The notes beneath the pieces are model-generated. The model was not told the origin of the DNA. It did no database searches and saw only the letters and a program-made list of their open reading frames with translations. Made by a program: the position numbers and the translations under genes. A stretch of DNA of 64,000 bases from Pseudomonadota bacterium (GTDB lineage Bacteria > Pseudomonadota > Gammaproteobacteria > SURF-13). Of this stretch, positions 1 to 64,000 are shown piece after piece; position 1 is the first letter of the stretch, and each line of letters starts with the position of its first letter. The stretch spans positions 62,203 to 126,202 of the forward strand of contig JAQBXX010000001.1 of the NCBI GenBank assembly GCA_027624315.1, in the 5' to 3' direction.

Positions 1-316
1 GGGTCTGCAGAATCGCCAAAATATTGTCGCCCACCGTCAGCTTGCGGAACACGGAGGCCTCCTGCGGCAGATAACCCACCCCCAGGCGCGCGCGCGCATG
101 CATGGGGTAATGGGTGAGGTCGTATTCATCGAGCATGATCCGGCCGCCGCCGCAGGGGACGAGGCCGACGATCATGTAAAAGCAGGTGGTCTTACCGGCG
201 CCGTTCGGGCCGAGCAGACCCACCACCTCGCCACTCCGCACCTCGAGCGTGACATCGTTGACCACACTGCGCGACTTGTAGCGCTTGGCCAGATGCCGGG
301 CTGAAAGCAGGCTCAC
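1..316 (-). CDS. lptB: LPS export ABC transporter ATPase LptB (N-terminal part; 3' end lies beyond the window start)
   Basis: Minus-strand translation from a GTG at 316 gives [43 protein letters not shown] (Walker A) and is LptB-like. The start overlaps the lptA stop. The listed + ORF 98..304 is antisense. Confidence 0.85.
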
Positions 317-317
317 T

Positions 318-854
318 TCAAGGCTTGCCCGGCACCGGAGCCGGAGCGGCGGGGTCTTTCTTACGTGGCTGGATCACAATGCGGACGCGTTCCTTGCCGC
401 TGCTCGACATGCTGGCATTCACCACGTCGCGCCGCGTGTCGTACTCGATGCGGTTGCCGCTGAATTCGTCCTGCCCCTGCCACAGATGCCCGCCCTCCAG
501 CAGGATGAGCTTCCCCTTGTCGGCGTAATATTCCATGCGCTGCGCCTTGGCGCGCACATCCTCGTCCTTGTTGTCCGGGCGCTGTTTGTAACGCGCCGGA
601 TTGCCCTCGGCAATCACCTTGTCGAGTTCGCGCTGCGGGCTGTAGATCGTGACGATGTCGGCATCGAGCACCAGGGTGCCCTGGGTGGCGGTGACGTTGC
701 CCTTGTAAACACTCACCCCGGCCTTGTCGTCGATCTCGACCGTATCGGCGTCGATGTTGAGCGGCTGCTCCTTGTCGCTGGAGAGCGCATACGCGCCATC
801 AGCCAATCCGAAACTGAACAGCAACAGGAGTTTACTAACGCTTTTTCGCTTCAT
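318..854 (-). CDS. lptA: LPS transport periplasmic protein LptA
   Basis: 178 aa with a signal peptide ([23 protein letters not shown]) and an OstA-like beta-jellyroll sequence. Sits in the lptC-lptA-lptB order. Confidence 0.85.
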
Positions 855-1458
855 ACCTGCCTCGCACCTTGGACAACAATTTCAACCGGCCTTCCTTGAT
901 GAACACCTGCATCCCCACCCCGCGGGTTTCACTGGTGCGCCCGGTGATCGTCACCGGTTGCGCGGTCTCGGCGTAATCCTTATCTGGTAATAGCGTCAGA
1001 TCGCGCGTCTTGAGGTGCCACACCTCGCGTGCCGGCGCCGCCGGATTTTCGATCAGCACCTCGTCCTGCAGCAGGATGCGCGTGTGGTCTTGCGACATCC
1101 AGCCGCGTTCGGCATGCACCTCCCACGGCGCCGCGTCCTCCTGATACAGGGTAATATCAGGCCGAGTGAACTCGGTGCTGCCGTCGTCCGCATAGTGCAC
1201 CATGTGCGGGGCCTGGAGCCGATGGGCAGGCTTGCCTGCGCTATCCATGGCGGTGATAACAAAATTATCCATCGTGTAGTCCGGCTCGTGACGCGGCTTG
1301 CTCTCGGGAGCGCGCCGCCCGGCCTCATTGAGGTTAAGCAGCCACTGGCTCAACAGCGCCAGCAGGCCGAGCAACGCTATCAATACCAGCGTGCGCCGCT
1401 CCGGAAGCCTGAGCCGAAATCTGGCCGGGCGGCGCATCAGAGGTGCCGAGGAGTTCAT
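835..1458 (-). CDS. lptC: LPS export inner-membrane protein LptC
   Basis: 207 aa with an N-terminal transmembrane anchor (LVLIALLGLLALLSQWLL), positioned between kdsC and lptA. Overlaps the lptA start by 20 bp. Confidence 0.75.
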   Translation of the reverse strand: MNSSAPLMRRPARFRLRLPERRTLVLIALLGLLALLSQWLLNLNEAGRRAPESKPRHEPDYTMDNFVITAMDSAGKPAHRLQAPHMVHYADDGSTEFTRPDITLYQEDAAPWEVHAERGWMSQDHTRILLQDEVLIENPAAPAREVWHLKTRDLTLLPDKDYAETAQPVTITGRTSETRGVGMQVFIKEGRLKLLSKVRGRYEAKKR

Positions 1459-1572
1459 GGGTACAGTAACATCTCCGTTACGTCCCCGCCCCTTGTTTAG
1501 GGGGCGGGACAGGGTGGGGGTAGAGTAAGGATTGAGATTTTACTTAGAAGGAGCAAAGTAAGCGATATCCGC

Positions 1573-2106
1573 TTACTTCGCTCCTTCTAAGTAACGCTGC
1601 AATTCCGCATCGAGATGCCCCTGCGCCTCCATGATGAGCTCGCACACATCACGCGCCGCGCCGCGCCCGCCCGGGCTCGGCGTTTGCCAGTGCGCATGCG
1701 CCTTGACCAGCGGATGCGCGTCCTGCACCGCGATGGCGAGACCGGCCCGGCGCATCGCCGGCAGATCCACCACGTCATCGCCTACAAATGCCGTTTGCTG
1801 CGCCTCTACGCCAAGCTTGGCGAGCAGCGTCTCGAACGCCGGCAGCTTGTCCGTATGGCCCTGATACACGTGCTCCACGCCCACGTTGGCCATGCGGTGC
1901 GCCACCACCTGCGAGGTGCGCCCGGTAATCACCGCGATATGCACGCCGGTGCGCTTCAGCATCTTCATGCCATGCCCGTCGCGCGAGTGGAAGGCCTTGT
2001 ATTCCTGGCCGTCGTCGCCGAGATAGAGGCTGCCGTCGGTGAGCACGCCGTCCACATCGAACACGACGAGTTTGATCTGCGCGGCCTTGGCGAGGATGTC
2101 TTTCAT
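1573..2106 (-). CDS. kdsC: 3-deoxy-D-manno-octulosonate 8-phosphate phosphatase KdsC (HAD family)
   Basis: HAD motif LVVFDVDGVLTDG and YrbI-like sequence. Start set at the ATG at 2106 (MKDILAKAAQ). An alternative upstream ATG at 2199 would run through a repeat-rich spacer. Confidence 0.7.
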   Translation of the reverse strand: MKDILAKAAQIKLVVFDVDGVLTDGSLYLGDDGQEYKAFHSRDGHGMKMLKRTGVHIAVITGRTSQVVAHRMANVGVEHVYQGHTDKLPAFETLLAKLGVEAQQTAFVGDDVVDLPAMRRAGLAIAVQDAHPLVKAHAHWQTPSPGGRGAARDVCELIMEAQGHLDAELQRYLEGAK

Positions 2107-2211
2107 AAATACAGTAGCGAGTGGCGAGTAGCGAGGAAATGAATACTTATTTAGAGTGTGTAGCCGGGTAGCTTTTGCTCGCCACTCGCCACTCGCCACT
2201 CGCTACTGTAG

Positions 2212-3216
2212 TCATATCACACCTGCACGCAACAGATCGTGCATGTTGAACGCGCCGACCAGCGCGCCTTTTTCATCGACCACGGGCAGCGCGTTGATCT
2301 TGTGCTTCTGCATGAGTTGCAGCGCCTCGGCGGCGAGCATCCCGGCGCGCGCGGTCTTGCCGCCGCGCGTCATCACCTGGGTGATCGGTGTCGTGTGCAC
2401 ATCGATCGCATGGTCGAGCGCGCGGCGCAGGTCGCCGTCGGTGAAAATGCCGAGCAGGCGGTCATCGGCGTCCACGACAGCGGTCATGCCCAGCCCTTTG
2501 CGCGTCATCTCCAGCAGCGCGTCACTGAGCGACGCCTGCTGCGTCACCTTCGGGATGCGCTCGCCGCTGTGCATGATATCGGCGATCAACAGCAACAGGC
2601 GCCGCCCCAGACGCCCGGCGGGATGCGAGCGCGCGAAATCCTCGGCGGTGAATCCGCGCGCCTCCAGCAGCGAAACCGCCAGCGCATCGCCCATCACCAG
2701 CGCCGCGGTAGTGCTCGCGGTAGGTGCGAGCCCGAGCGGACAGGCCTCCTGCGCCACGCTCACGTCGATGTGCACGCTGGCCATGCGGCCGAGCGTGGAG
2801 GCCGGGTTGCCGGTGAGCGCGATGAGCGGCACACCGAGGCGCTTGATGAGCGGCACAATGGTGAGAATTTCGTCGGTCTCGCCGGAGTTGGAGAGCGCGA
2901 GCACCACGTCCTTCGCGGTGATCATGCCGAGATCACCGTGGCTCGCCTCGCCGGGATGTACAAAAAACGCCGGGCTGCCGGTGCTGGCCAGCGTCGCCGC
3001 AATCTTGCCGCCGATGTGGCCGGACTTGCCCATGCCGATCACCACGATGCGCCCCTCGCAGTCCAGCATGTACTGGCAGGCACGCACGAAGTTCGCATCG
3101 ACGCGCGCGGCGAGTGCAGCCACCGCCTTGGCCTCGGTGTCGATCACGGCCCGCGCCATGCGCTGGAGTATCACGTCATCCATGCGCCGCCGGGCGGATT
3201 GGGCAGAACGATTCAT
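2212..3216 (-). CDS. kdsD: arabinose-5-phosphate isomerase KdsD (SIS plus tandem CBS domains)
   Basis: 334 aa with a SIS domain (VVIGMGKSGHIGGKIAATLASTG) and C-terminal CBS pair. Conserved order kdsD-kdsC-lptC-lptA-lptB. Confidence 0.9.
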   Translation of the reverse strand: MNRSAQSARRRMDDVILQRMARAVIDTEAKAVAALAARVDANFVRACQYMLDCEGRIVVIGMGKSGHIGGKIAATLASTGSPAFFVHPGEASHGDLGMITAKDVVLALSNSGETDEILTIVPLIKRLGVPLIALTGNPASTLGRMASVHIDVSVAQEACPLGLAPTASTTAALVMGDALAVSLLEARGFTAEDFARSHPAGRLGRRLLLLIADIMHSGERIPKVTQQASLSDALLEMTRKGLGMTAVVDADDRLLGIFTDGDLRRALDHAIDVHTTPITQVMTRGGKTARAGMLAAEALQLMQKHKINALPVVDEKGALVGAFNMHDLLRAGVI

Positions 3217-3443
3217 GGCGCTAAGTGTATAGGAATCATGGGGCAGTCACAAAACCGGCTTTATACATAGCGTCAGAAATCGTAGCGAGCGGCTTTCAGG
3301 CGGGGGCGGTGGAGCGCAGGAACCGGAGTGTACAAGTCAGTCTGCCGCTACGCGGCCCCGGATTCCGAGCACCGCACGCACCGGCATCAAAGACGCGCAG
3401 TAGATTTGTGGCGCTATGTATGGATAGTATAGTGGCGAGGAAT

Positions 3444-3878
3444 ATGAACTACTGGCTGATGAAATCCGAGCCCGATGCGTTCGGCATCGACGACCTCAAA
3501 CAGCGCCCGGCGCAGACCGAGCCGTGGGACGGTGTGCGCAATTATCAGGCGCGCAATATGATGCGTGATGACATGCAGGTGGGCGATCAGGCGTTTTTCT
3601 ACCATTCCAACTGCGCCGTGCCCGGCATCGCGGGCATGATGAAAATTGTCCGGGCGGGTTATCCCGATGCCAGTGCGTTCGATCCGCGCGGAAAACACCA
3701 TGATCCGAAGAGCACGCCCGATAACCCGCGCTGGTTTCGCGTGGATGTGCGCTACGTGCGCAAATTCAAACGCCTCATCAGCCTCGCCGAACTCAAGGCG
3801 CATCCCGAACTGCGCGGCCTTGCGCTGCTCCAGCGCGGCAACCGCCTGTCCATCATGCCGCTGACGACGGCGCAATAG
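3444..3878 (+). CDS. EVE (PUA-like) domain protein
   Basis: MNYWLMKSEPDAFGIDDL...WDGVRNYQARNMMRDDMQVGDQAFFYHS is the EVE/thymocyte-nuclear-protein-1 family signature. Start taken at the ATG at 3444, not the upstream ORF start at 3225. Confidence 0.75.
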   Translation: MNYWLMKSEPDAFGIDDLKQRPAQTEPWDGVRNYQARNMMRDDMQVGDQAFFYHSNCAVPGIAGMMKIVRAGYPDASAFDPRGKHHDPKSTPDNPRWFRVDVRYVRKFKRLISLAELKAHPELRGLALLQRGNRLSIMPLTTAQ

Positions 3879-3960
3879 AAATTCATTCTGTCGCTGGAAT
3901 AGCCACTACCGGAGAATGATCCTACCCCCATTTCACGGACACCCGGCTAAGAGAATAAAC

Positions 3961-4017
3961 GGCGCGCTCAAAAACCAAGTGCAACATTTTTCAGGAGAAA
4001 ATGTTGCATGGGAAAAA
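3961..4017 (+). mobile_element. solo IS30-family left inverted repeat (remnant)
   Basis: ggcgcgctcaaaaaccaagtgcaacatttttcaggagaaaatgttgcatggg matches the reverse complement of the left end of the complete IS30 copy (45050-45101) nearly base for base. It includes the transposase ATG and then diverges. No transposase ORF follows. Confidence 0.5.
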
Positions 4018-4076
4018 ACTTAGCTATCAAGCAGGAATATCGCAAGTCCCCGCGTCCGGACCCCCCGGACGCTGAC

Positions 4077-4337
4077 TTAATACCACTCGCCCGGATTGGC
4101 GCGCCTGCGGTAGGCATCCGTAAACATCACTAGAGCGGCGAGCACACAGAGCAGACCGAACACGACCAGCGTGCGCGGGAGCGAGCTCATGTCATCCCAC
4201 ATCATCTGCATGTGTTCGGCGAAGTGCAGCAGTGACGATTGCAGCAGCAGGAGCGAGTCCGCCACATACAATCCGAGCCATACCAGTGCGATACCGGTCA
4301 CCAGCAACGGCCAGCCAAGGGGTGGTGCACGCCTCAT
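4077..4337 (-). CDS. small two-transmembrane membrane protein (hypothetical)
   Basis: 86 aa (MRRAPPLGWPLLVTGIALVWLGLYVA...LVVFGLLCVLAALVMF) with two hydrophobic helices. A GGAGA Shine-Dalgarno lies 6 nt upstream of the ATG at 4337. It is the C-terminal part of an otherwise spurious 231-aa ORF. Confidence 0.4.
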   Translation of the reverse strand: MRRAPPLGWPLLVTGIALVWLGLYVADSLLLLQSSLLHFAEHMQMMWDDMSSLPRTLVVFGLLCVLAALVMFTDAYRRRANPGEWY

Positions 4338-4369
4338 ACGATCATCTCCGGACAGGGTGTGCGGCCATT

Positions 4370-5773
4370 CTACAACGCCTCGGAGGCGTAGTCTGCAAGC
4401 CGTGAGCGCTCGCCGCGCATGAGCGTGATATGCCCGCTGTACTGCCAGGCCTTGAACCGGTCCACCACATAGGTCAGGCCCGAGGTGGTCTCGGTGAGAT
4501 ACGGCGTGTCGATCTGCGCCACGTTGCCAAGGCACACCACCTTGCTGCCCGGCCCGGCGCGCGTGATCAGCGTCTTCATCTGCTTGGCGGTGAGGTTCTG
4601 CGCCTCGTCTAGAATGATGAATTTGTTGAGGAAGGTGCACCCGCGCATGAAATTGAGCGAGCGTATCTTGATGCGGCTGCGCAGCAGGTCGTGGGTGGCG
4701 GCGCGGCCCCAGTCGCCGCCGACATCGGACTGGGTGAGCACCTCCAGATTGTCCATCAGCGCGCCCATCCACGGCGTCATCTTCTCTTCCTCGGTGCCCG
4801 GCAGGAAGCCGATGTCTTCCCCCACCGGCACCGTCACGCGCGTCATGATGATCTCGCTGTAGCGCTTTTCATCCAGCACCTGCTCCAGGCCCGCGGCGAG
4901 CGTGAGCAGCGTCTTGCCCGCGCCCGCGGTGCCGAGCAGCGTGACAAAATCGACCTCGGAGTCCATCAGCAGATTGAGCGCGTAATTCTGTTCGCGATTG
5001 CGCGCGTTCACGCCCCACACCGCATGACGCGCGGTGCGGAAATCGCGTACCAGCTCGATCGTCGCGCTCTCACCCTCCAGCGCGCGCACGATGGCCTCGA
5101 AGCCGCTCTCATCCGCGCTGAACAAGAACTGGTTCGGACACCAGTGCGCCACCTCCGGGCCGCTGATCTTGTAAAACGTGCGCCCGCTCTCCTGCCACGA
5201 CGCCATGTTCTTGCTGTGCGTGTCCCAGAAATTCGCGGGCAGTTCCCCGGCGCCGCTGTAGAGCAGGTTGACATCGTCCAGCACCTGATCGTTGTAGTAG
5301 TCCTCGGCATACACCCCGAGCACCGCTGCCTTGATGCGCAGGTTGATGTCCTTGGAGACCAGAATCACCGTGACGTCGCGGTGCTCCTGTTGCAGCGCGA
5401 TCACCGTGCCGAGGATGTTGTTGTCCGGGCGATGGCCGGGCAGCGCCTCGTGCAGTTCGAGCGGCATGCGGCGGGTCTGAAAAAACAGACGCCCGTGGGC
5501 GCCGGCCGCCTGACTGAAGGCCGGCAGCGCAAGTCCGCGGTCGATCTCGTCCTTGCTCGCGTTGCGCATCAGATCGTCGAGAAAGCGGCTCACCTGACGC
5601 ACGTTGCGCGCGACTTCCGACAGACCCTTCTTCCCCGCGTCCAGCTCCTCCAGCACCATCATCGGCAGATAGACGTCGTGCTCCTGAAAGCGGAAGATCG
5701 CGGTGGGATCGTGCATCAACACATTGGTGTCGAGCACGAACAAACGCTTGCCGGTGATTTCTTTTCTGGTCAT
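4370..5773 (-). CDS. PhoH-like ATPase with N-terminal PIN domain (YlaK family)
   Basis: N-terminal PIN (LFVLDTNVLMHD) and C-terminal PhoH P-loop (LLGTAGAGKTLL...FIILDEAQN). Start assigned at the ATG at 5773 (MTRKEIT). Confidence 0.85.
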   Translation of the reverse strand: MTRKEITGKRLFVLDTNVLMHDPTAIFRFQEHDVYLPMMVLEELDAGKKGLSEVARNVRQVSRFLDDLMRNASKDEIDRGLALPAFSQAAGAHGRLFFQTRRMPLELHEALPGHRPDNNILGTVIALQQEHRDVTVILVSKDINLRIKAAVLGVYAEDYYNDQVLDDVNLLYSGAGELPANFWDTHSKNMASWQESGRTFYKISGPEVAHWCPNQFLFSADESGFEAIVRALEGESATIELVRDFRTARHAVWGVNARNREQNYALNLLMDSEVDFVTLLGTAGAGKTLLTLAAGLEQVLDEKRYSEIIMTRVTVPVGEDIGFLPGTEEEKMTPWMGALMDNLEVLTQSDVGGDWGRAATHDLLRSRIKIRSLNFMRGCTFLNKFIILDEAQNLTAKQMKTLITRAGPGSKVVCLGNVAQIDTPYLTETTSGLTYVVDRFKAWQYSGHITLMRGERSRLADYASEAL

Positions 5774-5799
5774 ATAACCTATAGTTCGCAACGCTAATT

Positions 5800-5896
5800 C
5801 CCTCCCCCTTTATGGGGGAGGGTTAGGGTGGGGGTGTGGTAACCGGCATCATTTCACCCCCATCCCCGCCTTCCCCCATCAAGGGGGAAGAAGTCA
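5800..5896. repeat. GC-rich REP-like repeat family, two adjacent units
   Basis: ccctccccctttatgggggagggttagggtgggggtg followed by cacccccatccccgccttcccccatcaagggggaag. Shares the core GGGGGAGGG..AGGGTGGGGGT with copies at 1476, 6411, 29408 and 16651 (inverted). Confidence 0.7.
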
Positions 5897-6370
5897 TTAT
5901 GCACCCAGCGCCTTTACCGCCTCCACCACCTCATCCACGTGCCCCTCCACCTTCACCTTGCGCCACTCCTTGCGCAACACGCCGCTCTGGTCGATGAGAA
6001 AGGTGCTGCGCTGCATGCCCACCACTTCCCTGCCGTACATCATCTTGGGCTGCATGACGTCAAACAGCGTGCATACCTTTTCGTCCGCGTCGGACAGCAG
6101 ATCGAAGCTGAAACCCTCCTGCTCCTTGAACGACTCGTGCGACTTCACGCTGTCGCGCGACACGCCCAGAACCACGGTATTCAGCCTGGCGAAGCGCGCC
6201 GCAGCATCGCGGAAATTCTGCCCCTCCAGCGTGCAGCCCGGCGTGTTGTCCTTGGGGTAGAAATACAACACGACGTTTTTTCCCTTCAGGCCGGAAAGCG
6301 CGATGCGCTTGCCGCCGGTGGCGGGCAATTCGAAATCCGGCACGGCCTTACCGACACTCACCTTGCTCAT
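5897..6370 (-). CDS. bcp: thiol peroxidase Bcp (peroxiredoxin)
   Basis: 157 aa with AhpC/TSA motif YFYPKDNTPGCT. Conserved gcvR-bcp neighbourhood. Confidence 0.9.
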   Translation of the reverse strand: MSKVSVGKAVPDFELPATGGKRIALSGLKGKNVVLYFYPKDNTPGCTLEGQNFRDAAARFARLNTVVLGVSRDSVKSHESFKEQEGFSFDLLSDADEKVCTLFDVMQPKMMYGREVVGMQRSTFLIDQSGVLRKEWRKVKVEGHVDEVVEAVKALGA

Positions 6371-6410
6371 GTTGCACCTCGTACATTATCAACGCAGCAA
6401 CAAAACATAT

Positions 6411-6470
6411 CCCCTCCCCCTTGACGGGGGAGGGCCAGGGTGGGGGTGAAATGCCTGACCCTCACCCAAC
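6411..6470. repeat. GC-rich REP-like repeat
   Basis: cccctcccccttgacgggggagggccagggtgggggtgaaatgcc forms a stem-loop (ccctccccc/gggggaggg) followed by the agggtgggggt motif. Confidence 0.7.
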
Positions 6471-6482
6471 CCTCATATAACC

Positions 6483-7013
6483 CTAGCGCTTAAGCGGCTC
6501 CAGCACCCCGTCCAGATTCATCTCCTCGCACAGATTCATGAACTCATCGCGCAGCGCCGCAATGTGCACCGAGGCGGGGATGTTGACCGTCAGGTTGAGC
6601 GCAAACATCGGCGTGGCGGAATGCGCCGAGGTATAGCCGCTGGTGTAGAGGTCTTCGATGTTGATACTGCGCGCGGTGAAAAAGTCCGCCATGCGGTAGA
6701 TGATGCCGGGACGGTCCACGGTGACGATCTCGGCGATGTAAGGCAGCAGCGGAGTCTCGGTGGAGCGCACCTCGGTACGGCGGGCGCTGATCGTGAGCCC
6801 CAGCCGCTCCTGCAACGCGGACAAGCCGCCCTCCACCTTGGCAATCGCACTCCAGTTGCCGGTGATCATGAGCACAGCGGCAAACTCGCTCCCCAGCACC
6901 GTCATGCGGCTGTCGGCGATGGTGCAGCCGCACTCCATCAGCGCCTGCGCCAACTCCTTGAGCAGCCCGGGCCGGTCTTTACCCAAGGCGGAAATAACGA
7001 GCAAGACTTTCAT
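6483..7013 (-). CDS. gcvR: ACT-domain glycine cleavage regulator GcvR-like protein
   Basis: 176 aa with two ACT-like halves. It sits upstream of bcp, as gcvR does in enterobacteria and pseudomonads. Confidence 0.7.
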   Translation of the reverse strand: MKVLLVISALGKDRPGLLKELAQALMECGCTIADSRMTVLGSEFAAVLMITGNWSAIAKVEGGLSALQERLGLTISARRTEVRSTETPLLPYIAEIVTVDRPGIIYRMADFFTARSINIEDLYTSGYTSAHSATPMFALNLTVNIPASVHIAALRDEFMNLCEEMNLDGVLEPLKR

Positions 7014-7186
7014 TCGATATGGGCGCCCCAGCGCAACATTGGATAATGTGGATATTGATGGGATGTTAAGTGACTTTCATTATACAAACAATTCACCACC
7101 GCGGAAAAAGAAAAGCCCCTCGTGAGAGGGGCTTTGAGTAATTGGGCTTGTTTCGTATTCAGCCCAACAGTGCTTGTTGTGATGGG

Positions 7187-7610
7187 TTACAGCTTACAGA
7201 GAATTGGAGCAGAGCCTTGCGCGGTCAAGCATCCGCTACCGGTTTTAGCCCAAGTCGTAGCGCCGACACCCAAAGTAGGAATCAATATTAAAGTGGATGC
7301 CGCATTAGTGGTGGAGGTTGGCGTTACGGTAATAGTTCCATTTGCGACAGCAATGGACGCTACATGAGTTGTTGCTTGTGTGGCGGGGATGCCATTTGTC
7401 TCAATATCACAGCCTGTAACGGTACCAAGTTCTTGTGCACAGATAGCAACAGCGGTTTTGTATGCGCTTGACACTGCAACCACTTCTGCGAATTTAGCCT
7501 TAAACGTGTAATCTTGGTAAGCTGGAATCGCCACAGCCGCCAGAATACCAATGATGGCGACCACGATCATCAATTCAATCAGGGTAAAGCCTTGTTGCAG
7601 CTTTTTCATA
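7187..7610 (-). CDS. pilA: type IVa pilin (PilA)
   Basis: [34 protein letters not shown] is the class III signal peptide with the N-methylphenylalanine site. A C-terminal Cys...Cys loop is present. The gene is AT-rich relative to its flanks. An AGGAGC Shine-Dalgarno lies 7 nt upstream of the ATG at 7610. Confidence 0.85.
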
Positions 7611-7704
7611 ATGTGCTCCTCAATGTAGGTTAAATTTTTAGCAACCTCGAGCCCGGTCTTGTAGCAGGTGACTACGGACTCGAAGCTTGACGGGCAACTA
7701 CTCA

Positions 7705-7720
7705 GCAGCATTCGTGCCAC
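7705..7720 (-). promoter_or_regulatory. sigma-54 (-24/-12) promoter candidate for pilA
   Basis: The minus strand reads TGGCACgaatgCTGCT, matching TGGCAC-N5-TTGCW, about 95 nt upstream of the pilA ATG. Pilin genes in pseudomonads are typically RpoN/PilR dependent. Confidence 0.5.
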
Positions 7721-8007
7721 CCGGCTTGATCCCGGACTTTATTTAAAACAACTCACTATTTTTTAATAATTTTATATTCTTGTACACCGCTTCATGCAGC
7801 ACCTGAATGAGATCTTTTCGGGGCAAGCATTCTCCACGTCACCCAACGTTTAGCGCAGAATGTGACGCAAAACGTCACCTGCTCCCCCAACCCTCCTCGC
7901 TGCGTCAGCAGCGTAGCGTGCGCCATACGCACGCTGAGGCAAGCCGGAGTATCCATACTACGACTCTTGACTCGGTAGCTACATGGTCATATATTATGAC
8001 TATGTTA

Positions 8008-8160
8008 GGGAAGCTCTGATTTATTCAGAGCTTCCCTGCGGCACACGGATGTGCCGCCATTTCTCAAACACGCAAGTGTTTGAGAAATGAAGAAAAACGA
8101 AAATCGCATTTTCGTTTTTCGTCTCTGAAAATTCCATGGATGGAATTATTCAGAGTTTCC
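8008..8160 (-). repeat. composite multi-hairpin intergenic element, copy A (inverted relative to copies C and D)
   Basis: The reverse complement aligns module by module with 28922-29075 and 31843-31984. The modules are ctctgaataattcc..ggaatt..cagag, gaaaaacgaaaatgcgattttcgtttttc, tttctcaaacacttgcgtgtttgagaaa, gcggcacatccgtgtgccgc and gggaagctctgaataaatcagagcttccc. Confidence 0.8.
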
Positions 8161-8179
8161 TTAGTAAGGGAGAGTCGCC

Positions 8180-8403
8180 ATGGAAAAGTTTAACATCGCC
8201 GAAGCCAAGGCTCATTTTTCCGAGCTGGTGCAGAAGGCCATGCTGGGTAAAGAGGTGATTATCGCCAAGGGTAGCAAGCCCCTGCTCAAGCTGGTTCCAC
8301 TGGCGCCAACACAGCCGCGCAAGCCGGGGTCGGGTAAGGGGCAGGTGCTCCATGTGGCATCTGATTTCGATGCCGCTCTGGAGGATTTTAAGGGCTACAC
8401 CTG

Positions 8404-8404
<1 letters not shown>
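8180..8404 (+). CDS. type II antitoxin (Phd/YefM-like, VapB-type)
   Basis: 74 aa, MEKFNIAEAKAHFSELVQKAMLGKEVIIAKGSKPLLKLVP. Overlaps the downstream PIN toxin start (ATGA). Confidence 0.8.
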
Positions 8405-9838
<1,434 letters not shown>

Positions 9839-9931
9839 CGGATCCGACACCCGTTTGCCGGTTCCGCGCTGCGCGCTTGCACCGACCTGCCGTGTAACAC
9901 TCCCGTCATATATGTTTCATATCCTCACGGC

Positions 9932-12001
9932 ATGAGCGATATCGACTTGAAGCAACCCGAACTCTACATCAACCGCGAACTCTCGCAACTCGAGTTCGAC
10001 CGCCGCGTGCTGGAGCTCGCGACTGACAAAACCGTTCCGCTGCTCGAGCGGCTGCGCTTCTTGTGCATCTCCAGCACCAACCTCGACGAATTTTTTGAAA
10101 TCCGCGTCTCCGGCCTGAAGCAGCAGGCGCAGGCGGGTGCAGTACAGGCCGGGCCGGATAATCTCAACCTGCAGGACACGCTCAAGCGCATCAGCGACAT
10201 AGCGCACGCGCTGGTCGCGGAGCAATACCGTATTTTGAATGAGGCGCTGATCCCGGAGCTGGCCGCAGAAAACATCCGTTTCGTGCGGCGCACGCACTGG
10301 AGCGCCAAACAGGCCGTCTGGGTGAGGCGTTACTTCAATGAAGAATTGCTGCCGGTGCTGAGCCCGATGGGGCTCGACCCGGCGCATCCGTTCCCGCGCA
10401 TACTGAACAAAAGCCTTAATTTTATTGTGGCGCTGGAAGGCAAAGACGCCTTCGGGCGCAATAGCGGCGTCGCCGTGGTGCAGGCGCCGCGCTCGCTGCC
10501 GCGCCTGATTCATCTGCCGCGCGATTGCTCCAAAGGCCCACACGACTTCGTGTTTCTCTCCTCCATCATTCACGCGCACGTGAATGACCTGTTCCCCGGC
10601 ATGAAGGTCACCGGCTGTTTTCAGTTTCGCCTCACGCGCAACAGCGAACTGTTTGTCAACGAAGAAGAGATCGACGACCTGTTGCACGCGCTGGAAGGCG
10701 AGCTACCCATGCGTCACTATGGTGATGCCCTGCGCCTGGAAGTGGCCGACAACTGTACGCACGAAATGGCGCATTTTCTGTTGCGCCAGTTCGACCTGAG
10801 CGCGGAAGACTTGTATCAGGTCGCCGGGCCGGTGAATCTCCATCGCCTGATGATGATCCCCGATCTGGTCGACCGGCCTGACCTGAAGTATCCCGCCTTC
10901 ACCCCCGGCCTGCCGCGGCGTCTGGCACACACTACTGACGTGTTTGAGGTGATGCGGCGTGGCGACGTGCTGCTGCATCATCCGTTTGAATCGTTTGCGC
11001 CCGTGATCGACTTCGTGCGTCAGGCGGCGGCGGATCCGAACGTGCTTGCGATCAAGCAGACGCTGTACCGCACCGGCGCCGAATCGGCACTGGTGGATAT
11101 GCTGGTCGATGCGGCGCACGCGGGCAAGGAGGTCACCGTAGTGGTCGAGCTGCGCGCGCGTTTCGACGAAGCGGACAACATCAACTCCGCCAACCGCCTG
11201 CAGGACGCCGGCGCGCACGTGGTCTACGGCGTGGTCGGGTACAAGACCCACGCCAAGATGATTCTGGTGGTGCGGCGTGAAGGCAAACGGCTGCGCCGCT
11301 ATGTGCATCTCGCCACCGGCAACTATCATGCACGCACCACGCGCACCTACACCGATTTCGGCCTGTTTACCTGCGACAAGGATATCGGCGACGATGTGCA
11401 CAAGGTGTTTCAGCAACTCACCGGACTGGGCCGCGCGATCAAGCTCAAAAAACTGCTGCAATCGCCGTTCACGCTTTTCAAAACCCTGCGTGAACTGGTG
11501 GCACGCGAGGCCGCGCATGCCAAACAAGGCAAGCCCGCACGCATCATCGCCAAGATGAATGCGCTTTCCGAACCGCAGATGATTGAGGCCTTGTATGAGG
11601 CCTCGCGTGCCGGAGTAAAAATTGATTTAATTGTGCGCGGCGTTTGCTGTCTGCGGCCGGGTGTGCCGGGCGTTTCCGAAAACATCCAGGTGCGCTCCGT
11701 CGTCGGCCGTTTTCTTGAGCACAGCCGCGTATTTTATTTCCACAACGATGGTAACTCCGCCGTGTATTGCTCCAGCGCCGACTGGATGACGCGCAACCTG
11801 TTCCGCCGCGTTGAGGCCTGCTTCCCGGTCGAGGACAAGCGTCTCGCCGCGCGCCTCCTGAACGAAGGCCTGCAGCCGTATCTCGCCGACAACAGCCAGA
11901 CCTGGCAGTTGCGCAGCGACGGCACCTACAAGCGCATCAAGCCCGGCGGCCATAAACCGCGCTCGGCTCAGCAGTTTCTGTTAGAAACACTCGCTGACTG
12001 A
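9932..12001 (+). CDS. ppk: polyphosphate kinase 1
   Basis: 689 aa Ppk1 (ELYINRELSQLEFDRRVLE...; two PLD-like HKD regions). Confidence 0.95.
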   Translation: MSDIDLKQPELYINRELSQLEFDRRVLELATDKTVPLLERLRFLCISSTNLDEFFEIRVSGLKQQAQAGAVQAGPDNLNLQDTLKRISDIAHALVAEQYRILNEALIPELAAENIRFVRRTHWSAKQAVWVRRYFNEELLPVLSPMGLDPAHPFPRILNKSLNFIVALEGKDAFGRNSGVAVVQAPRSLPRLIHLPRDCSKGPHDFVFLSSIIHAHVNDLFPGMKVTGCFQFRLTRNSELFVNEEEIDDLLHALEGELPMRHYGDALRLEVADNCTHEMAHFLLRQFDLSAEDLYQVAGPVNLHRLMMIPDLVDRPDLKYPAFTPGLPRRLAHTTDVFEVMRRGDVLLHHPFESFAPVIDFVRQAAADPNVLAIKQTLYRTGAESALVDMLVDAAHAGKEVTVVVELRARFDEADNINSANRLQDAGAHVVYGVVGYKTHAKMILVVRREGKRLRRYVHLATGNYHARTTRTYTDFGLFTCDKDIGDDVHKVFQQLTGLGRAIKLKKLLQSPFTLFKTLRELVAREAAHAKQGKPARIIAKMNALSEPQMIEALYEASRAGVKIDLIVRGVCCLRPGVPGVSENIQVRSVVGRFLEHSRVFYFHNDGNSAVYCSSADWMTRNLFRRVEACFPVEDKRLAARLLNEGLQPYLADNSQTWQLRSDGTYKRIKPGGHKPRSAQQFLLETLAD

Positions 12002-12017
12002 ATCTCAACAACAGCGT

Positions 12018-12119
12018 GTAGGTTGGGTTAGGCGCGTTTTTTGCGCCGTAACCCAACCAAAACCTGCGTTGAAGATTGGGTTTGTTGGGTTACGCGATAA
12101 AGCCGCTAACCCAACCTAC
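12018..12119. terminator. bidirectional terminator between convergent ppk and ppx (two nested hairpins)
   Basis: gtaggttgggttaggcgcgTTTTTTgcgccgtaacccaacc and ttgggttacgcgataaagccgctaacccaacctac are inverted repeats built on a ggttgggtta core, with a T-run in the centre. Confidence 0.6.
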
Positions 12120-12123
12120 ATAA

Positions 12124-13644
12124 TTAGACCAGCTTCAACCTGATACCGGCACTCTTGAGGTGGGTGATCTCTTCCTCCAGATCAGCATGCGTCAACGGCT
12201 GGCGCGCGGCCCAGGATTTTGGCAGCGTAATCTTCAGACTCTTGCCTGCGGCGGCGCATGCAAGGCGCGGCGGTGGCCGTGTGCTGCGGCTGCGGTTCAG
12301 CAGCCCCGCCAGCCGCAGCAGCACGCACAGATGCAGCCCCGCCTGCTTCAGCCTGCCGGGCAGCACCTCGAACGCCTGCACAGGAATTTTTCCACGCTGG
12401 CCCAGCACCAACACCGCCAGCAGTTGCTGATCGCGGCGCGAAAAGCCAGCCATGTCGGTATGTTCCGCGAGATAGGCGCCGTGCTTGTGGTGCTGACCGT
12501 GGCTGATCGAAAGACCCATCTCATGCAGACGCGCAGCCCATCGCAGCAGGCGCTCATCCTCCAGGTCATGCAGATGCCAGGCCTGCGTCACCTGCTTCAA
12601 CAATAGCAGGGCCATACGCTCCACGCGCAGCGCCTGCGCCGCATCAACGTGCGTGCGCAGAGCAAGCCACTGCACGGCGCGCTCACGCACATCCTCGCGC
12701 CTGCGCAGACGACCCAGCATGTCATGGAGCACGCCCTCGCGCAGCGCGCCATCGGCATTCGTCATGCGCGTAATGCCCAGACTTTCGAAGATCGCAATCA
12801 GGATGGCGACACCGCCCGGAAACACTCCGGCGCGCTCGCTGCGCAACCCGTCCAGCTTGAGCCGTTGCACACTGCGCGCAGCGATCAGCGCCTTGCGCAG
12901 TGTGTGCAGACTGGCCAGCGTAATGCCGTGCTCACTCCAGCCCTGGGCACGGACCACGTCCTGCACGGTGTTGATGGTGCCCGAGGCGCCGATGCATTCA
13001 CGCCAGCCGATGGCGCGGTAACGCGCCGCCAGCGGCTGCAACTCCTGCTGGGCGGCGATCTGCGCCCGCTCGAAATTGGCGCGGCTGATCACGCCCTTGG
13101 GGAAAGAACGCAAGCTGCCGCGCACACACCCCATGGCCAGACTTTCCATGTGCAACGGCTCAAATCCCCGGCCGATGATCAACTCGGTGCTGCCGCCGCC
13201 GATATCCACCACCAGGCGTCGCTCTTTGCTGTCGGTCAGACTGTGCGCCACGCCGAGGTAGATGAGCCGCGCCTCCTCCCGGCCGCCGATCACCTCGATG
13301 GGATGGCCCAGCACGCGCTGCGCCGCGGCGAGAAATTGCACCGCATTGCGCGCCCGGCGCAAGGTGTTGGTACCGACCACACGCATGCTGCCCGGCGGCA
13401 GGCCGCGCAGCCGTTCGCCAAAGCGCCTGAGACAGGCCAGCGCGCGCTGCTGAGCGCGCGCGGTGATGTCGTCCTTTTTATTCAGGCCAGCGGCGAGCTG
13501 CACCATCTCACGCAGCCGGTCCAGCACCTGCAACCGCCCCTGCACCACACGCGCCACAATCATATGAAAGCTGTTGGAGCCGAGATCGACCGCGGCGACC
13601 ATGTCAGGTGATTTATTTGATGTGCGCGCCAATGAATTCTCCAC
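12124..13644 (-). CDS. ppx: exopolyphosphatase (Ppx/GppA family)
   Basis: 506 aa, AAVDLGSNSFHMIVARV...; Ppx/GppA plus HD-like C-terminus. Convergent with ppk. Confidence 0.9.
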   Translation of the reverse strand: MENSLARTSNKSPDMVAAVDLGSNSFHMIVARVVQGRLQVLDRLREMVQLAAGLNKKDDITARAQQRALACLRRFGERLRGLPPGSMRVVGTNTLRRARNAVQFLAAAQRVLGHPIEVIGGREEARLIYLGVAHSLTDSKERRLVVDIGGGSTELIIGRGFEPLHMESLAMGCVRGSLRSFPKGVISRANFERAQIAAQQELQPLAARYRAIGWRECIGASGTINTVQDVVRAQGWSEHGITLASLHTLRKALIAARSVQRLKLDGLRSERAGVFPGGVAILIAIFESLGITRMTNADGALREGVLHDMLGRLRRREDVRERAVQWLALRTHVDAAQALRVERMALLLLKQVTQAWHLHDLEDERLLRWAARLHEMGLSISHGQHHKHGAYLAEHTDMAGFSRRDQQLLAVLVLGQRGKIPVQAFEVLPGRLKQAGLHLCVLLRLAGLLNRSRSTRPPPRLACAAAGKSLKITLPKSWAARQPLTHADLEEEITHLKSAGIRLKLV

Positions 13645-13734
13645 GTAACGGCTGTTATAATCAAAAGTATATCCGAAGATGCCGTAGTAAAAATTACAAC
13701 CGCCGCCTGGGCAAGCTATAGGGTACTAAACATC

Positions 13735-14583
13735 ATGTCATCGTTATTTGACTTTGAGCGGCGGGAAGAGCGCTATGCGGTGATGGGAAATCCCGTTTCC
13801 CACAGCAAGTCACCCTTCATCCATGCGGCGTTCGCGCGTCAGTGTGAGCACAAGATCAGCTATGACGCGATTCAGGTGGACGCAGGCGGGTTGGCGCAGG
13901 CGCTCGGCAATTTCCAGGCCGCAGGCGGCAAGGGCGTCAACATCACGGTGCCATTCAAGCAGGAAGCCTTCGCGCTGTGCAATGAAGTGAGCCTGCGCGC
14001 GCAACAGGCCAGGGCCGTGAACACTCTCACCTTCAGAGCCGACGGCACGCGGCATGGCGACAACACCGACGGCGTCGGACTGGTGCGCGACATCCTGCAC
14101 AACCACGGCGGTGTCATTGCACGGCGGCGCGTGCTGTTGCTCGGCGCGGGCGGTGCCGCGCGTGGCGTGGTGGGGCCGCTGCTCGCGGAAAGACCCGCGC
14201 AACTGGTGATCGCCAACCGCACGCCGGACAAGGCGCTGGAGCTGGCTGCCGAATTTTCCGGCAAGGACACTGTCACCGGCTGCGGCCTTCCCGCACTTGC
14301 CGGGCAATCGTTTGACCTTGTCATCAACGCCACCGCCGCCAGCCTGCACCAGGAACTGCCGCCGCTGCCGGAAGACGTGGTGGCGCCCGGCGGCTGGTGT
14401 TACGACATGATGTACGCTACACAACCCACCATCTTCATGCGCTGGGCAAGCGAGCATGGTGCGGAAAAATCACTGGATGGCTTAGGCATGCTGGTGGAAC
14501 AAGCCGCCGAGGCGTTTTATCTCTGGCGCGGTGTGCGCCCGCAGACCACGCCTGTCATCGCGGCCCTGCGGAAAAACAACTGA
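13735..14583 (+). CDS. aroE: shikimate dehydrogenase
   Basis: 282 aa, YAVMGNPVSHSKSPFIHAAF...NTDGVG...LLGAGGAARG, the AroE signature. Confidence 0.9.
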   Translation: MSSLFDFERREERYAVMGNPVSHSKSPFIHAAFARQCEHKISYDAIQVDAGGLAQALGNFQAAGGKGVNITVPFKQEAFALCNEVSLRAQQARAVNTLTFRADGTRHGDNTDGVGLVRDILHNHGGVIARRRVLLLGAGGAARGVVGPLLAERPAQLVIANRTPDKALELAAEFSGKDTVTGCGLPALAGQSFDLVINATAASLHQELPPLPEDVVAPGGWCYDMMYATQPTIFMRWASEHGAEKSLDGLGMLVEQAAEAFYLWRGVRPQTTPVIAALRKNN

Positions 14584-14609
14584 TCGTTTCTTAAAATACG
14601 GTAAGACAC

Positions 14610-16649
14610 ATGTCCAATCCCCTGCTCAATCTCACCGGCCTGCCGCCTTTCGCCTCCATCCTGCCTGAGCATGTGGAGCCGGCCATCGATACGCTGCTGG
14701 CGGAAAATCGCACTCGCATCGCGCAACTGCTGTCTGCGCGCGGCAACTACACCTGGGACAACCTGATCGCTCCGCTGGAGGAGCTGGATGATCGCCTCAG
14801 CCGCGCCTGGTCGCCGGCGAGCCATCTGAATGCGGTGATGAATTCGGAACCCTTGCGCGCGGCCTACAACGCCTGTCTGCCGAAGCTCAGCGATTACGCC
14901 ACCGAATTCGGACAGAACGCAGCACTCTACGAGGCCTATCAAACCATCGCTGCGGGCGCCGAGTATGCACGCCTCGACGGCGCGCAGAAAAGAGTGATCG
15001 ACAACGCCCTGCGTGATTTTCGCCTCTCCGGCGTGGCGCTGCCGCCCGCACAACAGGAGCGCTACAAGGCCATACAGCAGGAGCTCTCCGCACTCACCGC
15101 CAAGTTTGAAGAAAGCGTGCTCGACGCAACCCAGGGATGGATCAGGCATGTCAGCGACGAGACCGAACTGGAGGGCCTGCCCGAAAGCACGCAGGCGCTC
15201 GCACGACAGACGGCGCAGCAAGCGGGACAGTCCGGCTGGCACTTGACGCTCGACTATCCACTGTATGCGCCGGTAATGAAGTACGCCGCCAGCGCCGTGT
15301 TGCGGCGTGAGATGTACACTGCCTATATGACACGCGCCAGCGACCAGGGCCCGAATGCCGGCCGGTGGGACAATCAGCCGCTCATGGAGCAACTGCTTGC
15401 GCTGCGGCACGAACTTGCCCAACTGCTGGGCTTCGCCAATTACGCCGAACGGTCGCTCGCGAAAAAGATGGCGCGCGCCCCCCAGCAGGTGCTGGACTTT
15501 CTCAACGACCTCGCACGCCGCTCGCGCCCCATGGCGCAACGCGAACTGGACGAACTCCAGGGCTTTGCGCGCGAACATTTCGCTGTGCAGAACCTCGACG
15601 CCTGGGACATCTCCTACTATTCGGAGAAATTGCGTGTACACCGGTATGCGCTCTCACAGGAAGACCTACGCCCTTATTTTCCGTTACCCCGCGTGCTCAC
15701 GGGCATGTTCGAGATCGTGCATCGTCTCTACGGCCTGAACGTCGCCGAAGTAAAAAATATCGAAACCTGGCACGCGGATGTGCGATTTTTTGAAATCCGC
15801 GACGCCGACAACGAACCGCGCGGCCAGTTTTATCTCGATGCCTGCGCGCGCCCGCACAAACGCGGCGGCGCGTGGATGGACGAATGCATCGCACGCAAAC
15901 GCACAGCGGCTGGAGTGCAAACCCCCGTCGCCTACCTCACCTGCACAACAGCGCAGCCGGTCGGCGCTCAGCCGTCGCTGCTCACGCACGACGAGGTGCT
16001 CACCCTGTTTCATGAGTTCGGTCACGGGCTGCACCACATGCTCACGCGCGTGGATCAGCTCGCTGTGTCCGGCATCAACGGCGTGGCGTGGGACGCGGTG
16101 GAACTCCCCAGCCAGTTCATGGAAAACTGGTGCTGGGAACGCGAAGCGCTCGACCTCATCTCCGGTCACTGTCAGACGGGCGAACAGCTCCCGCAGGCGC
16201 TGCTCGACAAGATGTTTGCGGCAAAGAATTTCCAGGCCGGCATGCAGATGGTGCGGCAACTCGAATTTTCGCTGTTCGATTTCCGTCTGCATCTGGAATA
16301 CGATCCGGCCCGGGGGCCACGCATCCGCGAGCTGTTGCGCGAGGTGCGCGATACCGTCGCAGTCATCCAGCCGCCGGCGTTTGAACGCTTCGCCAACAAT
16401 TTCACCCACATCTTCGCCGGTGGGTACTCCGCGGGCTACTACAGCTACAAGTGGGCCGAGGTGTTGTCGTCGGATGCCTTCGAAAAATTCGAGGAGTGCG
16501 GTATTTTCGACCACGCTACCGGACAGCAATTCCTGCACAGCATTCTGGAGCAGGGCGGCACGCGCGATGCGATGGAATTGTTCATTGAATTCCGTGGCCG
16601 CGAGCCGCGCATTGATGCGCTGTTGCGTCACACTGGCATCACCGCATGA
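14610..16649 (+). CDS. prlC: oligopeptidase A (M3 family)
   Basis: 679 aa with zinc motif HEFGHGLHHMLT. M3A family. Confidence 0.9.
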   Translation: MSNPLLNLTGLPPFASILPEHVEPAIDTLLAENRTRIAQLLSARGNYTWDNLIAPLEELDDRLSRAWSPASHLNAVMNSEPLRAAYNACLPKLSDYATEFGQNAALYEAYQTIAAGAEYARLDGAQKRVIDNALRDFRLSGVALPPAQQERYKAIQQELSALTAKFEESVLDATQGWIRHVSDETELEGLPESTQALARQTAQQAGQSGWHLTLDYPLYAPVMKYAASAVLRREMYTAYMTRASDQGPNAGRWDNQPLMEQLLALRHELAQLLGFANYAERSLAKKMARAPQQVLDFLNDLARRSRPMAQRELDELQGFAREHFAVQNLDAWDISYYSEKLRVHRYALSQEDLRPYFPLPRVLTGMFEIVHRLYGLNVAEVKNIETWHADVRFFEIRDADNEPRGQFYLDACARPHKRGGAWMDECIARKRTAAGVQTPVAYLTCTTAQPVGAQPSLLTHDEVLTLFHEFGHGLHHMLTRVDQLAVSGINGVAWDAVELPSQFMENWCWEREALDLISGHCQTGEQLPQALLDKMFAAKNFQAGMQMVRQLEFSLFDFRLHLEYDPARGPRIRELLREVRDTVAVIQPPAFERFANNFTHIFAGGYSAGYYSYKWAEVLSSDAFEKFEECGIFDHATGQQFLHSILEQGGTRDAMELFIEFRGREPRIDALLRHTGITA

Positions 16650-16650
16650 T

Positions 16651-16740
16651 TCCTCTCCCTCACCCTGGCCCTCCCGGAGGGAAGAGCGAAGCGAAGGGTG
16701 CGGGGATATTAACTCCTCCCTCCGGGAGAAGGCTGAGATG
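16651..16740. repeat. GC-rich REP-like repeat (inverted orientation variant)
   Basis: ccctcaccctggccctcccggagggaag...ctcctccctccgggagaagg. The caccctggccctccc segment is the reverse complement of gggagggccagggtg at 6430. Confidence 0.55.
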
Positions 16741-16748
16741 AGAGCAGC

Positions 16749-17519
16749 GTGAAAATCGCTACCTGGAATGTAAACTCACTGCGCGTGCGCCTGCCGCACC
16801 TGCTGAGCTGGCTCGATGCCGAAAAACCCGACATCGTCGCCCTGCAGGAAACAAAAACGGTGGATGAAGATTTTCCGCTGAGCGAAATTCACGCGGCGGG
16901 TTATCAGGCGGTTTTTTCCGGCCAGAAGAGTTACAACGGCGTCGCCCTGCTGAGCCGTCTCACTCCCGCCGAGGTAACGCGTGATATTGCCAATCTTGAC
17001 GATGCACAACGCCGGCTGCTGGCCGCGAATTACAATGGCCTGCGCGTCATCAATCTCTATGTCCCGAACGGGGCCAGCGTCGGTTCGGAAAAGTATGTTT
17101 ATAAATTATCCTGGCTTGAAAAAATAAGCGCCTGGATTCAACAGCAACTCAGCACGCACGAACATCTCATCGTGCTCGGCGATTTCAATATCGCACCCGA
17201 AGACCGTGACGTGCATGACCCGGCAGCGTGGCAAGGCCAGGTGCTGGTAAGTGAGGCTGAGCGTGCCGCCTTCAGGCATCTACAGAACCTCGGGCTACAA
17301 GACAGCTTCAGGCTGTTTGAGCAGCACGAGACTATTTTCAGTTGGTGGGACTACCGCGCGGGTGGATTCCGCCGCAATCACGGCGTGCGCATCGACCACA
17401 TCCTCGTCAGCCCTGCGCTGCGCGCGCTCTGCACCTCCTGCCGCATCGACACAACACCGCGCAAGCTGGAGCGCCCCTCCGACCATGCGCCGGTGATTGC
17501 GGAATTCGCCTTAAAGTAA
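16749..17519 (+). CDS. xthA: exodeoxyribonuclease III
   Basis: 256 aa, MKIATWNVNSLRVRL...DIVALQETK...SDHAP, EEP/ExoIII family. Confidence 0.9.
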   Translation: MKIATWNVNSLRVRLPHLLSWLDAEKPDIVALQETKTVDEDFPLSEIHAAGYQAVFSGQKSYNGVALLSRLTPAEVTRDIANLDDAQRRLLAANYNGLRVINLYVPNGASVGSEKYVYKLSWLEKISAWIQQQLSTHEHLIVLGDFNIAPEDRDVHDPAAWQGQVLVSEAERAAFRHLQNLGLQDSFRLFEQHETIFSWWDYRAGGFRRNHGVRIDHILVSPALRALCTSCRIDTTPRKLERPSDHAPVIAEFALK

Positions 17520-17522
17520 GGT

Positions 17523-17927
17523 TTGATCGTGACCCCCGCCCTCGCCGCATGGCTTGCCGACATCACCGTCACCCTCCATTCCGCTTATGTGCTGTTTGTC
17601 GTCGGCGGGCAGGCATTCATTCTCGTCGGCTGGGCGCGCGGCTGGCGCGCGGCGCGCAATTTCACGTTTCGTTTGCTGCACCTCGCAGGTATCGGTTTCG
17701 TCGTGCTTGAAAGCTGGCTCGGCGCACGCTGCCCGCTCACGGTGCTGGAAAACTATCTGCGCCAGGTGGCGGGCGGCTCCCCAATGGATATAAGCTTTGT
17801 CGGCTACTGGCTCAGGTACCTGTTATTCTATAACGCACCCGAGTGGGTATTTACGGTGGTATATACACTGTTCGCCGCGGCGGTAATCACGACCTGGCTT
17901 GTGTATCCACCACGCCGCCGGGGATGA
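17523..17927 (+). CDS. DUF2784-like inner membrane protein (hypothetical)
   Basis: 134 aa, multi-pass hydrophobic (LHSAYVLFVVGGQAFILVGW...). Confidence 0.55.
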   Translation: MIVTPALAAWLADITVTLHSAYVLFVVGGQAFILVGWARGWRAARNFTFRLLHLAGIGFVVLESWLGARCPLTVLENYLRQVAGGSPMDISFVGYWLRYLLFYNAPEWVFTVVYTLFAAAVITTWLVYPPRRRG

Positions 17928-17956
17928 TACGCACGGCTGCTGACAAGGAGAACACC

Positions 17957-18601
17957 ATGCGCTCCATTCTGGTACTGAATGCAAAAGGTGGCTGCGGCAA
18001 AACCACGCTCGCCACCAATCTCGCAAGCTATTATGCCCAGCGCGGACTGCCGGTGGCACTCGCCGACTATGATCCGCAGGGTTCCAGCCTCGACTGGCTC
18101 AAGGCACGCGCGCCGGGCTATCCTCCTATTCAGGGCATCGCCGCGTGGAAAGAAGATGCGCAATTACCCAGGGACGTCGAGCGGCTCATCATCGACGCAC
18201 CCGCTGCCGTGCACGGCAAGGAACTCACACCGCTGGTGCGCCGCGCGCAGACCGTGCTGATACCCGTGCTGCCCTCGCCCATCGACATCCGCGCCGCCGC
18301 ACATTTCATCAAGGAACTGCTCTCGGTGGGCAAGGTCGCGCGCGACGAAACCAAACTTGCAGTGGTCGCCAATCGCGTGCGCGAATATACGCTCGCCTTT
18401 CACGCCCTGGAAAAGTTTTTGCACAGCCTCGACATTCCCTGCATTGCCACACTGCGCGACAGCCAGAACTACATCCGCGCCGCCGAGCGTGGACTCGGCC
18501 TGTATGAAATGCCGCATTACATGGTGGAACAGGATCTGGAGCAGTGGGAGCCGCTGGTCCGCTGGCTGAACAGCAAACGCAGCCTGCCGGAGTGTTCGTA
18601 A
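17957..18601 (+). CDS. orphan ParA/MinD-family P-loop ATPase
   Basis: MRSILVLNAKGGCGKTTLATNLA (deviant Walker A). AGGAG lies 7 nt upstream of the ATG at 17957. No parB partner is present. Confidence 0.8.
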   Translation: MRSILVLNAKGGCGKTTLATNLASYYAQRGLPVALADYDPQGSSLDWLKARAPGYPPIQGIAAWKEDAQLPRDVERLIIDAPAAVHGKELTPLVRRAQTVLIPVLPSPIDIRAAAHFIKELLSVGKVARDETKLAVVANRVREYTLAFHALEKFLHSLDIPCIATLRDSQNYIRAAERGLGLYEMPHYMVEQDLEQWEPLVRWLNSKRSLPECS

Positions 18602-18606
18602 CAAAC

Positions 18607-19479
18607 CTACTCGCCCAACCCCGCCAGCCCCGCCGCCAGATTCGGGTAACGCAGCACGACGCCCAGCTCCTCGCGCATACGCCGGTTGTCCATGCGGCGC
18701 GATTCGTTGAGATAGGACAGCAGGCCGGGGCTCAGCACCTTGTGCGCCTCGGCCAGTGGTAGCTGCGGCGGGCGCGCGATGCCGAGTGCATCGGCGACCG
18801 CGTTGAAGTAATCCGTCATCGTGCTGTGCTCGTCGTCGCACACGTTGTAGATGCGCCCCGCGCTGCCACGCCCGGCGGCGGCGAGACAGATGCGCGCCAG
18901 ATCATCCGCATGAATGCGGTTGGTGCAGGGCGCCTCTTCACGCCGCAGCACCGGCTCGCCACGCCGGATGCGCTCGACAGGCAGACGTCCCGGGCCGTAG
19001 ATGCCGCCCACGCGCAGTATCACCACCGGCACTGGATGATCACGCGCCCACGCCAGCAGCCGCGTCTCCGCGTCGAGGCGCGCCTGTGCGCGCGCCGTCT
19101 GCGGTTTGGCCGGCGCGTCCTCGGTCACCCACGCGCCCTCGCAATCGCCGTACACCCCGCTGGTGCTGATATAGACGATTTTATGCGGCAGTGCGTCGCG
19201 TGTTATCGCCTGCAGAAACCGCTCCATGCGCGAGTCGGTAATTCCGGACTCCGGCGGCGGGGCAAAATAATAGACGAGGGCATGCGGTGCCGGTAATGCG
19301 GTAAGCGTATTGGCGTCATCCAGATCACCGGACACGGGTGTCACGCCCAGCGCCGCAAGCTGCGCCGCGCGCACGGGTGTGCGCACCAGCCCGCTCACGC
19401 GCGCGCCCTGCGCAAGATGGATTCCGGCCACACGTGTACCGATATCACCGCAACCCACAATCAGTACGGTTTCGCTCAT
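18607..19479 (-). CDS. NAD-dependent epimerase/dehydratase family (SDR) protein
   Basis: 290 aa with N-terminal Rossmann motif LIVGCGDIGTRVA. Confidence 0.8.
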   Translation of the reverse strand: MSETVLIVGCGDIGTRVAGIHLAQGARVSGLVRTPVRAAQLAALGVTPVSGDLDDANTLTALPAPHALVYYFAPPPESGITDSRMERFLQAITRDALPHKIVYISTSGVYGDCEGAWVTEDAPAKPQTARAQARLDAETRLLAWARDHPVPVVILRVGGIYGPGRLPVERIRRGEPVLRREEAPCTNRIHADDLARICLAAAGRGSAGRIYNVCDDEHSTMTDYFNAVADALGIARPPQLPLAEAHKVLSPGLLSYLNESRRMDNRRMREELGVVLRYPNLAAGLAGLGE

Positions 19480-19548
19480 GGTTCCGCTACGCCATAAAAA
19501 CAGCGATAATGCATCGTTTTATATTTGTCCAATCTGCAAGGTGTATGC

Positions 19549-20595
19549 ATGGGTTTCACTGTTCACGTCAGGCCAAGTGGCCACGAATTCACTGTCGATG
19601 CCCATGAAACCATTCTGGATGCGGCCCTGCGTCACGGGCTCAGCCTGCCCTACGGTTGCCGAGGCGGCGCCTGCGGCGCCTGTAAATCCAGACTCATCAC
19701 CGGCGAGGTGGATTATGGCATGCCTCAACCGGCGGCGTTAAGCAACGCGGAAATAGCGCAAGGATACGCGCTCATGTGCCAGTCGCGGCCGTTGTCCGAC
19801 GTGACCGTCGAGGTGAGCGAAATCAGCGACGCGAAGCATATCCGCGTAAAAAAACTGCCCTGCCGTGTCACCCGGCTGGAGCATCTCTCGCCTGATGTGA
19901 CGCGCGTTTATCTCAAGCTTCCCGCCGGTGAGCGTTTGCAATTTCTTGCCGGCCAGTATATCGATTTTCTGTTGCGTGACGGCCGCAGGCGCAGCTTCTC
20001 CATCGCCAACGCCCCGCACGACGATGAGTGCATCGAGTTGCACATCAAACGCATCGAAGGCGGACGCTTTACCGATGATACCTTTGCCGTGCTCAAGGAA
20101 AAGGCCATGCTGCGCCTCGAAGGACCTTTCGGTAATTTTTATCTGCGCGAGGATTCGCCACACCCGATCATCTTCGTCGCGGGCGGCACTGGCTTCGCGC
20201 CGATCAAGGCCATCCTCGAACATGCCTTCGCGGAAGGCATTACGCGCCCCATGCACTTCTACTGGGGCGCACGCAGCCGGCGCGATCTTTACCTCGATGC
20301 GCTGCCGTGCGCATGGGCGGAGCAGTGCCGTCACTTCCGCTACACGCCCGTGCTCTCGGAGCCGCTGCCCGAGGACGACTGGCGCAGCGCGCAGGGTTAT
20401 GTGACGGATGCCGTGCTGTATGATCACCCGGCGCTGAATGCGTTCGACGTGTACGCCAGCGGGCCGCCGGTGCTGGTACAGGCGGCGCACCGTGACTTTA
20501 TCGCGCGCGGCCTCCTGCCGGAAAATTTCTACGCTGACCCGTTTGAGTTCGCGCATGACGCCGCGCCCGAAGGCGCGGCGCGCGATACCCCTTAG
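19549..20595 (+). CDS. 2Fe-2S ferredoxin / FAD / NAD(P)-binding oxidoreductase (CDP-6-deoxy-delta-3,4-glucoseen reductase-like)
   Basis: N-terminal plant-type ferredoxin cysteines (CRGGACGACK) plus an FNR-like RxSFS and GGTGFAP motif. Start likely MGFTVHV at 19549; the ORF begins at 19525. Confidence 0.8.
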   Translation: MGFTVHVRPSGHEFTVDAHETILDAALRHGLSLPYGCRGGACGACKSRLITGEVDYGMPQPAALSNAEIAQGYALMCQSRPLSDVTVEVSEISDAKHIRVKKLPCRVTRLEHLSPDVTRVYLKLPAGERLQFLAGQYIDFLLRDGRRRSFSIANAPHDDECIELHIKRIEGGRFTDDTFAVLKEKAMLRLEGPFGNFYLREDSPHPIIFVAGGTGFAPIKAILEHAFAEGITRPMHFYWGARSRRDLYLDALPCAWAEQCRHFRYTPVLSEPLPEDDWRSAQGYVTDAVLYDHPALNAFDVYASGPPVLVQAAHRDFIARGLLPENFYADPFEFAHDAAPEGAARDTP

Positions 20596-20795
20596 TTGTA
20601 ATGCGCTGTTCTGTTTAAAGCTTATCAATCCGGCTGGGCATCGCGGTCTTAAATCCTCCCTCGCTAGCGCTCGACCCCCTTTGAAAAGGGGGTGGCCGTG
20701 AGCTTGTCGAACGGCCGGGGGATTTAGGGCCGCGCTGTTGACGCATACGACGGATCATTATCATTGCGCATAGTCGAAGTAAGATTCGCAGATCA

Positions 20796-22043
20796 CTAAC
20801 CGTGCAGTGCGCCGAATGCCCTGGCCGGCGCGCTTGCCTCGCTCTTTACCGCAGACGCCGCGCCGTTCAGCGTGGCCTGCAATCCCCGGCGATAGCAGTC
20901 GAGCGCGGCGGACTGCTCGCCCAACTGTTCATGCAGGCTGCCCAGTGTCTGATAGGTCTCGGCCCGCGCGGCAAGATTGAGACTCCCCTCCAGATAGGTG
21001 CGCGCCTTGCCCCACAGGCGATGGCACATGCACAAGCGGCCCAGCGTGAGCAATAACATGGGGTCGTTGCCGTGGCCTGCCAGCCAGCCCTCGGCACGCG
21101 CCAACTGCTCGGTAGCGTCGGCGGCCTGCACTAGGCCGTACAGATGTACCAGATCATCGCTCCACTCCCGGCGTAACGTGCGGTACAGCAGCGCCTCTGC
21201 ATCATCCTCGCGGCCCTGTTTGCGCAGACATTGTGCATACTGGAGCACGAGCCGGGGATGGGACTGCAATGCCTTGGGCACCTGCGCCCATACCAACCGC
21301 ACAGCATTGTTATCCGGGGCACGCGCGGCCATCTCCAGCACCGCGCCATGGGTTTTTATCTCCAGCTCATCGGCTTCGTGTGCGCTGATCACCGCGCGCT
21401 TGCGTAACTCGGGAATCAGCTTGACCAACTGGCCCCAGTCGCCGAGCGCCACACTGAGCTGCATCAGCAAGCGCAACACATAGGCATGCTTGGGTGCGAG
21501 ATCATACAGGCGATTGAGCGTGGCCAGCGCCTGTTCGAGTTGCTGGTGACTGAGCTGGAGTTCGGCCTGGACCAGCCCCACCGCGACATCCGCCTGCGGC
21601 GTGCTCGCATGCGCCAGACGCAGATGATCGTCGCGCCTCTCATGCGCGCCCAGACGCTGCGCCGCGCGCGCGGCGGCGAGGTAATTGAGCAGCGGCGTAT
21701 CGCTGTGCTCCGCATACTTGAGCAGTGTGCCCTCCGCCTCGCGCCACGCCCCTTCTTCCAGTTGAATCAATCCGCGCGTGAGGGCGTTGCGCGCCTTGAC
21801 GCGGCGGCGCTCGCGGCGCAAGGCGCGGATGTGCTCTGGCAGGCGCCAGGCCTGTATCACGAAACGGATCATAAAATAAAGCAGCAGAAAGGCAACCAGC
21901 AGCAGCACCACAAACGTCACCAGGGTGATCTCGGCGGACCAGTGGCCGCGGCTCAGCAACACATAACCGGGATCGGTTTGCGCAACCAGCGCCAGCAGCA
22001 CCGAGAGCAGCAGCACCAGAACAATCGTGACGAGCAACTTCAT
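20796..22043 (-). CDS. hemY: HemY-like TPR membrane protein (heme biosynthesis-associated)
   Basis: 415 aa with N-terminal transmembrane helices and TPR repeats. Last gene of the hemCDXY operon. Confidence 0.8.
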   Translation of the reverse strand: MKLLVTIVLVLLLSVLLALVAQTDPGYVLLSRGHWSAEITLVTFVVLLLVAFLLLYFMIRFVIQAWRLPEHIRALRRERRRVKARNALTRGLIQLEEGAWREAEGTLLKYAEHSDTPLLNYLAAARAAQRLGAHERRDDHLRLAHASTPQADVAVGLVQAELQLSHQQLEQALATLNRLYDLAPKHAYVLRLLMQLSVALGDWGQLVKLIPELRKRAVISAHEADELEIKTHGAVLEMAARAPDNNAVRLVWAQVPKALQSHPRLVLQYAQCLRKQGREDDAEALLYRTLRREWSDDLVHLYGLVQAADATEQLARAEGWLAGHGNDPMLLLTLGRLCMCHRLWGKARTYLEGSLNLAARAETYQTLGSLHEQLGEQSAALDCYRRGLQATLNGAASAVKSEASAPARAFGALHG

Positions 22044-23026
22044 GGTGGCGTCGTTCCGTTGCTGAATGTGCCTGCTTCAGATTGTATGAGGTCGTGCAGC
22101 AGCGCCTGCAGGGAGGATAGCTCCGGCAGCGGCGGGGCGATGTCGGTTTGCTCCAGCGCATCCAGCGCCTCCAGCAGCGCCGTGGTTGGCGCGGCCTGGA
22201 CATCAAAATAGCGCTTGATCCAGCTGCGCGCCGTGCCGAGACTGGCGTGAAAAGCGCGCGCATCGCGCCGCAGCACACTCAGGCGCGCCGCCTCCAGCTC
22301 AAGCCGCAGATTCTGATACAGAAAATACTGCTGGGCAGGCGGCAGCAGCGGCACCACCGTTTCATCCCGGTGCCGTATCGCCACTAGGGTTTTCAGTTCG
22401 GCCCAGAGGCCCTGCAACAGGGTTTTCCAATGCGACGTCTGCAGCGGCGCAGGCGACGGCACCGCCGTTGCGACACGGGCAACGGGAAGCTCCTCCACGC
22501 GCGCCGACCAGTCCTGCAGTCGCAGCGCCAGTTGAGCAATATCCGGCGCCCGCACCTCACGCAACGCGCGCAGCGTGCCGGCAAGCTGTGTCTTGACGGC
22601 AAGCAGCCGGGAATCATCGATCCCCTGCAAGCGCTGTTCGGCAGCCGCAAGCGCATCGATGGCGCCGGGCAGATCATACGCAAAGGAAAGGTGATAGTGC
22701 GCAATGCGCACCAGAGAGTCGGCCTCGACCGCTACACGCACAAGCGTGTCACGATATGCCTCAGCGCGCAGTTTATCGAGCGCCGCCTGCGTCACCTGCT
22801 GCTGTTCGCGCAGGGCCTGCGCTGCGGACTCCTCCTGCCGGATTCCCGCCTGCAACTGTTCCACCTGGGCGGCAAGGCGCTCCTGCCGGTGGCCCACATG
22901 CCACAGGCCATAGGCTGCCGCCGCCGCGCTCAGCACCACCAGTAGGGCAAGCAGCGCAACCCACAGGCGTTGCCTGCCGCCGGCGTTGTGCGTCTCTGCG
23001 TTGTCTTGGTCGTTCATGATTAGCAC
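22040..23026 (-). CDS. hemX: HemX (uroporphyrin-III C-methyltransferase-like membrane protein)
   Basis: 328 aa with an N-terminal transmembrane helix and Gln/Ala-rich coiled coil. Operon position between hemD and hemY. ATGA overlap with hemY. Confidence 0.75.
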   Translation of the reverse strand: MLIMNDQDNAETHNAGGRQRLWVALLALLVVLSAAAAAYGLWHVGHRQERLAAQVEQLQAGIRQEESAAQALREQQQVTQAALDKLRAEAYRDTLVRVAVEADSLVRIAHYHLSFAYDLPGAIDALAAAEQRLQGIDDSRLLAVKTQLAGTLRALREVRAPDIAQLALRLQDWSARVEELPVARVATAVPSPAPLQTSHWKTLLQGLWAELKTLVAIRHRDETVVPLLPPAQQYFLYQNLRLELEAARLSVLRRDARAFHASLGTARSWIKRYFDVQAAPTTALLEALDALEQTDIAPPLPELSSLQALLHDLIQSEAGTFSNGTTPP

Positions 23027-23027
23027 C

Positions 23028-23831
23028 TTAGTTATGCTGCGCTGCCGTGATTACGCCATCGATCAGGCCTTCGTCATCCGCCTGCTCCGCCACCACTGCT
23101 TTGCCAAAACCCAGGCTGCGCGCACATTCGGCGTTACGCGCGCTCATCACCACGAGCCGGGTGTGTCGCAACAGCGGCTGTCCCTGCACGCCTGCCATCT
23201 CGAACAGATTCTGCAAGCCCTCGTTGCTAGTGACAACCATAACGACTTTTTTATTGTCCTCCAATACCCGCACCAATTCCGCACCTTCACACACAGGCCG
23301 CACGCGCCGGTAGACCTCGGCGTAACTCACGTGTGCGCCGCGCTGAGTGAGCGTCTCGCCCAGTAAGGCGCGGCCGCCAGTGCCGCGAAAGATTACGATA
23401 TTTTTTCCCTGCACGTTCTGCATTTCCGGCAGCGCGAGCAAGGCCTCGCTGGTGAAACCCTCCTGCGGTTGAATATCGGCCCGCAGCCCATGCGCCTGCA
23501 ATACCTCGGCGGTGCGTCTGCCGATGGCCGCCACACGCAGCCGCGCCGGAAAACCCGCGCGCGCGGCAATCATGGGCGCGGCCTTGTGCACCGCATTTGC
23601 GCTCACAAAAATGGCGAGATCGAATTCGTCCAGACGCTGGATCAACGCACGCGCCGGGCCGCTATCCTCGACGTCAATGATTTCCAGCACGGGGAACAGG
23701 ACAGCGCGACCGCCGCGCGCCTCGATCAGATGGCACAGACGCGCCGCCTGATGACGCGGGCGCGTCACCACCACCGTGACACCTGCCAGAGTATCAGCGG
23801 CTATCGGCAAAGCGTTCGTCGGCATAGACAT
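23028..23831 (-). CDS. hemD: uroporphyrinogen-III synthase
   Basis: HemD family. Start set at the ATG at 23831 (MSMPTNALP...), giving the usual overlap with the hemC 3' end. The ORF begins at 24008. Confidence 0.75.
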
Positions 23832-24744
23832 CGCGCAGAATCTCGCGCGCGCCGCGCGCGAGCAGATCATCGGCGAGCGCGATGCCGAGCTGCTCGGCCT
23901 CCGCCTGCGGGCCGCTGACCGCGCCGCGCACCACCGCGCTGCCGTCGGGCCGGCCCACCAGACCGCGCAAACTGAGCAAGCCTGCGGCGAGCAGCGCATG
24001 GCCCGCAATCGGTACCTGACAGCCGCCCTGCAGGCGATGATTCATGGCGCGCTCGGCACTCACTCGGAGGTGCGTCTCGGCGTCGTCCAGCACACGGATG
24101 AGATCATGTACGCGCGCATCGTCCGTACGGCACTCGATGCCGATGGCACCCTGACCGACGGCGGGCAGGCTCACCTCCGGCTCCAGCAACTGCGTGATGC
24201 GCGCACCGAAGCCGAGGCGCAACAGGCCCGCAGCGGCGAGTATGACTGCGTCGAACTCGCCCTCATCCAATTTCCTGAGGCGCGTATTCACATTGCCGCG
24301 CAGACTGACGATGTGCACATCCGGACGCCGCTCCTGCAACTGACACTGCCGCCGCAGACTGGACGTGCCCACGCGCGCACCCTGCGGCAACGCATCCAGC
24401 TTGGCATAGCGGTTAGACACAAACGCATCACGCGGGTCTTCACGCGCGCCGATCACCGGCAGACACAGGCCCGCCGGAAACTCCATCGGCACATCCTTCA
24501 TCGAGTGCACGGCGATATCGGCGCTGCCATCGAGCAGCGCCTGCTCCAGCTCCTTCACGAACAATCCCTTGCCGCCCACCTTGGACAGCGGCGTGTCGAG
24601 AATCTTGTCGCCCTGGGTGCTCATGCGCACCAGCTCTATCTGAATTCCGGGATGAGCCGCGAGCAGGCGGTCGCGCACATGTTCGGCCTGCCACAGCGCG
24701 AGCGGGCTTTTGCGTGTGGCAATGCGCAGTGTCTGTGTTGACAT
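23794..24744 (-). CDS. hemC: hydroxymethylbilane synthase (porphobilinogen deaminase)
   Basis: 316 aa, [18 protein letters not shown]...; the HemC signature. Confidence 0.9.
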
Positions 24745-24771
24745 GGTATTCCCTAGAAATCAAAGCACTAA

Positions 24772-24934
24772 CAGGCTGTTGAAAAAGTCCGTCCAGGACT
24801 TTTTCAACCACGTAAAGCAAAAAATGTGATTTTTGCTTTACTTCATTTTTCAAACACTTACGTGTTTGAAAAATGGCGGCACATCCATGTACCGCACCGC
24901 AGGCTGTTGCAAAACAGAGTTTTTCAACAGCCTG
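24772..24934 (+). repeat. composite multi-hairpin intergenic element, copy B (variant terminal hairpins)
   Basis: The central modules gtaaagcaaaaaatgtgatttttgctttac, tttttcaaacacttacgtgtttgaaaaa and ggcggcacatccatgtaccgc are conserved with copies A, C and D. The terminal hairpins are replaced by caggctgttgaaaaagtccgtccaggactttttcaacc and caggctgttgcaaaacagagtttttcaacagcctg. Confidence 0.75.
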
Positions 24935-24992
24935 CTAATGCTAAGGCCTGCGCCGCCGCGAGGCAAACACTACCTGCGGAACGCGTTCGTAC

Positions 24993-25727
24993 TCACCCCG
25001 ACTTCATGCGCCGACGCAGCTCCGCCACATGCCGACGGCTGACTTCGAGCCGTTCTTCAATACCACGTAAACGCACCAGGCTATTGCCCGCAACGTCCCT
25101 CTCCAGCACGCTGATTCTGGCCGCGGCCACCAGCGCATTGCGGTGAATGCGTACAAAGCACTCACCAAACTCCTCCTCCAATGTCTTGAGTGCATCCTCG
25201 ATCAGCACCTCGCCCTCGGGGGTACGCACCGTGACGTATTTCTGGTCGGCCTTGAAATATACGATGTCGGCGACCGGAATGAGCTGGAGTGTGCCGTGCG
25301 CGTGGGCGCTGAGATATCTGCGCGCACGTGCCTCACCACTGTCGCGGCGCACAACGGCAAGCTGCGCCCGGTTCATCATCCGTGTCTTGCTAAGTGCATG
25401 CTCCAGTTGCTCTTTACGGATCGGCTTCAACAAGTAATCCGTGGCGTGCGCCTCGAAGGCGGCGAGCGCATGATCGCCGTAGGCGGTGGTGAAAATCACG
25501 GCGGGCGGCTCGTCCAGCAGGGCGAGATGCAGCGCAGCCTCCAGCCCGTCCAGCTCCGGCATGCGGATGTCCATCAGCACAACCTCCGGCAGCAACACCG
25601 CAGCGCGTGCCAGCGCCTCCTTGCCGTTGGCCGCCTCGCCTACCACCTCGTGGCCGCCAAGTTCGGCGACGAGCCCGCGCAGGCGTTCGCGCGCGAGGGC
25701 TTCGTCATCCACAATCAGAATTTTCAT
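24993..25727 (-). CDS. algR: LytTR-family response regulator AlgR
   Basis: Receiver domain (MKILIVDDE...DIRMPELDG) plus a C-terminal LytTR DNA-binding domain. Conserved algZ-algR-hemC synteny. Confidence 0.85.
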   Translation of the reverse strand: MKILIVDDEALARERLRGLVAELGGHEVVGEAANGKEALARAAVLLPEVVLMDIRMPELDGLEAALHLALLDEPPAVIFTTAYGDHALAAFEAHATDYLLKPIRKEQLEHALSKTRMMNRAQLAVVRRDSGEARARRYLSAHAHGTLQLIPVADIVYFKADQKYVTVRTPEGEVLIEDALKTLEEEFGECFVRIHRNALVAAARISVLERDVAGNSLVRLRGIEERLEVSRRHVAELRRRMKSG

Positions 25728-26830
25728 GCGTCGGACTGCACACAAGGAAAGCGGAGGCGGACACTGTAGCGCCAGCCGTTATGCTCGTCAGCCTCATCGA
25801 TGACAAGTCCGGCTTTCGTACCATAGTAAGCCACCAGACGCTCACGTACGTTGTCCACTGCGATGTGGTTGCTGTGCGGACGAAACAGCGCACCTTGTGG
25901 CGCTACCGGATTGGTGAGTGTAATTTCTATGATGCCGCCCGTATCGCGGCCCTGAATGGCGATCACGCCACCTTCCGCCAGCGGCTCAATGCCGTGATAG
26001 ACGGCGTTCTCCAGTAACGGTTGCAAGGTCAGCACCGGCACCAGCGCATCTTCCGGCACGGCATCCATATCCCACTCCACGCGCAGGCGTTCTCCCAGAC
26101 GCAGGTGTTCAATATCCAGGTACTTGCGCACCATGGCGAGTTCCTCGTGCAATGGCACGCGATTGCGCGCATCGGCCAGGCTCGCACGGAACAGGTCGGC
26201 GAGGTTCACCACTGCCGCCTCCGCCAGCTCCGGGCGGCTGCGCGTTAGACTGGCGATGATATTCATGCTGTTGAACAGGAAATGCGGCCGGATGCGCGAC
26301 TGCAGGGCCTGGATGCGTGCGTTGGACTCCGACTCGATGTTGCTCTTCCACTGGTGCTGCACATAAAAATAGCGCAACGCCACCGCGCTGATGATCGCGC
26401 TCACCGCGAGACTGCGCAGCAGAAAATCATAATGCCAGAACGCGGGCAATGGAATACCGACGACGTCACTCTGCAGCAGCCAGTACGCCGCCTCGCTGAC
26501 CAATGCCGTGACCGCAAGTAACAACAGGTAGCTCAGCAGCGCGGCGGCGCGGTTGGGCACGCGGGCAAGCCAGCGGCGGCTGGCGCACAACGCTGCGGCG
26601 CTGGTAAGCGCCACCCACTGCACAAACAGCGAGAGCACGCTGAGATCGGCCCAGCGGTCGCCGCTCTCCAGCGCCCCCAAGGCCAGCACCAGGGCAAGCA
26701 ACTCGGCGATCACCATGAGCGCCAGCACCATGCGCACACCGCAGAAATCGGGCAGAAACAGCGTGTCGCGGGAGGCTGTGGCGTTAATACTGAACTCCTT
26801 AGTAATCTTTCGAATACAGCATATAATAAC
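25724..26830 (-). CDS. algZ: sensor histidine kinase AlgZ/FimS (LytS/YehU-type)
   Basis: N-terminal transmembrane helices plus a His_kinase domain (HFLFNSMN...[13 protein letters not shown]). The 5' end is uncertain: a TAAGGAG Shine-Dalgarno is followed by an in-frame ATT, with no ATG before the conserved N-terminus. The ORF extends to 26974. ATGA overlap with algR. Confidence 0.7.
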
Positions 26831-26857
26831 GCAGCATCCGGCAACAGCGCGCAAAAC

Positions 26858-28249
26858 ATGGCCAAAAACACATCCACTGAAAAGCCCTGGGCAGGCCGCT
26901 TCACCGAACCCACCCAGGCCTTCGTCGAGGCCTTCACCGCCTCCGTCGGCTTCGATCATCGCCTCTACAGGCATGACATCGCGGGCTCACTGGCGCACGC
27001 GCGCATGCTTGCGCACATCGGCGTGCTCAACTCCGCCGAGTGCGAGAAAATCGTGGGCGGGCTGCAGGCGATTGAGCATGCCATTGACCAGGGCAAATTC
27101 GAATGGTCGATAGCGCTGGAAGACGTGCACATGAACATCGAGGCGCGCCTTATCGAGCGCATCGGCGAGGTGGGCAAGAAACTGCACACTGGCCGCTCGC
27201 GCAATGATCAGGTGGCGACCGACATGCGGCTGTATCTGCGTGATGAAATCGACGCGGTACTGGCCGAGATGCGCCGCCTGCAGGGCGCACTGCTCGACGT
27301 AGCCGAGCGCGAAGCGGAAACCATCATGCCCGGCTATACCCATCTGCAAGTCGCGCAGCCGGTCACCTTCGGCCATCACCTGCTCGCCTGGTTTGAAATG
27401 CTGGCGCGCGACGCCGCGCGTCTGCGCGAGTGCCGTGTGCGCGTCAACGTCATGCCGCTCGGCTCGGCGGCGCTTGCCGGTACGAGCTACCCGATTGACC
27501 GCAATTACACGGCCCAACTGCTCGGCTTCGACGCGCCATGCGAAAACTCGCTCGATGCGGTCAGCGACCGCGACTTCATCATCGAATTCGTGAGTGCCGC
27601 TGCGCTGCTCATGACGCACCTGTCGCGCTGCTCCGAAGAGCTGGTACTGTGGTCGTCCACGCAGTTCGGCTTCGTCGATCTGGGTGATGCGTTTTGCACC
27701 GGCTCGTCGATCATGCCGCAAAAAAAGAATCCCGACGTGCCGGAGCTCGTGCGCGGCAAGGCGGGGCGTGTGAACGGCCACCTAGTGGCGCTGCTCACCT
27801 TAATGAAGGCGCAGCCGCTCGCCTACAACAAGGACAATCAGGAGGACAAGGAGCCGCTGTTCGACACCGTGGACACGGTGAAGGGTTCGCTGCACGTATA
27901 CGCCGACATGATTCCCGCCCTGCGCGTCAATCGCGCGGCGATGCTGCACGCCGCGCGCAGCGGCTTCTCCACCGCCACCGATCTTGCGGATTATCTGGTG
28001 CGCAAGGGCGTGGCGTTTCGTGATGCGCACGAAGTCGTGGGCAAGGCGGTGCGTCACTGCATCGACTGCGGCCGCACGCTGGAGCAGCTCACGCTGGAGG
28101 AGTTGCGCGCGCACTCCCCTGTCATCGGCCAGGACGTATTTGCCGTGCTCACGGTGGAGGGCTCCGTCGCGGCGCGCGACCATGTGGGCGGCACCGCGCC
28201 GGCGCAGGTGCGCGCCGCGCTCAAACGCGCGCGCGCCCGTCTGGGCTAG
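26858..28249 (+). CDS. argH: argininosuccinate lyase
   Basis: 463 aa with fumarate-lyase signature [12 protein letters not shown]. Confidence 0.95.
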
Positions 28250-28271
28250 CAACAGCTTCGAGAGACCGCCC

Positions 28272-28910
28272 ATAAAACGTCAACTTTATCTGCTTGCACT
28301 GTCGCTGCTAACGGCCGTTGCTCTGTCGTCCGGAGGATTCGCCGCAGACAAACTCTACAAATAGGTGGACGACAAGGGCGAGGTGCATTACGGCGACAAG
28401 ATCCCGCCGGAATACGCGCAGCAGGGCCACACGGAACTCAACAAGCAGGGCGTCACCGTCAAGACCACCGAGGGCGCCAAAACCGAAGAGCAGCTTGCCG
28501 GGGAAGAGCGCAAACAGCAGGCCATGGCGGATGAAAAACGCCGCGCCGACGAACAGGTCGCGCGCGACAAGGTACTGCTAAACACCTATGCGAGCGAGAC
28601 CGACATCACCCAGACGCGCGACAGAAAGCTTGCGATGATCAATGGCGAGATCACCCTGCACACAAGCTACAGCGAGAACCTGAAAAAACATCTGGCCGGC
28701 CTGGCCAATGAGGCCGCCGCTTTTGAGAACTTGGGCAAACCCCTGCCGGAGAGATTACAAAAGGATATCCGTGAGTCCACGGCGCAGGACGAAAAATACA
28801 CCACCTTCATCAAGACCAAACAGAACGAACAGGACGCTATCAAGCGCCAAGCCGAGGCCGATATACAGCGTTTCCGTGAGCTCAAGGGCGCCACTGGCGC
28901 CAAACCGTAG
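28272..28910 (+). pseudogene. DUF4124 periplasmic protein gene disrupted by a start-codon change and an in-frame amber codon
   Basis: The frame reads (ATA)KRQLYLLALSLLTAVALSSGGFAADKLYK-TAG-VDDKGEVHYGDKIPPEY. DUF4124 proteins have a signal peptide followed by YKWVD. Here the Trp codon is TAG (28362-28364) and the expected ATG is ATA (28272-28274). The downstream ORF 28365..28910 starts only on a GTG with no Shine-Dalgarno. Confidence 0.5.
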
Positions 28911-28921
28911 CGGGTTACTTA

Positions 28922-29075
28922 AGGAAGCTCCGAATAATTCCATCCAGGAATTATTCAGAGCACGAAAAACAAAAATGCGATTTTTGCTTTTCTTCACGTT
29001 TTTCAAATACTTACGTATTTGAAAAATGGCGGCACATCCATGTGCCGCAGGAACCTCTGATTAATCAGAGGTTTT
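28922..29075 (+). repeat. composite multi-hairpin intergenic element, copy C
   Basis: ggaagctccgaataattccatccaggaattattcagagc, acgaaaaacaaaaatgcgatttttgcttttc, tttttcaaatacttacgtatttgaaaaa, gcggcacatccatgtgccgc, aggaacctctgattaatcagaggtttttt. Lies between two convergent gene ends. The last module resembles an intrinsic terminator. Confidence 0.8.
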
Positions 29076-29078
29076 TTA

Positions 29079-29354
29079 TTATTTCCGGTCCCCGGTCTCG
29101 AGTTCGGCCCCCACCACCCTGCCGCGCGCATCGAGCCGCACACGGAAGCGCCCCCAACAGGCGACGCGCCCGGCCTCACAGCCGGAACCTTCCATGATGA
29201 CCTCGTCGAATCTCACTGCACACAGCGCCTGCTCGTCGTCCTCCTCCAGCAACTCAATACGCATACTGGCCGGATCCGGCCAGCCGTTTTGCGTGCACAG
29301 TTGTGCAAGCCCGGAGGAAGCGGAAAAAAATTCCTGCAAACTGGTTTGATCCAT
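29079..29354 (-). CDS. hypothetical protein (91 aa)
   Basis: An ORF with typical GC3 bias and acidic stretches. No family recognised from sequence alone. Confidence 0.45.
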   Translation of the reverse strand: MDQTSLQEFFSASSGLAQLCTQNGWPDPASMRIELLEEDDEQALCAVRFDEVIMEGSGCEAGRVACWGRFRVRLDARGRVVGAELETGDRK

Positions 29355-29407
29355 CGCGCCGTTACGATCAGATTACTTATAAGTCAGTAAGTAAGGTTCC
29401 ACGTCCC

Positions 29408-29462
29408 GCTACGTCTCCGCCCCCTGTTTAGGGGGCGGGATAGGGTGGGGGTAGAGTAAACA
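29408..29462. repeat. GC-rich REP-like repeat, near-identical to the copy at 1476-1530
   Basis: ctccgccccctgtttagggggcgggatagggtgggggtagagtaaac against 1476-1530 tccccgccccttgtttagggggcgggacagggtgggggtagagtaagg. Confidence 0.75.
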
Positions 29463-29470
29463 CGGTATTA

Positions 29471-31789
<2,319 letters not shown>

Positions 31790-31842
31790 TTCTTGTTCTC
31801 TTTGCTTTCCCTTGCTACTCGTTACTTATTTACGGAAGCTCT

Positions 31843-31984
31843 GAATAATTCCATCCAGGAATTATCAGAGCACGAAAAGCAAAAATGTGATTTTTTCTTT
31901 TCTTCATTTTTCAAATACTTACGTATTTGAAAAATGGCGCTACACCCCTGTAGCGCAGGAACCTCTGACACATCAGAGGTTCCT
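31843..31984 (+). repeat. composite multi-hairpin intergenic element, copy D
   Basis: About 90% identical to copy C. The gcgctacacccctgtagcgc module shows compensatory changes relative to gcggcacatccatgtgccgc. The last hairpin abuts the dut stop codon. The element lies 54 bp upstream of the algC start. Confidence 0.8.
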
Positions 31985-32439
31985 TACTGTCTTCCCGAAT
32001 GCCCGAAACCGCCGGCGCCGCGCTGAGTCTCGTCAAACGACTCGACGATATCAAAGCGTGCGCGTACTACGGGCACAAACACCATCTGCGCGATGCGTTC
32101 ACCCGCGTTGACGGTGAAAGGCTCGCTGCTCCGGTTCCAGCACGAGACCAGCACCTGGCCCTGATAATCCGAGTCGATCAGGCCGACCAGGTTGCCGAGC
32201 ACGATGCCGTGCTTGTGGCCGAGACCGGAGCGCGGCAACAGCACCGCCGCGAGCGCGGCGTCGGCGATGTGCATCGCCATGCCGGTCGGGATCAGGTGGG
32301 TCTCGCCCGGCTTGATGAGCAGCGGGCTGTCGAGACACGCGCGCAAGTCGATGCCTGCGGAGCCGTCCGTGGCGTACGCGGGCAGCGGAAATTCATTGCC
32401 GAGGCGCGCATCAAGAATCTTGAGTTGTATGCTTTGCAT
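31984..32439 (-). CDS. dut: dUTP diphosphatase
   Basis: [34 protein letters not shown]... Start at the ATG at 32439; the ORF begins at 32496. Confidence 0.9.
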
Positions 32440-33628
32440 GATATCTCTCTGCGATGATGGCGACGAGTTCGCGCGCCAGCCGGGCCTTCGACGCACGCGG
32501 CAACAGCCTGCCGCCGCCCTCCCAAAACAGTTTGAGTTCGTTTTCGTCGCTGTCGAAACCCAAGCCCGGTTGATTCACCCAATTGGCGGCGATCATATCG
32601 AGTTTTTTCGCGGCGCGCTTGGCTTGCGCGTTAAGCTCGAGATTCTCCGTCTCGGCGGCAAAGCCCACGGTAAAGGGTGCCTGCGGCAGTGCCGCAACGT
32701 CTTCCAGAATGTCCGGATTGCACACCAGCGCAAGCGCGAGGTTTTCTGTTGTCTTTTTCATTTTCTGTGGAGCACTCTCTGCGGTCTGATAATCCGCGAC
32801 TGCGGCGGCGCCGATGAAGATGTCATGCTGCGGCGCACGCGCAAGCACCGCCTCGTGCATTTCCCTTGCGCTTGTCACGTCCACGCGCGCCACGCGCTCC
32901 AGTGCAGCGAGCGCCACCGGGCCGCTCACCAGCGTCACCTGCGCGCCTGCCTCGGCAGCGGCCTCGGCCAGCGCGTAGCCCATCTTGCCCGAACTGCGAT
33001 TGCTGATATAACGCACGGGGTCTATCGCCTCGCGCGTGGGGCCGGCACTCACCAGCACACGCAGGCCAGAAAGCAGGCCGGTCTCGAACAGGGCGGCGGC
33101 GAGAGGCACGATGTCCGCAGGCTCCAGCATACGTCCCGGCCCGATTTCGCCGCACGCCTGCGAACCCTCCGCGGGGCCGAACAGGCGTATGCCGCGCTGC
33201 TCAAGAATTTCCCTGTTCGCCTGTGTCGCCGCATTCAGCCACATCTGCCGGTTCATCGCCGCCGCGAGCGCCAGCGGCGCGGCAGTCGCCAGGCACAGCG
33301 TGCTGAGCAGGTCGTCGGCGCGACCGTGCGCCAGCCTGGCCATAAAATCGGCGCTCGCGGGCGCGACCAGCACCGCATCGGCCCAGCGCGCAAGTTCGAT
33401 GTGCCCCATTGCCGCCTCGGCGTGCGGATCGAAAATATCGAGGCGTACCTCATGCCCGGACAAGGCCTGCAAGGTCAGCGGGGTGATGAATTCCGTGGCC
33501 GCGCGCGTCATCACCACACGCACGTCGGCGCCCGCCTCGCGCAGGCGGCGCGTGAGGTCGGCGCTCTTGTATGCGGCGATGCCGCCGGTAACACCGAGCA
33601 GAACGCGCTTGTTGGTCAAGGATTTCAT
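32411..33628 (-). CDS. coaBC: bifunctional phosphopantothenoylcysteine decarboxylase / phosphopantothenate-cysteine ligase
   Basis: 405 aa with a flavoprotein N-terminal domain ([13 protein letters not shown]) and a CoaB domain. Overlaps the dut start. Confidence 0.9.
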
Positions 33629-33795
33629 GGTAGGATAAATTTTACCCTAATCAAACGCTTAACGGGGGAACCAATTCACTTTCGCGCCGCGCGGAATAAA
33701 TCCGCGCGGGCGACCAAAGGGGGGAGCGAACGCCTCTCCCCTTTGGAAACCCGATTTGCTAAGGAGCCCGCTGCAAACTGCGGGGCAGAAAAGTT

Positions 33796-34470
33796 ATGCC
33801 CATCACCGACTGGCCGCAAGAGGAACGCCCGCGCGAAAAGCTGCTGGCGCGTGGGCCGGGCGCACTCTCCGACGCCGAATTGCTCGCCATTTTCCTACGC
33901 ACCGGGGTACGCGGCAAAACGGCGGTGGATCTGGGGCGTGATCTGCTGCAACAGTTCGGCAGCCTGCGCGCCTTGCTGGAGGCGGATCATGCACACCTCT
34001 GCTCCGCTACGGGACTGGGGCCGGCCAAATCCACCCAGCTCCAGGCCATACTGGAAATGGCGCGGCGGCACCTCGGCGAGCAGCTCGCGCGCGGCGATGC
34101 GCTATCCCACCCCGATGCCACCCGTAACTTCCTCACCGCCCACCTGCGCGCCTACCGCCATGAGGTCTTTGGCTGCCTGTTTCTCGACCAGCGCCACCGC
34201 GTCATCGCCTTCGACGAGCTGTTTCACGGCACCATCGACGGCGCCAGTGTGCACCCGCGTGAAGTGGTCAAACGTGCCCTGGGCCATAATGCCGCCGCCG
34301 TGATCCTGGCGCACAACCACCCCTCCGGGGTGGCCGAACCGAGCGAGGCCGACCGCCACATCACCCAGCGGCTGAAGGCGGCGCTGGCGCTCATCGACAT
34401 CCGGCTGCTGGACCACTTCATCATCGGCGATGGGCGGGCAGTCTCGCTGGCCGAGCGCGGGCTGTTATAA
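33796..34470 (+). CDS. radC: RadC-family JAB/MPN domain protein
   Basis: 224 aa with an HhH N-terminus and JAMM motif HNHPSG. Confidence 0.85.
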
Positions 34471-34555
34471 AGTCTAACGCCTATAGTCCTTGTGGCCGGG
34501 CCCCTGTTTTTGCTAGAATTGGCGGCTTGCAAGTGATTGTTTAAGGGATTTCACC

Positions 34556-34792
34556 ATGGCCAGAGTCTGTCAAGTTACCGGTAAGCGCCCGATGGCGGGC
34601 AACAACGTGTCGCACGCCAACAACAGAACCAAGCGGCGCTTCCTGCCCAATCTGCGCCACCATCGCTTCTGGGTGGAGAGTGAGCGGTGCTGGATACGCC
34701 TGCGCCTTACCACCAAGGGTATGCGCATCATCGATAAGCTCGGCATCGACCACGTGCTCGCAGACATGCGCAGCCGCGGCGAAAAGGTTTGA
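34556..34792 (+). CDS. rpmB: 50S ribosomal protein L28
   Basis: [33 protein letters not shown]... Confidence 0.95.
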
Positions 34793-34803
34793 GGAGTTAA
34801 GTC

Positions 34804-34959
34804 ATGCGTGAAAAGATCAAGCTCGTTTCCAGTGCCGACACCGGTCACTACTACACCACCACCAAGAACCGGCGCACTATGCCGGAGAAGATGGAGATCA
34901 AGAAGTATGATCCCGTGGTGCGCAAGCACGTCATCTACAAGGAAGCCAAGATCAAATAG
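34804..34959 (+). CDS. rpmG: 50S ribosomal protein L33
   Basis: 51 aa, read by hand (below the ORF-track size cutoff): [57 protein letters not shown] lies 8 nt upstream. Confidence 0.9.
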
Positions 34960-34980
34960 ACGGTCTTCCATGCAGCCAAT

Positions 34981-35008
34981 AAAAAACCCGCCAGTGGCGG
35001 GTTTTTTA
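34981..35008. terminator. rho-independent terminator (bidirectional) after rpmBG
   Basis: AAAAAAcccgccagtggcgggTTTTTT. Confidence 0.8.
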
Positions 35009-35027
35009 TTGTTCGACTGCCGGATAG

Positions 35028-36227
35028 TTATGCCGGGTGCAGTGAGTAAGCACGCAGCTTGTGGGAAAACTCCTGCAGCGCCTTGATGCCAGTCGCCTCG
35101 GCCTGCTTGCACCAGTCCTGCAGCGCATGCAGCAGATTTTCCTGGGTCTCGGCGGAGCGCTGCCAGATCTGCTGTAACCGCTGCTTGTACTGATATACCG
35201 TCTGCAGTTGCGCGCTCTGGCTCAGCACCGCGTGCAGCTTGGCGCACGCATCCTCGTTCAGCAGCGACTCATCACGCACCAGAAGGCCACGCGCGCGCTT
35301 GAGCAGGCTGCGGTAAGCCCCTTGCGCAATGCGCACCTCTTCCGCATGCACATGTGCCAGCACATCCTGCGCATAATGGGCCATTACGCGCATGCGGTGC
35401 GTGATTACGGCCTTCACCGTATCCATGTCCACCATATGCTTGGTCTGCACCATCACCGGCTCGACGGCCACCTTCTTGACGCGCGCAAGGCCGAAGGTTT
35501 CGAGGATGCGGATATAAACCCAGCCGATATCGAACTCCCACCACTTGGAAGAGAGCTTGGCGGAGCTGCCGAAGGCATGGTGATTGTTATGCAGTTCTTC
35601 ACCGCCGATCAGGATGCCCCACGGCACGATGTTGGTGGAGGCGTCCAGAGACTCATAGTTGCGATAGCCCCACCAGTGGCCGATACCATTGATGACGCCT
35701 GCCGCAGTGACGGGTATCCATATCATCTGGATCGCCCACACGGCCAAGCCCACCACACCGAACAGCATGAGGTCGATGATCAGCATGATCCTGACGCCCC
35801 AACCGGTACGGGGCGTATAGATATTGCGCTCCAGCCAGTCGTCCGGGGTGTTGTGGCCGTAATTGTCCAGCGTGTCCTGTTTTTTCGCCTCGGCGCGATA
35901 GAGCTCGGCACCCTGCAATAACAGCTTGCGCAGACCGAAAACCTGCGGGCTGTGCGGATCATCCTTGGTTTCGACCTTGGCGTGATGCTTGCGATGGATC
36001 GCCACCCAGTCCTTGGTCACCATGCCGGTGGTGAGCCATAGCCAGAAACGGAAAAAGTGGCTGGGCAGCGGGTGCAAATCGAGTCCGCGATGCGCCTGAT
36101 GACGATGCAGGAATATGGTCACGGCGGCGATAGTAATGTGCGTAAACACCAAGGTCACCACGACCAGCTCCCATGCGGAGAGGTGCAGCAGCCCACCGGC
36201 CATCATATTCAGCAAACCATCAATCAT
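35028..36227 (-). CDS. membrane fatty-acid (acyl-CoA/acyl-lipid) desaturase
   Basis: 399 aa with His boxes (HRHQAH, HRKHH, HNNHH) and transmembrane segments. Confidence 0.8.
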   Translation of the reverse strand: MIDGLLNMMAGGLLHLSAWELVVVTLVFTHITIAAVTIFLHRHQAHRGLDLHPLPSHFFRFWLWLTTGMVTKDWVAIHRKHHAKVETKDDPHSPQVFGLRKLLLQGAELYRAEAKKQDTLDNYGHNTPDDWLERNIYTPRTGWGVRIMLIIDLMLFGVVGLAVWAIQMIWIPVTAAGVINGIGHWWGYRNYESLDASTNIVPWGILIGGEELHNNHHAFGSSAKLSSKWWEFDIGWVYIRILETFGLARVKKVAVEPVMVQTKHMVDMDTVKAVITHRMRVMAHYAQDVLAHVHAEEVRIAQGAYRSLLKRARGLLVRDESLLNEDACAKLHAVLSQSAQLQTVYQYKQRLQQIWQRSAETQENLLHALQDWCKQAEATGIKALQEFSHKLRAYSLHPA

Positions 36228-36571
36228 GAATGACTCCTGGAAAGAAATTGCATCGGGATACTATAGAGAAGTCCGGGGCGCACGTCCATAGGCCTTTGCT
36301 ACCCGGACCATAAAGAGCCTTGGCAAACCGGCACGTTACCAGCATATTCGAAGATATTTACGTATTTTCACAACAAGTTAGGCTCAATCATGCTCAAAAA
36401 GTTCAATCCCCAGTGACTTGAGCACATGTTGCTCATATACGCTCGGAAACCCCCATTTTCAAAGGCGATGCCGGTATCACCCCTGTCAGCCAAGCAAATC
36501 GCATTCCATGTCCCTTGGGCCGTGGCGGGTTTGCCGGCCACCCACTGGAGGTGGGGGCGAGAGTGTGATTT

Positions 36572-37213
36572 TTAAACCCCGTAGCAGGAGCGGTAATTGT
36601 GGATGGCCTCAAGGTGCGGCCGCACTACAGCTCGTTGCTCCACGTAGCTCAGCAGTGTCTTGAGCGTGACGATACTCACCACCGGAATGCCGTAATTGTT
36701 TTGCACCTCCTGCACGGCGGACAGTTCGCCCTGACCGCGCTCCTGGCGGTCGAGCGCGATCAGCACGCCCGCAGGCTGCGCGCCCGCATCCTTGATGACG
36801 GCGACGGACTCACCCACCGAGATACCCGCGCTGATCACGTCGTCCACGATGAGCACGCGCCCCGCGAGCGGGGCGCCGACGATCAAACCGCCTTCACCGT
36901 GGCGCTTCGCCTCTTTGCGGTTGAAGGCATAAGGCACGTCGCGTCCGTGATGATCGGCCAGCGCGATGCTCACCGCCGCCACCAGCGGAATGCCCTTATA
37001 GGCCGGCCCGTACAGCATGTCGTACTCCACGCCGGAGTGAACCAATGCCGCAGCGTAATAGCGCCCAAGCCGCGCGAGGCTCGCGCCGGTATTGAACAGG
37101 CCGCTGTTGAAAAAATACGGACTCACGCGCCCGGACTTCAGCGTGAACTCGCCGAACTTGAGCACGCCGGTGTCCAGGGCAAAATCGAGAAATTCGTGTT
37201 GGTAATCCTGCAT
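36572..37213 (-). CDS. pyrE: orotate phosphoribosyltransferase
   Basis: [36 protein letters not shown]... with PRPP motif [11 protein letters not shown]. Start at the ATG at 37213; the ORF begins at 37249. Confidence 0.9.
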
Positions 37214-37286
37214 AGGCATTCCCGCAGCGGGGATTATAACCAAAACCATGCACGCGAAGTCATTTTACGGTACGCTTTAGCGCTTT

Positions 37287-37319
37287 ATCACGCTCAACAT
37301 GAATGGCATCCGCTCTGCG
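37287..37319 (+). repeat. left 33-bp direct repeat (copy of the first codons of the xth/crc-like gene)
   Basis: atcacgctcaacatgaatggcatccgctctgcg against 39328-39360 atcaccctcaacatgaacggcatccgctctgcg, 31/33 identical. Encodes ITLNMNGIRSA followed by a stop 3 codons later. Confidence 0.75.
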
Positions 37320-37372
37320 GCGCGCTGATGTCACACCAGACGACCGATTACTTCGGGCAGAGCCCCAGTTGC

Positions 37373-37735
37373 ATGTCTCGACACAAAACAATCCCGATTG
37401 TCGATCTCTTCGCGGGCCCGGGCGGGCTTGGGGAAGGATTTTCTGCCTTCACTACAGCCCATGACCAACATCCTTTCAGGGTAATGCTTTCGATTGAAAA
37501 GGACGGCGCTGCACACAGGACTCTTCTTCTGAGAACCTTCTTGCGGCAATTCCCCGATAACCGCGTCCCGAAGGATTATTATGAATTTCTCAGGAACTTT
37601 AAAGAACCGGAGAGCAGCAGACTCACCCGTCTCTATGGGAAGTATCCCAAAGAAGCTCAAAGAGCGGCCTGCCAAGCCATGCATGCCGAGCTTGGCGTAA
37701 CCGAACTGGCAACAATCAGACATGAATACTCATAA
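37373..37735 (+). pseudogene. N-terminal fragment (120 aa) of a C5 cytosine-specific DNA methyltransferase
   Basis: IPIVDLFAGPGGLGEGF is motif I (FxGxGG). The following block resembles the C5 methyltransferase region between motifs I and IV, but no PCQ or ENV motif appears and the frame stops at 37735. Low GC. Confidence 0.55.
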
Positions 37736-38510
37736 CTGGACAAGAGAGCAGCTAAAGCTGGCATTCCACCTTTATTGCCAGCTACCGTTTGGAAAGTTAC
37801 ATCACAGAAATCCAGAAATAATTCAGCTTGCAAAGCTAATTGGTCGAACACCATCAGCAGTTTCGATGAAATTAGGGAATTTTTCTAGCCTTGATCCCGC
37901 TATCACAAGTACCGGACGGAGTGGTCTAGGTAATGCCTCTAAAGCCGACCGTGAAATTTGGACTGAATTTCATGAAAATTGGGAGAAACTTGCGATTGAG
38001 TGCGACAGCTTAAGGCGGCAACTCAACGCAGGACTTGAAATACCAGCTACATCCGAATTCAATTTATCAACTGATGAATACCTTGGTGATTTCACTGGTG
38101 AAACTCGCAACGTAATCACAGAGCAACGCATTAAGCAGCAATTTTTCCGCAGGGCAGTGTTGAGTAGCTATCGCGGAAGATGCTGTATGACAGGACTATC
38201 TGAACCAAGATTACTGGTAGCCAGCCATATCGTCCCCTGGAGCGCAGACAGATCGAACCGTTTAAACCCGAGAAATGGCCTATGCTTGTCATCGTTGCAT
38301 GACAAAGCTTTTGACCAAGGACTGATTACGCTGACAGACAACTTCAGAATTATTCTCTCCGATAAACTACGAAGCAAAGACGAGCCCTTTATTAAGCAAG
38401 CGTTTTTTGCGCTAGAAGGACATGCCATAGAATTACCCGAACGTTTCTTGCCCAGCGTAGAATTTGTTGCATATCATCGTCAAGAGGTGTTTCTAGATAA
38501 CCGCGCATAA
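37722..38510 (+). CDS. HNH-family (HNH_2-like) putative restriction endonuclease
   Basis: 262 aa with C-terminal motif ASHIVPWSADRSNRLNPRNGLCLSSLHDKAFDQGLIT, the His-Asn-His beta-beta-alpha metal finger. AT-rich. Overlaps the methyltransferase fragment by 14 nt. Confidence 0.7.
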   Translation: MNTHNWTREQLKLAFHLYCQLPFGKLHHRNPEIIQLAKLIGRTPSAVSMKLGNFSSLDPAITSTGRSGLGNASKADREIWTEFHENWEKLAIECDSLRRQLNAGLEIPATSEFNLSTDEYLGDFTGETRNVITEQRIKQQFFRRAVLSSYRGRCCMTGLSEPRLLVASHIVPWSADRSNRLNPRNGLCLSSLHDKAFDQGLITLTDNFRIILSDKLRSKDEPFIKQAFFALEGHAIELPERFLPSVEFVAYHRQEVFLDNRA

Positions 38511-38516
38511 AAGCAT

Positions 38517-38927
38517 CTAAAGCCAACTTATCTTTACCTCGTTCTCGACTTGCTTAAACTCTTTATCGCCAGTGACCAATTCCGCTTTCCGATCCTTAGC
38601 CAAAGCTGCCGCAAAGCAATCCGCGAAGGACATGCGGTTCTTGGCTTTGAATGTTCCGGCAATACGCGCCAACTTCCAGTCAACATCCACAAATTCTATC
38701 CCAAGCAGCCTCAGCGTATCTATTGCCTTGTCCGCCTCGGTTTCGGACACTTCCCAGGCGATTATGTACCAAACCTCTCCGGCGTTCACGACCGACATGA
38801 GCAGCGGTATCCCGTGCTCATGGGCATCACCGATCAGGCTCGCCACTTTCGGGCCAGTGCTTTCGTCCTCCAGATAGGCCAGCACCGCCCACGAATCAAG
38901 CACGATAGCTTTCGGCCGGCGGGCCAT
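38517..38927 (-). CDS. vapC: PIN-domain toxin VapC (second copy)
   Basis: 136 aa, IVLDSWAVLAYLEDE...LLMSVVNAGE..., PIN fold. Confidence 0.8.
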   Translation of the reverse strand: MARRPKAIVLDSWAVLAYLEDESTGPKVASLIGDAHEHGIPLLMSVVNAGEVWYIIAWEVSETEADKAIDTLRLLGIEFVDVDWKLARIAGTFKAKNRMSFADCFAAALAKDRKAELVTGDKEFKQVENEVKISWL

Positions 38928-39157
38928 TAGATATCCCTCTCACGCTTCTTTTCCGCCGCCAGCGCCTTGAGCAGCCCCTTGCCCTTGTATTTTCCCCGCA
39001 TGCTCTGGATGTATTCAGGGGTAATCGGGGTGAGGACAATCTTGTGCGTCTGTTCGTCCACATCAATCTGGATTCTTGTCCCTTCCTTCATTCCAAGCCT
39101 TCTCCGCACCTTTGACGGGATCACGATCTGTCCCTTGGCGGTCAGGTAGGTTTCCAT
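38927..39157 (-). CDS. vapB: AbrB/MazE/SpoVT-family antitoxin (VapB)
   Basis: 76 aa, KGQIVIPSKVRRRLGMKEGTRIQID, a swapped-hairpin beta-barrel motif. Its stop overlaps the vapC start. Confidence 0.8.
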   Translation of the reverse strand: METYLTAKGQIVIPSKVRRRLGMKEGTRIQIDVDEQTHKIVLTPITPEYIQSMRGKYKGKGLLKALAAEKKRERDI

Positions 39158-39318
39158 GACGGCACCCTCAATTTCTGATATTTTTGTATTTTATACCATT
39201 ATTTAAAATGTAAGTCAAATATTATATTTCTTACTTTTTTCATAAGGCGGACATGCTGACGGCTTGCGCCCGCAGTCGGCGGGATGCGCCACAGTGCAAT
39301 TTAAGGTAGGCTGCGCGC

Positions 39319-40092
39319 ATGCGCATCATCACCCTCAACATGAACGGCATCCGCTCTGCGAACACCAAGGGATTTTTCCCGTGGATGCTGAAACAAAAAC
39401 CCGACGTCGTCTGCCTGCAGGAGACCAAGGCGCAGGAGCATCAACTGACGGACAACGCACTGCACCCGGACGGCTACCACAGCTATTTTCACGACGCCGT
39501 AAAAAAAGGCTACAGCGGCGTCGCACTCTACTGCAAGCACAAACCGGACAAGGTCATCATGGGCTTGGGCTGGCCGGACTTTGACGCCGAAGGACGTTAC
39601 ATCGAAGCGAGCTTTGGCAACCTGAGCGTCGTGTCATTGTATCTGCCTTCCGGCTCGTCCGGCCCGGAACGTCAAGCCGTAAAATTCGACATGCTCGAAC
39701 GCCTGGTGCCGGTGCTGAAAAAAATGCGCAACAGCAAACGCGAATACATCATCTGCGGCGACTGGAACATCGCCCATAAAAACATTGATCTCAAAAACTG
39801 GCGCAGCAATCAAAAGAACTCCGGCTTCCTGCCAGAAGAGCGCGCCTGGATGGATCAATTATTCGGCAAGCTCGGTTTCGTGGATGCGTTCCGCGTGGTG
39901 AATCAGGAACCGGAGCAATATACGTGGTGGTCAAACCGCGGTCAGGCGTGGGCGAAAAACGTCGGATGGCGCATTGATTATCACGTCACCACACCGGGCC
40001 TTGTGGATAAGGTCAAATCCGCTGCGATTTATAAAACGGAGCGCTTCTCCGACCACGCGCCGTTGACGATGAATTATGATTACACTTTCTGA
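39319..40092 (+). CDS. exodeoxyribonuclease III family protein (Xth paralog / Crc-like, pyrE-adjacent)
   Basis: 257 aa, MRIITLNMNGIRSA...VVCLQETKAQ...SDHAP. Position next to pyrE matches crc in Pseudomonas. The sequence alone cannot say whether it is a nuclease or a Crc-type regulator. Confidence 0.8.
   Translation: MRIITLNMNGIRSANTKGFFPWMLKQKPDVVCLQETKAQEHQLTDNALHPDGYHSYFHDAVKKGYSGVALYCKHKPDKVIMGLGWPDFDAEGRYIEASFGNLSVVSLYLPSGSSGPERQAVKFDMLERLVPVLKKMRNSKREYIICGDWNIAHKNIDLKNWRSNQKNSGFLPEERAWMDQLFGKLGFVDAFRVVNQEPEQYTWWSNRGQAWAKNVGWRIDYHVTTPGLVDKVKSAAIYKTERFSDHAPLTMNYDYTF
39328..39360 (+). repeat. right 33-bp direct repeat (inside the 5' end of the xth/crc-like gene)
   Basis: See the left repeat at 37287-37319. 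Confidence 0.75.
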
Positions 40093-40098
40093 TTTTAG

Positions 40099-40875
40099 TT
40101 GGGCGCATTAAAACGCATGAAGATACATAGGGCACAGCTAGGCGCAACAAAACTGAGCAAGGTACCGGAGAATGAACGGGTGTTGTTCGTCTTGCTCGGC
40201 CATTTTGTAAATGAAATAAACGTACTTAACAAGACGTTCTACTTATGCTCCCAGTTTCAAGCAGCGCCAAAGTGGCGATCGCATGCTCATACAAGCCAAG
40301 CTCTTGTATTCGCCCGGATACTTATTGGCAAGCTATATGAAGGCTGGAAATTACTGTGCAAAGGATACTTCGACTCGCAAATATCAAAAATCTACGATGA
40401 GCGTCTTAATCAGGAAGCTAAGGACGCACTCAGCAATCTCAAAAAGTACTTTGGGCGAGAAAATCTAATCGACACGATTAGAAACAGCTTCTCGTTTCAC
40501 TACTCCCTCCCAGATACACGGGCAGCCTTAGCCCGGGAACTTGATAATGAAGAGTTGCTCATGTATCTAGCGGATAACAATGGCAATACGCTCTACTACT
40601 TTTCCGAATACATTGTTAATACTGCGCTACTGGAAGCTATAGAGAAAGGGGATCCTGGCAAGGCTTTAGAGCGTCTGATTGGTGAAAGCGCGAAAGTTGT
40701 ACGCTGGTTTAATGAGTTGGCTAGCGGAATAATGACTCATGTTGTTGATAAGTATTTATTGGAAAGTGATGGAAAGCTCGTGTTAGAGTTAATTGATCTT
40801 GGCCACGTTCCGGTTGCCGAGCAAATCGAGATCCCATACTTCTTTACGTCAGAGTCAACCGGTAGGCATGAATAG
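40099..40875 (+). CDS. hypothetical protein in a low-GC islet (no recognisable family)
   Basis: 258 aa ORF, markedly AT-rich against a GC-rich background, with coding-like composition. An alternative start lies at the ATG at 40117. Confidence 0.5.
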   Translation: MGALKRMKIHRAQLGATKLSKVPENERVLFVLLGHFVNEINVLNKTFYLCSQFQAAPKWRSHAHTSQALVFARILIGKLYEGWKLLCKGYFDSQISKIYDERLNQEAKDALSNLKKYFGRENLIDTIRNSFSFHYSLPDTRAALARELDNEELLMYLADNNGNTLYYFSEYIVNTALLEAIEKGDPGKALERLIGESAKVVRWFNELASGIMTHVVDKYLLESDGKLVLELIDLGHVPVAEQIEIPYFFTSESTGRHE

Positions 40876-40956
40876 CGAACTCCGTCCAATTAAAGCGCGC
40901 AACAACAGCGCGTAAATACCTTTCCCAAAGGGAGAGGTATACAACCCACTCTTAAA

Positions 40957-42261
40957 ATGACACTTAAAGACTACCTCCACATCTTCACTAACCGCCGCGT
41001 GGCGGTGGTGCTGTTGCTCGGATTCTCCTCGGGGCTGCCGCTGGCGCTCTCCGGCGGCACGTTGCAGGCGTGGATGACGACTGCGGGGGTGGATTTGAAA
41101 ACCATCGGCATCTTTACGCTGGTGGGTTTGCCTTACACGCTCAAATTTCTCTGGGCGCCGTTCATGGATCGCTTTGTGCCGCCGTGGCTGGGGCGGCGGC
41201 GTGGCTGGATGGTCGCCACGCAGGTTGCGCTCATGCTGGGTATCGCGGCGATGGGACTGGGTTCGCCGCAGCACGCACTGTGGGCCTTGGCGGCGCTCGC
41301 CGTGTTTGTCGCCTTCACTTCAGCTTCACAGGACATTGCCTTCGATGCCTACCGCGCCGATGTGTTGCGCCCGGCGGAACGTGGCGTGGGCGCGGCGGTG
41401 TCGGTGATGGGCTATCGCATCGCGATGCTGGTGTCGGGCGCGGGCGCCTTGATTCTCGCCGACCACTTCGGCTGGCACACGACGTATCTCATCCTTGCGG
41501 GGTTGATGATTATAGGCGTCATCGCCACACTGCTCGGCCCGGAGCCGGACGGACACATCGCACCACCGCGCACCTTGCAGGAGGCGGTGACAGGGCCGTT
41601 AAAGGCCTTCGTTTCGCTGCACTCCCTCGCGGGCGCAGCGTGGATACTGCTGTTGATCGTGCTGTACAAGCTCGGTGATGCCTTCGCAGGCACATTGAGC
41701 ACTGCCTTTCTGCTGCGCGGCGTGGGTTTTTCGCTGACCGATGTCGGTGCGGTAAACAAGGGGCTGGGATTGCTCGCGCTGATCCTGGGCGCCTTGTTCG
41801 GCGGGGCGTTGCTGCCGAAGCTCGGGCTCTATCGTGCCTTGATGGTGTTCGGTGTGCTGCAGGCCGTTTCCAACCTGAGTTTCATGGCGCTGGCGTGGGT
41901 CGGCAAGAGTTATGCGATGCTGATCACCGCCGTGGTGTTTGAGCAGGTGAGCGGCGGCATGGGGACAGCGGCCTTTGTCGCGCTGCTCATGGCGCTGTGC
42001 GATCACCGCTACACCGCCACGCAGTTCGCGCTGTTCTCCGCCTTCGCCGCATTCGGCAGGCAGTATCTGGGGCCACCTGCCGGTGTGCTCGCCGACGAGT
42101 TGGGCTGGGTGATTTTTTTCTTCATCACCACGCTCGCCGCACTGCCGGGGTTGTGGCTGCTGTGGCGTATGCGTGCACGCATCAGCGGCCTGGAGGGCGG
42201 CAGCCCGGTTAATTCGGCTTACGCCGAAAGCGGTACAGCGCAATCTCGCCCAGTAGATTAG
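40957..42261 (+). CDS. ampG: muropeptide permease AmpG (MFS)
   Basis: 434 aa, 12-14 transmembrane segments, AmpG-like N-terminus (LLLGFSSGLPLALSGGTLQAWM). Confidence 0.85.
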   Translation: MTLKDYLHIFTNRRVAVVLLLGFSSGLPLALSGGTLQAWMTTAGVDLKTIGIFTLVGLPYTLKFLWAPFMDRFVPPWLGRRRGWMVATQVALMLGIAAMGLGSPQHALWALAALAVFVAFTSASQDIAFDAYRADVLRPAERGVGAAVSVMGYRIAMLVSGAGALILADHFGWHTTYLILAGLMIIGVIATLLGPEPDGHIAPPRTLQEAVTGPLKAFVSLHSLAGAAWILLLIVLYKLGDAFAGTLSTAFLLRGVGFSLTDVGAVNKGLGLLALILGALFGGALLPKLGLYRALMVFGVLQAVSNLSFMALAWVGKSYAMLITAVVFEQVSGGMGTAAFVALLMALCDHRYTATQFALFSAFAAFGRQYLGPPAGVLADELGWVIFFFITTLAALPGLWLLWRMRARISGLEGGSPVNSAYAESGTAQSRPVD

Positions 42262-42814
42262 GCAACAGCCGCATACCCCAACCGCCACGGTGCGCATGAT
42301 CGACCACGGTGCGCTGTAGCACGCTGATGCCGTTTTTCGCGCACAACTGCTCGAAATCCCTCAGCGTGCACAGATGGATGTTGGGCGTGTTGTACCACTC
42401 GTTCGGCAGGTTGCGTGACACCGGCATGTGCCCGCCGAGCGCAATCTGCACGCGGTTTTGCCAGTGGCCGAAATTGGGAAAGGTGACGATGCCCTCGCGT
42501 CCGACGCGCAACATCTCATCCAGCAGCCGGTCGGGGTAATACACCGCCTGCAGGGTCTGCGAGAGGATCACGTAATCGAACGAGTCGGCGTCGAAGTCGG
42601 ACAGGCCGGCGTCGAGGTCGGTCTGGATCACGTTCACGCCCGCCTCGATACACTTGATGATGTTGGCGCCGTCGATCTCCAGCCCGTAACTGCTCACGCC
42701 ACGCGTGGCATTCAGATACGCCAGCAGTGCGCCGTCGCCGCAGCCGAGATCGAGCACGCGGCTGCCGGGCGCGATCCATTCGCTGATGATTTCAAAATCC
42801 GGGCGCAGGGCCAT
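42209..42814 (-). CDS. metW: methionine biosynthesis protein MetW
   Basis: 201 aa with SAM-methyltransferase-like motif VLDLGCGDGALL. Lies directly downstream of metX. Its 3' end overlaps the ampG 3' end by about 50 bp, so one of the two stop assignments may be slightly off. Confidence 0.8.
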   Translation of the reverse strand: MALRPDFEIISEWIAPGSRVLDLGCGDGALLAYLNATRGVSSYGLEIDGANIIKCIEAGVNVIQTDLDAGLSDFDADSFDYVILSQTLQAVYYPDRLLDEMLRVGREGIVTFPNFGHWQNRVQIALGGHMPVSRNLPNEWYNTPNIHLCTLRDFEQLCAKNGISVLQRTVVDHAHRGGWGMRLLPNLLGEIALYRFRRKPN

Positions 42815-43965
42815 TACACGCCCACCTCTCTGGCGACGCGCTCGAGATACGTGTGCAGCAGCGTCTGATAATGCGTATTGGGCATGAGAAACGCATCGTG
42901 TCCTTCGGACGAGGTGATCTCGGCGTAACTCACCTGATGGTCGTTATCGAGCAGGGCGCGCACGATCTCGCGCGAGCGCGCGGGCGAAAAACGCCAGTCA
43001 CTGGTGAACGCGATCACAAAAAACTTTGCCGTCGCAGCCTTGAGCGCCGCCGACAGGTCGTGGTTGAATTCCGCCGCCGGGTCGAAATAGTCCAGCACCT
43101 TGGTCATGAGTAAATAGGTGTTGGCGTCAAAGCGCTCGACGAAGGACTGCCCCTGATAACGCAGATAGCTCTCGACCTGAAACTCCACATCGAAACCGAA
43201 GCTGAGCTTGCCCTCACGCAACTCGCGCCCGAACTTGGCGCGCATCGCATCGTCGGAGAGATAGGTGATGTGGCCGAGCATGCGCGCGAGCATAAGCCCC
43301 CGGCGCGGCACGACGTTATGCTCGTAATAATGCCCGGCGTGAAAATCGGGATCGGACATGATGGCTTGGCGCGCCACCTCGTTGAAGGCGATGTTCTGGG
43401 CGGAGAGCTTGGGTGCGGCGGCAATGGCCAGTGCATGACGCAATCCATCGGGGAAGTCGATGGCCCATTGCAACGCCTGCATGCCGCCCAGGCTGCCGCC
43501 AATCACCGCGGCCCACTGCGTAATGCCGAGCGCCGCGCCCAGGCGCGCTTGGCTCTGCACCCAGTCGCGCACCGTGACGATGGGAAAGTCCGGGCCGTAG
43601 GGCTTGCCGGTGGCGGGGTTCACACTCACCGGGCCGGTGGAGCCTTTGCAGCCGCCCAGATTATTCAGCGACACCACAAAGAAGCGCCGCGTATCAAACG
43701 GCTTGCCGGGGCCGATGCAACTGTCCCACCAGCCCGGCTTCTTGTCCTCCGGCGAATGATAGCCCGCGGCGTGATGATCGCCGGACAGTGCGTGACACAC
43801 CAGAATCGCGTTGGACCGCGCCGCATTCAGCGCGCCATAGGTTTCGTAGACCAGTTCGTACTCGTCGAGCGTGCGCCCGCAGTCGAGCGCCAGCGGCTCA
43901 CTGAAATGCAGCGTCTGTGGCGTGACTATGCCGACGGAGTCAGCAGGAAGAGTAATAGGCATCAA
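42814..43965 (-). CDS. metX: homoserine O-acyltransferase MetX (alpha/beta hydrolase)
   Basis: 383 aa, ...[15 protein letters not shown]..., the MetX family catalytic Ser motif. Confidence 0.9.
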
Positions 43966-43976
43966 GGTTTATACTT

Positions 43977-45101
43977 GGCGGTTTCAATGACCAAGTGCAA
44001 AAAGCGCAGCATGATGCTGCCTGAAATCAAACGCATCCGGGGTGAACAACTCCGCGGGACACTTGAAGCCCAACGTCTTGCGTGGCCGGGTATTCAGTTT
44101 CCAGGCAATCGCATCCAGTTCCTTCTGGGTGAAGCCACTCAGGTCGCTGCCCTTGGGCAGGTACTGCCGCAACAGGCCGTTGGTGTTCTCGTTGATGCCG
44201 CGCTGCCAGGGGCTGTGCGGATCGGCGAAGTAGACCTTCACCCCGGTGGCTTCCGTCAGTCGTTGATGCGCCGCCATTTCACGGCCCTGATCGTAAGTGA
44301 GCGACAGACGCTTTTGCGCCTCGATCCGGTTGAGCACATGGCTGAAGCCTTCGAGCGCCGCTTCGGCACCGGCGTCGTTCATGCGCGACAGCACCGTGAA
44401 CAGGGTGGCGCGCTCCACCAGGGTGCCGACCGCCGAGCGGTTGTGCGCCCCCTTGATGAGATCGCCCTCCCAGTGCCCCGGCACCAGCCGCTCTTCCACT
44501 TCCGGTGGGCGATCATGAATGCTGACCATGGCGGGGATCTGACCGCGCCGGTCTTCACCCCGCGCACGGGGTCGGTGTTTGGCATGGCCGAAACGCAGCC
44601 AGCCAATCACCGCCGTGCGCAGCTCACCACGCGGCATGGCGTAGATCGCGGTGTAGATGGTTTCGTGAGAAACCCGCAACAAAGGCTGGTCGGGATGCAC
44701 GGCTTGCAGTGTGCCAGCAATCTGCTCGGGCGAGTAGCCTGCCTTCAGGTAGCGCAGCACCGGCTTCCACAGGGCGGTTCCGGGCTGCAGGCGGCGCTCC
44801 ACCCGTGGGATGGCCGTGCAGGCTTGGGCGCGCTGATGGGCCGCTTCGGCACGGTAGCCGCCGGCCAACGCAGGGCGTCCCGGGCCGCGACGCGCCTTCG
44901 GGCGAGCCCAGCCGTTGCGGCAGAGTTCGCGGGAAAGCGTGGAGGCCGAACGATTCAACCCCGCGGCAATCGCCGCCGGTTTGATGCCCATTTCCAGTTG
45001 CGTTTGGATCATCGTTCGCTCTTCAATACTCAACTGCTGGTAGATTTTCCCCATGCAACATTGTCTCCTGAAAATGTTGCACTTGGTATTTGAGCGCGCC
45101 C
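43977..45101 (-). mobile_element. complete IS30-family insertion sequence (about 1.1 kb) with terminal inverted repeats
   Basis: Terminal inverted repeats ggcggtttcaatgaccaagtgcaa (43977-44000) and ttgcacttggtatttgagcgcgcc (45078-45101). Candidate 3-bp direct duplication ctt at 43974-43976 and 45101-45103. The internal transposase ORF ends within the repeat. Confidence 0.85.
43984..45054 (-). CDS. IS30-family transposase (DDE)
   Basis: 356 aa with an N-terminal HTH (EERTMIQTQLEMGIKPAAIA) and a C-terminal DDE domain (HWEGDLI...DQGREMA...). Confidence 0.9.
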   Translation of the reverse strand: MGKIYQQLSIEERTMIQTQLEMGIKPAAIAAGLNRSASTLSRELCRNGWARPKARRGPGRPALAGGYRAEAAHQRAQACTAIPRVERRLQPGTALWKPVLRYLKAGYSPEQIAGTLQAVHPDQPLLRVSHETIYTAIYAMPRGELRTAVIGWLRFGHAKHRPRARGEDRRGQIPAMVSIHDRPPEVEERLVPGHWEGDLIKGAHNRSAVGTLVERATLFTVLSRMNDAGAEAALEGFSHVLNRIEAQKRLSLTYDQGREMAAHQRLTEATGVKVYFADPHSPWQRGINENTNGLLRQYLPKGSDLSGFTQKELDAIAWKLNTRPRKTLGFKCPAELFTPDAFDFRQHHAALFALGH

Positions 45102-45125
45102 TTTAAGGCTGTATGGGTGCCCAAT

Positions 45126-45392
45126 TTACGCCGCCTTTCTGCGCTTCATCACTTGATCCAGATCGTAGGTGGCCTGAAGGTTCATCCAAACCTTGGCGGA
45201 TGTACCTAGTGCCTTGGCCAAATCCAGCGCCGCCTCTGCAGTAATGCCTCTTTTGCCCTTGATTAACTCATTCAATCGCGCACGCGTCCACCCCAGTTTC
45301 TTCGCAAATGCGGCCTGGGTGATGTCGTCTGGAATGAGGAACTCCTCCAGAAGAATCTCTCCCGGATGAAACGGATTTCTGGGCTGACGCAT
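45126..45392 (-). CDS. higA: HigA-family antitoxin (XRE HTH)
   Basis: MRQPRNPFHPGEILLEEFL... with a helix-turn-helix (QAAFAKKLGWTRARLNELIKG). The ORF could start at 45419. Confidence 0.75.
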   Translation of the reverse strand: MRQPRNPFHPGEILLEEFLIPDDITQAAFAKKLGWTRARLNELIKGKRGITAEAALDLAKALGTSAKVWMNLQATYDLDQVMKRRKAA

Positions 45393-45415
45393 GATATTTA
45401 CCTCTTCATCCAGCT

Positions 45416-45706
45416 TCAATGATAATCAACAACCTGTACATCACTGGCATTACCGTCCTGCCACCTGAAAACTACCCGCCACTGGCTATTGATGCGAATA
45501 GAGTGGTAGCCCTTCCATTTGCCTTTTAATGCCTCAAGCCGGTTGCCGGGCGGAACGCGCAAATCCAACAACTCAGCGGCATCATGCAGATAGAGCAGTT
45601 TTCTGCGCGCCGCGCGCGTTACATCGGGCGGAAATGACAGCATATCCTTACTGCGCCGGTCGAGAAACAGATCCTGTGCCAGCTTATTTCCAAAGCCCAA
45701 AATCAT
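45416..45706 (-). CDS. higB: HigB-like toxin (RelE/ParE superfamily, plasmid-maintenance killer)
   Basis: 96 aa, ...LEALKGKWKGYHSIRINSQWRVVFRW, toxin-first higBA order. The palindrome tatcgaaactcgata at 45711-45725 upstream is a likely operator. Confidence 0.75.
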   Translation of the reverse strand: MILGFGNKLAQDLFLDRRSKDMLSFPPDVTRAARRKLLYLHDAAELLDLRVPPGNRLEALKGKWKGYHSIRINSQWRVVFRWQDGNASDVQVVDYH

Positions 45707-45750
45707 ATATTATCGAAACTCGATAACTACCGCAAATGACTGGGGTGTCA

Positions 45751-47421
<1,671 letters not shown>

Positions 47422-47494
47422 AGGGGCAGTGGCGAGTAGCTAGTGGCGAGTGGTAAGGCAACTATGATACTGGATATTCGCCCGCGATGGCTTA

Positions 47495-48004
47495 CTACGT
47501 GGTGCTTGCTATCGGCTTCTCCAGACGCAACGCCGGGGCGTGATCTTGGTAGTAATCGGTGATCTGGCGGATGAGTTGAAAGCCCGCCTTTTTATACAAA
47601 CGCAAAGCAGGTGCGTTGTCGGTGCGCACTTCGAGGCTCAAGCGGTGGCAGCCGCGCGCGGTGACGGCGCGCTCAACAGTCTCCAGCAGCGCTCGCGCGA
47701 TACCGCGCCCGTGATGCTGCGGGTGCACAACGAGGGAATAGAGACGGGCCTGCGTAGAGGTGGTGCGGCAGAGCAGCACGGCGTTGCCGGTCACCTGCCC
47801 GGCCTCTTCGTACACCCACACCTCGGCGCTCGCGCTGTGCAGCAGACGGCGGAGGCTCTGCCGCGACAAACGGTCGCCGGGAAAATGCCGCTCCAGCGCA
47901 ACGAGCGCAGCGAGGTCGGCGGGCACAGCGCGGCGCAACGTGGCCGCATAGACCTCCGCCTGCGCCGATGCCCCGCTGTAAGCGGACGGCTCAGCCCTGA
48001 ACAC
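47495..48004 (-). CDS. GNAT-family N-acetyltransferase
   Basis: 169 aa with acetyl-CoA motif QHHGRGIARALL. Overlaps the upstream DUF2156 gene by 14 nt. Confidence 0.75.
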   Translation of the reverse strand: MFRAEPSAYSGASAQAEVYAATLRRAVPADLAALVALERHFPGDRLSRQSLRRLLHSASAEVWVYEEAGQVTGNAVLLCRTTSTQARLYSLVVHPQHHGRGIARALLETVERAVTARGCHRLSLEVRTDNAPALRLYKKAGFQLIRQITDYYQDHAPALRLEKPIASTT

Positions 48005-49091
48005 TGTAACGGCTTAAGGTGAACTTCTCGCCGAACAGCGCCGGGCGGTAGCTCATCTTCACCTTGCGCAAGTTTTCCAGGCCGAGGTCGTCACCCACGT
48101 TGATGTAGGTGCAGTCGCGGTAGGTCTTGGCGAATTCTCGGAACAGATACTGCGCCGAACCCTGAATGGTGAAGTTGGTCTTTTCCACCAGCACGCTCGC
48201 CACATCAGCGGTGATGCGCTCACCGAAGGTGAAGCCTTCGATGCGCCCGCCGATGATGAGGCACAGGCCGTCGAGTTGCAGGTAGTCGTAATGCTCCAGC
48301 GCGCGATTGATCGCGGTGCGTTCCAGCTCGGCGGTGCAGAGGAAGTTGGGGATTTCCTGCGCCGGCAGATACTTGATGCGCTCCTGCAACCAAGTGTTGA
48401 CCAGCTCGCAGATGCCGTCGTGATGCTGCGGCCCCACCGGCTCCATGCGATGGTCCGGGTGGACGCGGCGGAACTGGTTGATCTCGTTGCGCTTGGTCTT
48501 GTAGGCGTTGCCCTTGAGCTCGATCAGGTCAGAGGTAGTGTAGATGTAATCGGGCAGGCTGCGTTCGACCAGCCATGCGCCGTCGCTCATGGTGGGGGGG
48601 GTGTCTTCGTCCGGGCTGACATGCAGCGCGCGCAGAAAGTCGCGGTACACAAACTCGACCTTGCCGAGGTAGGGTGTGGCGTTGTAGCCGTCCATGATCT
48701 CGAAGCAGGTGCTGAGCGCCGCGTGCTGGTCTTCCACACTGCCGAGCGGGGGCAGCGGCATGGTGAGGCCGTCGCCGGTGAGGCAAAACAAGCAGAAGCA
48801 CTCGTCTATGATCTGGTAAAAGCCGCTCTTCTGCGACAGCCAGATGATGTTGTTGGCGAAGGTGTAATCGGAGAGCGGGACTTGCGCGTGGCCGAGGTAA
48901 CTTTCGAACAGCGGCTTGACGTCAATGGTGAAGGGATAGAGCTTGTGGCCTTCAATGGCGAGGTAGCGATTGGGAAAGGCCTTGTTGACATGGAGCGCGA
49001 GCGGCGCGATGGAGGCCGGGCGTACGTCGCCCCAGCGCAGGCGGTTATCACGCAGGCTACTACCGGGAGGTTCGTCGAGTTGATTCAGCAT
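47991..49091 (-). CDS. DUF2156 protein (aminoacyl-phosphatidylglycerol synthase MprF C-terminal-like domain, stand-alone)
   Basis: 366 aa. Resemblance to the LPG-synthase C-terminal domain, with no membrane flippase part. Translationally coupled to the GNAT gene. Confidence 0.6.
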   Translation of the reverse strand: MLNQLDEPPGSSLRDNRLRWGDVRPASIAPLALHVNKAFPNRYLAIEGHKLYPFTIDVKPLFESYLGHAQVPLSDYTFANNIIWLSQKSGFYQIIDECFCLFCLTGDGLTMPLPPLGSVEDQHAALSTCFEIMDGYNATPYLGKVEFVYRDFLRALHVSPDEDTPPTMSDGAWLVERSLPDYIYTTSDLIELKGNAYKTKRNEINQFRRVHPDHRMEPVGPQHHDGICELVNTWLQERIKYLPAQEIPNFLCTAELERTAINRALEHYDYLQLDGLCLIIGGRIEGFTFGERITADVASVLVEKTNFTIQGSAQYLFREFAKTYRDCTYINVGDDLGLENLRKVKMSYRPALFGEKFTLSRYSVQG

Positions 49092-49290
49092 AGGTGTGTC
49101 TCCTTTTATTTATATGAATATTGAAACGGACATATGAAAACGCCGCTGGGGCATAAGCCATAGCGGCGCAGTCGGTTAGTACCGGGAAGGTGATGACAAG
49201 GGTAAAAATTGTCGCGCGCGTTCATTCTGTGCGCACATAGTACGAGTTGACGTAGCGCTGTCAACTACTATTTTACTGCGCCTGCGCGCT

Positions 49291-49776
49291 TTACGGGACG
49301 ATAGTGACCTTCTCCATCACCACCGGTTCAGTGGGCTTGTCGTTTCGATCCTTTGCCGTGCTTGCGATGGCATTGACCACCTCCTGACCCTCCGTGACCC
49401 GGCCGAAAATCGCGTAGTTCGGCGGCAGCGGATAATCCGCGTGCATGATGAAGAATTGCGAGCCGTTGGTGTTCGGCCCCGCGTTGGCCATCGCCACAAT
49501 GCCGGCCTTGTAACCCACCTTGTACAGCTCCGATGTGGCGTCGATCTCGTCGGCGAAGCGCCCGCCCCAGGCCGACTCGCCGCCGCGGCCGGTGCCGGTC
49601 GGATCACCGCCCTGAATCATGAAACCCTTGATCACGCGGTGAAAGATCACGCCGTCGTAGTATCCGCGCTCGGCGAGGGTGATGAAGTTTTCCGTGGTCT
49701 TGGGCGCATCCGTCTCCAACAGTTCAAAACGGATGGTGCCTTGGTTGGTTTCAATAATGGCGCTGCGGTGAGTCAT
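49291..49776 (-). CDS. ppiB: peptidyl-prolyl cis-trans isomerase (cyclophilin type)
   Basis: 161 aa, HRVIKGFMIQGGDPTGTGRGG, the cyclophilin signature. Confidence 0.9.
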   Translation of the reverse strand: MTHRSAIIETNQGTIRFELLETDAPKTTENFITLAERGYYDGVIFHRVIKGFMIQGGDPTGTGRGGESAWGGRFADEIDATSELYKVGYKAGIVAMANAGPNTNGSQFFIMHADYPLPPNYAIFGRVTEGQEVVNAIASTAKDRNDKPTEPVVMEKVTIVP

Positions 49777-49809
49777 CGGGTCTCCTGAGGTTCAACTTTG
49801 GGTAAAAAA

Positions 49810-50022
49810 TCATTGCTGTCCGGCATCTGTGCTGGGCGTCTTGAGCGCCTTGAAAAAACACCACACGAGGGCTCCAAGCCAATACAGCAGTGTCCAGCCT
49901 ACTGCCGCCGCCATCATGATGGGGGGGCTCAAGGTAAACCAGGAAATTATCAGCACACCGATAAGCGACACTATCCAGCTTGGGATTTTGTTTTGCAGGC
50001 ATACATACATTTTCTGAAACAT
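49810..50022 (-). CDS. small membrane protein (70 aa, 2 transmembrane helices; hypothetical)
   Basis: MFQKMYVCLQNKIPSWIVSLIGVLIISWFTLSPPIMMAAAVGWTLLYWLGALVWCFF... GGAGGG Shine-Dalgarno 6 nt upstream of the ATG at 50022. Confidence 0.45.
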   Translation of the reverse strand: MFQKMYVCLQNKIPSWIVSLIGVLIISWFTLSPPIMMAAAVGWTLLYWLGALVWCFFKALKTPSTDAGQQ

Positions 50023-50172
50023 GACACCCTCCTGCCAGATCAGGCAATGCGCCACATGGCGACCTTGCCAGTGTAGCGCACGGCCTGCAAACACGCACCT
50101 TGGGCCCCTCAGGCCCGCGAAATCACCCGCAAAATCGGGTATCCTACGCACTTTGCGCATCTAAGGAAGACC

Positions 50173-51429
<1,257 letters not shown>

Positions 51430-51453
51430 CTGTACCAAACAGGAGCGCACACC

Positions 51454-51966
51454 ATGCGCTGTCCCTTCTGTGGAGCGGATGACACCAAGGTAATCGATTC
51501 GCGCCTCGCCAACGAGGGGGCCGAAGTGCGCAGGCGCAGGCAGTGCCTAACCTGCGGCGAGCGCTTTACCTCGTATGAAAGCGCCGAGCTTGCGATGCCG
51601 CGCCTCGTCAAGCGTGACGGCAGCCGCGTGGCCTTCGATGAAGAGAAGCTGCGCGCCGGCATGATGCGGGCGCTGGAGAAGCGTCCGGTGTCGAGCGAGC
51701 GCATCGAGGTCGCCATCCGCCACATCAAACACCACCTGCGCGCGGGCGGTGAGCGCGAGGTGGCTTCACGCACGCTGGGTGAGTGGGTGATGGAGGCGTT
51801 GCGCGAGCTTGACCACGTCGCCTACGTGCGCTTTGCCTCGGTGTATCACAGTTTTCAGGATGTCGACGCCTTCCGTGATGAGATCGAGCGCTTGAAGCAT
51901 GAGCTGCCGGAAGACGCGAAGAAGCAACAGATTCCGCTGCTGCCTTCCGACCCCCCCAAGAAATGA
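51454..51966 (+). CDS. nrdR: transcriptional repressor NrdR
   Basis: [18 protein letters not shown]...[12 protein letters not shown], a zinc ribbon plus ATP-cone. Confidence 0.9.
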
Positions 51967-53078
51967 CCAACGACCACGCCCACATGGCGCATGCCCTGCA
52001 ACTCGCGGCGCGTGGTCTCTACACCGCGCACCCCAACCCGCGCGTCGGCTGCGTAATTGTGCGCGACGGCGAAATCGTGGGCGCAGGCTGGCATCAACGC
52101 ACCGGCGAAGCGCACGCCGAAATCCATGCACTGCAACAGGCCGGAGCACGTGCGCGTGGCGCCACCGCCTACGTCACGCTGGAGCCCTGCTGTCATCACG
52201 GACGCACGCCGCCGTGCACTGACGCCTTGATCCAGGCAGGTGTCGCGCGCGTGGTGGCCGCGATGCGCGACCCCAACCCGAAGGTCGCGGGCACGGGCCT
52301 GCAGCAGCTCAAAGCAGCGGGCGTCGCCGTGGAAAGTGGAGTGCTGCAAACGGAAGCAGAAAGGCTCAACCCCGGTTTCATCATGCGCATGCAACACGAG
52401 CGCCCCTTTGTGCGCTGCAAACTCGCCATGACGCTGGATGGCCGCACCGCGGCGGCGGATGGCGCGAGCCAATGGATCACGGGCGAGGCGGCGCGTGCCG
52501 ATGTGCAGCATTGGCGCGCGCGCAGTTCCGCCATCCTCACCGGCATCGGCACCGTGCTCGCCGATGATCCGCGCTTGACGGTGCGGCTGGCGGAAGATCA
52601 CCTGCACCCGTTGCGCGTCGTACTGGACAGCGGCCTGCGCCTGCCACCCGGCGCGCGCATGCTGCAAGAGCCGGGGCAGACGCTTGTCCTGACCGCAGGC
52701 GGTAATGACGCCAAACGCGCCGCACTCACACAGGCGGGCGCAACGGTGGTGAAGCTGCCGCACGGCAACGGCGGCATTGATCTGCATGCGGCACTGCGCA
52801 CGCTTGCCGCGGAGTACGCAATCAACGAGCTGCTGGTCGAGGCCGGCCCCACCTTGCACGGCGCCCTGCTCGACGCCGGTCTGATCGATGAGTTGGTCAT
52901 TTATATGGCGCCGGCCCTGCTTGGCGACGGCGCACGCGGCCTGTTTCACCTGGCCTCACCCCCGGCTATGCCGCAGCGCATCGAGCTGGAGATCAGTGAA
53001 GTGCGCGCGGTGGGCCAGGACTGGCGCATCACCGTCACGCCCTCGAAGCCGCTGGCGCCAAGGTGCAACAGGGGCTGA
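51963..53078 (+). CDS. ribD: bifunctional riboflavin biosynthesis deaminase/reductase RibD
   Basis: 371 aa with a CMP/dCMP deaminase zinc motif (HAEIHAL...[11 protein letters not shown]) and a C-terminal reductase domain. Confidence 0.9.
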
Positions 53079-53282
53079 CGACCGTGGAGGAGATATTGCG
53101 CGTGCTCGGCCCGCAGACGGAATAGTCGTATCGTCCAAGGAAGTTCTGATCAAGCCTGCCATTCCCGCGCAAGCGGGAATCCAGTCATTCAACAGCCTGC
53201 TGGACTCCTGCCTCCGCAGGAGTGACTTTAATCCTGAGTTCCCTTGCTTCTTGCTTCTTTTATCTTGTATCTTGCTTTTCTT

Positions 53283-53906
53283 ATGTTCACCGGCATCATC
53301 GAGACTACAGGACGACTCACCCTGCTCACGCAGCGGGGCGCGGACGCATGCGCGCAGATCGCCACCGGCACGCTCGACCTGTCCGACGTGCACACCGGCG
53401 ACAGCATCGCGGTGAACGGCGTGTGCCTCACGGTCGCCGCACTCGATGCAAGTGGATTTCAGGCCGACCTCTCCGCTGAAACCCTGCAGCGCACCACGTT
53501 TGCCACGCTCGTGCCCGGCAGCGCGCTCAATCTGGAGAAATCCGCGACCCCGGTCACGCGCCTCGGCGGCCACCTGGTCAGCGGCCACGTCGACGGCACC
53601 GCCACGCTGCTTGCGCGCGAGACTGTTGGTCAGTCGCTGCGCCTCTCGCTCAAGGCGCCCGCTACCCTCGCCAAATACATCGCAGAAAAAGGTTCGATCT
53701 GCGTCAATGGCGTGAGCCTGACCGTGAATGCGGTGAATGGCTCCACGTTCGATGTGAACCTGGTGCCTCATACCTTGCAGGCCACCACGCTGGTCACACT
53801 CGCCGTGGGGGACAGCGCCAACATCGAAGTAGACATGATCGCACGCTATCTGGAACGTTTGCTGCTGCGCGAGCGAGCGGCGGAGAGTTCGGATGATCCC
53901 ATATAA
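53283..53906 (+). CDS. ribE: riboflavin synthase (alpha chain)
   Basis: MFTGIIETTGRL... with a duplicated lumazine-binding half (second copy VNGVSLTV). Start at the ATG at 53283. Confidence 0.85.
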   Translation: MFTGIIETTGRLTLLTQRGADACAQIATGTLDLSDVHTGDSIAVNGVCLTVAALDASGFQADLSAETLQRTTFATLVPGSALNLEKSATPVTRLGGHLVSGHVDGTATLLARETVGQSLRLSLKAPATLAKYIAEKGSICVNGVSLTVNAVNGSTFDVNLVPHTLQATTLVTLAVGDSANIEVDMIARYLERLLLRERAAESSDDPI

Positions 53907-54047
53907 AAGCTCAACGCGAAGACGCAAAGACGCCAAGCACAAAGGGGGCCTAAAAGGATGAAAACACATTTATTGAGCCAGCCTGGAGTTAAAACAATAT
54001 GTCATTTGAATACTGTGCGTCTTTGCGTTGGGTCTTTAGATAAATAA

Positions 54048-55172
54048 ATGGCGCTCAGCAAGATAGAAGACATCGTCGCCGACATACGCGCCGGAAAAAT
54101 GGTCGTGCTCATGGACGACGAGGAGCGCGAAAACGAAGGCGACCTCATCATGGCGGCAGCGCATGTGCGCGCCGAAGACATCAACTTCATGGCGCGTTAT
54201 GGGCGCGGCCTCATCTGCCTCACGCTCACGCACGAGCGTTGCACGCAACTGCGCCTGCCGCTCATGGTGAGCGGCACCACCACCGAGCACCGCACCAACT
54301 TCACCGTCTCCATCGAGGCTGCGCACGGCGTCACCACCGGTATCTCCGCCGCCGACCGCGCGCGCACCGTGCGCGCCGCAGTCATGCCTGATGCCAGGCC
54401 CGCCGACCTCACCCAGCCCGGCCACATCTTCCCGCTCATGGCGCAGCCGGGCGGTGTGCTCACGCGCGCCGGCCACACCGAGGCGGGCTGCGACCTCGCG
54501 CGCCTCGCCGGCCTCGAACCTGCGGCGGTGATCGTCGAGATTCTGAATGAAGACGGCAGCATGGCGCGCCGCACTGATCTCGAAGTGTTCGCGCAACACC
54601 ACGGCCTCAGGATCGGCACCATCGCCGACCTGATTCACTATCGTATCCAGCGCGAAAAGACGGTGGAACACATCAGTCACCGTCCGGTGCACACCGAGTA
54701 CGGAGAATTTCAGTTACACACTTATCACGATGCCATCGACAACCAGTTGCACCTCGCACTGGTGCGCGGCGAGCTGCATGCCGACGCGCCCACGCTGGTG
54801 CGCGTGCACGTGGAAACTGCACTGGACAGCATCGCACTCAAGCGTGATGACGCGGGCTGGACACTGCACACGGCCATGCAGCGCGTGGCACAGGAAGACA
54901 CGGGGGTGATCGTGATTCTGCGCAGGCCGGACACGACGCAGGAATTGCTCGCGTTCATCAGCCCTACCCAACCCCATGCGCAAGACTCGCATCCGTCCGC
55001 TGCGGAAGGTGCAGCCGACTTGCGCACCTACGGCGTCGGCGCGCAAATTCTCATGGATCTGGGCGTGCGCAAGATGCGCGTGCTGGGCCAGCCCAGAAGA
55101 CTGCACGGCCTCTCCGGCTTTGATCTGGAAATTGTCGATTATGTAACGACTGACAAAAGAGAACAGAGATAA
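54048..55172 (+). CDS. ribB: 3,4-dihydroxy-2-butanone-4-phosphate synthase with GTP-cyclohydrolase-II-like C-terminal domain
   Basis: 374 aa; N-terminal DHBP synthase motif ([15 protein letters not shown]); the C-terminal domain resembles RibA. Confidence 0.9.
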
Positions 55173-55232
55173 AGCAATCAGAAAAGCGTATAATTCCATA
55201 AGCTTTTCACAGCCTGCCTTGTCTCTGTCGTT

Positions 55233-55727
55233 ATGAAAAAATCAAAACCCGCCGAAGTCCGCTTCAACCTGCGCGGCGCACGCTTCGGCATCGTCGCGGC
55301 ACGCTTTAACAACACCATCGTGGACGCCCTGCTCGACGGCGCGCTTGCCGCGCTGCATGAGCACGGCATCGCACAGCGCAATATTGACATCGTGCGCGTG
55401 CCGGGCGCGCTTGAAATGCCGCTCGCGGCCAGCCGCATGGCGCAAACCAAACGCTACGATGCCTTGATTGCGCTCGGCGCGGTGATCCGCGGCGGCACGC
55501 CGCACTTCGAGTACGTGGCAGGTGCATGCACCGACGGCCTCGCCGCAGTCAGCTTGAAGCATGACATCCCGGTCAGTTTCGGCGTGCTCACCACCCATAC
55601 GGTGAAGCAGGCCGTCCAGCGCACCACTCCAAAAAACAATAAAGGCGCGGACGCTGCACAGGCCGCCATGGAGATGGTCAGCGTATTGCGTGAAATTGAT
55701 GCGCACAAAAAGAAAAAAGGCCGATGA
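55233..55727 (+). CDS. ribH: 6,7-dimethyl-8-ribityllumazine synthase
   Basis: 164 aa, FGIVAARFNNTIVDALLDGA... Confidence 0.9.
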   Translation: MKKSKPAEVRFNLRGARFGIVAARFNNTIVDALLDGALAALHEHGIAQRNIDIVRVPGALEMPLAASRMAQTKRYDALIALGAVIRGGTPHFEYVAGACTDGLAAVSLKHDIPVSFGVLTTHTVKQAVQRTTPKNNKGADAAQAAMEMVSVLREIDAHKKKKGR

Positions 55728-56152
55728 GCCGCGCCCGCAGCCTGGCCCGCCGAGCCGCTGTGCAGGCGTTATACCAATGGCAGATGGCGCAGCAGAACCT
55801 CTCGGACATCGAAACCCAGTTCCTGGTCGAGCATGATCTGCGCAAGGCCGAGCTGCCCTACTTCCAGGAATTGCTGCATCAGATTCCGGCGCAACTCGAC
55901 GAGATCGAAAAAAGCCTGGCGCCCGTGCTCGACCGCCCGCTCGCAGAGGTCGACCCGGTGGAGTGCGCCATCCTGCGCATCGGTGCCTATGAACTGCGCG
56001 CCCACCCCGAAATCCCCTACCGCGTGATCATCAACGAAGCCGTCGAGCTCGCCAAACGCTTCGGCGGCGATCTCGGCTACAAATACGTCAACGGCGTACT
56101 CGACAAAGTCGCACGCACACTGCGCCCTGACGAGAAGCGCAACAGACAGTAA
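55724..56152 (+). CDS. nusB: transcription antitermination factor NusB
   Basis: 142 aa, ARRAAVQALYQWQM... Confidence 0.9.
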   Translation: MSRARSLARRAAVQALYQWQMAQQNLSDIETQFLVEHDLRKAELPYFQELLHQIPAQLDEIEKSLAPVLDRPLAEVDPVECAILRIGAYELRAHPEIPYRVIINEAVELAKRFGGDLGYKYVNGVLDKVARTLRPDEKRNRQ

Positions 56153-56157
56153 GGCAC

Positions 56158-57138
56158 ATGGCACTCACCGAGTTCAGCCTCATCGAGCGCTATTTTTCGC
56201 GCCCCGCGGCGCAGCGTGACCCGGATGTGGTGCTCGGCATTGGCGACGACGCTGCGCTGCTGCATGTGCCGGAAGGCATGGAACTCGCCGTGGCGACGGA
56301 CACGCTGGCGGAAGGCGTGCACTTCCCGCTGCACACAAAACCCGAAGATATCGGCCACAAGGCGCTTGCGGCAAACCTGAGCGACATGGCGGCGATGGGC
56401 GCGGAACCACGCTGGGCGACGCTTGCACTCACACTGCCCCATGCCGACAAGTCCTGGCTGGCCGCCTTCAGCGCAGGTTTTTTTGCGCTCGCCGCCGAGT
56501 ACCGAATACAACTCATCGGCGGCGACACTACGCGCGGCCCGCTCTCCATCACGGTGCAGATACTCGGCCTCGTACCCGCAGGCATGGCGCTGCGCCGCAG
56601 CGGGGCGCACGCGGGTGATCTGATTTATGTCACCGGCACGCTGGGTGACGCAGGGCTAGGCCTGCGCGTACTGCAACAACCGATCGAACTTTCCGCAGGG
56701 CATGCAGCGCACGTCATGCAGCGCCTGAATCGCCCGCAGCCGCGCGTCGCGGAAGGCATTGCGCTGCGCGGCATTGCCAGCGCCGCGATTGATATTTCCG
56801 ACGGCCTCGGCGCCGATCTCGGCCACATTCTGCAAGCCAGCGGCACAGGCGCGCGCATCAATATGGCCGCGCTGCCACTGTCCGCTGCCGTGAACTCATA
56901 TGTGAACCATTCCGGCGACTGGCACACACCGCTGTGCGCGGGCGATGATTACGAATTGTGCTTCACCGTGCCCGCACAGAAACGCCCCGCATTACTTGAT
57001 GCACTGAAGTCTTCCGCCTCCGGCTGCACTCACATCGGCGTGATTGAGGCAGCACCGGGCCTGCGCTGCATCTCGGCCAGCGGCGCACTTATCACACCCC
57101 GCGCAGGCGGCTACCAACACTTTTCCGCAAATGAATAA
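56158..57138 (+). CDS. thiL: thiamine-monophosphate kinase
   Basis: 326 aa, AIR-synthase-like fold (IGDDAALL...DTLAEGVHF). Confidence 0.85.
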   Translation: MALTEFSLIERYFSRPAAQRDPDVVLGIGDDAALLHVPEGMELAVATDTLAEGVHFPLHTKPEDIGHKALAANLSDMAAMGAEPRWATLALTLPHADKSWLAAFSAGFFALAAEYRIQLIGGDTTRGPLSITVQILGLVPAGMALRRSGAHAGDLIYVTGTLGDAGLGLRVLQQPIELSAGHAAHVMQRLNRPQPRVAEGIALRGIASAAIDISDGLGADLGHILQASGTGARINMAALPLSAAVNSYVNHSGDWHTPLCAGDDYELCFTVPAQKRPALLDALKSSASGCTHIGVIEAAPGLRCISASGALITPRAGGYQHFSANE

Positions 57139-57610
57139 ACTCACTGCACTGCGCGATCTGTGGCGCAATCCGGTACACCTGCTGGCCTTTGGCCTCGGCG
57201 CCGGCCTGCTGCCCGCACCCGGCACCTTCGGCTCGCTGCTGGGCGTAGCCGTTTATCTGTGGGCACAAATACTGACGCCTGAAATGTACGCCGCGCTGTG
57301 CGCACTCCTGTTTGTCGCCGGGATATGGCTGTGCGGCACCACGGCACGAACACTTGGCCGGGAAGATCACCCCGGCATTGTATGGGATGAAATCACCGGC
57401 TATCTTGTCACCATGATGTTCGCGCCGCGCGGCTGGCTGTGGATCGTGCTGGGGTTTGGGTTGTTCCGCCTGTTTGACATCTGGAAGCCGTGGCCCATCA
57501 ATATCGCTGACCGTAGGATAAAAGGCGGCTTCGGCATCATGCTGGACGACATCCTCGCCGCGCTGTACGCCATGCTGGCACTGCAACTCATTTACTTTAT
57601 TACGCACTGA
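57131..57610 (+). CDS. pgpA: phosphatidylglycerophosphatase A
   Basis: MNKLTALRDLWRNPVHLLAFGLGAGLLPAPGTFGS... Overlaps the thiL stop. Confidence 0.85.
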   Translation: MNKLTALRDLWRNPVHLLAFGLGAGLLPAPGTFGSLLGVAVYLWAQILTPEMYAALCALLFVAGIWLCGTTARTLGREDHPGIVWDEITGYLVTMMFAPRGWLWIVLGFGLFRLFDIWKPWPINIADRRIKGGFGIMLDDILAALYAMLALQLIYFITH

Positions 57611-57624
57611 AAACCGGAATCATC

Positions 57625-58497
57625 ATGAGCAAGGTCATGGACAAATTTGAGAAACTGCGCGACATGGAGGCCTTTACCGAGACCATGTTCAACCGCATCT
57701 TTGAATTCCAGCAGAAGCTGCATCCGGCCTGGAATGCCGAACTGCCGTTCGGCGAGCGCATCAAGAATCTGCCGCTGCACTACCTCGTATTCAGCACCCC
57801 GGACCGTGACCCGAAACTGTTTGCCCCCACAGTCGCGCCGTACTACCCGCTGCATGAAGAGATGCGGAAGATTGCGTGGTATGCGCGCCGCGTCGCGCAA
57901 CAGCCGCTGGCGTGCGATGTCCATTGCGGCAACGGCTTCATCGGTAGCCTGCTGGCGCGCGAGGGCGTAAAGGTCATCGGTGTGCGCGACCCGGAGGCGA
58001 GACCGAATCAGATCGCCGATTTTTATGACAAGAATTGCTATGAAATCCGCAGCGCTAAATTCGTTGGCATCGATTTCCCGTTTGACGTTGCGTTCTCGTC
58101 GTGGATGCCGTCCGGCGTGAATCTCATGCCGGAGATTGTACGGCGCGCACCGAAACTCATCGTATATATCCACACCGACCACGTCAACGAAGAAACCGGT
58201 GCGGCGCAGACCGGAACGCCCGAGGCGTTCACTCAGCTGCCTGTGCGTTACAAGCTCATTGATGAGTGGTCAGTGACGCGGCCGGCAGATATGTTTTATG
58301 AAATCTGGCCCGATTTGAGCCGTAACATGGAAGAGACGCGGCACGTCAAAATATACGCCGACGGACCCTGGCACGATCTTGCGTATCAGGCGCCGCCGGG
58401 AACCAGCGCAGAGTATGACTGGGAGCAGGAGTTGGCGATCACCACTCTCGCACTGGAGGCTAAATCCATGCTGCGCGCGCGGGGTCACCATCTGTAA
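57625..58497 (+). CDS. putative class I SAM-dependent methyltransferase-like protein (hypothetical)
   Basis: 290 aa with a Rossmann-like DVHCGNGFIGSLLAREGVKVIGV (GxGxG) motif. Function unknown. Confidence 0.55.
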   Translation: MSKVMDKFEKLRDMEAFTETMFNRIFEFQQKLHPAWNAELPFGERIKNLPLHYLVFSTPDRDPKLFAPTVAPYYPLHEEMRKIAWYARRVAQQPLACDVHCGNGFIGSLLAREGVKVIGVRDPEARPNQIADFYDKNCYEIRSAKFVGIDFPFDVAFSSWMPSGVNLMPEIVRRAPKLIVYIHTDHVNEETGAAQTGTPEAFTQLPVRYKLIDEWSVTRPADMFYEIWPDLSRNMEETRHVKIYADGPWHDLAYQAPPGTSAEYDWEQELAITTLALEAKSMLRARGHHL

Positions 58498-59125
58498 TTT
58501 TCGTTTTTATAGCGCCTAGAATGACAGCACCCGCCTCCGATATGCCACCATGGGTATCAACAGCAGACAGGCTGCTGCAATTACAGCAGGAAACAAAACT
58601 GTTGTCAGCGAGTAATGCTCCAGCGCCATAATGGCTATAAGGTTACGTGCCGTGCCTGCCCCAAGCGCCAATGTGGCACTGCAGGCCAATACAGTGCTAC
58701 AATGGCCCGGCAAATACAGGGATTACCGTGAATGGAGTCATTGCGTTCACGGATGGGCATCACTTTTATGCCAACGATGTATCCCTGCAACAGGGTGCGA
58801 ACACCTTGGAGGCCATTGCGACAACGCCCAGAGGCAAAAGCGCCGTTGCTACACTTTAATCATACGCCATTGCGTTTCCGGTCAATATGTATCGGTGCAT
58901 GGGTTGGCAGGAACTGAAAAATATGGCTACATCCAGATAGTCGTTTTCGAACCCACCCGCTCCGTCCCACCGCCATCACGTCTCCGAGGGCGGGCAGAGT
59001 TGTCGCAGCAGTTCCCGGCGAAGCTGTATCGCGCCAAAGAAAATTTAAAGGCATCCGCCCCCGCATCGGCGGCGGTTCCAGAGCCAGGTCAACCCGCGAC
59101 GTCGCGCGTTCAGGCGGAGGTGAAA

Positions 59126-59803
59126 ATGGCCGCAAAACCGAGGATTGAGCCGTTCGCCGTCAAGGACTGCGCGCTCGCCGCCATCTCCACCGGCCGGCGC
59201 GCGCAGAACCTGCGCGAACTGCGCGACCACCTGCAGGCGGTGCCCGTCGGCTGTTTCCACTACCATTTCTGGGGCGGGCTGCTGCGTCCGCGCTTCGACG
59301 ACCCCGAGTACAACAACGACTTCGCCTCGTGGGTGCGCCACGCCTTGCACGACGCACGGCTCGCCGAGCGTCTTGGCATCCTCGATCCGGCCGAGTACGC
59401 CGATGTCGAACAATTGCGCCGGGAACTGGTGGACATTATCGAGCAGCGACTCGACGAAACCGAGTTTCTCGCCTGGGCGCGGCGCAACCAGCAGTTTCAC
59501 TTCGTCCGCGCTCAGACTGTCGTGTTCGACACGCGCAAGCGTCTCACCCACCCCGCGGAACTCGCCGACGCGGTCCCGGCGCTGTCGCTCGGCAGCATCT
59601 ATTACCACTTCATCGACGCGCGCCGGCGGGCGCCACAGGGCGTGGACGATTTCCGCGCCTGGCTCGATCATTTCGGCGATGAATTCCGCGACCTGCGCGA
59701 CCAGATTATGGCCATCGATCCGTATTTCATCACCCTGCGCGAGCTGCGCGAACGGCTGGCGACGCTTTTCCGCCGCCAATTTTCCGCCGGGGCGCCGTCA
59801 TGA
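59126..59803 (+). CDS. conserved hypothetical protein translationally coupled to treT
   Basis: 225 aa, MAAKPRIEPFAVKDCALAAISTG... GGAGG Shine-Dalgarno 5 nt upstream. Its stop overlaps the treT ATG (ATGA). The ORF frame is open back to 58631, but the upstream part lacks coding features. Confidence 0.5.
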   Translation: MAAKPRIEPFAVKDCALAAISTGRRAQNLRELRDHLQAVPVGCFHYHFWGGLLRPRFDDPEYNNDFASWVRHALHDARLAERLGILDPAEYADVEQLRRELVDIIEQRLDETEFLAWARRNQQFHFVRAQTVVFDTRKRLTHPAELADAVPALSLGSIYYHFIDARRRAPQGVDDFRAWLDHFGDEFRDLRDQIMAIDPYFITLRELRERLATLFRRQFSAGAPS

Positions 59804-61041
59804 GTGCGTTGCTGCAGGACTACGCCGCCGTGGTCGGCGAGGATGTCATCGACCAGTTGTTGCAGCTGGCGGAACCGCTCAAGGGCAAGAAGGTCGTGCA
59901 CATCAACTCCACGCGTGTCGGCGGCGGCGTGGCCGAGATTCTCACGAAGCTCGTACCACTACAGCGAGAGCTCGGCATGGATGCACGGTGGGAGATCATT
60001 CCCGGCCAGGACGAATTCTACCAATGCACCAAGCTGTTCCATAACGCGCTCCAGGGCCGGACAGCGGTGTTGTCAGAATCGCTGAAACAGGCCTACGAGG
60101 AGGCCAATGCCCAGTGTGCGGAGGAGCATCGCGCCCTGCTACGCGACGCCGACGTCGTCTTCATTCACGATCCGCAGCCGGCGGCGCTACTGCCGCACAT
60201 CCATGACCGCAAGGGCAAGTGGATCTGGCGCTGCCATATCGACGTCAGTCACCCGCAACGCCAGATCTGGCGTTACCTGAGCGGGTTCGTCGCCGGCTAC
60301 GACGCGAGCGTGTTCTCGCTCGCCGATTTTGCGCAGATGCTGCCGCACTCGGTGTACCTGATCCCGCCGAGCATCGACCCCTTGAGCGAGAAGAACCGCG
60401 AGCTGCCGGAAAAGGAAATTCGCGAAACCTGCGAGCTGCACCGCATCGACCCGGACCGGCCGATGATGCTGCAGGTGTCGCGCTTCGACCGTTTCAAGGA
60501 CCCGCTCGGCGTGGTCCAGGCCTATTACCTCGCCAAGAAGTTCATTCCGGCGCTGCAGCTGGTGCTGGCGGGCGGCGGCGCAAGCGACGACCCGGAGGGC
60601 GACGCCGTGCTCGCCGAAGTGCAGGCCGCGGTCAAGGGCGACGCGGATGCGCACGTCCTGTTCCTGCCGCCGGACGCGCACCGCACCGTCAACGCGTTGC
60701 AGCGTGCGGCGTTATTCGTGCTGCAAAAGTCCGTGCGCGAGGGTTTCGGTCTCACCGTGGCCGAGGCATTGTGGAAGGGAAAACCGGTCATCGGCGGCAA
60801 TACCGGCGGTATTCGCCTGCAGGTCGTTAATCATCACACCGGCTTCCTCGTCGATTCGCCGGAGGGCGCGGCGCTGCGCATCCGTTACCTGCTGCACCAT
60901 CCCGACAAGCTCGCAGAAATGGGAGGCAAGGCGCGCGAATTCGTGCGCGATAATTTCCTGATCACGCGCCAGTTGCGCGAATACCTCACGCTCATGGTCG
61001 CCCTGGTGCACGGCGCCAACGGCCGGCTGGTGCTGGAATGA
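59800..61041 (+). CDS. treT: trehalose glycosyltransferring synthase TreT-like GT4 glycosyltransferase
   Basis: KKVVHINSTRVGGGVAEILTKLVPLQRELGMDARWEIIPGQDEFYQCTKLFHNALQG closely matches the archaeal/bacterial TreT N-terminal block, plus a C-terminal GT4 motif (REGFGLTVAEALWKGKPVIG). Confidence 0.75.
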   Translation: MSALLQDYAAVVGEDVIDQLLQLAEPLKGKKVVHINSTRVGGGVAEILTKLVPLQRELGMDARWEIIPGQDEFYQCTKLFHNALQGRTAVLSESLKQAYEEANAQCAEEHRALLRDADVVFIHDPQPAALLPHIHDRKGKWIWRCHIDVSHPQRQIWRYLSGFVAGYDASVFSLADFAQMLPHSVYLIPPSIDPLSEKNRELPEKEIRETCELHRIDPDRPMMLQVSRFDRFKDPLGVVQAYYLAKKFIPALQLVLAGGGASDDPEGDAVLAEVQAAVKGDADAHVLFLPPDAHRTVNALQRAALFVLQKSVREGFGLTVAEALWKGKPVIGGNTGGIRLQVVNHHTGFLVDSPEGAALRIRYLLHHPDKLAEMGGKAREFVRDNFLITRQLREYLTLMVALVHGANGRLVLE

Positions 61042-61841
61042 CGGCGACCGTGAAAACGCTGCGCGAAGGCGTCGATCTGACGGAGTTCTTCCGGCGCGTG
61101 CGCGCCGCGAACACGCGCCTGCTGCTGCTCGACTACGATGGCACGCTGGCACCGTTTCACCTCGACCCGGCGCAGGCGCGGCCCTATCCCGGCGTGTGCG
61201 AGCGGCTGGACGCGATCATGGAGAACGCACGCACGCGGCTGGTGCTGATCAGCGGCCGCTGGACGCGCGACCTGCTGCCGCTGCTCACGTTGCGACGGCG
61301 CCCGGAAATCTGGGGTTCGCACGGCTGGGAACAACTCACGCCCGACGGCGGCTACGCCGTGGCGCCGATCGGCGAGACGGCGCTCGCCCGGCTGCTGGAT
61401 GCGGACGTACTCGAAGCACGCATCGTCGCCCTCGGCGGGCGCTGCGAGCGCAAGCCCGGCGGGTTCGCAGTCCACTGGCGCGGACTCGCGCCCAACCAGA
61501 TAGCGGACATCCGCAGCGATGTGTTCGAGAATTGGATGGATCAGGGACTGCACCGCGACCTCGTGTGGCATGACTTCGACGGCGGCGTCGAGCTGCGGGC
61601 GCCGGGACGCCACAAGGGCTACGTCGTGGACACGTTGCTGGCGGAGGCGCCGGGCGCGGTCGCCGCCTACCTCGGCGACGACCTCACGGACGAAGATGCG
61701 TTCCGGGCGATCAAGGACAAGGGTCTCGGCATCCTGGTGCGGCCCGAATTCCGGCCGACGGAAGCCGACTTGTGGCTGCGCCCTCCGGCGGAATTGCTCG
61801 ATTTTCTCGATCGCTGGCGCGATGCCGGGAACGCGCGATGA
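61038..61841 (+). CDS. otsB: trehalose-6-phosphate phosphatase-like HAD-IIB hydrolase
   Basis: 267 aa with HAD motif I LLLLDYDGTLAP and motif IV YLGDDLTDEDAF. Confidence 0.8.
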   Translation: MTATVKTLREGVDLTEFFRRVRAANTRLLLLDYDGTLAPFHLDPAQARPYPGVCERLDAIMENARTRLVLISGRWTRDLLPLLTLRRRPEIWGSHGWEQLTPDGGYAVAPIGETALARLLDADVLEARIVALGGRCERKPGGFAVHWRGLAPNQIADIRSDVFENWMDQGLHRDLVWHDFDGGVELRAPGRHKGYVVDTLLAEAPGAVAAYLGDDLTDEDAFRAIKDKGLGILVRPEFRPTEADLWLRPPAELLDFLDRWRDAGNAR

Positions 61842-62896
61842 GCTGGCTCGAACGCGGCATCTACGGCAGCCCCTTGGCCGACTGGCTCGTCGCCCTGGGC
61901 ATCGCGGCCGGCGCGGCCGTCCTGCTGCTGTTGTTGCGGCGCACGGTCCCGTCCTGGTTCGCCGCCCGGGCACGCCGAACCGAAACCCGCGTGGACGATA
62001 TCGTCGTGGAGGTTCTGGCCGCGACCAAGCCGGCGTTCCTGCTGGTCGCGGCGCTCTACCTCGGGGCGCAATACCTCACACTTCCGGACAAGATCGCGCG
62101 CATCGTCGACGGCATCGCCCTCGTCGCATTGCTGTTGCAGGCGGGCGCTTGGGGCCAGCGCGGCATCGCCCTCGCCCTGCGCCTGAAGAAGGAGACCGAC
62201 GCCGCCGGCGCCACCACGCTCACGGTACTCGGGTTCGTGGGGCGCATCGTGCTGTGGTCGGTCGTGGCGCTGATGATCCTCGACAACCTCGGCGTCAACA
62301 TCACCGCCCTGGTGGCGAGCCTCGGCATCGGCGGCATCGCCGTGGCGCTCGCGGTGCAGAACATCCTTGGCGATATCTTCGCCTCGCTCTCGATCACGCT
62401 CGACCGCCCGTTCGCGATCGGCGATTTCATCGTCGTCGGCGACGTGCTCGGCACGGTGGAGTACATCGGCCTCAAGACCACGCGCATCCGCAGCCTCTCC
62501 GGCGAGCAGATCGTGTTCTCCAACGCCGACCTGCTGAAAAGCCGCATCCACAACTACAAGCGCATGACCGAGCGCCGGGTGGTGTTCGGCTTCGGCGTCG
62601 TCTACCAGACCCCGGCCGACAAGCTCGAATGCATCCCGGCCATGGTGCGCGAAGCCATCGAGGCGCAACCGAAGACGCGTTTCGACCGCGCGCACTTCAA
62701 GGAGTACGGCGACTCGGCGCTGACATTCGAGGCGGTCTATTTCGTGCTCGACCCGGACTACAACGTCTACATGGACATGCAGCAGGCGGTGAACCTGGCC
62801 CTGTTCCGGCGTTTCCAGGACGAAGGCATCGGCTTTGCCTACCCGACGCGCACCGTGCACCTCCAGCCGGCGGACAACACGAGGGAGACCCCATGA
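61838..62896 (+). CDS. MscS-family mechanosensitive channel
   Basis: Transmembrane helices plus the MscS signature (IGGIAVALAVQNILGDIFASL...PFAIGDFIVVGDVLGTVEYIGLKTTRIRSLSGEQIVF). Start ATG overlaps the otsB stop. Confidence 0.8.
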   Translation: MSWLERGIYGSPLADWLVALGIAAGAAVLLLLLRRTVPSWFAARARRTETRVDDIVVEVLAATKPAFLLVAALYLGAQYLTLPDKIARIVDGIALVALLLQAGAWGQRGIALALRLKKETDAAGATTLTVLGFVGRIVLWSVVALMILDNLGVNITALVASLGIGGIAVALAVQNILGDIFASLSITLDRPFAIGDFIVVGDVLGTVEYIGLKTTRIRSLSGEQIVFSNADLLKSRIHNYKRMTERRVVFGFGVVYQTPADKLECIPAMVREAIEAQPKTRFDRAHFKEYGDSALTFEAVYFVLDPDYNVYMDMQQAVNLALFRRFQDEGIGFAYPTRTVHLQPADNTRETP

Positions 62897-64000
62897 ACGA
62901 CCGGCCACGCGCCAGTCTTTCGCGCTCGCTGCGGTTGGGATTGTTCATCGCCGCCGTCATCGGCCTCGTCACCGGGCTTTTCGCCTGGCACCAGATCGAA
63001 AGCGAGCGCGCGATCAACCTCGACGACGTGGCCCGCCGCGCGCACGTGCTGGCGCAGCAGCTCTCCGTCCGTGCCACGCATGCGCTCGCGCTGCCGGACG
63101 CACAGGCACGACTGGCGCTGCGGCCGCGACTCGAGGGCTACCAGCGATTGCTCGGCTACGCGGTGTTTCGCGCCGACGGCCGACTGCTGGCTGCGGGCAA
63201 GGCGGTGTCGGCATTCACCGACAAGCTCGACGACCCGGCGCGCCAGGCATTGCAATCCGGCAAGGAAGTCACGCAACTCTTGCGTGCCTCGGGCATGCAC
63301 GTCCACGTGTTGATGAAACCGCTGCCCGGAGCAACGCCAGCGACGGGCGCGCTGGCAGTGGTACACGACGTCACCTTTCTGGACGACCGCGCGGTAGCCC
63401 GGCTGGCGCAGTTCGGTTTCTGGATATTGATCATCACGCTGCTCGCGGTCGCGCTCGTGGTGGGCAGCACCTGGCTCGCGTACGAGCGGCCGCTGCACAA
63501 GCTCGCCGACTGGATGCGGCGCCTGCGCACCGAAAACGTCGCCGAGGCGCCACCGGGGCTGCCCTCGGGGCGGCTGCGCAGCGAATCGGACCGGCTCGCG
63601 GCGTCGTTCCGCGCGGCGCGCTCCACCGGCCAGGTGCTCTCGGAAGCGGCAATGCATGCCGAACAGGTATGGACCCCGGAGCGGCTGCGCACGCATGGAC
63701 TCGCGGCTCTCGGCGAGGCCCGCCAGCTCATCGTGGTCAGCAACCGCGAGCCCTACATGCACCAGTGGCACGACGGCAAACCGCACGTGATCGTGCCGGC
63801 GGGAGGACTCGTCACCGCGCTCGACCCGGTACTCCAAGCCTGTGGCGGCGTGTGGATCGCGCACGGCGCCGGCGATGCCGACCGCGCGACAGCCGACGCC
63901 GCCGGCCGGCTCACGGTACCGCCCGACGATGCGCGCTACACGCTCAAACGCGTATGGCTCACGCGCCAGGAGGAACAGGGCTACTACTACGGCTTCTCGA
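62893..64000 (+). CDS. GT20 synthase (OtsA/GgpS-like) with an N-terminal two-transmembrane periplasmic-loop extension; 3' end beyond the window
   Basis: Translated by hand. Transmembrane helix 1 LGLFIAAVIGLVTGLFAW, a roughly 150-aa loop, transmembrane helix 2 FGFWILIITLLAVALVVGSTWLA, then LIVVSNREPYMHQWHDGKPHVIVPAGGLVTALDPVL...YYYGF, which matches the N-terminal block of GT20 trehalose-6-P / glucosylglycerol-P synthases. ATGA overlap with the MscS gene. Confidence 0.7.
   Translation, partial: MNDRPRASLSRSLRLGLFIAAVIGLVTGLFAWHQIESERAINLDDVARRAHVLAQQLSVRATHALALPDAQARLALRPRLEGYQRLLGYAVFRADGRLLAAGKAVSAFTDKLDDPARQALQSGKEVTQLLRASGMHVHVLMKPLPGATPATGALAVVHDVTFLDDRAVARLAQFGFWILIITLLAVALVVGSTWLAYERPLHKLADWMRRLRTENVAEAPPGLPSGRLRSESDRLAASFRAARSTGQVLSEAAMHAEQVWTPERLRTHGLAALGEARQLIVVSNREPYMHQWHDGKPHVIVPAGGLVTALDPVLQACGGVWIAHGAGDADRATADAAGRLTVPPDDARYTLKRVWLTRQEEQGYYYGFS

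Follow-up and report, generated by a model that had tools for sequence, protein, structure and literature searches.

The window, a stretch of 64,000 nucleotides, ends in a cluster of five forward-strand genes that are joined by four ATGA overlaps (at positions 59800, 61038, 61838, and 62893) in the order DUF5752 (OrfY homologue), TreT, trehalose-6-phosphate (T6P) phosphatase, MscS, and a sensor-fused T6P synthase, which is referred to below as sensor-OtsA. The original prediction described a translationally coupled cluster of the synthase gene with treT, otsB, and mscS, and both the overlaps and the Pfam and NCBIfam matches bear this out; its count of four genes has to be raised by a fifth coupled gene for a DUF5752/OrfY protein at 59126-59803.

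The first gene (59126..59803, + strand) encodes a 225-aa protein of the DUF5752/OrfY family (PF19027, 286 bits). Its ATG is preceded by GGAGG and its stop overlaps the treT start in an ATGA; at NCBI the same product of 225 aa is named 'DUF5752 family protein'. Over its full length the protein matches PDB 4cso, 'ORFY PROTEIN, TRANSCRIPTION FACTOR' from Thermoproteus tenax (E 1.3e-26); the role ascribed to OrfY is the label 'transcription factor' chosen by the depositors of that entry, and a literature search found no paper on OrfY/DUF5752. The second gene (59800..61041, +) encodes a 413-aa TreT-type trehalose glycosyltransferring synthase of family GT4 (PF21269 TreT_GT1, 189 bits), which matches PDB 6zj4 ('Trehalose phosphorylase/synthase', 431.8 bits) and PDB 2x6q ('TREHALOSE-SYNTHASE TRET', 379.8 bits) at full length, and scores under the cutoff of the NCBIfam model TreT_Thcocales (407 vs 775). 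The third gene (61038..61841, +) encodes a 267-aa HAD-IIB trehalose-6-phosphate phosphatase, OtsB (TIGR00685, 84.3 bits against a cutoff of 68.05; PF02358, 62.5 bits), and the fourth (61838..62896, +) a 352-aa MscS-family mechanosensitive channel with matches to PF21088, PF00924, and PF21082 over their cutoffs and a start at 61838 that agrees with the 352-aa NCBI product. The profile and structure-sequence matches also uphold the earlier proposal that the cluster encodes two routes to trehalose side by side, one through TreT and one through OtsA/OtsB.

From the gene arrangement, the five genes are predicted to be co-transcribed. A promoter scan of positions 58400-59300 found no sigma-70-like site, and Rfam gave no matches in the whole window. 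The base composition shows no more than a mild rise in GC over the trehalose module, and hence no clear island signal.

The last gene, sensor-otsA, starts with an ATG at 62893, ahead of which a Shine-Dalgarno-like GAGGGAGA can be read in the sequence at 62881..62888 (+), and its frame stays open up to the window end; the 369 codons translated from 62893..64000 (+) are the first of 762. Contig L084, whose nucleotides agree with window positions 61420-64000 without a difference (100% identity over 2581 nt), supplied the complete protein of 762 aa; on the source contig, the gene is expected to end at coordinate 65181. The original prediction had named a full sequence lacking GT20 catalytic residues as one way in which it could fail; with the rest of the gene obtained from L084, the full protein keeps all of them.

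A search with the sensor-OtsA protein returned 797 matches; among the 120 listed, the majority span 92-100% of the query. With a profile of the N-terminal part alone, 296 clusters (50% identity) were retrieved at E<=1e-30. In an alignment of 75 full-length family sequences (74 relatives and one composite of the window protein and P0007), the N-terminal residues G88, P200, W207, E231, W260, T261, and L265 are each conserved in at least 97% of the sequences, and R264 of the WTxxRL motif is invariant in two smaller family alignments. Because of this conservation at the protein level across phyla, the N-terminal 277 aa read as real coding sequence and not as chance.

The same observation bears on a caveat of the original prediction, namely that the upstream codons might be untranslated and the product might be a soluble OtsA initiated at an internal methionine such as M254. 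In favour of such a start, the NCBI record of the relative P0076 gives a protein of 500 aa whose first residue corresponds to M254; on P0076's own contig, however, the sensor region lies intact and in frame upstream of the annotated start. Moreover, the family does not keep M254, the ATG at 62893 is preceded by a Shine-Dalgarno sequence and overlaps mscS in an ATGA, and the 277 residues are kept as protein across phyla, which makes an internal start scarcely credible. Three relatives of about 500 aa (P0076, P0098, and P0058; 83-86% identity) were considered as soluble forms and rejected, P0076 for its in-frame upstream sensor and the other two since they start mid-linker, as fragments would.

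The N-terminal region contains two strongly hydrophobic segments and no more (Kyte-Doolittle; aa ~13-33 and ~173-196), with positive flanks on the N-terminal side of the first and the C-terminal side of the second, and an N-in, inner-membrane topology is predicted. According to the AlphaFold (AF2) model of aa 1-369 (pLDDT 88.9), residues 1-277 form a TM1, single-Cache (PDC), TM2, HAMP-like hairpin, and WTxxRL linker arrangement. TM1 (62929..62991, +; aa ~13-33; Kyte-Doolittle mean up to 2.16) lies within model helix 11-65 and is followed by a putative periplasmic single-Cache/PDC-like sensor domain (62992..63408, +; aa ~34-172; AF2 pLDDT ~95), in which the AF2 model and Foldseek recover the PDC fold between the two TM helices, that is, a long N-terminal helix and then an antiparallel sheet with flanking helices. 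The predicted periplasmic loop between the TM helices measures ~139 aa and not the ~150 given by the original prediction. TM2 (63409..63480, +; aa ~173-196; mean up to 2.49) lies within helix 161-213. The HAMP-like helix-connector-helix (63481..63660, +; aa ~197-256), delimited from the AF2 model and a structural alignment, runs as a helix up to aa 213, through a loop (214-225), and into a second helix (226-256), and the conserved linker helix with the WTxxRL motif (63661..63723, +; aa ~257-277) enters strand beta-1 of GT20 through helix 262-273.

In Foldseek searches, the top fold match of the sensor module was the TM-sCache-TM-HAMP part of the kinase WalK (9a5d_A, a full-length WalK model; E 2.9e-8, 277 columns), in line with the original prediction of a GT20 synthase carrying an N-terminal two-TM sensor-like module. 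The Cache region matches the WalK extracellular domain (4ywz, 7dud) with a TM-score of 0.66-0.68 and an rmsd of 3.6, and the isolated sensor domains of WalK, KinD, and CitA with E-values of 2e-4 to 3e-3 and TM-scores of at most 0.68. At the level of sequence profiles, a Pfam scan of the window protein and the complete protein gave no Cache-clan match, while among 79 relatives sCache_3_2 was matched in 25 (best E 3.8e-8), SMP_2 in 25, and CHASE8 in 16. The family alignments contain few conserved polar residues in the periplasmic domain (R49 and D159 only), and thus no family-wide ligand pocket is evident.

The hairpin lies directly after the last TM helix and has the features of a HAMP-type element, a helix-connector-helix of ~50-60 aa with a conserved Pro starting AS1 and a Glu starting AS2; here these are P200 and E231, kept in at least 97% of the 75 sequences, and the region co-aligns structurally with the TM2-HAMP region of WalK. 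The Pfam HAMP model (PF00672) did not match the window protein and matched 2 of the 79 relatives at E<=0.05 (E ~0.02), and hhalign against the HAMP domain of Af1503, for which an approximate reference sequence was used, aligned AS1 alone with a probability of 11.6%. As this sequence evidence is weak, the region is called HAMP-like, on structural grounds only.

The GT20 match begins at aa 278, later than the ~240 aa estimated by the original prediction, and the window holds the N-terminal 92 residues of the domain (63724..64000, +), with the acceptor-phosphate residue Arg285 and the GGL loop among them, as aligned to the OtsA structure 5jij. This part alone (aa 278-369) scores 52.8 bits with PRK14501 and 37.5 bits with TIGR02400; only OtsA-type models match it, and GgpS gives no hit. 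In the complete protein, PF00982 (GT20) covers aa 278-744 with 404.9 bits (cutoff 32.5). The NCBIfam scores of this protein are 434.8 bits with TIGR02400 (OtsA), 488.4 with PRK14501 (TPS/TPP, TPSP), 276.5 with PRK10117, and 274.5 with TIGR02398 (GgpS), each under the respective equivalog cutoff (564.85, 634, 759, and 569). By these scores, sensor-OtsA constitutes a distinct GT20 subfamily whose closest curated neighbours are OtsA and TPSP, and since it falls under the OtsA and TPSP equivalog cutoffs its exact substrates are not certain.

The residues R285, Y365, D420, H444, R556, K561, R594, D655-L659, and E663 are kept in at least 97% of the 75 full-length sequences and correspond in the alignment to Arg18, Tyr90, Asp144, His168, Arg286, Lys291, Arg324, Asp385-Leu389, and Glu393 of M. 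thermoresistibile OtsA, for which the roles of these residues have been described (PMC6879718). The donor- and acceptor-binding and catalytic residues are thus all conserved, among them five of the five glucose-6-phosphate-contacting residues in the window protein, and the genome pairs the synthase with a T6P phosphatase, the window protein that passes TIGR00685. The full-length model of a 761-aa relative (P0163) fits the ternary complex of a T6P synthase (5jio) with a TM-score of 0.90; the structure models depict monomers and give no reliable view of communication between the HAMP-like and GT20 parts. A family-specific residue, His654, occupies the position just before the catalytic Asp, where solved OtsA enzymes have an Arg. 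The GT20 domain is accordingly predicted to be a complete, catalytically competent OtsA-type enzyme that would form T6P from NDP-glucose and glucose-6-phosphate.

Two other functions were weighed for this domain. It could use another acceptor, the product being something other than T6P, as in a GgpS-like glucosylglycerol-phosphate synthase; this was the assignment favoured originally, on the strength of the REPY and GGLVTAL residues. The failure to reach the equivalog cutoff of any curated OtsA model, the REPY motif common to sensor-OtsA and GgpS, and the replacement by His654 would fit another acceptor. However, the protein scores 160 bits lower with the GgpS model than with the OtsA model, the glucose-6-phosphate contacts are all in place, the coupled phosphatase passes the equivalog cutoff for T6P phosphatases, an otsB-type gene adjoins sensor-otsA, before or after it, in 32 of 62 relatives, and solved T6P synthases match at a TM-score of 0.90. 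A different acceptor is therefore improbable, and the GgpS-like call was abandoned because of the HMM scores (OtsA/TPSP 435-488 bits vs GgpS 275) and the neighbouring phosphatase gene. Alternatively, the protein might be a receptor and not an enzyme, with a GT20 domain that binds a ligand and regulates like that of plant class II TPS proteins; catalytically inactive GT20 proteins do exist in plants (PMC3634074). Nothing specific to our protein points that way, and the near-invariance of every catalytic and substrate-binding residue, the lack of any other output domain, and the coupled T6P phosphatase gene make a non-catalytic role very improbable.

Characterised OtsA enzymes are soluble. Sensor-OtsA shares with those of E. 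coli (1gz5) and M. thermoresistibile (5jij/5jio) the full GT-B GT20 fold (TM-score 0.90, 30-35% identity), all donor- and acceptor-binding residues, and the pairing with an OtsB-type phosphatase. In contrast to solved or characterised OtsA proteins of ~450-500 aa, it has 277 extra N-terminal residues, and the added TM-Cache-TM-HAMP-like-linker unit makes it an integral membrane protein by prediction. A further difference lies at the allosteric site for 2-oxoglutarate/2-phosphoglycerate, where M. thermoresistibile OtsA has Arg384 and sensor-OtsA has His654 (PMC6879718). The TM1-sCache-TM2-HAMP module of WalK (YycG) has the same order of elements and the same fold over 277 columns, but the sequence identity is 11-16%, the HAMP signature is degenerate in sensor-OtsA, and the output is a glycosyltransferase instead of a DHp/CA kinase core. 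GgpS shares the GT20 superfamily and the REPY-type N-terminal motif, and differs in that sensor-OtsA scores low on its model and neighbours a T6P phosphatase.

The closest operon studied experimentally is msc-gt-tpsp of T. tenax, in which a mechanosensitive channel, a GT4 protein, and a TPS-TPP are co-transcribed as a stress module, with trehalose proposed to be made when osmolarity rises and to leave through the channel when it falls, a logic also proposed here (Zaparty et al. 2013, PMC3634074, for T. tenax). The T. tenax GT4 was reported to be closest to PimA and activates the synthase through a complex with it, and the operon was stated to be unique to Thermoproteales (PMC3634074). The same four functions, MSC, GT4, TPS, and TPP, occur here in one predicted transcription unit; however, T. 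tenax has a TPSP fusion activated by a PimA-like GT4, whereas the window has one gene each for TPS and TPP and a GT4 homologous to TreT (432 bits, 6zj4), and the bacterial synthase bears its own transmembrane sensor. The first two genes of the window operon are full-length homologues of the TreT and OrfY pair of Thermoproteus (6zj4, 4cso), which adjoins sensor-otsA in about half of the relatives and is here joined in one operon with the OtsA/OtsB route.

What was observed, namely the protein anatomy, the sequence conservation and homology, the intact catalytic residues, and the linkage of the genes, points with a probability of about 0.6 to an inner-membrane, probably dimeric, one-component 'sensor-enzyme', for which we infer the dimerisation, the nature of the signal, and the control of catalysis by the N-terminal part as such. 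The Cache/TM module would receive a signal from outside the cytoplasm or from the membrane, most plausibly one linked to osmotic or water stress, and pass it via the HAMP-like bundle and the linker to the N-terminal Rossmann lobe of GT20, where the acceptor-phosphate-binding Arg285 lies on beta-1 only ~12 residues past the linker helix. T6P synthase activity would thus be switched post-translationally, the co-transcribed OtsB would release trehalose from T6P, TreT with its OrfY partner may provide a second, glucose-dependent trehalose route, and MscS could act as the release valve on osmotic downshift. Coupling between sensor and enzyme is suggested by the retention of P200, W207, E231, W260, T261, and L265, which belong to the small set of N-terminal residues kept in at least 97% of sequences across ~12 phyla, and by the presence of GT20 in all eight of those long top matches of a sensor-only profile for which Pfam assigned a family.

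The module could instead be a membrane tether without signalling, which anchors a constitutive OtsA, e.g. near the bilayer or MscS, while regulation is purely transcriptional. The periplasmic domain without evident conserved ligand-binding residues, the weak HAMP sequence signal, and the OrfY-type putative transcription factor in the operon are compatible with such an anchor. Yet a plain anchor needs neither a folded 139-aa Cache domain and a helical hairpin retained across ~12 phyla nor the near-invariant residues of the transmitter and linker, and the module as a whole can be superposed on the TM-Cache-TM-HAMP unit of a true signalling kinase. We regard a mere tether as rather unlikely.

To our knowledge, how the sensing of osmotic or water stress leads within seconds to the production of compatible solutes has been worked out for no more than a few soluble enzymes and transporters, and the known outputs of Cache/HAMP signalling are kinases, cyclases, and chemoreceptors. 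If the sensor-enzyme reading is true, the synthase contains its own sensing element in the form of a classical transmembrane receptor module, the cue being, for instance, osmotic or water stress or a particular ligand in the periplasm, and the range of Cache/HAMP outputs is extended to a metabolic glycosyltransferase. Sensor-OtsA might then be the first Cache-HAMP transmembrane receptor with a biosynthetic glycosyltransferase output, converting a cue to a compatible solute in one protein, and might serve Acidobacteriota and other uncultured phyla of soil and groundwater as their main trehalose switch, a tentative proposal to which we give slightly less than even odds. The reading suggests that many soil and groundwater bacteria turn on trehalose synthesis directly from an outside signal. 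The family is abundant in Acidobacteriota and hard-to-culture lineages of soil, peat, and groundwater, where drought tolerance matters, and offers a testable handle on stress sensing; the locus also combines, in bacteria, a gene set like the archaeal msc-gt-tpsp with the TreT-OrfY pair.

The sensor-OtsA design is unstudied, as a literature search found no paper describing a fusion of a sensor with T6P synthase and nothing relevant on a membrane-bound OtsA, but widespread: the fusion occurs in at least 560 species-level genomes of ~12 phyla, most of them MAGs of Acidobacteriota. The architecture is hidden by public annotation, since the fusion carries the plain database name "trehalose-6-phosphate synthase" and its start is called too late in at least one record (P0076). 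Among the best 150 matches listed for a sensor-only profile, the ten long top matches comprise 8 that carry GT20 and 2 without a Pfam family. In the 62 relatives' loci with enough flank, otsB was found at 32, orfY (DUF5752) at 30, treT at 29, and MscS at 4, and none of these partner genes at 16. The common linkage pattern is therefore otsB, orfY, and treT; the link to MscS drawn by the original prediction holds for the window operon and is occasional in the family, where MscS lies directly upstream of sensor-otsA also in two Omnitrophota MAGs.

The gene at 62893-64000 (+), here called sensor-otsA, encodes an integral-membrane OtsA-type enzyme with a receptor-type N-terminal module and intact catalytic residues; its transmitter and linker residues are conserved, as is its linkage to otsB, orfY and treT. 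The protein consists entirely of domains already known, and it is listed in databases as trehalose-6-phosphate synthase. A search of 8 million texts found no paper on the fusion, on DUF5752, or on HAMP/Cache-linked GT20, and we know of no description of a transmembrane receptor module with a biosynthetic glycosyltransferase as its output.

The original prediction of this open reading frame was borne out: it begins with the ATG at 62893, preceded by GAGGGAGA, and stays open for 369 codons to the end of the window. By sequence inspection, the start overlaps the MscS stop as ATGA, an overlap found at every junction of the cluster (59800, 61038, 61838 and 62893). The four genes proposed to be coupled are indeed coupled, and a fifth, the DUF5752 gene at 59126-59803, had been missed. 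In public annotation the neighbors appear as a DUF5752 family protein, a glycosyltransferase, a trehalose-phosphatase and a mechanosensitive channel. The complete protein, of 762 aa, is encoded on L084, a Logan contig of 4.9 kb with 100% nucleotide identity to 61420-64000 of the window; nadC is convergent downstream of the gene on this contig, which makes sensor-otsA the final gene of the operon. The 90.6%-identical relative on L001 (ENA ERZ1286166 contig_3467, 5543-11824) comes from a noisy assembly with 42 gaps over 5.1 kb, which break treT, otsB and sensor-otsA into fragments, so that its product, P0007, is truncated (607 aa). Similarity of L001 to the window starts at 58918 and the genes further upstream differ between the two, which places the left border of the trehalose module, whether mobile or conserved, at this position. 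The 630-bp spacer at 58497-59125 has a GC content of 0.53, compared with 0.62-0.72 around it, and contains short ORF fragments; a promoter scan of 58400-59300 gave no match to a sigma-70-like promoter. Between pgpA and the trehalose module lies a 290-aa ORF (57625-58497, +) with no match in Pfam or NCBIfam.

In the N-terminal part of the protein, a hydropathy scan identified two strongly hydrophobic segments (aa ~13-33 and ~173-196), the first flanked by Arg-rich sequence on its N-terminal side and the second on its C-terminal side. The loop between them is about 139 aa long, a correction of the roughly 150 aa proposed originally. AlphaFold predicts the window fragment with confidence (pLDDT 88.9) as a helix comprising TM1 and a stalk (aa 11-65), a five-stranded sheet with flanking helices (aa 69-159), a long helix comprising TM2 and its cytoplasmic extension (aa 161-213), and, after a loop, helices 226-256 and 262-273, followed by the first Rossmann strands of GT20. 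Foldseek ranked a full-length model of the kinase WalK, a histidine kinase, first (E 2.9e-8, 277 columns), ahead of crystal structures of WalK's extracellular domain (TM-score 0.66-0.68); the PDC sensor domains of KinD and CitA were also retrieved. Pfam detected sCache_3_2 in 25, SMP_2 in 25 and CHASE8 in 16 of 79 relatives, and none of these three in the window protein itself. The cytoplasmic hairpin has the position and length of a HAMP domain, with conserved Pro200 and Glu231; the modeled hairpin is named HAMP-like because sequence comparison supports HAMP only weakly.

The complete protein matches Pfam Glyco_transf_20 at aa 278-744 (405 bits), and residue 278 is where the curated OtsA-type models first match, later than the start near residue 240 given originally. 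NCBIfam scores are 488 bits for PRK14501 (TPS/TPP), 435 for TIGR02400 (OtsA) and 275 for TIGR02398 (GgpS), all under the respective equivalog cutoffs. Among solved structures, the best relatives belong to trehalose-6-phosphate synthases, M. thermoresistibile OtsA reaching E 3e-82. A relative of 761 aa gave a confident full-length model (pLDDT 86.7) that can be superposed on 5jio, the OtsA-ADP-G6P complex, with a TM-score of 0.90. Donor and acceptor are bound in M. thermoresistibile OtsA by Arg18, Tyr90, Asp144, His168, Arg286, Lys291, Arg324, Asp385-Leu389 and Glu393 (PMC6879718). In the family alignment, built from 74 full-length relatives recovered from genomes and the window/P0007 composite, the equivalent R285, Y365, D420, H444, R556, K561, R594, D655-L659 and E663 are kept in at least 97%. 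The phosphatase adjoining sensor-otsA scores above the T6P-phosphatase equivalog cutoff. Based on the model scores, the conserved binding residues, the 5jio superposition and the adjoining phosphatase, the most suitable reading of the enzyme is a T6P synthase of OtsA type in a distinct GT20 subfamily. The GgpS-like assignment made originally is not supported, given the weaker NCBIfam score and the T6P phosphatase next door. Directly before the catalytic Asp, beyond the window end, is the nearly invariant, family-specific His654 of the complete protein (encoded at L084 1474-3762). Its position corresponds to Arg384 of M. thermoresistibile OtsA, a residue of the 2-oxoglutarate/2-phosphoglycerate allosteric site (PMC6879718), and the sensor-otsA family may have exchanged metabolite allostery for receptor control.

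The partner genes have counterparts in T. tenax. The GT4 protein is a genuine homologue of TreT: along its whole length it scores 432 bits to PDB 6zj4 (deposited as trehalose phosphorylase/synthase), with 380 bits to 2x6q, the TreT structure. Both trehalose routes envisaged originally, TreT and the OtsA-type/OtsB pair, are present in the operon. The DUF5752 protein is a full-length homologue of T. tenax OrfY, which was deposited under PDB 4cso as a transcription factor. In that organism, orfY is co-transcribed with treT. For the experimentally studied msc-gt-tpsp operon of T. tenax, which comprises a mechanosensitive channel, a GT4 and a TPS/TPP, the proposal was that trehalose is made under stress and leaves through the channel; the authors regarded such an arrangement as found only in Thermoproteales (PMC3634074). 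In comparison, the window unites bacterial counterparts of both archaeal units, msc-gt-tpsp and treT-orfY, in one operon, and the functional replacement of the activating GT4 would be the receptor built into the TPS.

NDP-glucose and G6P are cytoplasmic substrates; therefore both termini must be cytoplasmic and the Cache domain periplasmic. Sensor-otsA would dimerise, as Cache-HAMP receptors do, and a periplasmic or membrane stimulus would move the HAMP-like bundle, from which the WTxxRL helix would hand the shift on to the N-terminal lobe of GT20. The acceptor-phosphate Arg285 lies in the first strand/loop of this lobe, about a dozen residues past the linker helix, and the shift would thereby gate acceptor binding or the closure of the domains. 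The presence of two routes to trehalose and of MscS in the operon points to a stimulus tied to osmotic or water stress.

The main rival to receptor control is that the N-terminal module is a non-signalling membrane tether. The highest N-terminal conservation falls in the hairpin and linker (W207, R212, W260, T261, R264 and L265), as expected if the module signals to the enzyme; the Cache domain conserves few polar residues, which leaves room for ligand, partner-protein or membrane-borne signals. On balance, we lean slightly towards actual regulation of catalysis by the module. For the anatomy and the enzyme family we put the probability at about 0.9. Translation from an internal start, without the sensor region, is unlikely. 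The 369-aa query gave 797 database matches in many phyla, most of the 120 listed covering 92-100% of it, and, searched against 1.84 billion representatives, a profile of residues 1-277 alone retrieved 296 clusters at E<=1e-30, a number that rises to 1224 at E<=1e-10. The region is conserved as protein, and it is coding and under selection. Use of alternative substrates by the GT20 domain and a pseudo-enzyme are both improbable, given the conserved donor- and acceptor-binding residues and the adjoining phosphatase.

Relatives of sensor-otsA are encoded in at least 560 species-representative genomes, with a median of 763 aa for full-length proteins. The best 80 of these are all from MAGs, about 55 of them Acidobacteriota; the rest belong to Planctomycetota, Elusimicrobiota, Omnitrophota, Nitrospirota, Syntrophus and Thermodesulfobacteriota, Gemmatimonadota, Rokubacteria, Eremiobacterota, FCPU426, one Levyibacteriota bin and Contendobacter. 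Of the closest full-length relatives, at 72-73% aa identity, L003 is in a gammaproteobacterial bin and L004 and L005 are in Acidobacteriota bins; this points either to movement of the module between phyla by horizontal transfer or to mis-binning. Of 62 loci whose flanks were long enough, tblastn detected otsB-like genes in 32, DUF5752 in 30, TreT homologues in 29, MscS in four and no partner gene in 16. The usual same-strand order is sensor-otsA, otsB, DUF5752, treT, of which the window order is a permutation. MscS adjoins sensor-otsA upstream, as in the window, in two Omnitrophota MAGs and downstream in one Planctomycetales MAG (L035 1-2857, L082 2951-6085 and L053 8019-11344); the rare channel linkage has therefore either arisen or been retained in distant phyla. 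On L002 (1-5251), the relative has GlgE and an alpha-amylase/TreS-like gene beside it, and a GH15 (trehalase-like) gene with a TREH_N domain lies between otsB and sensor-otsA on L083 (2602-5167); these neighbors suggest that the family is tied not only to the synthesis of trehalose but also to its turnover. The L083 relative itself (5236-7503; GCA_002279285.1, NCBR01000069.1) was deposited with an internal Met as its start, as a 500-aa "soluble" T6P synthase. This start was called too late, since the entire sensor region precedes it in frame, and the record illustrates how annotation can hide the sensor-enzyme architecture.
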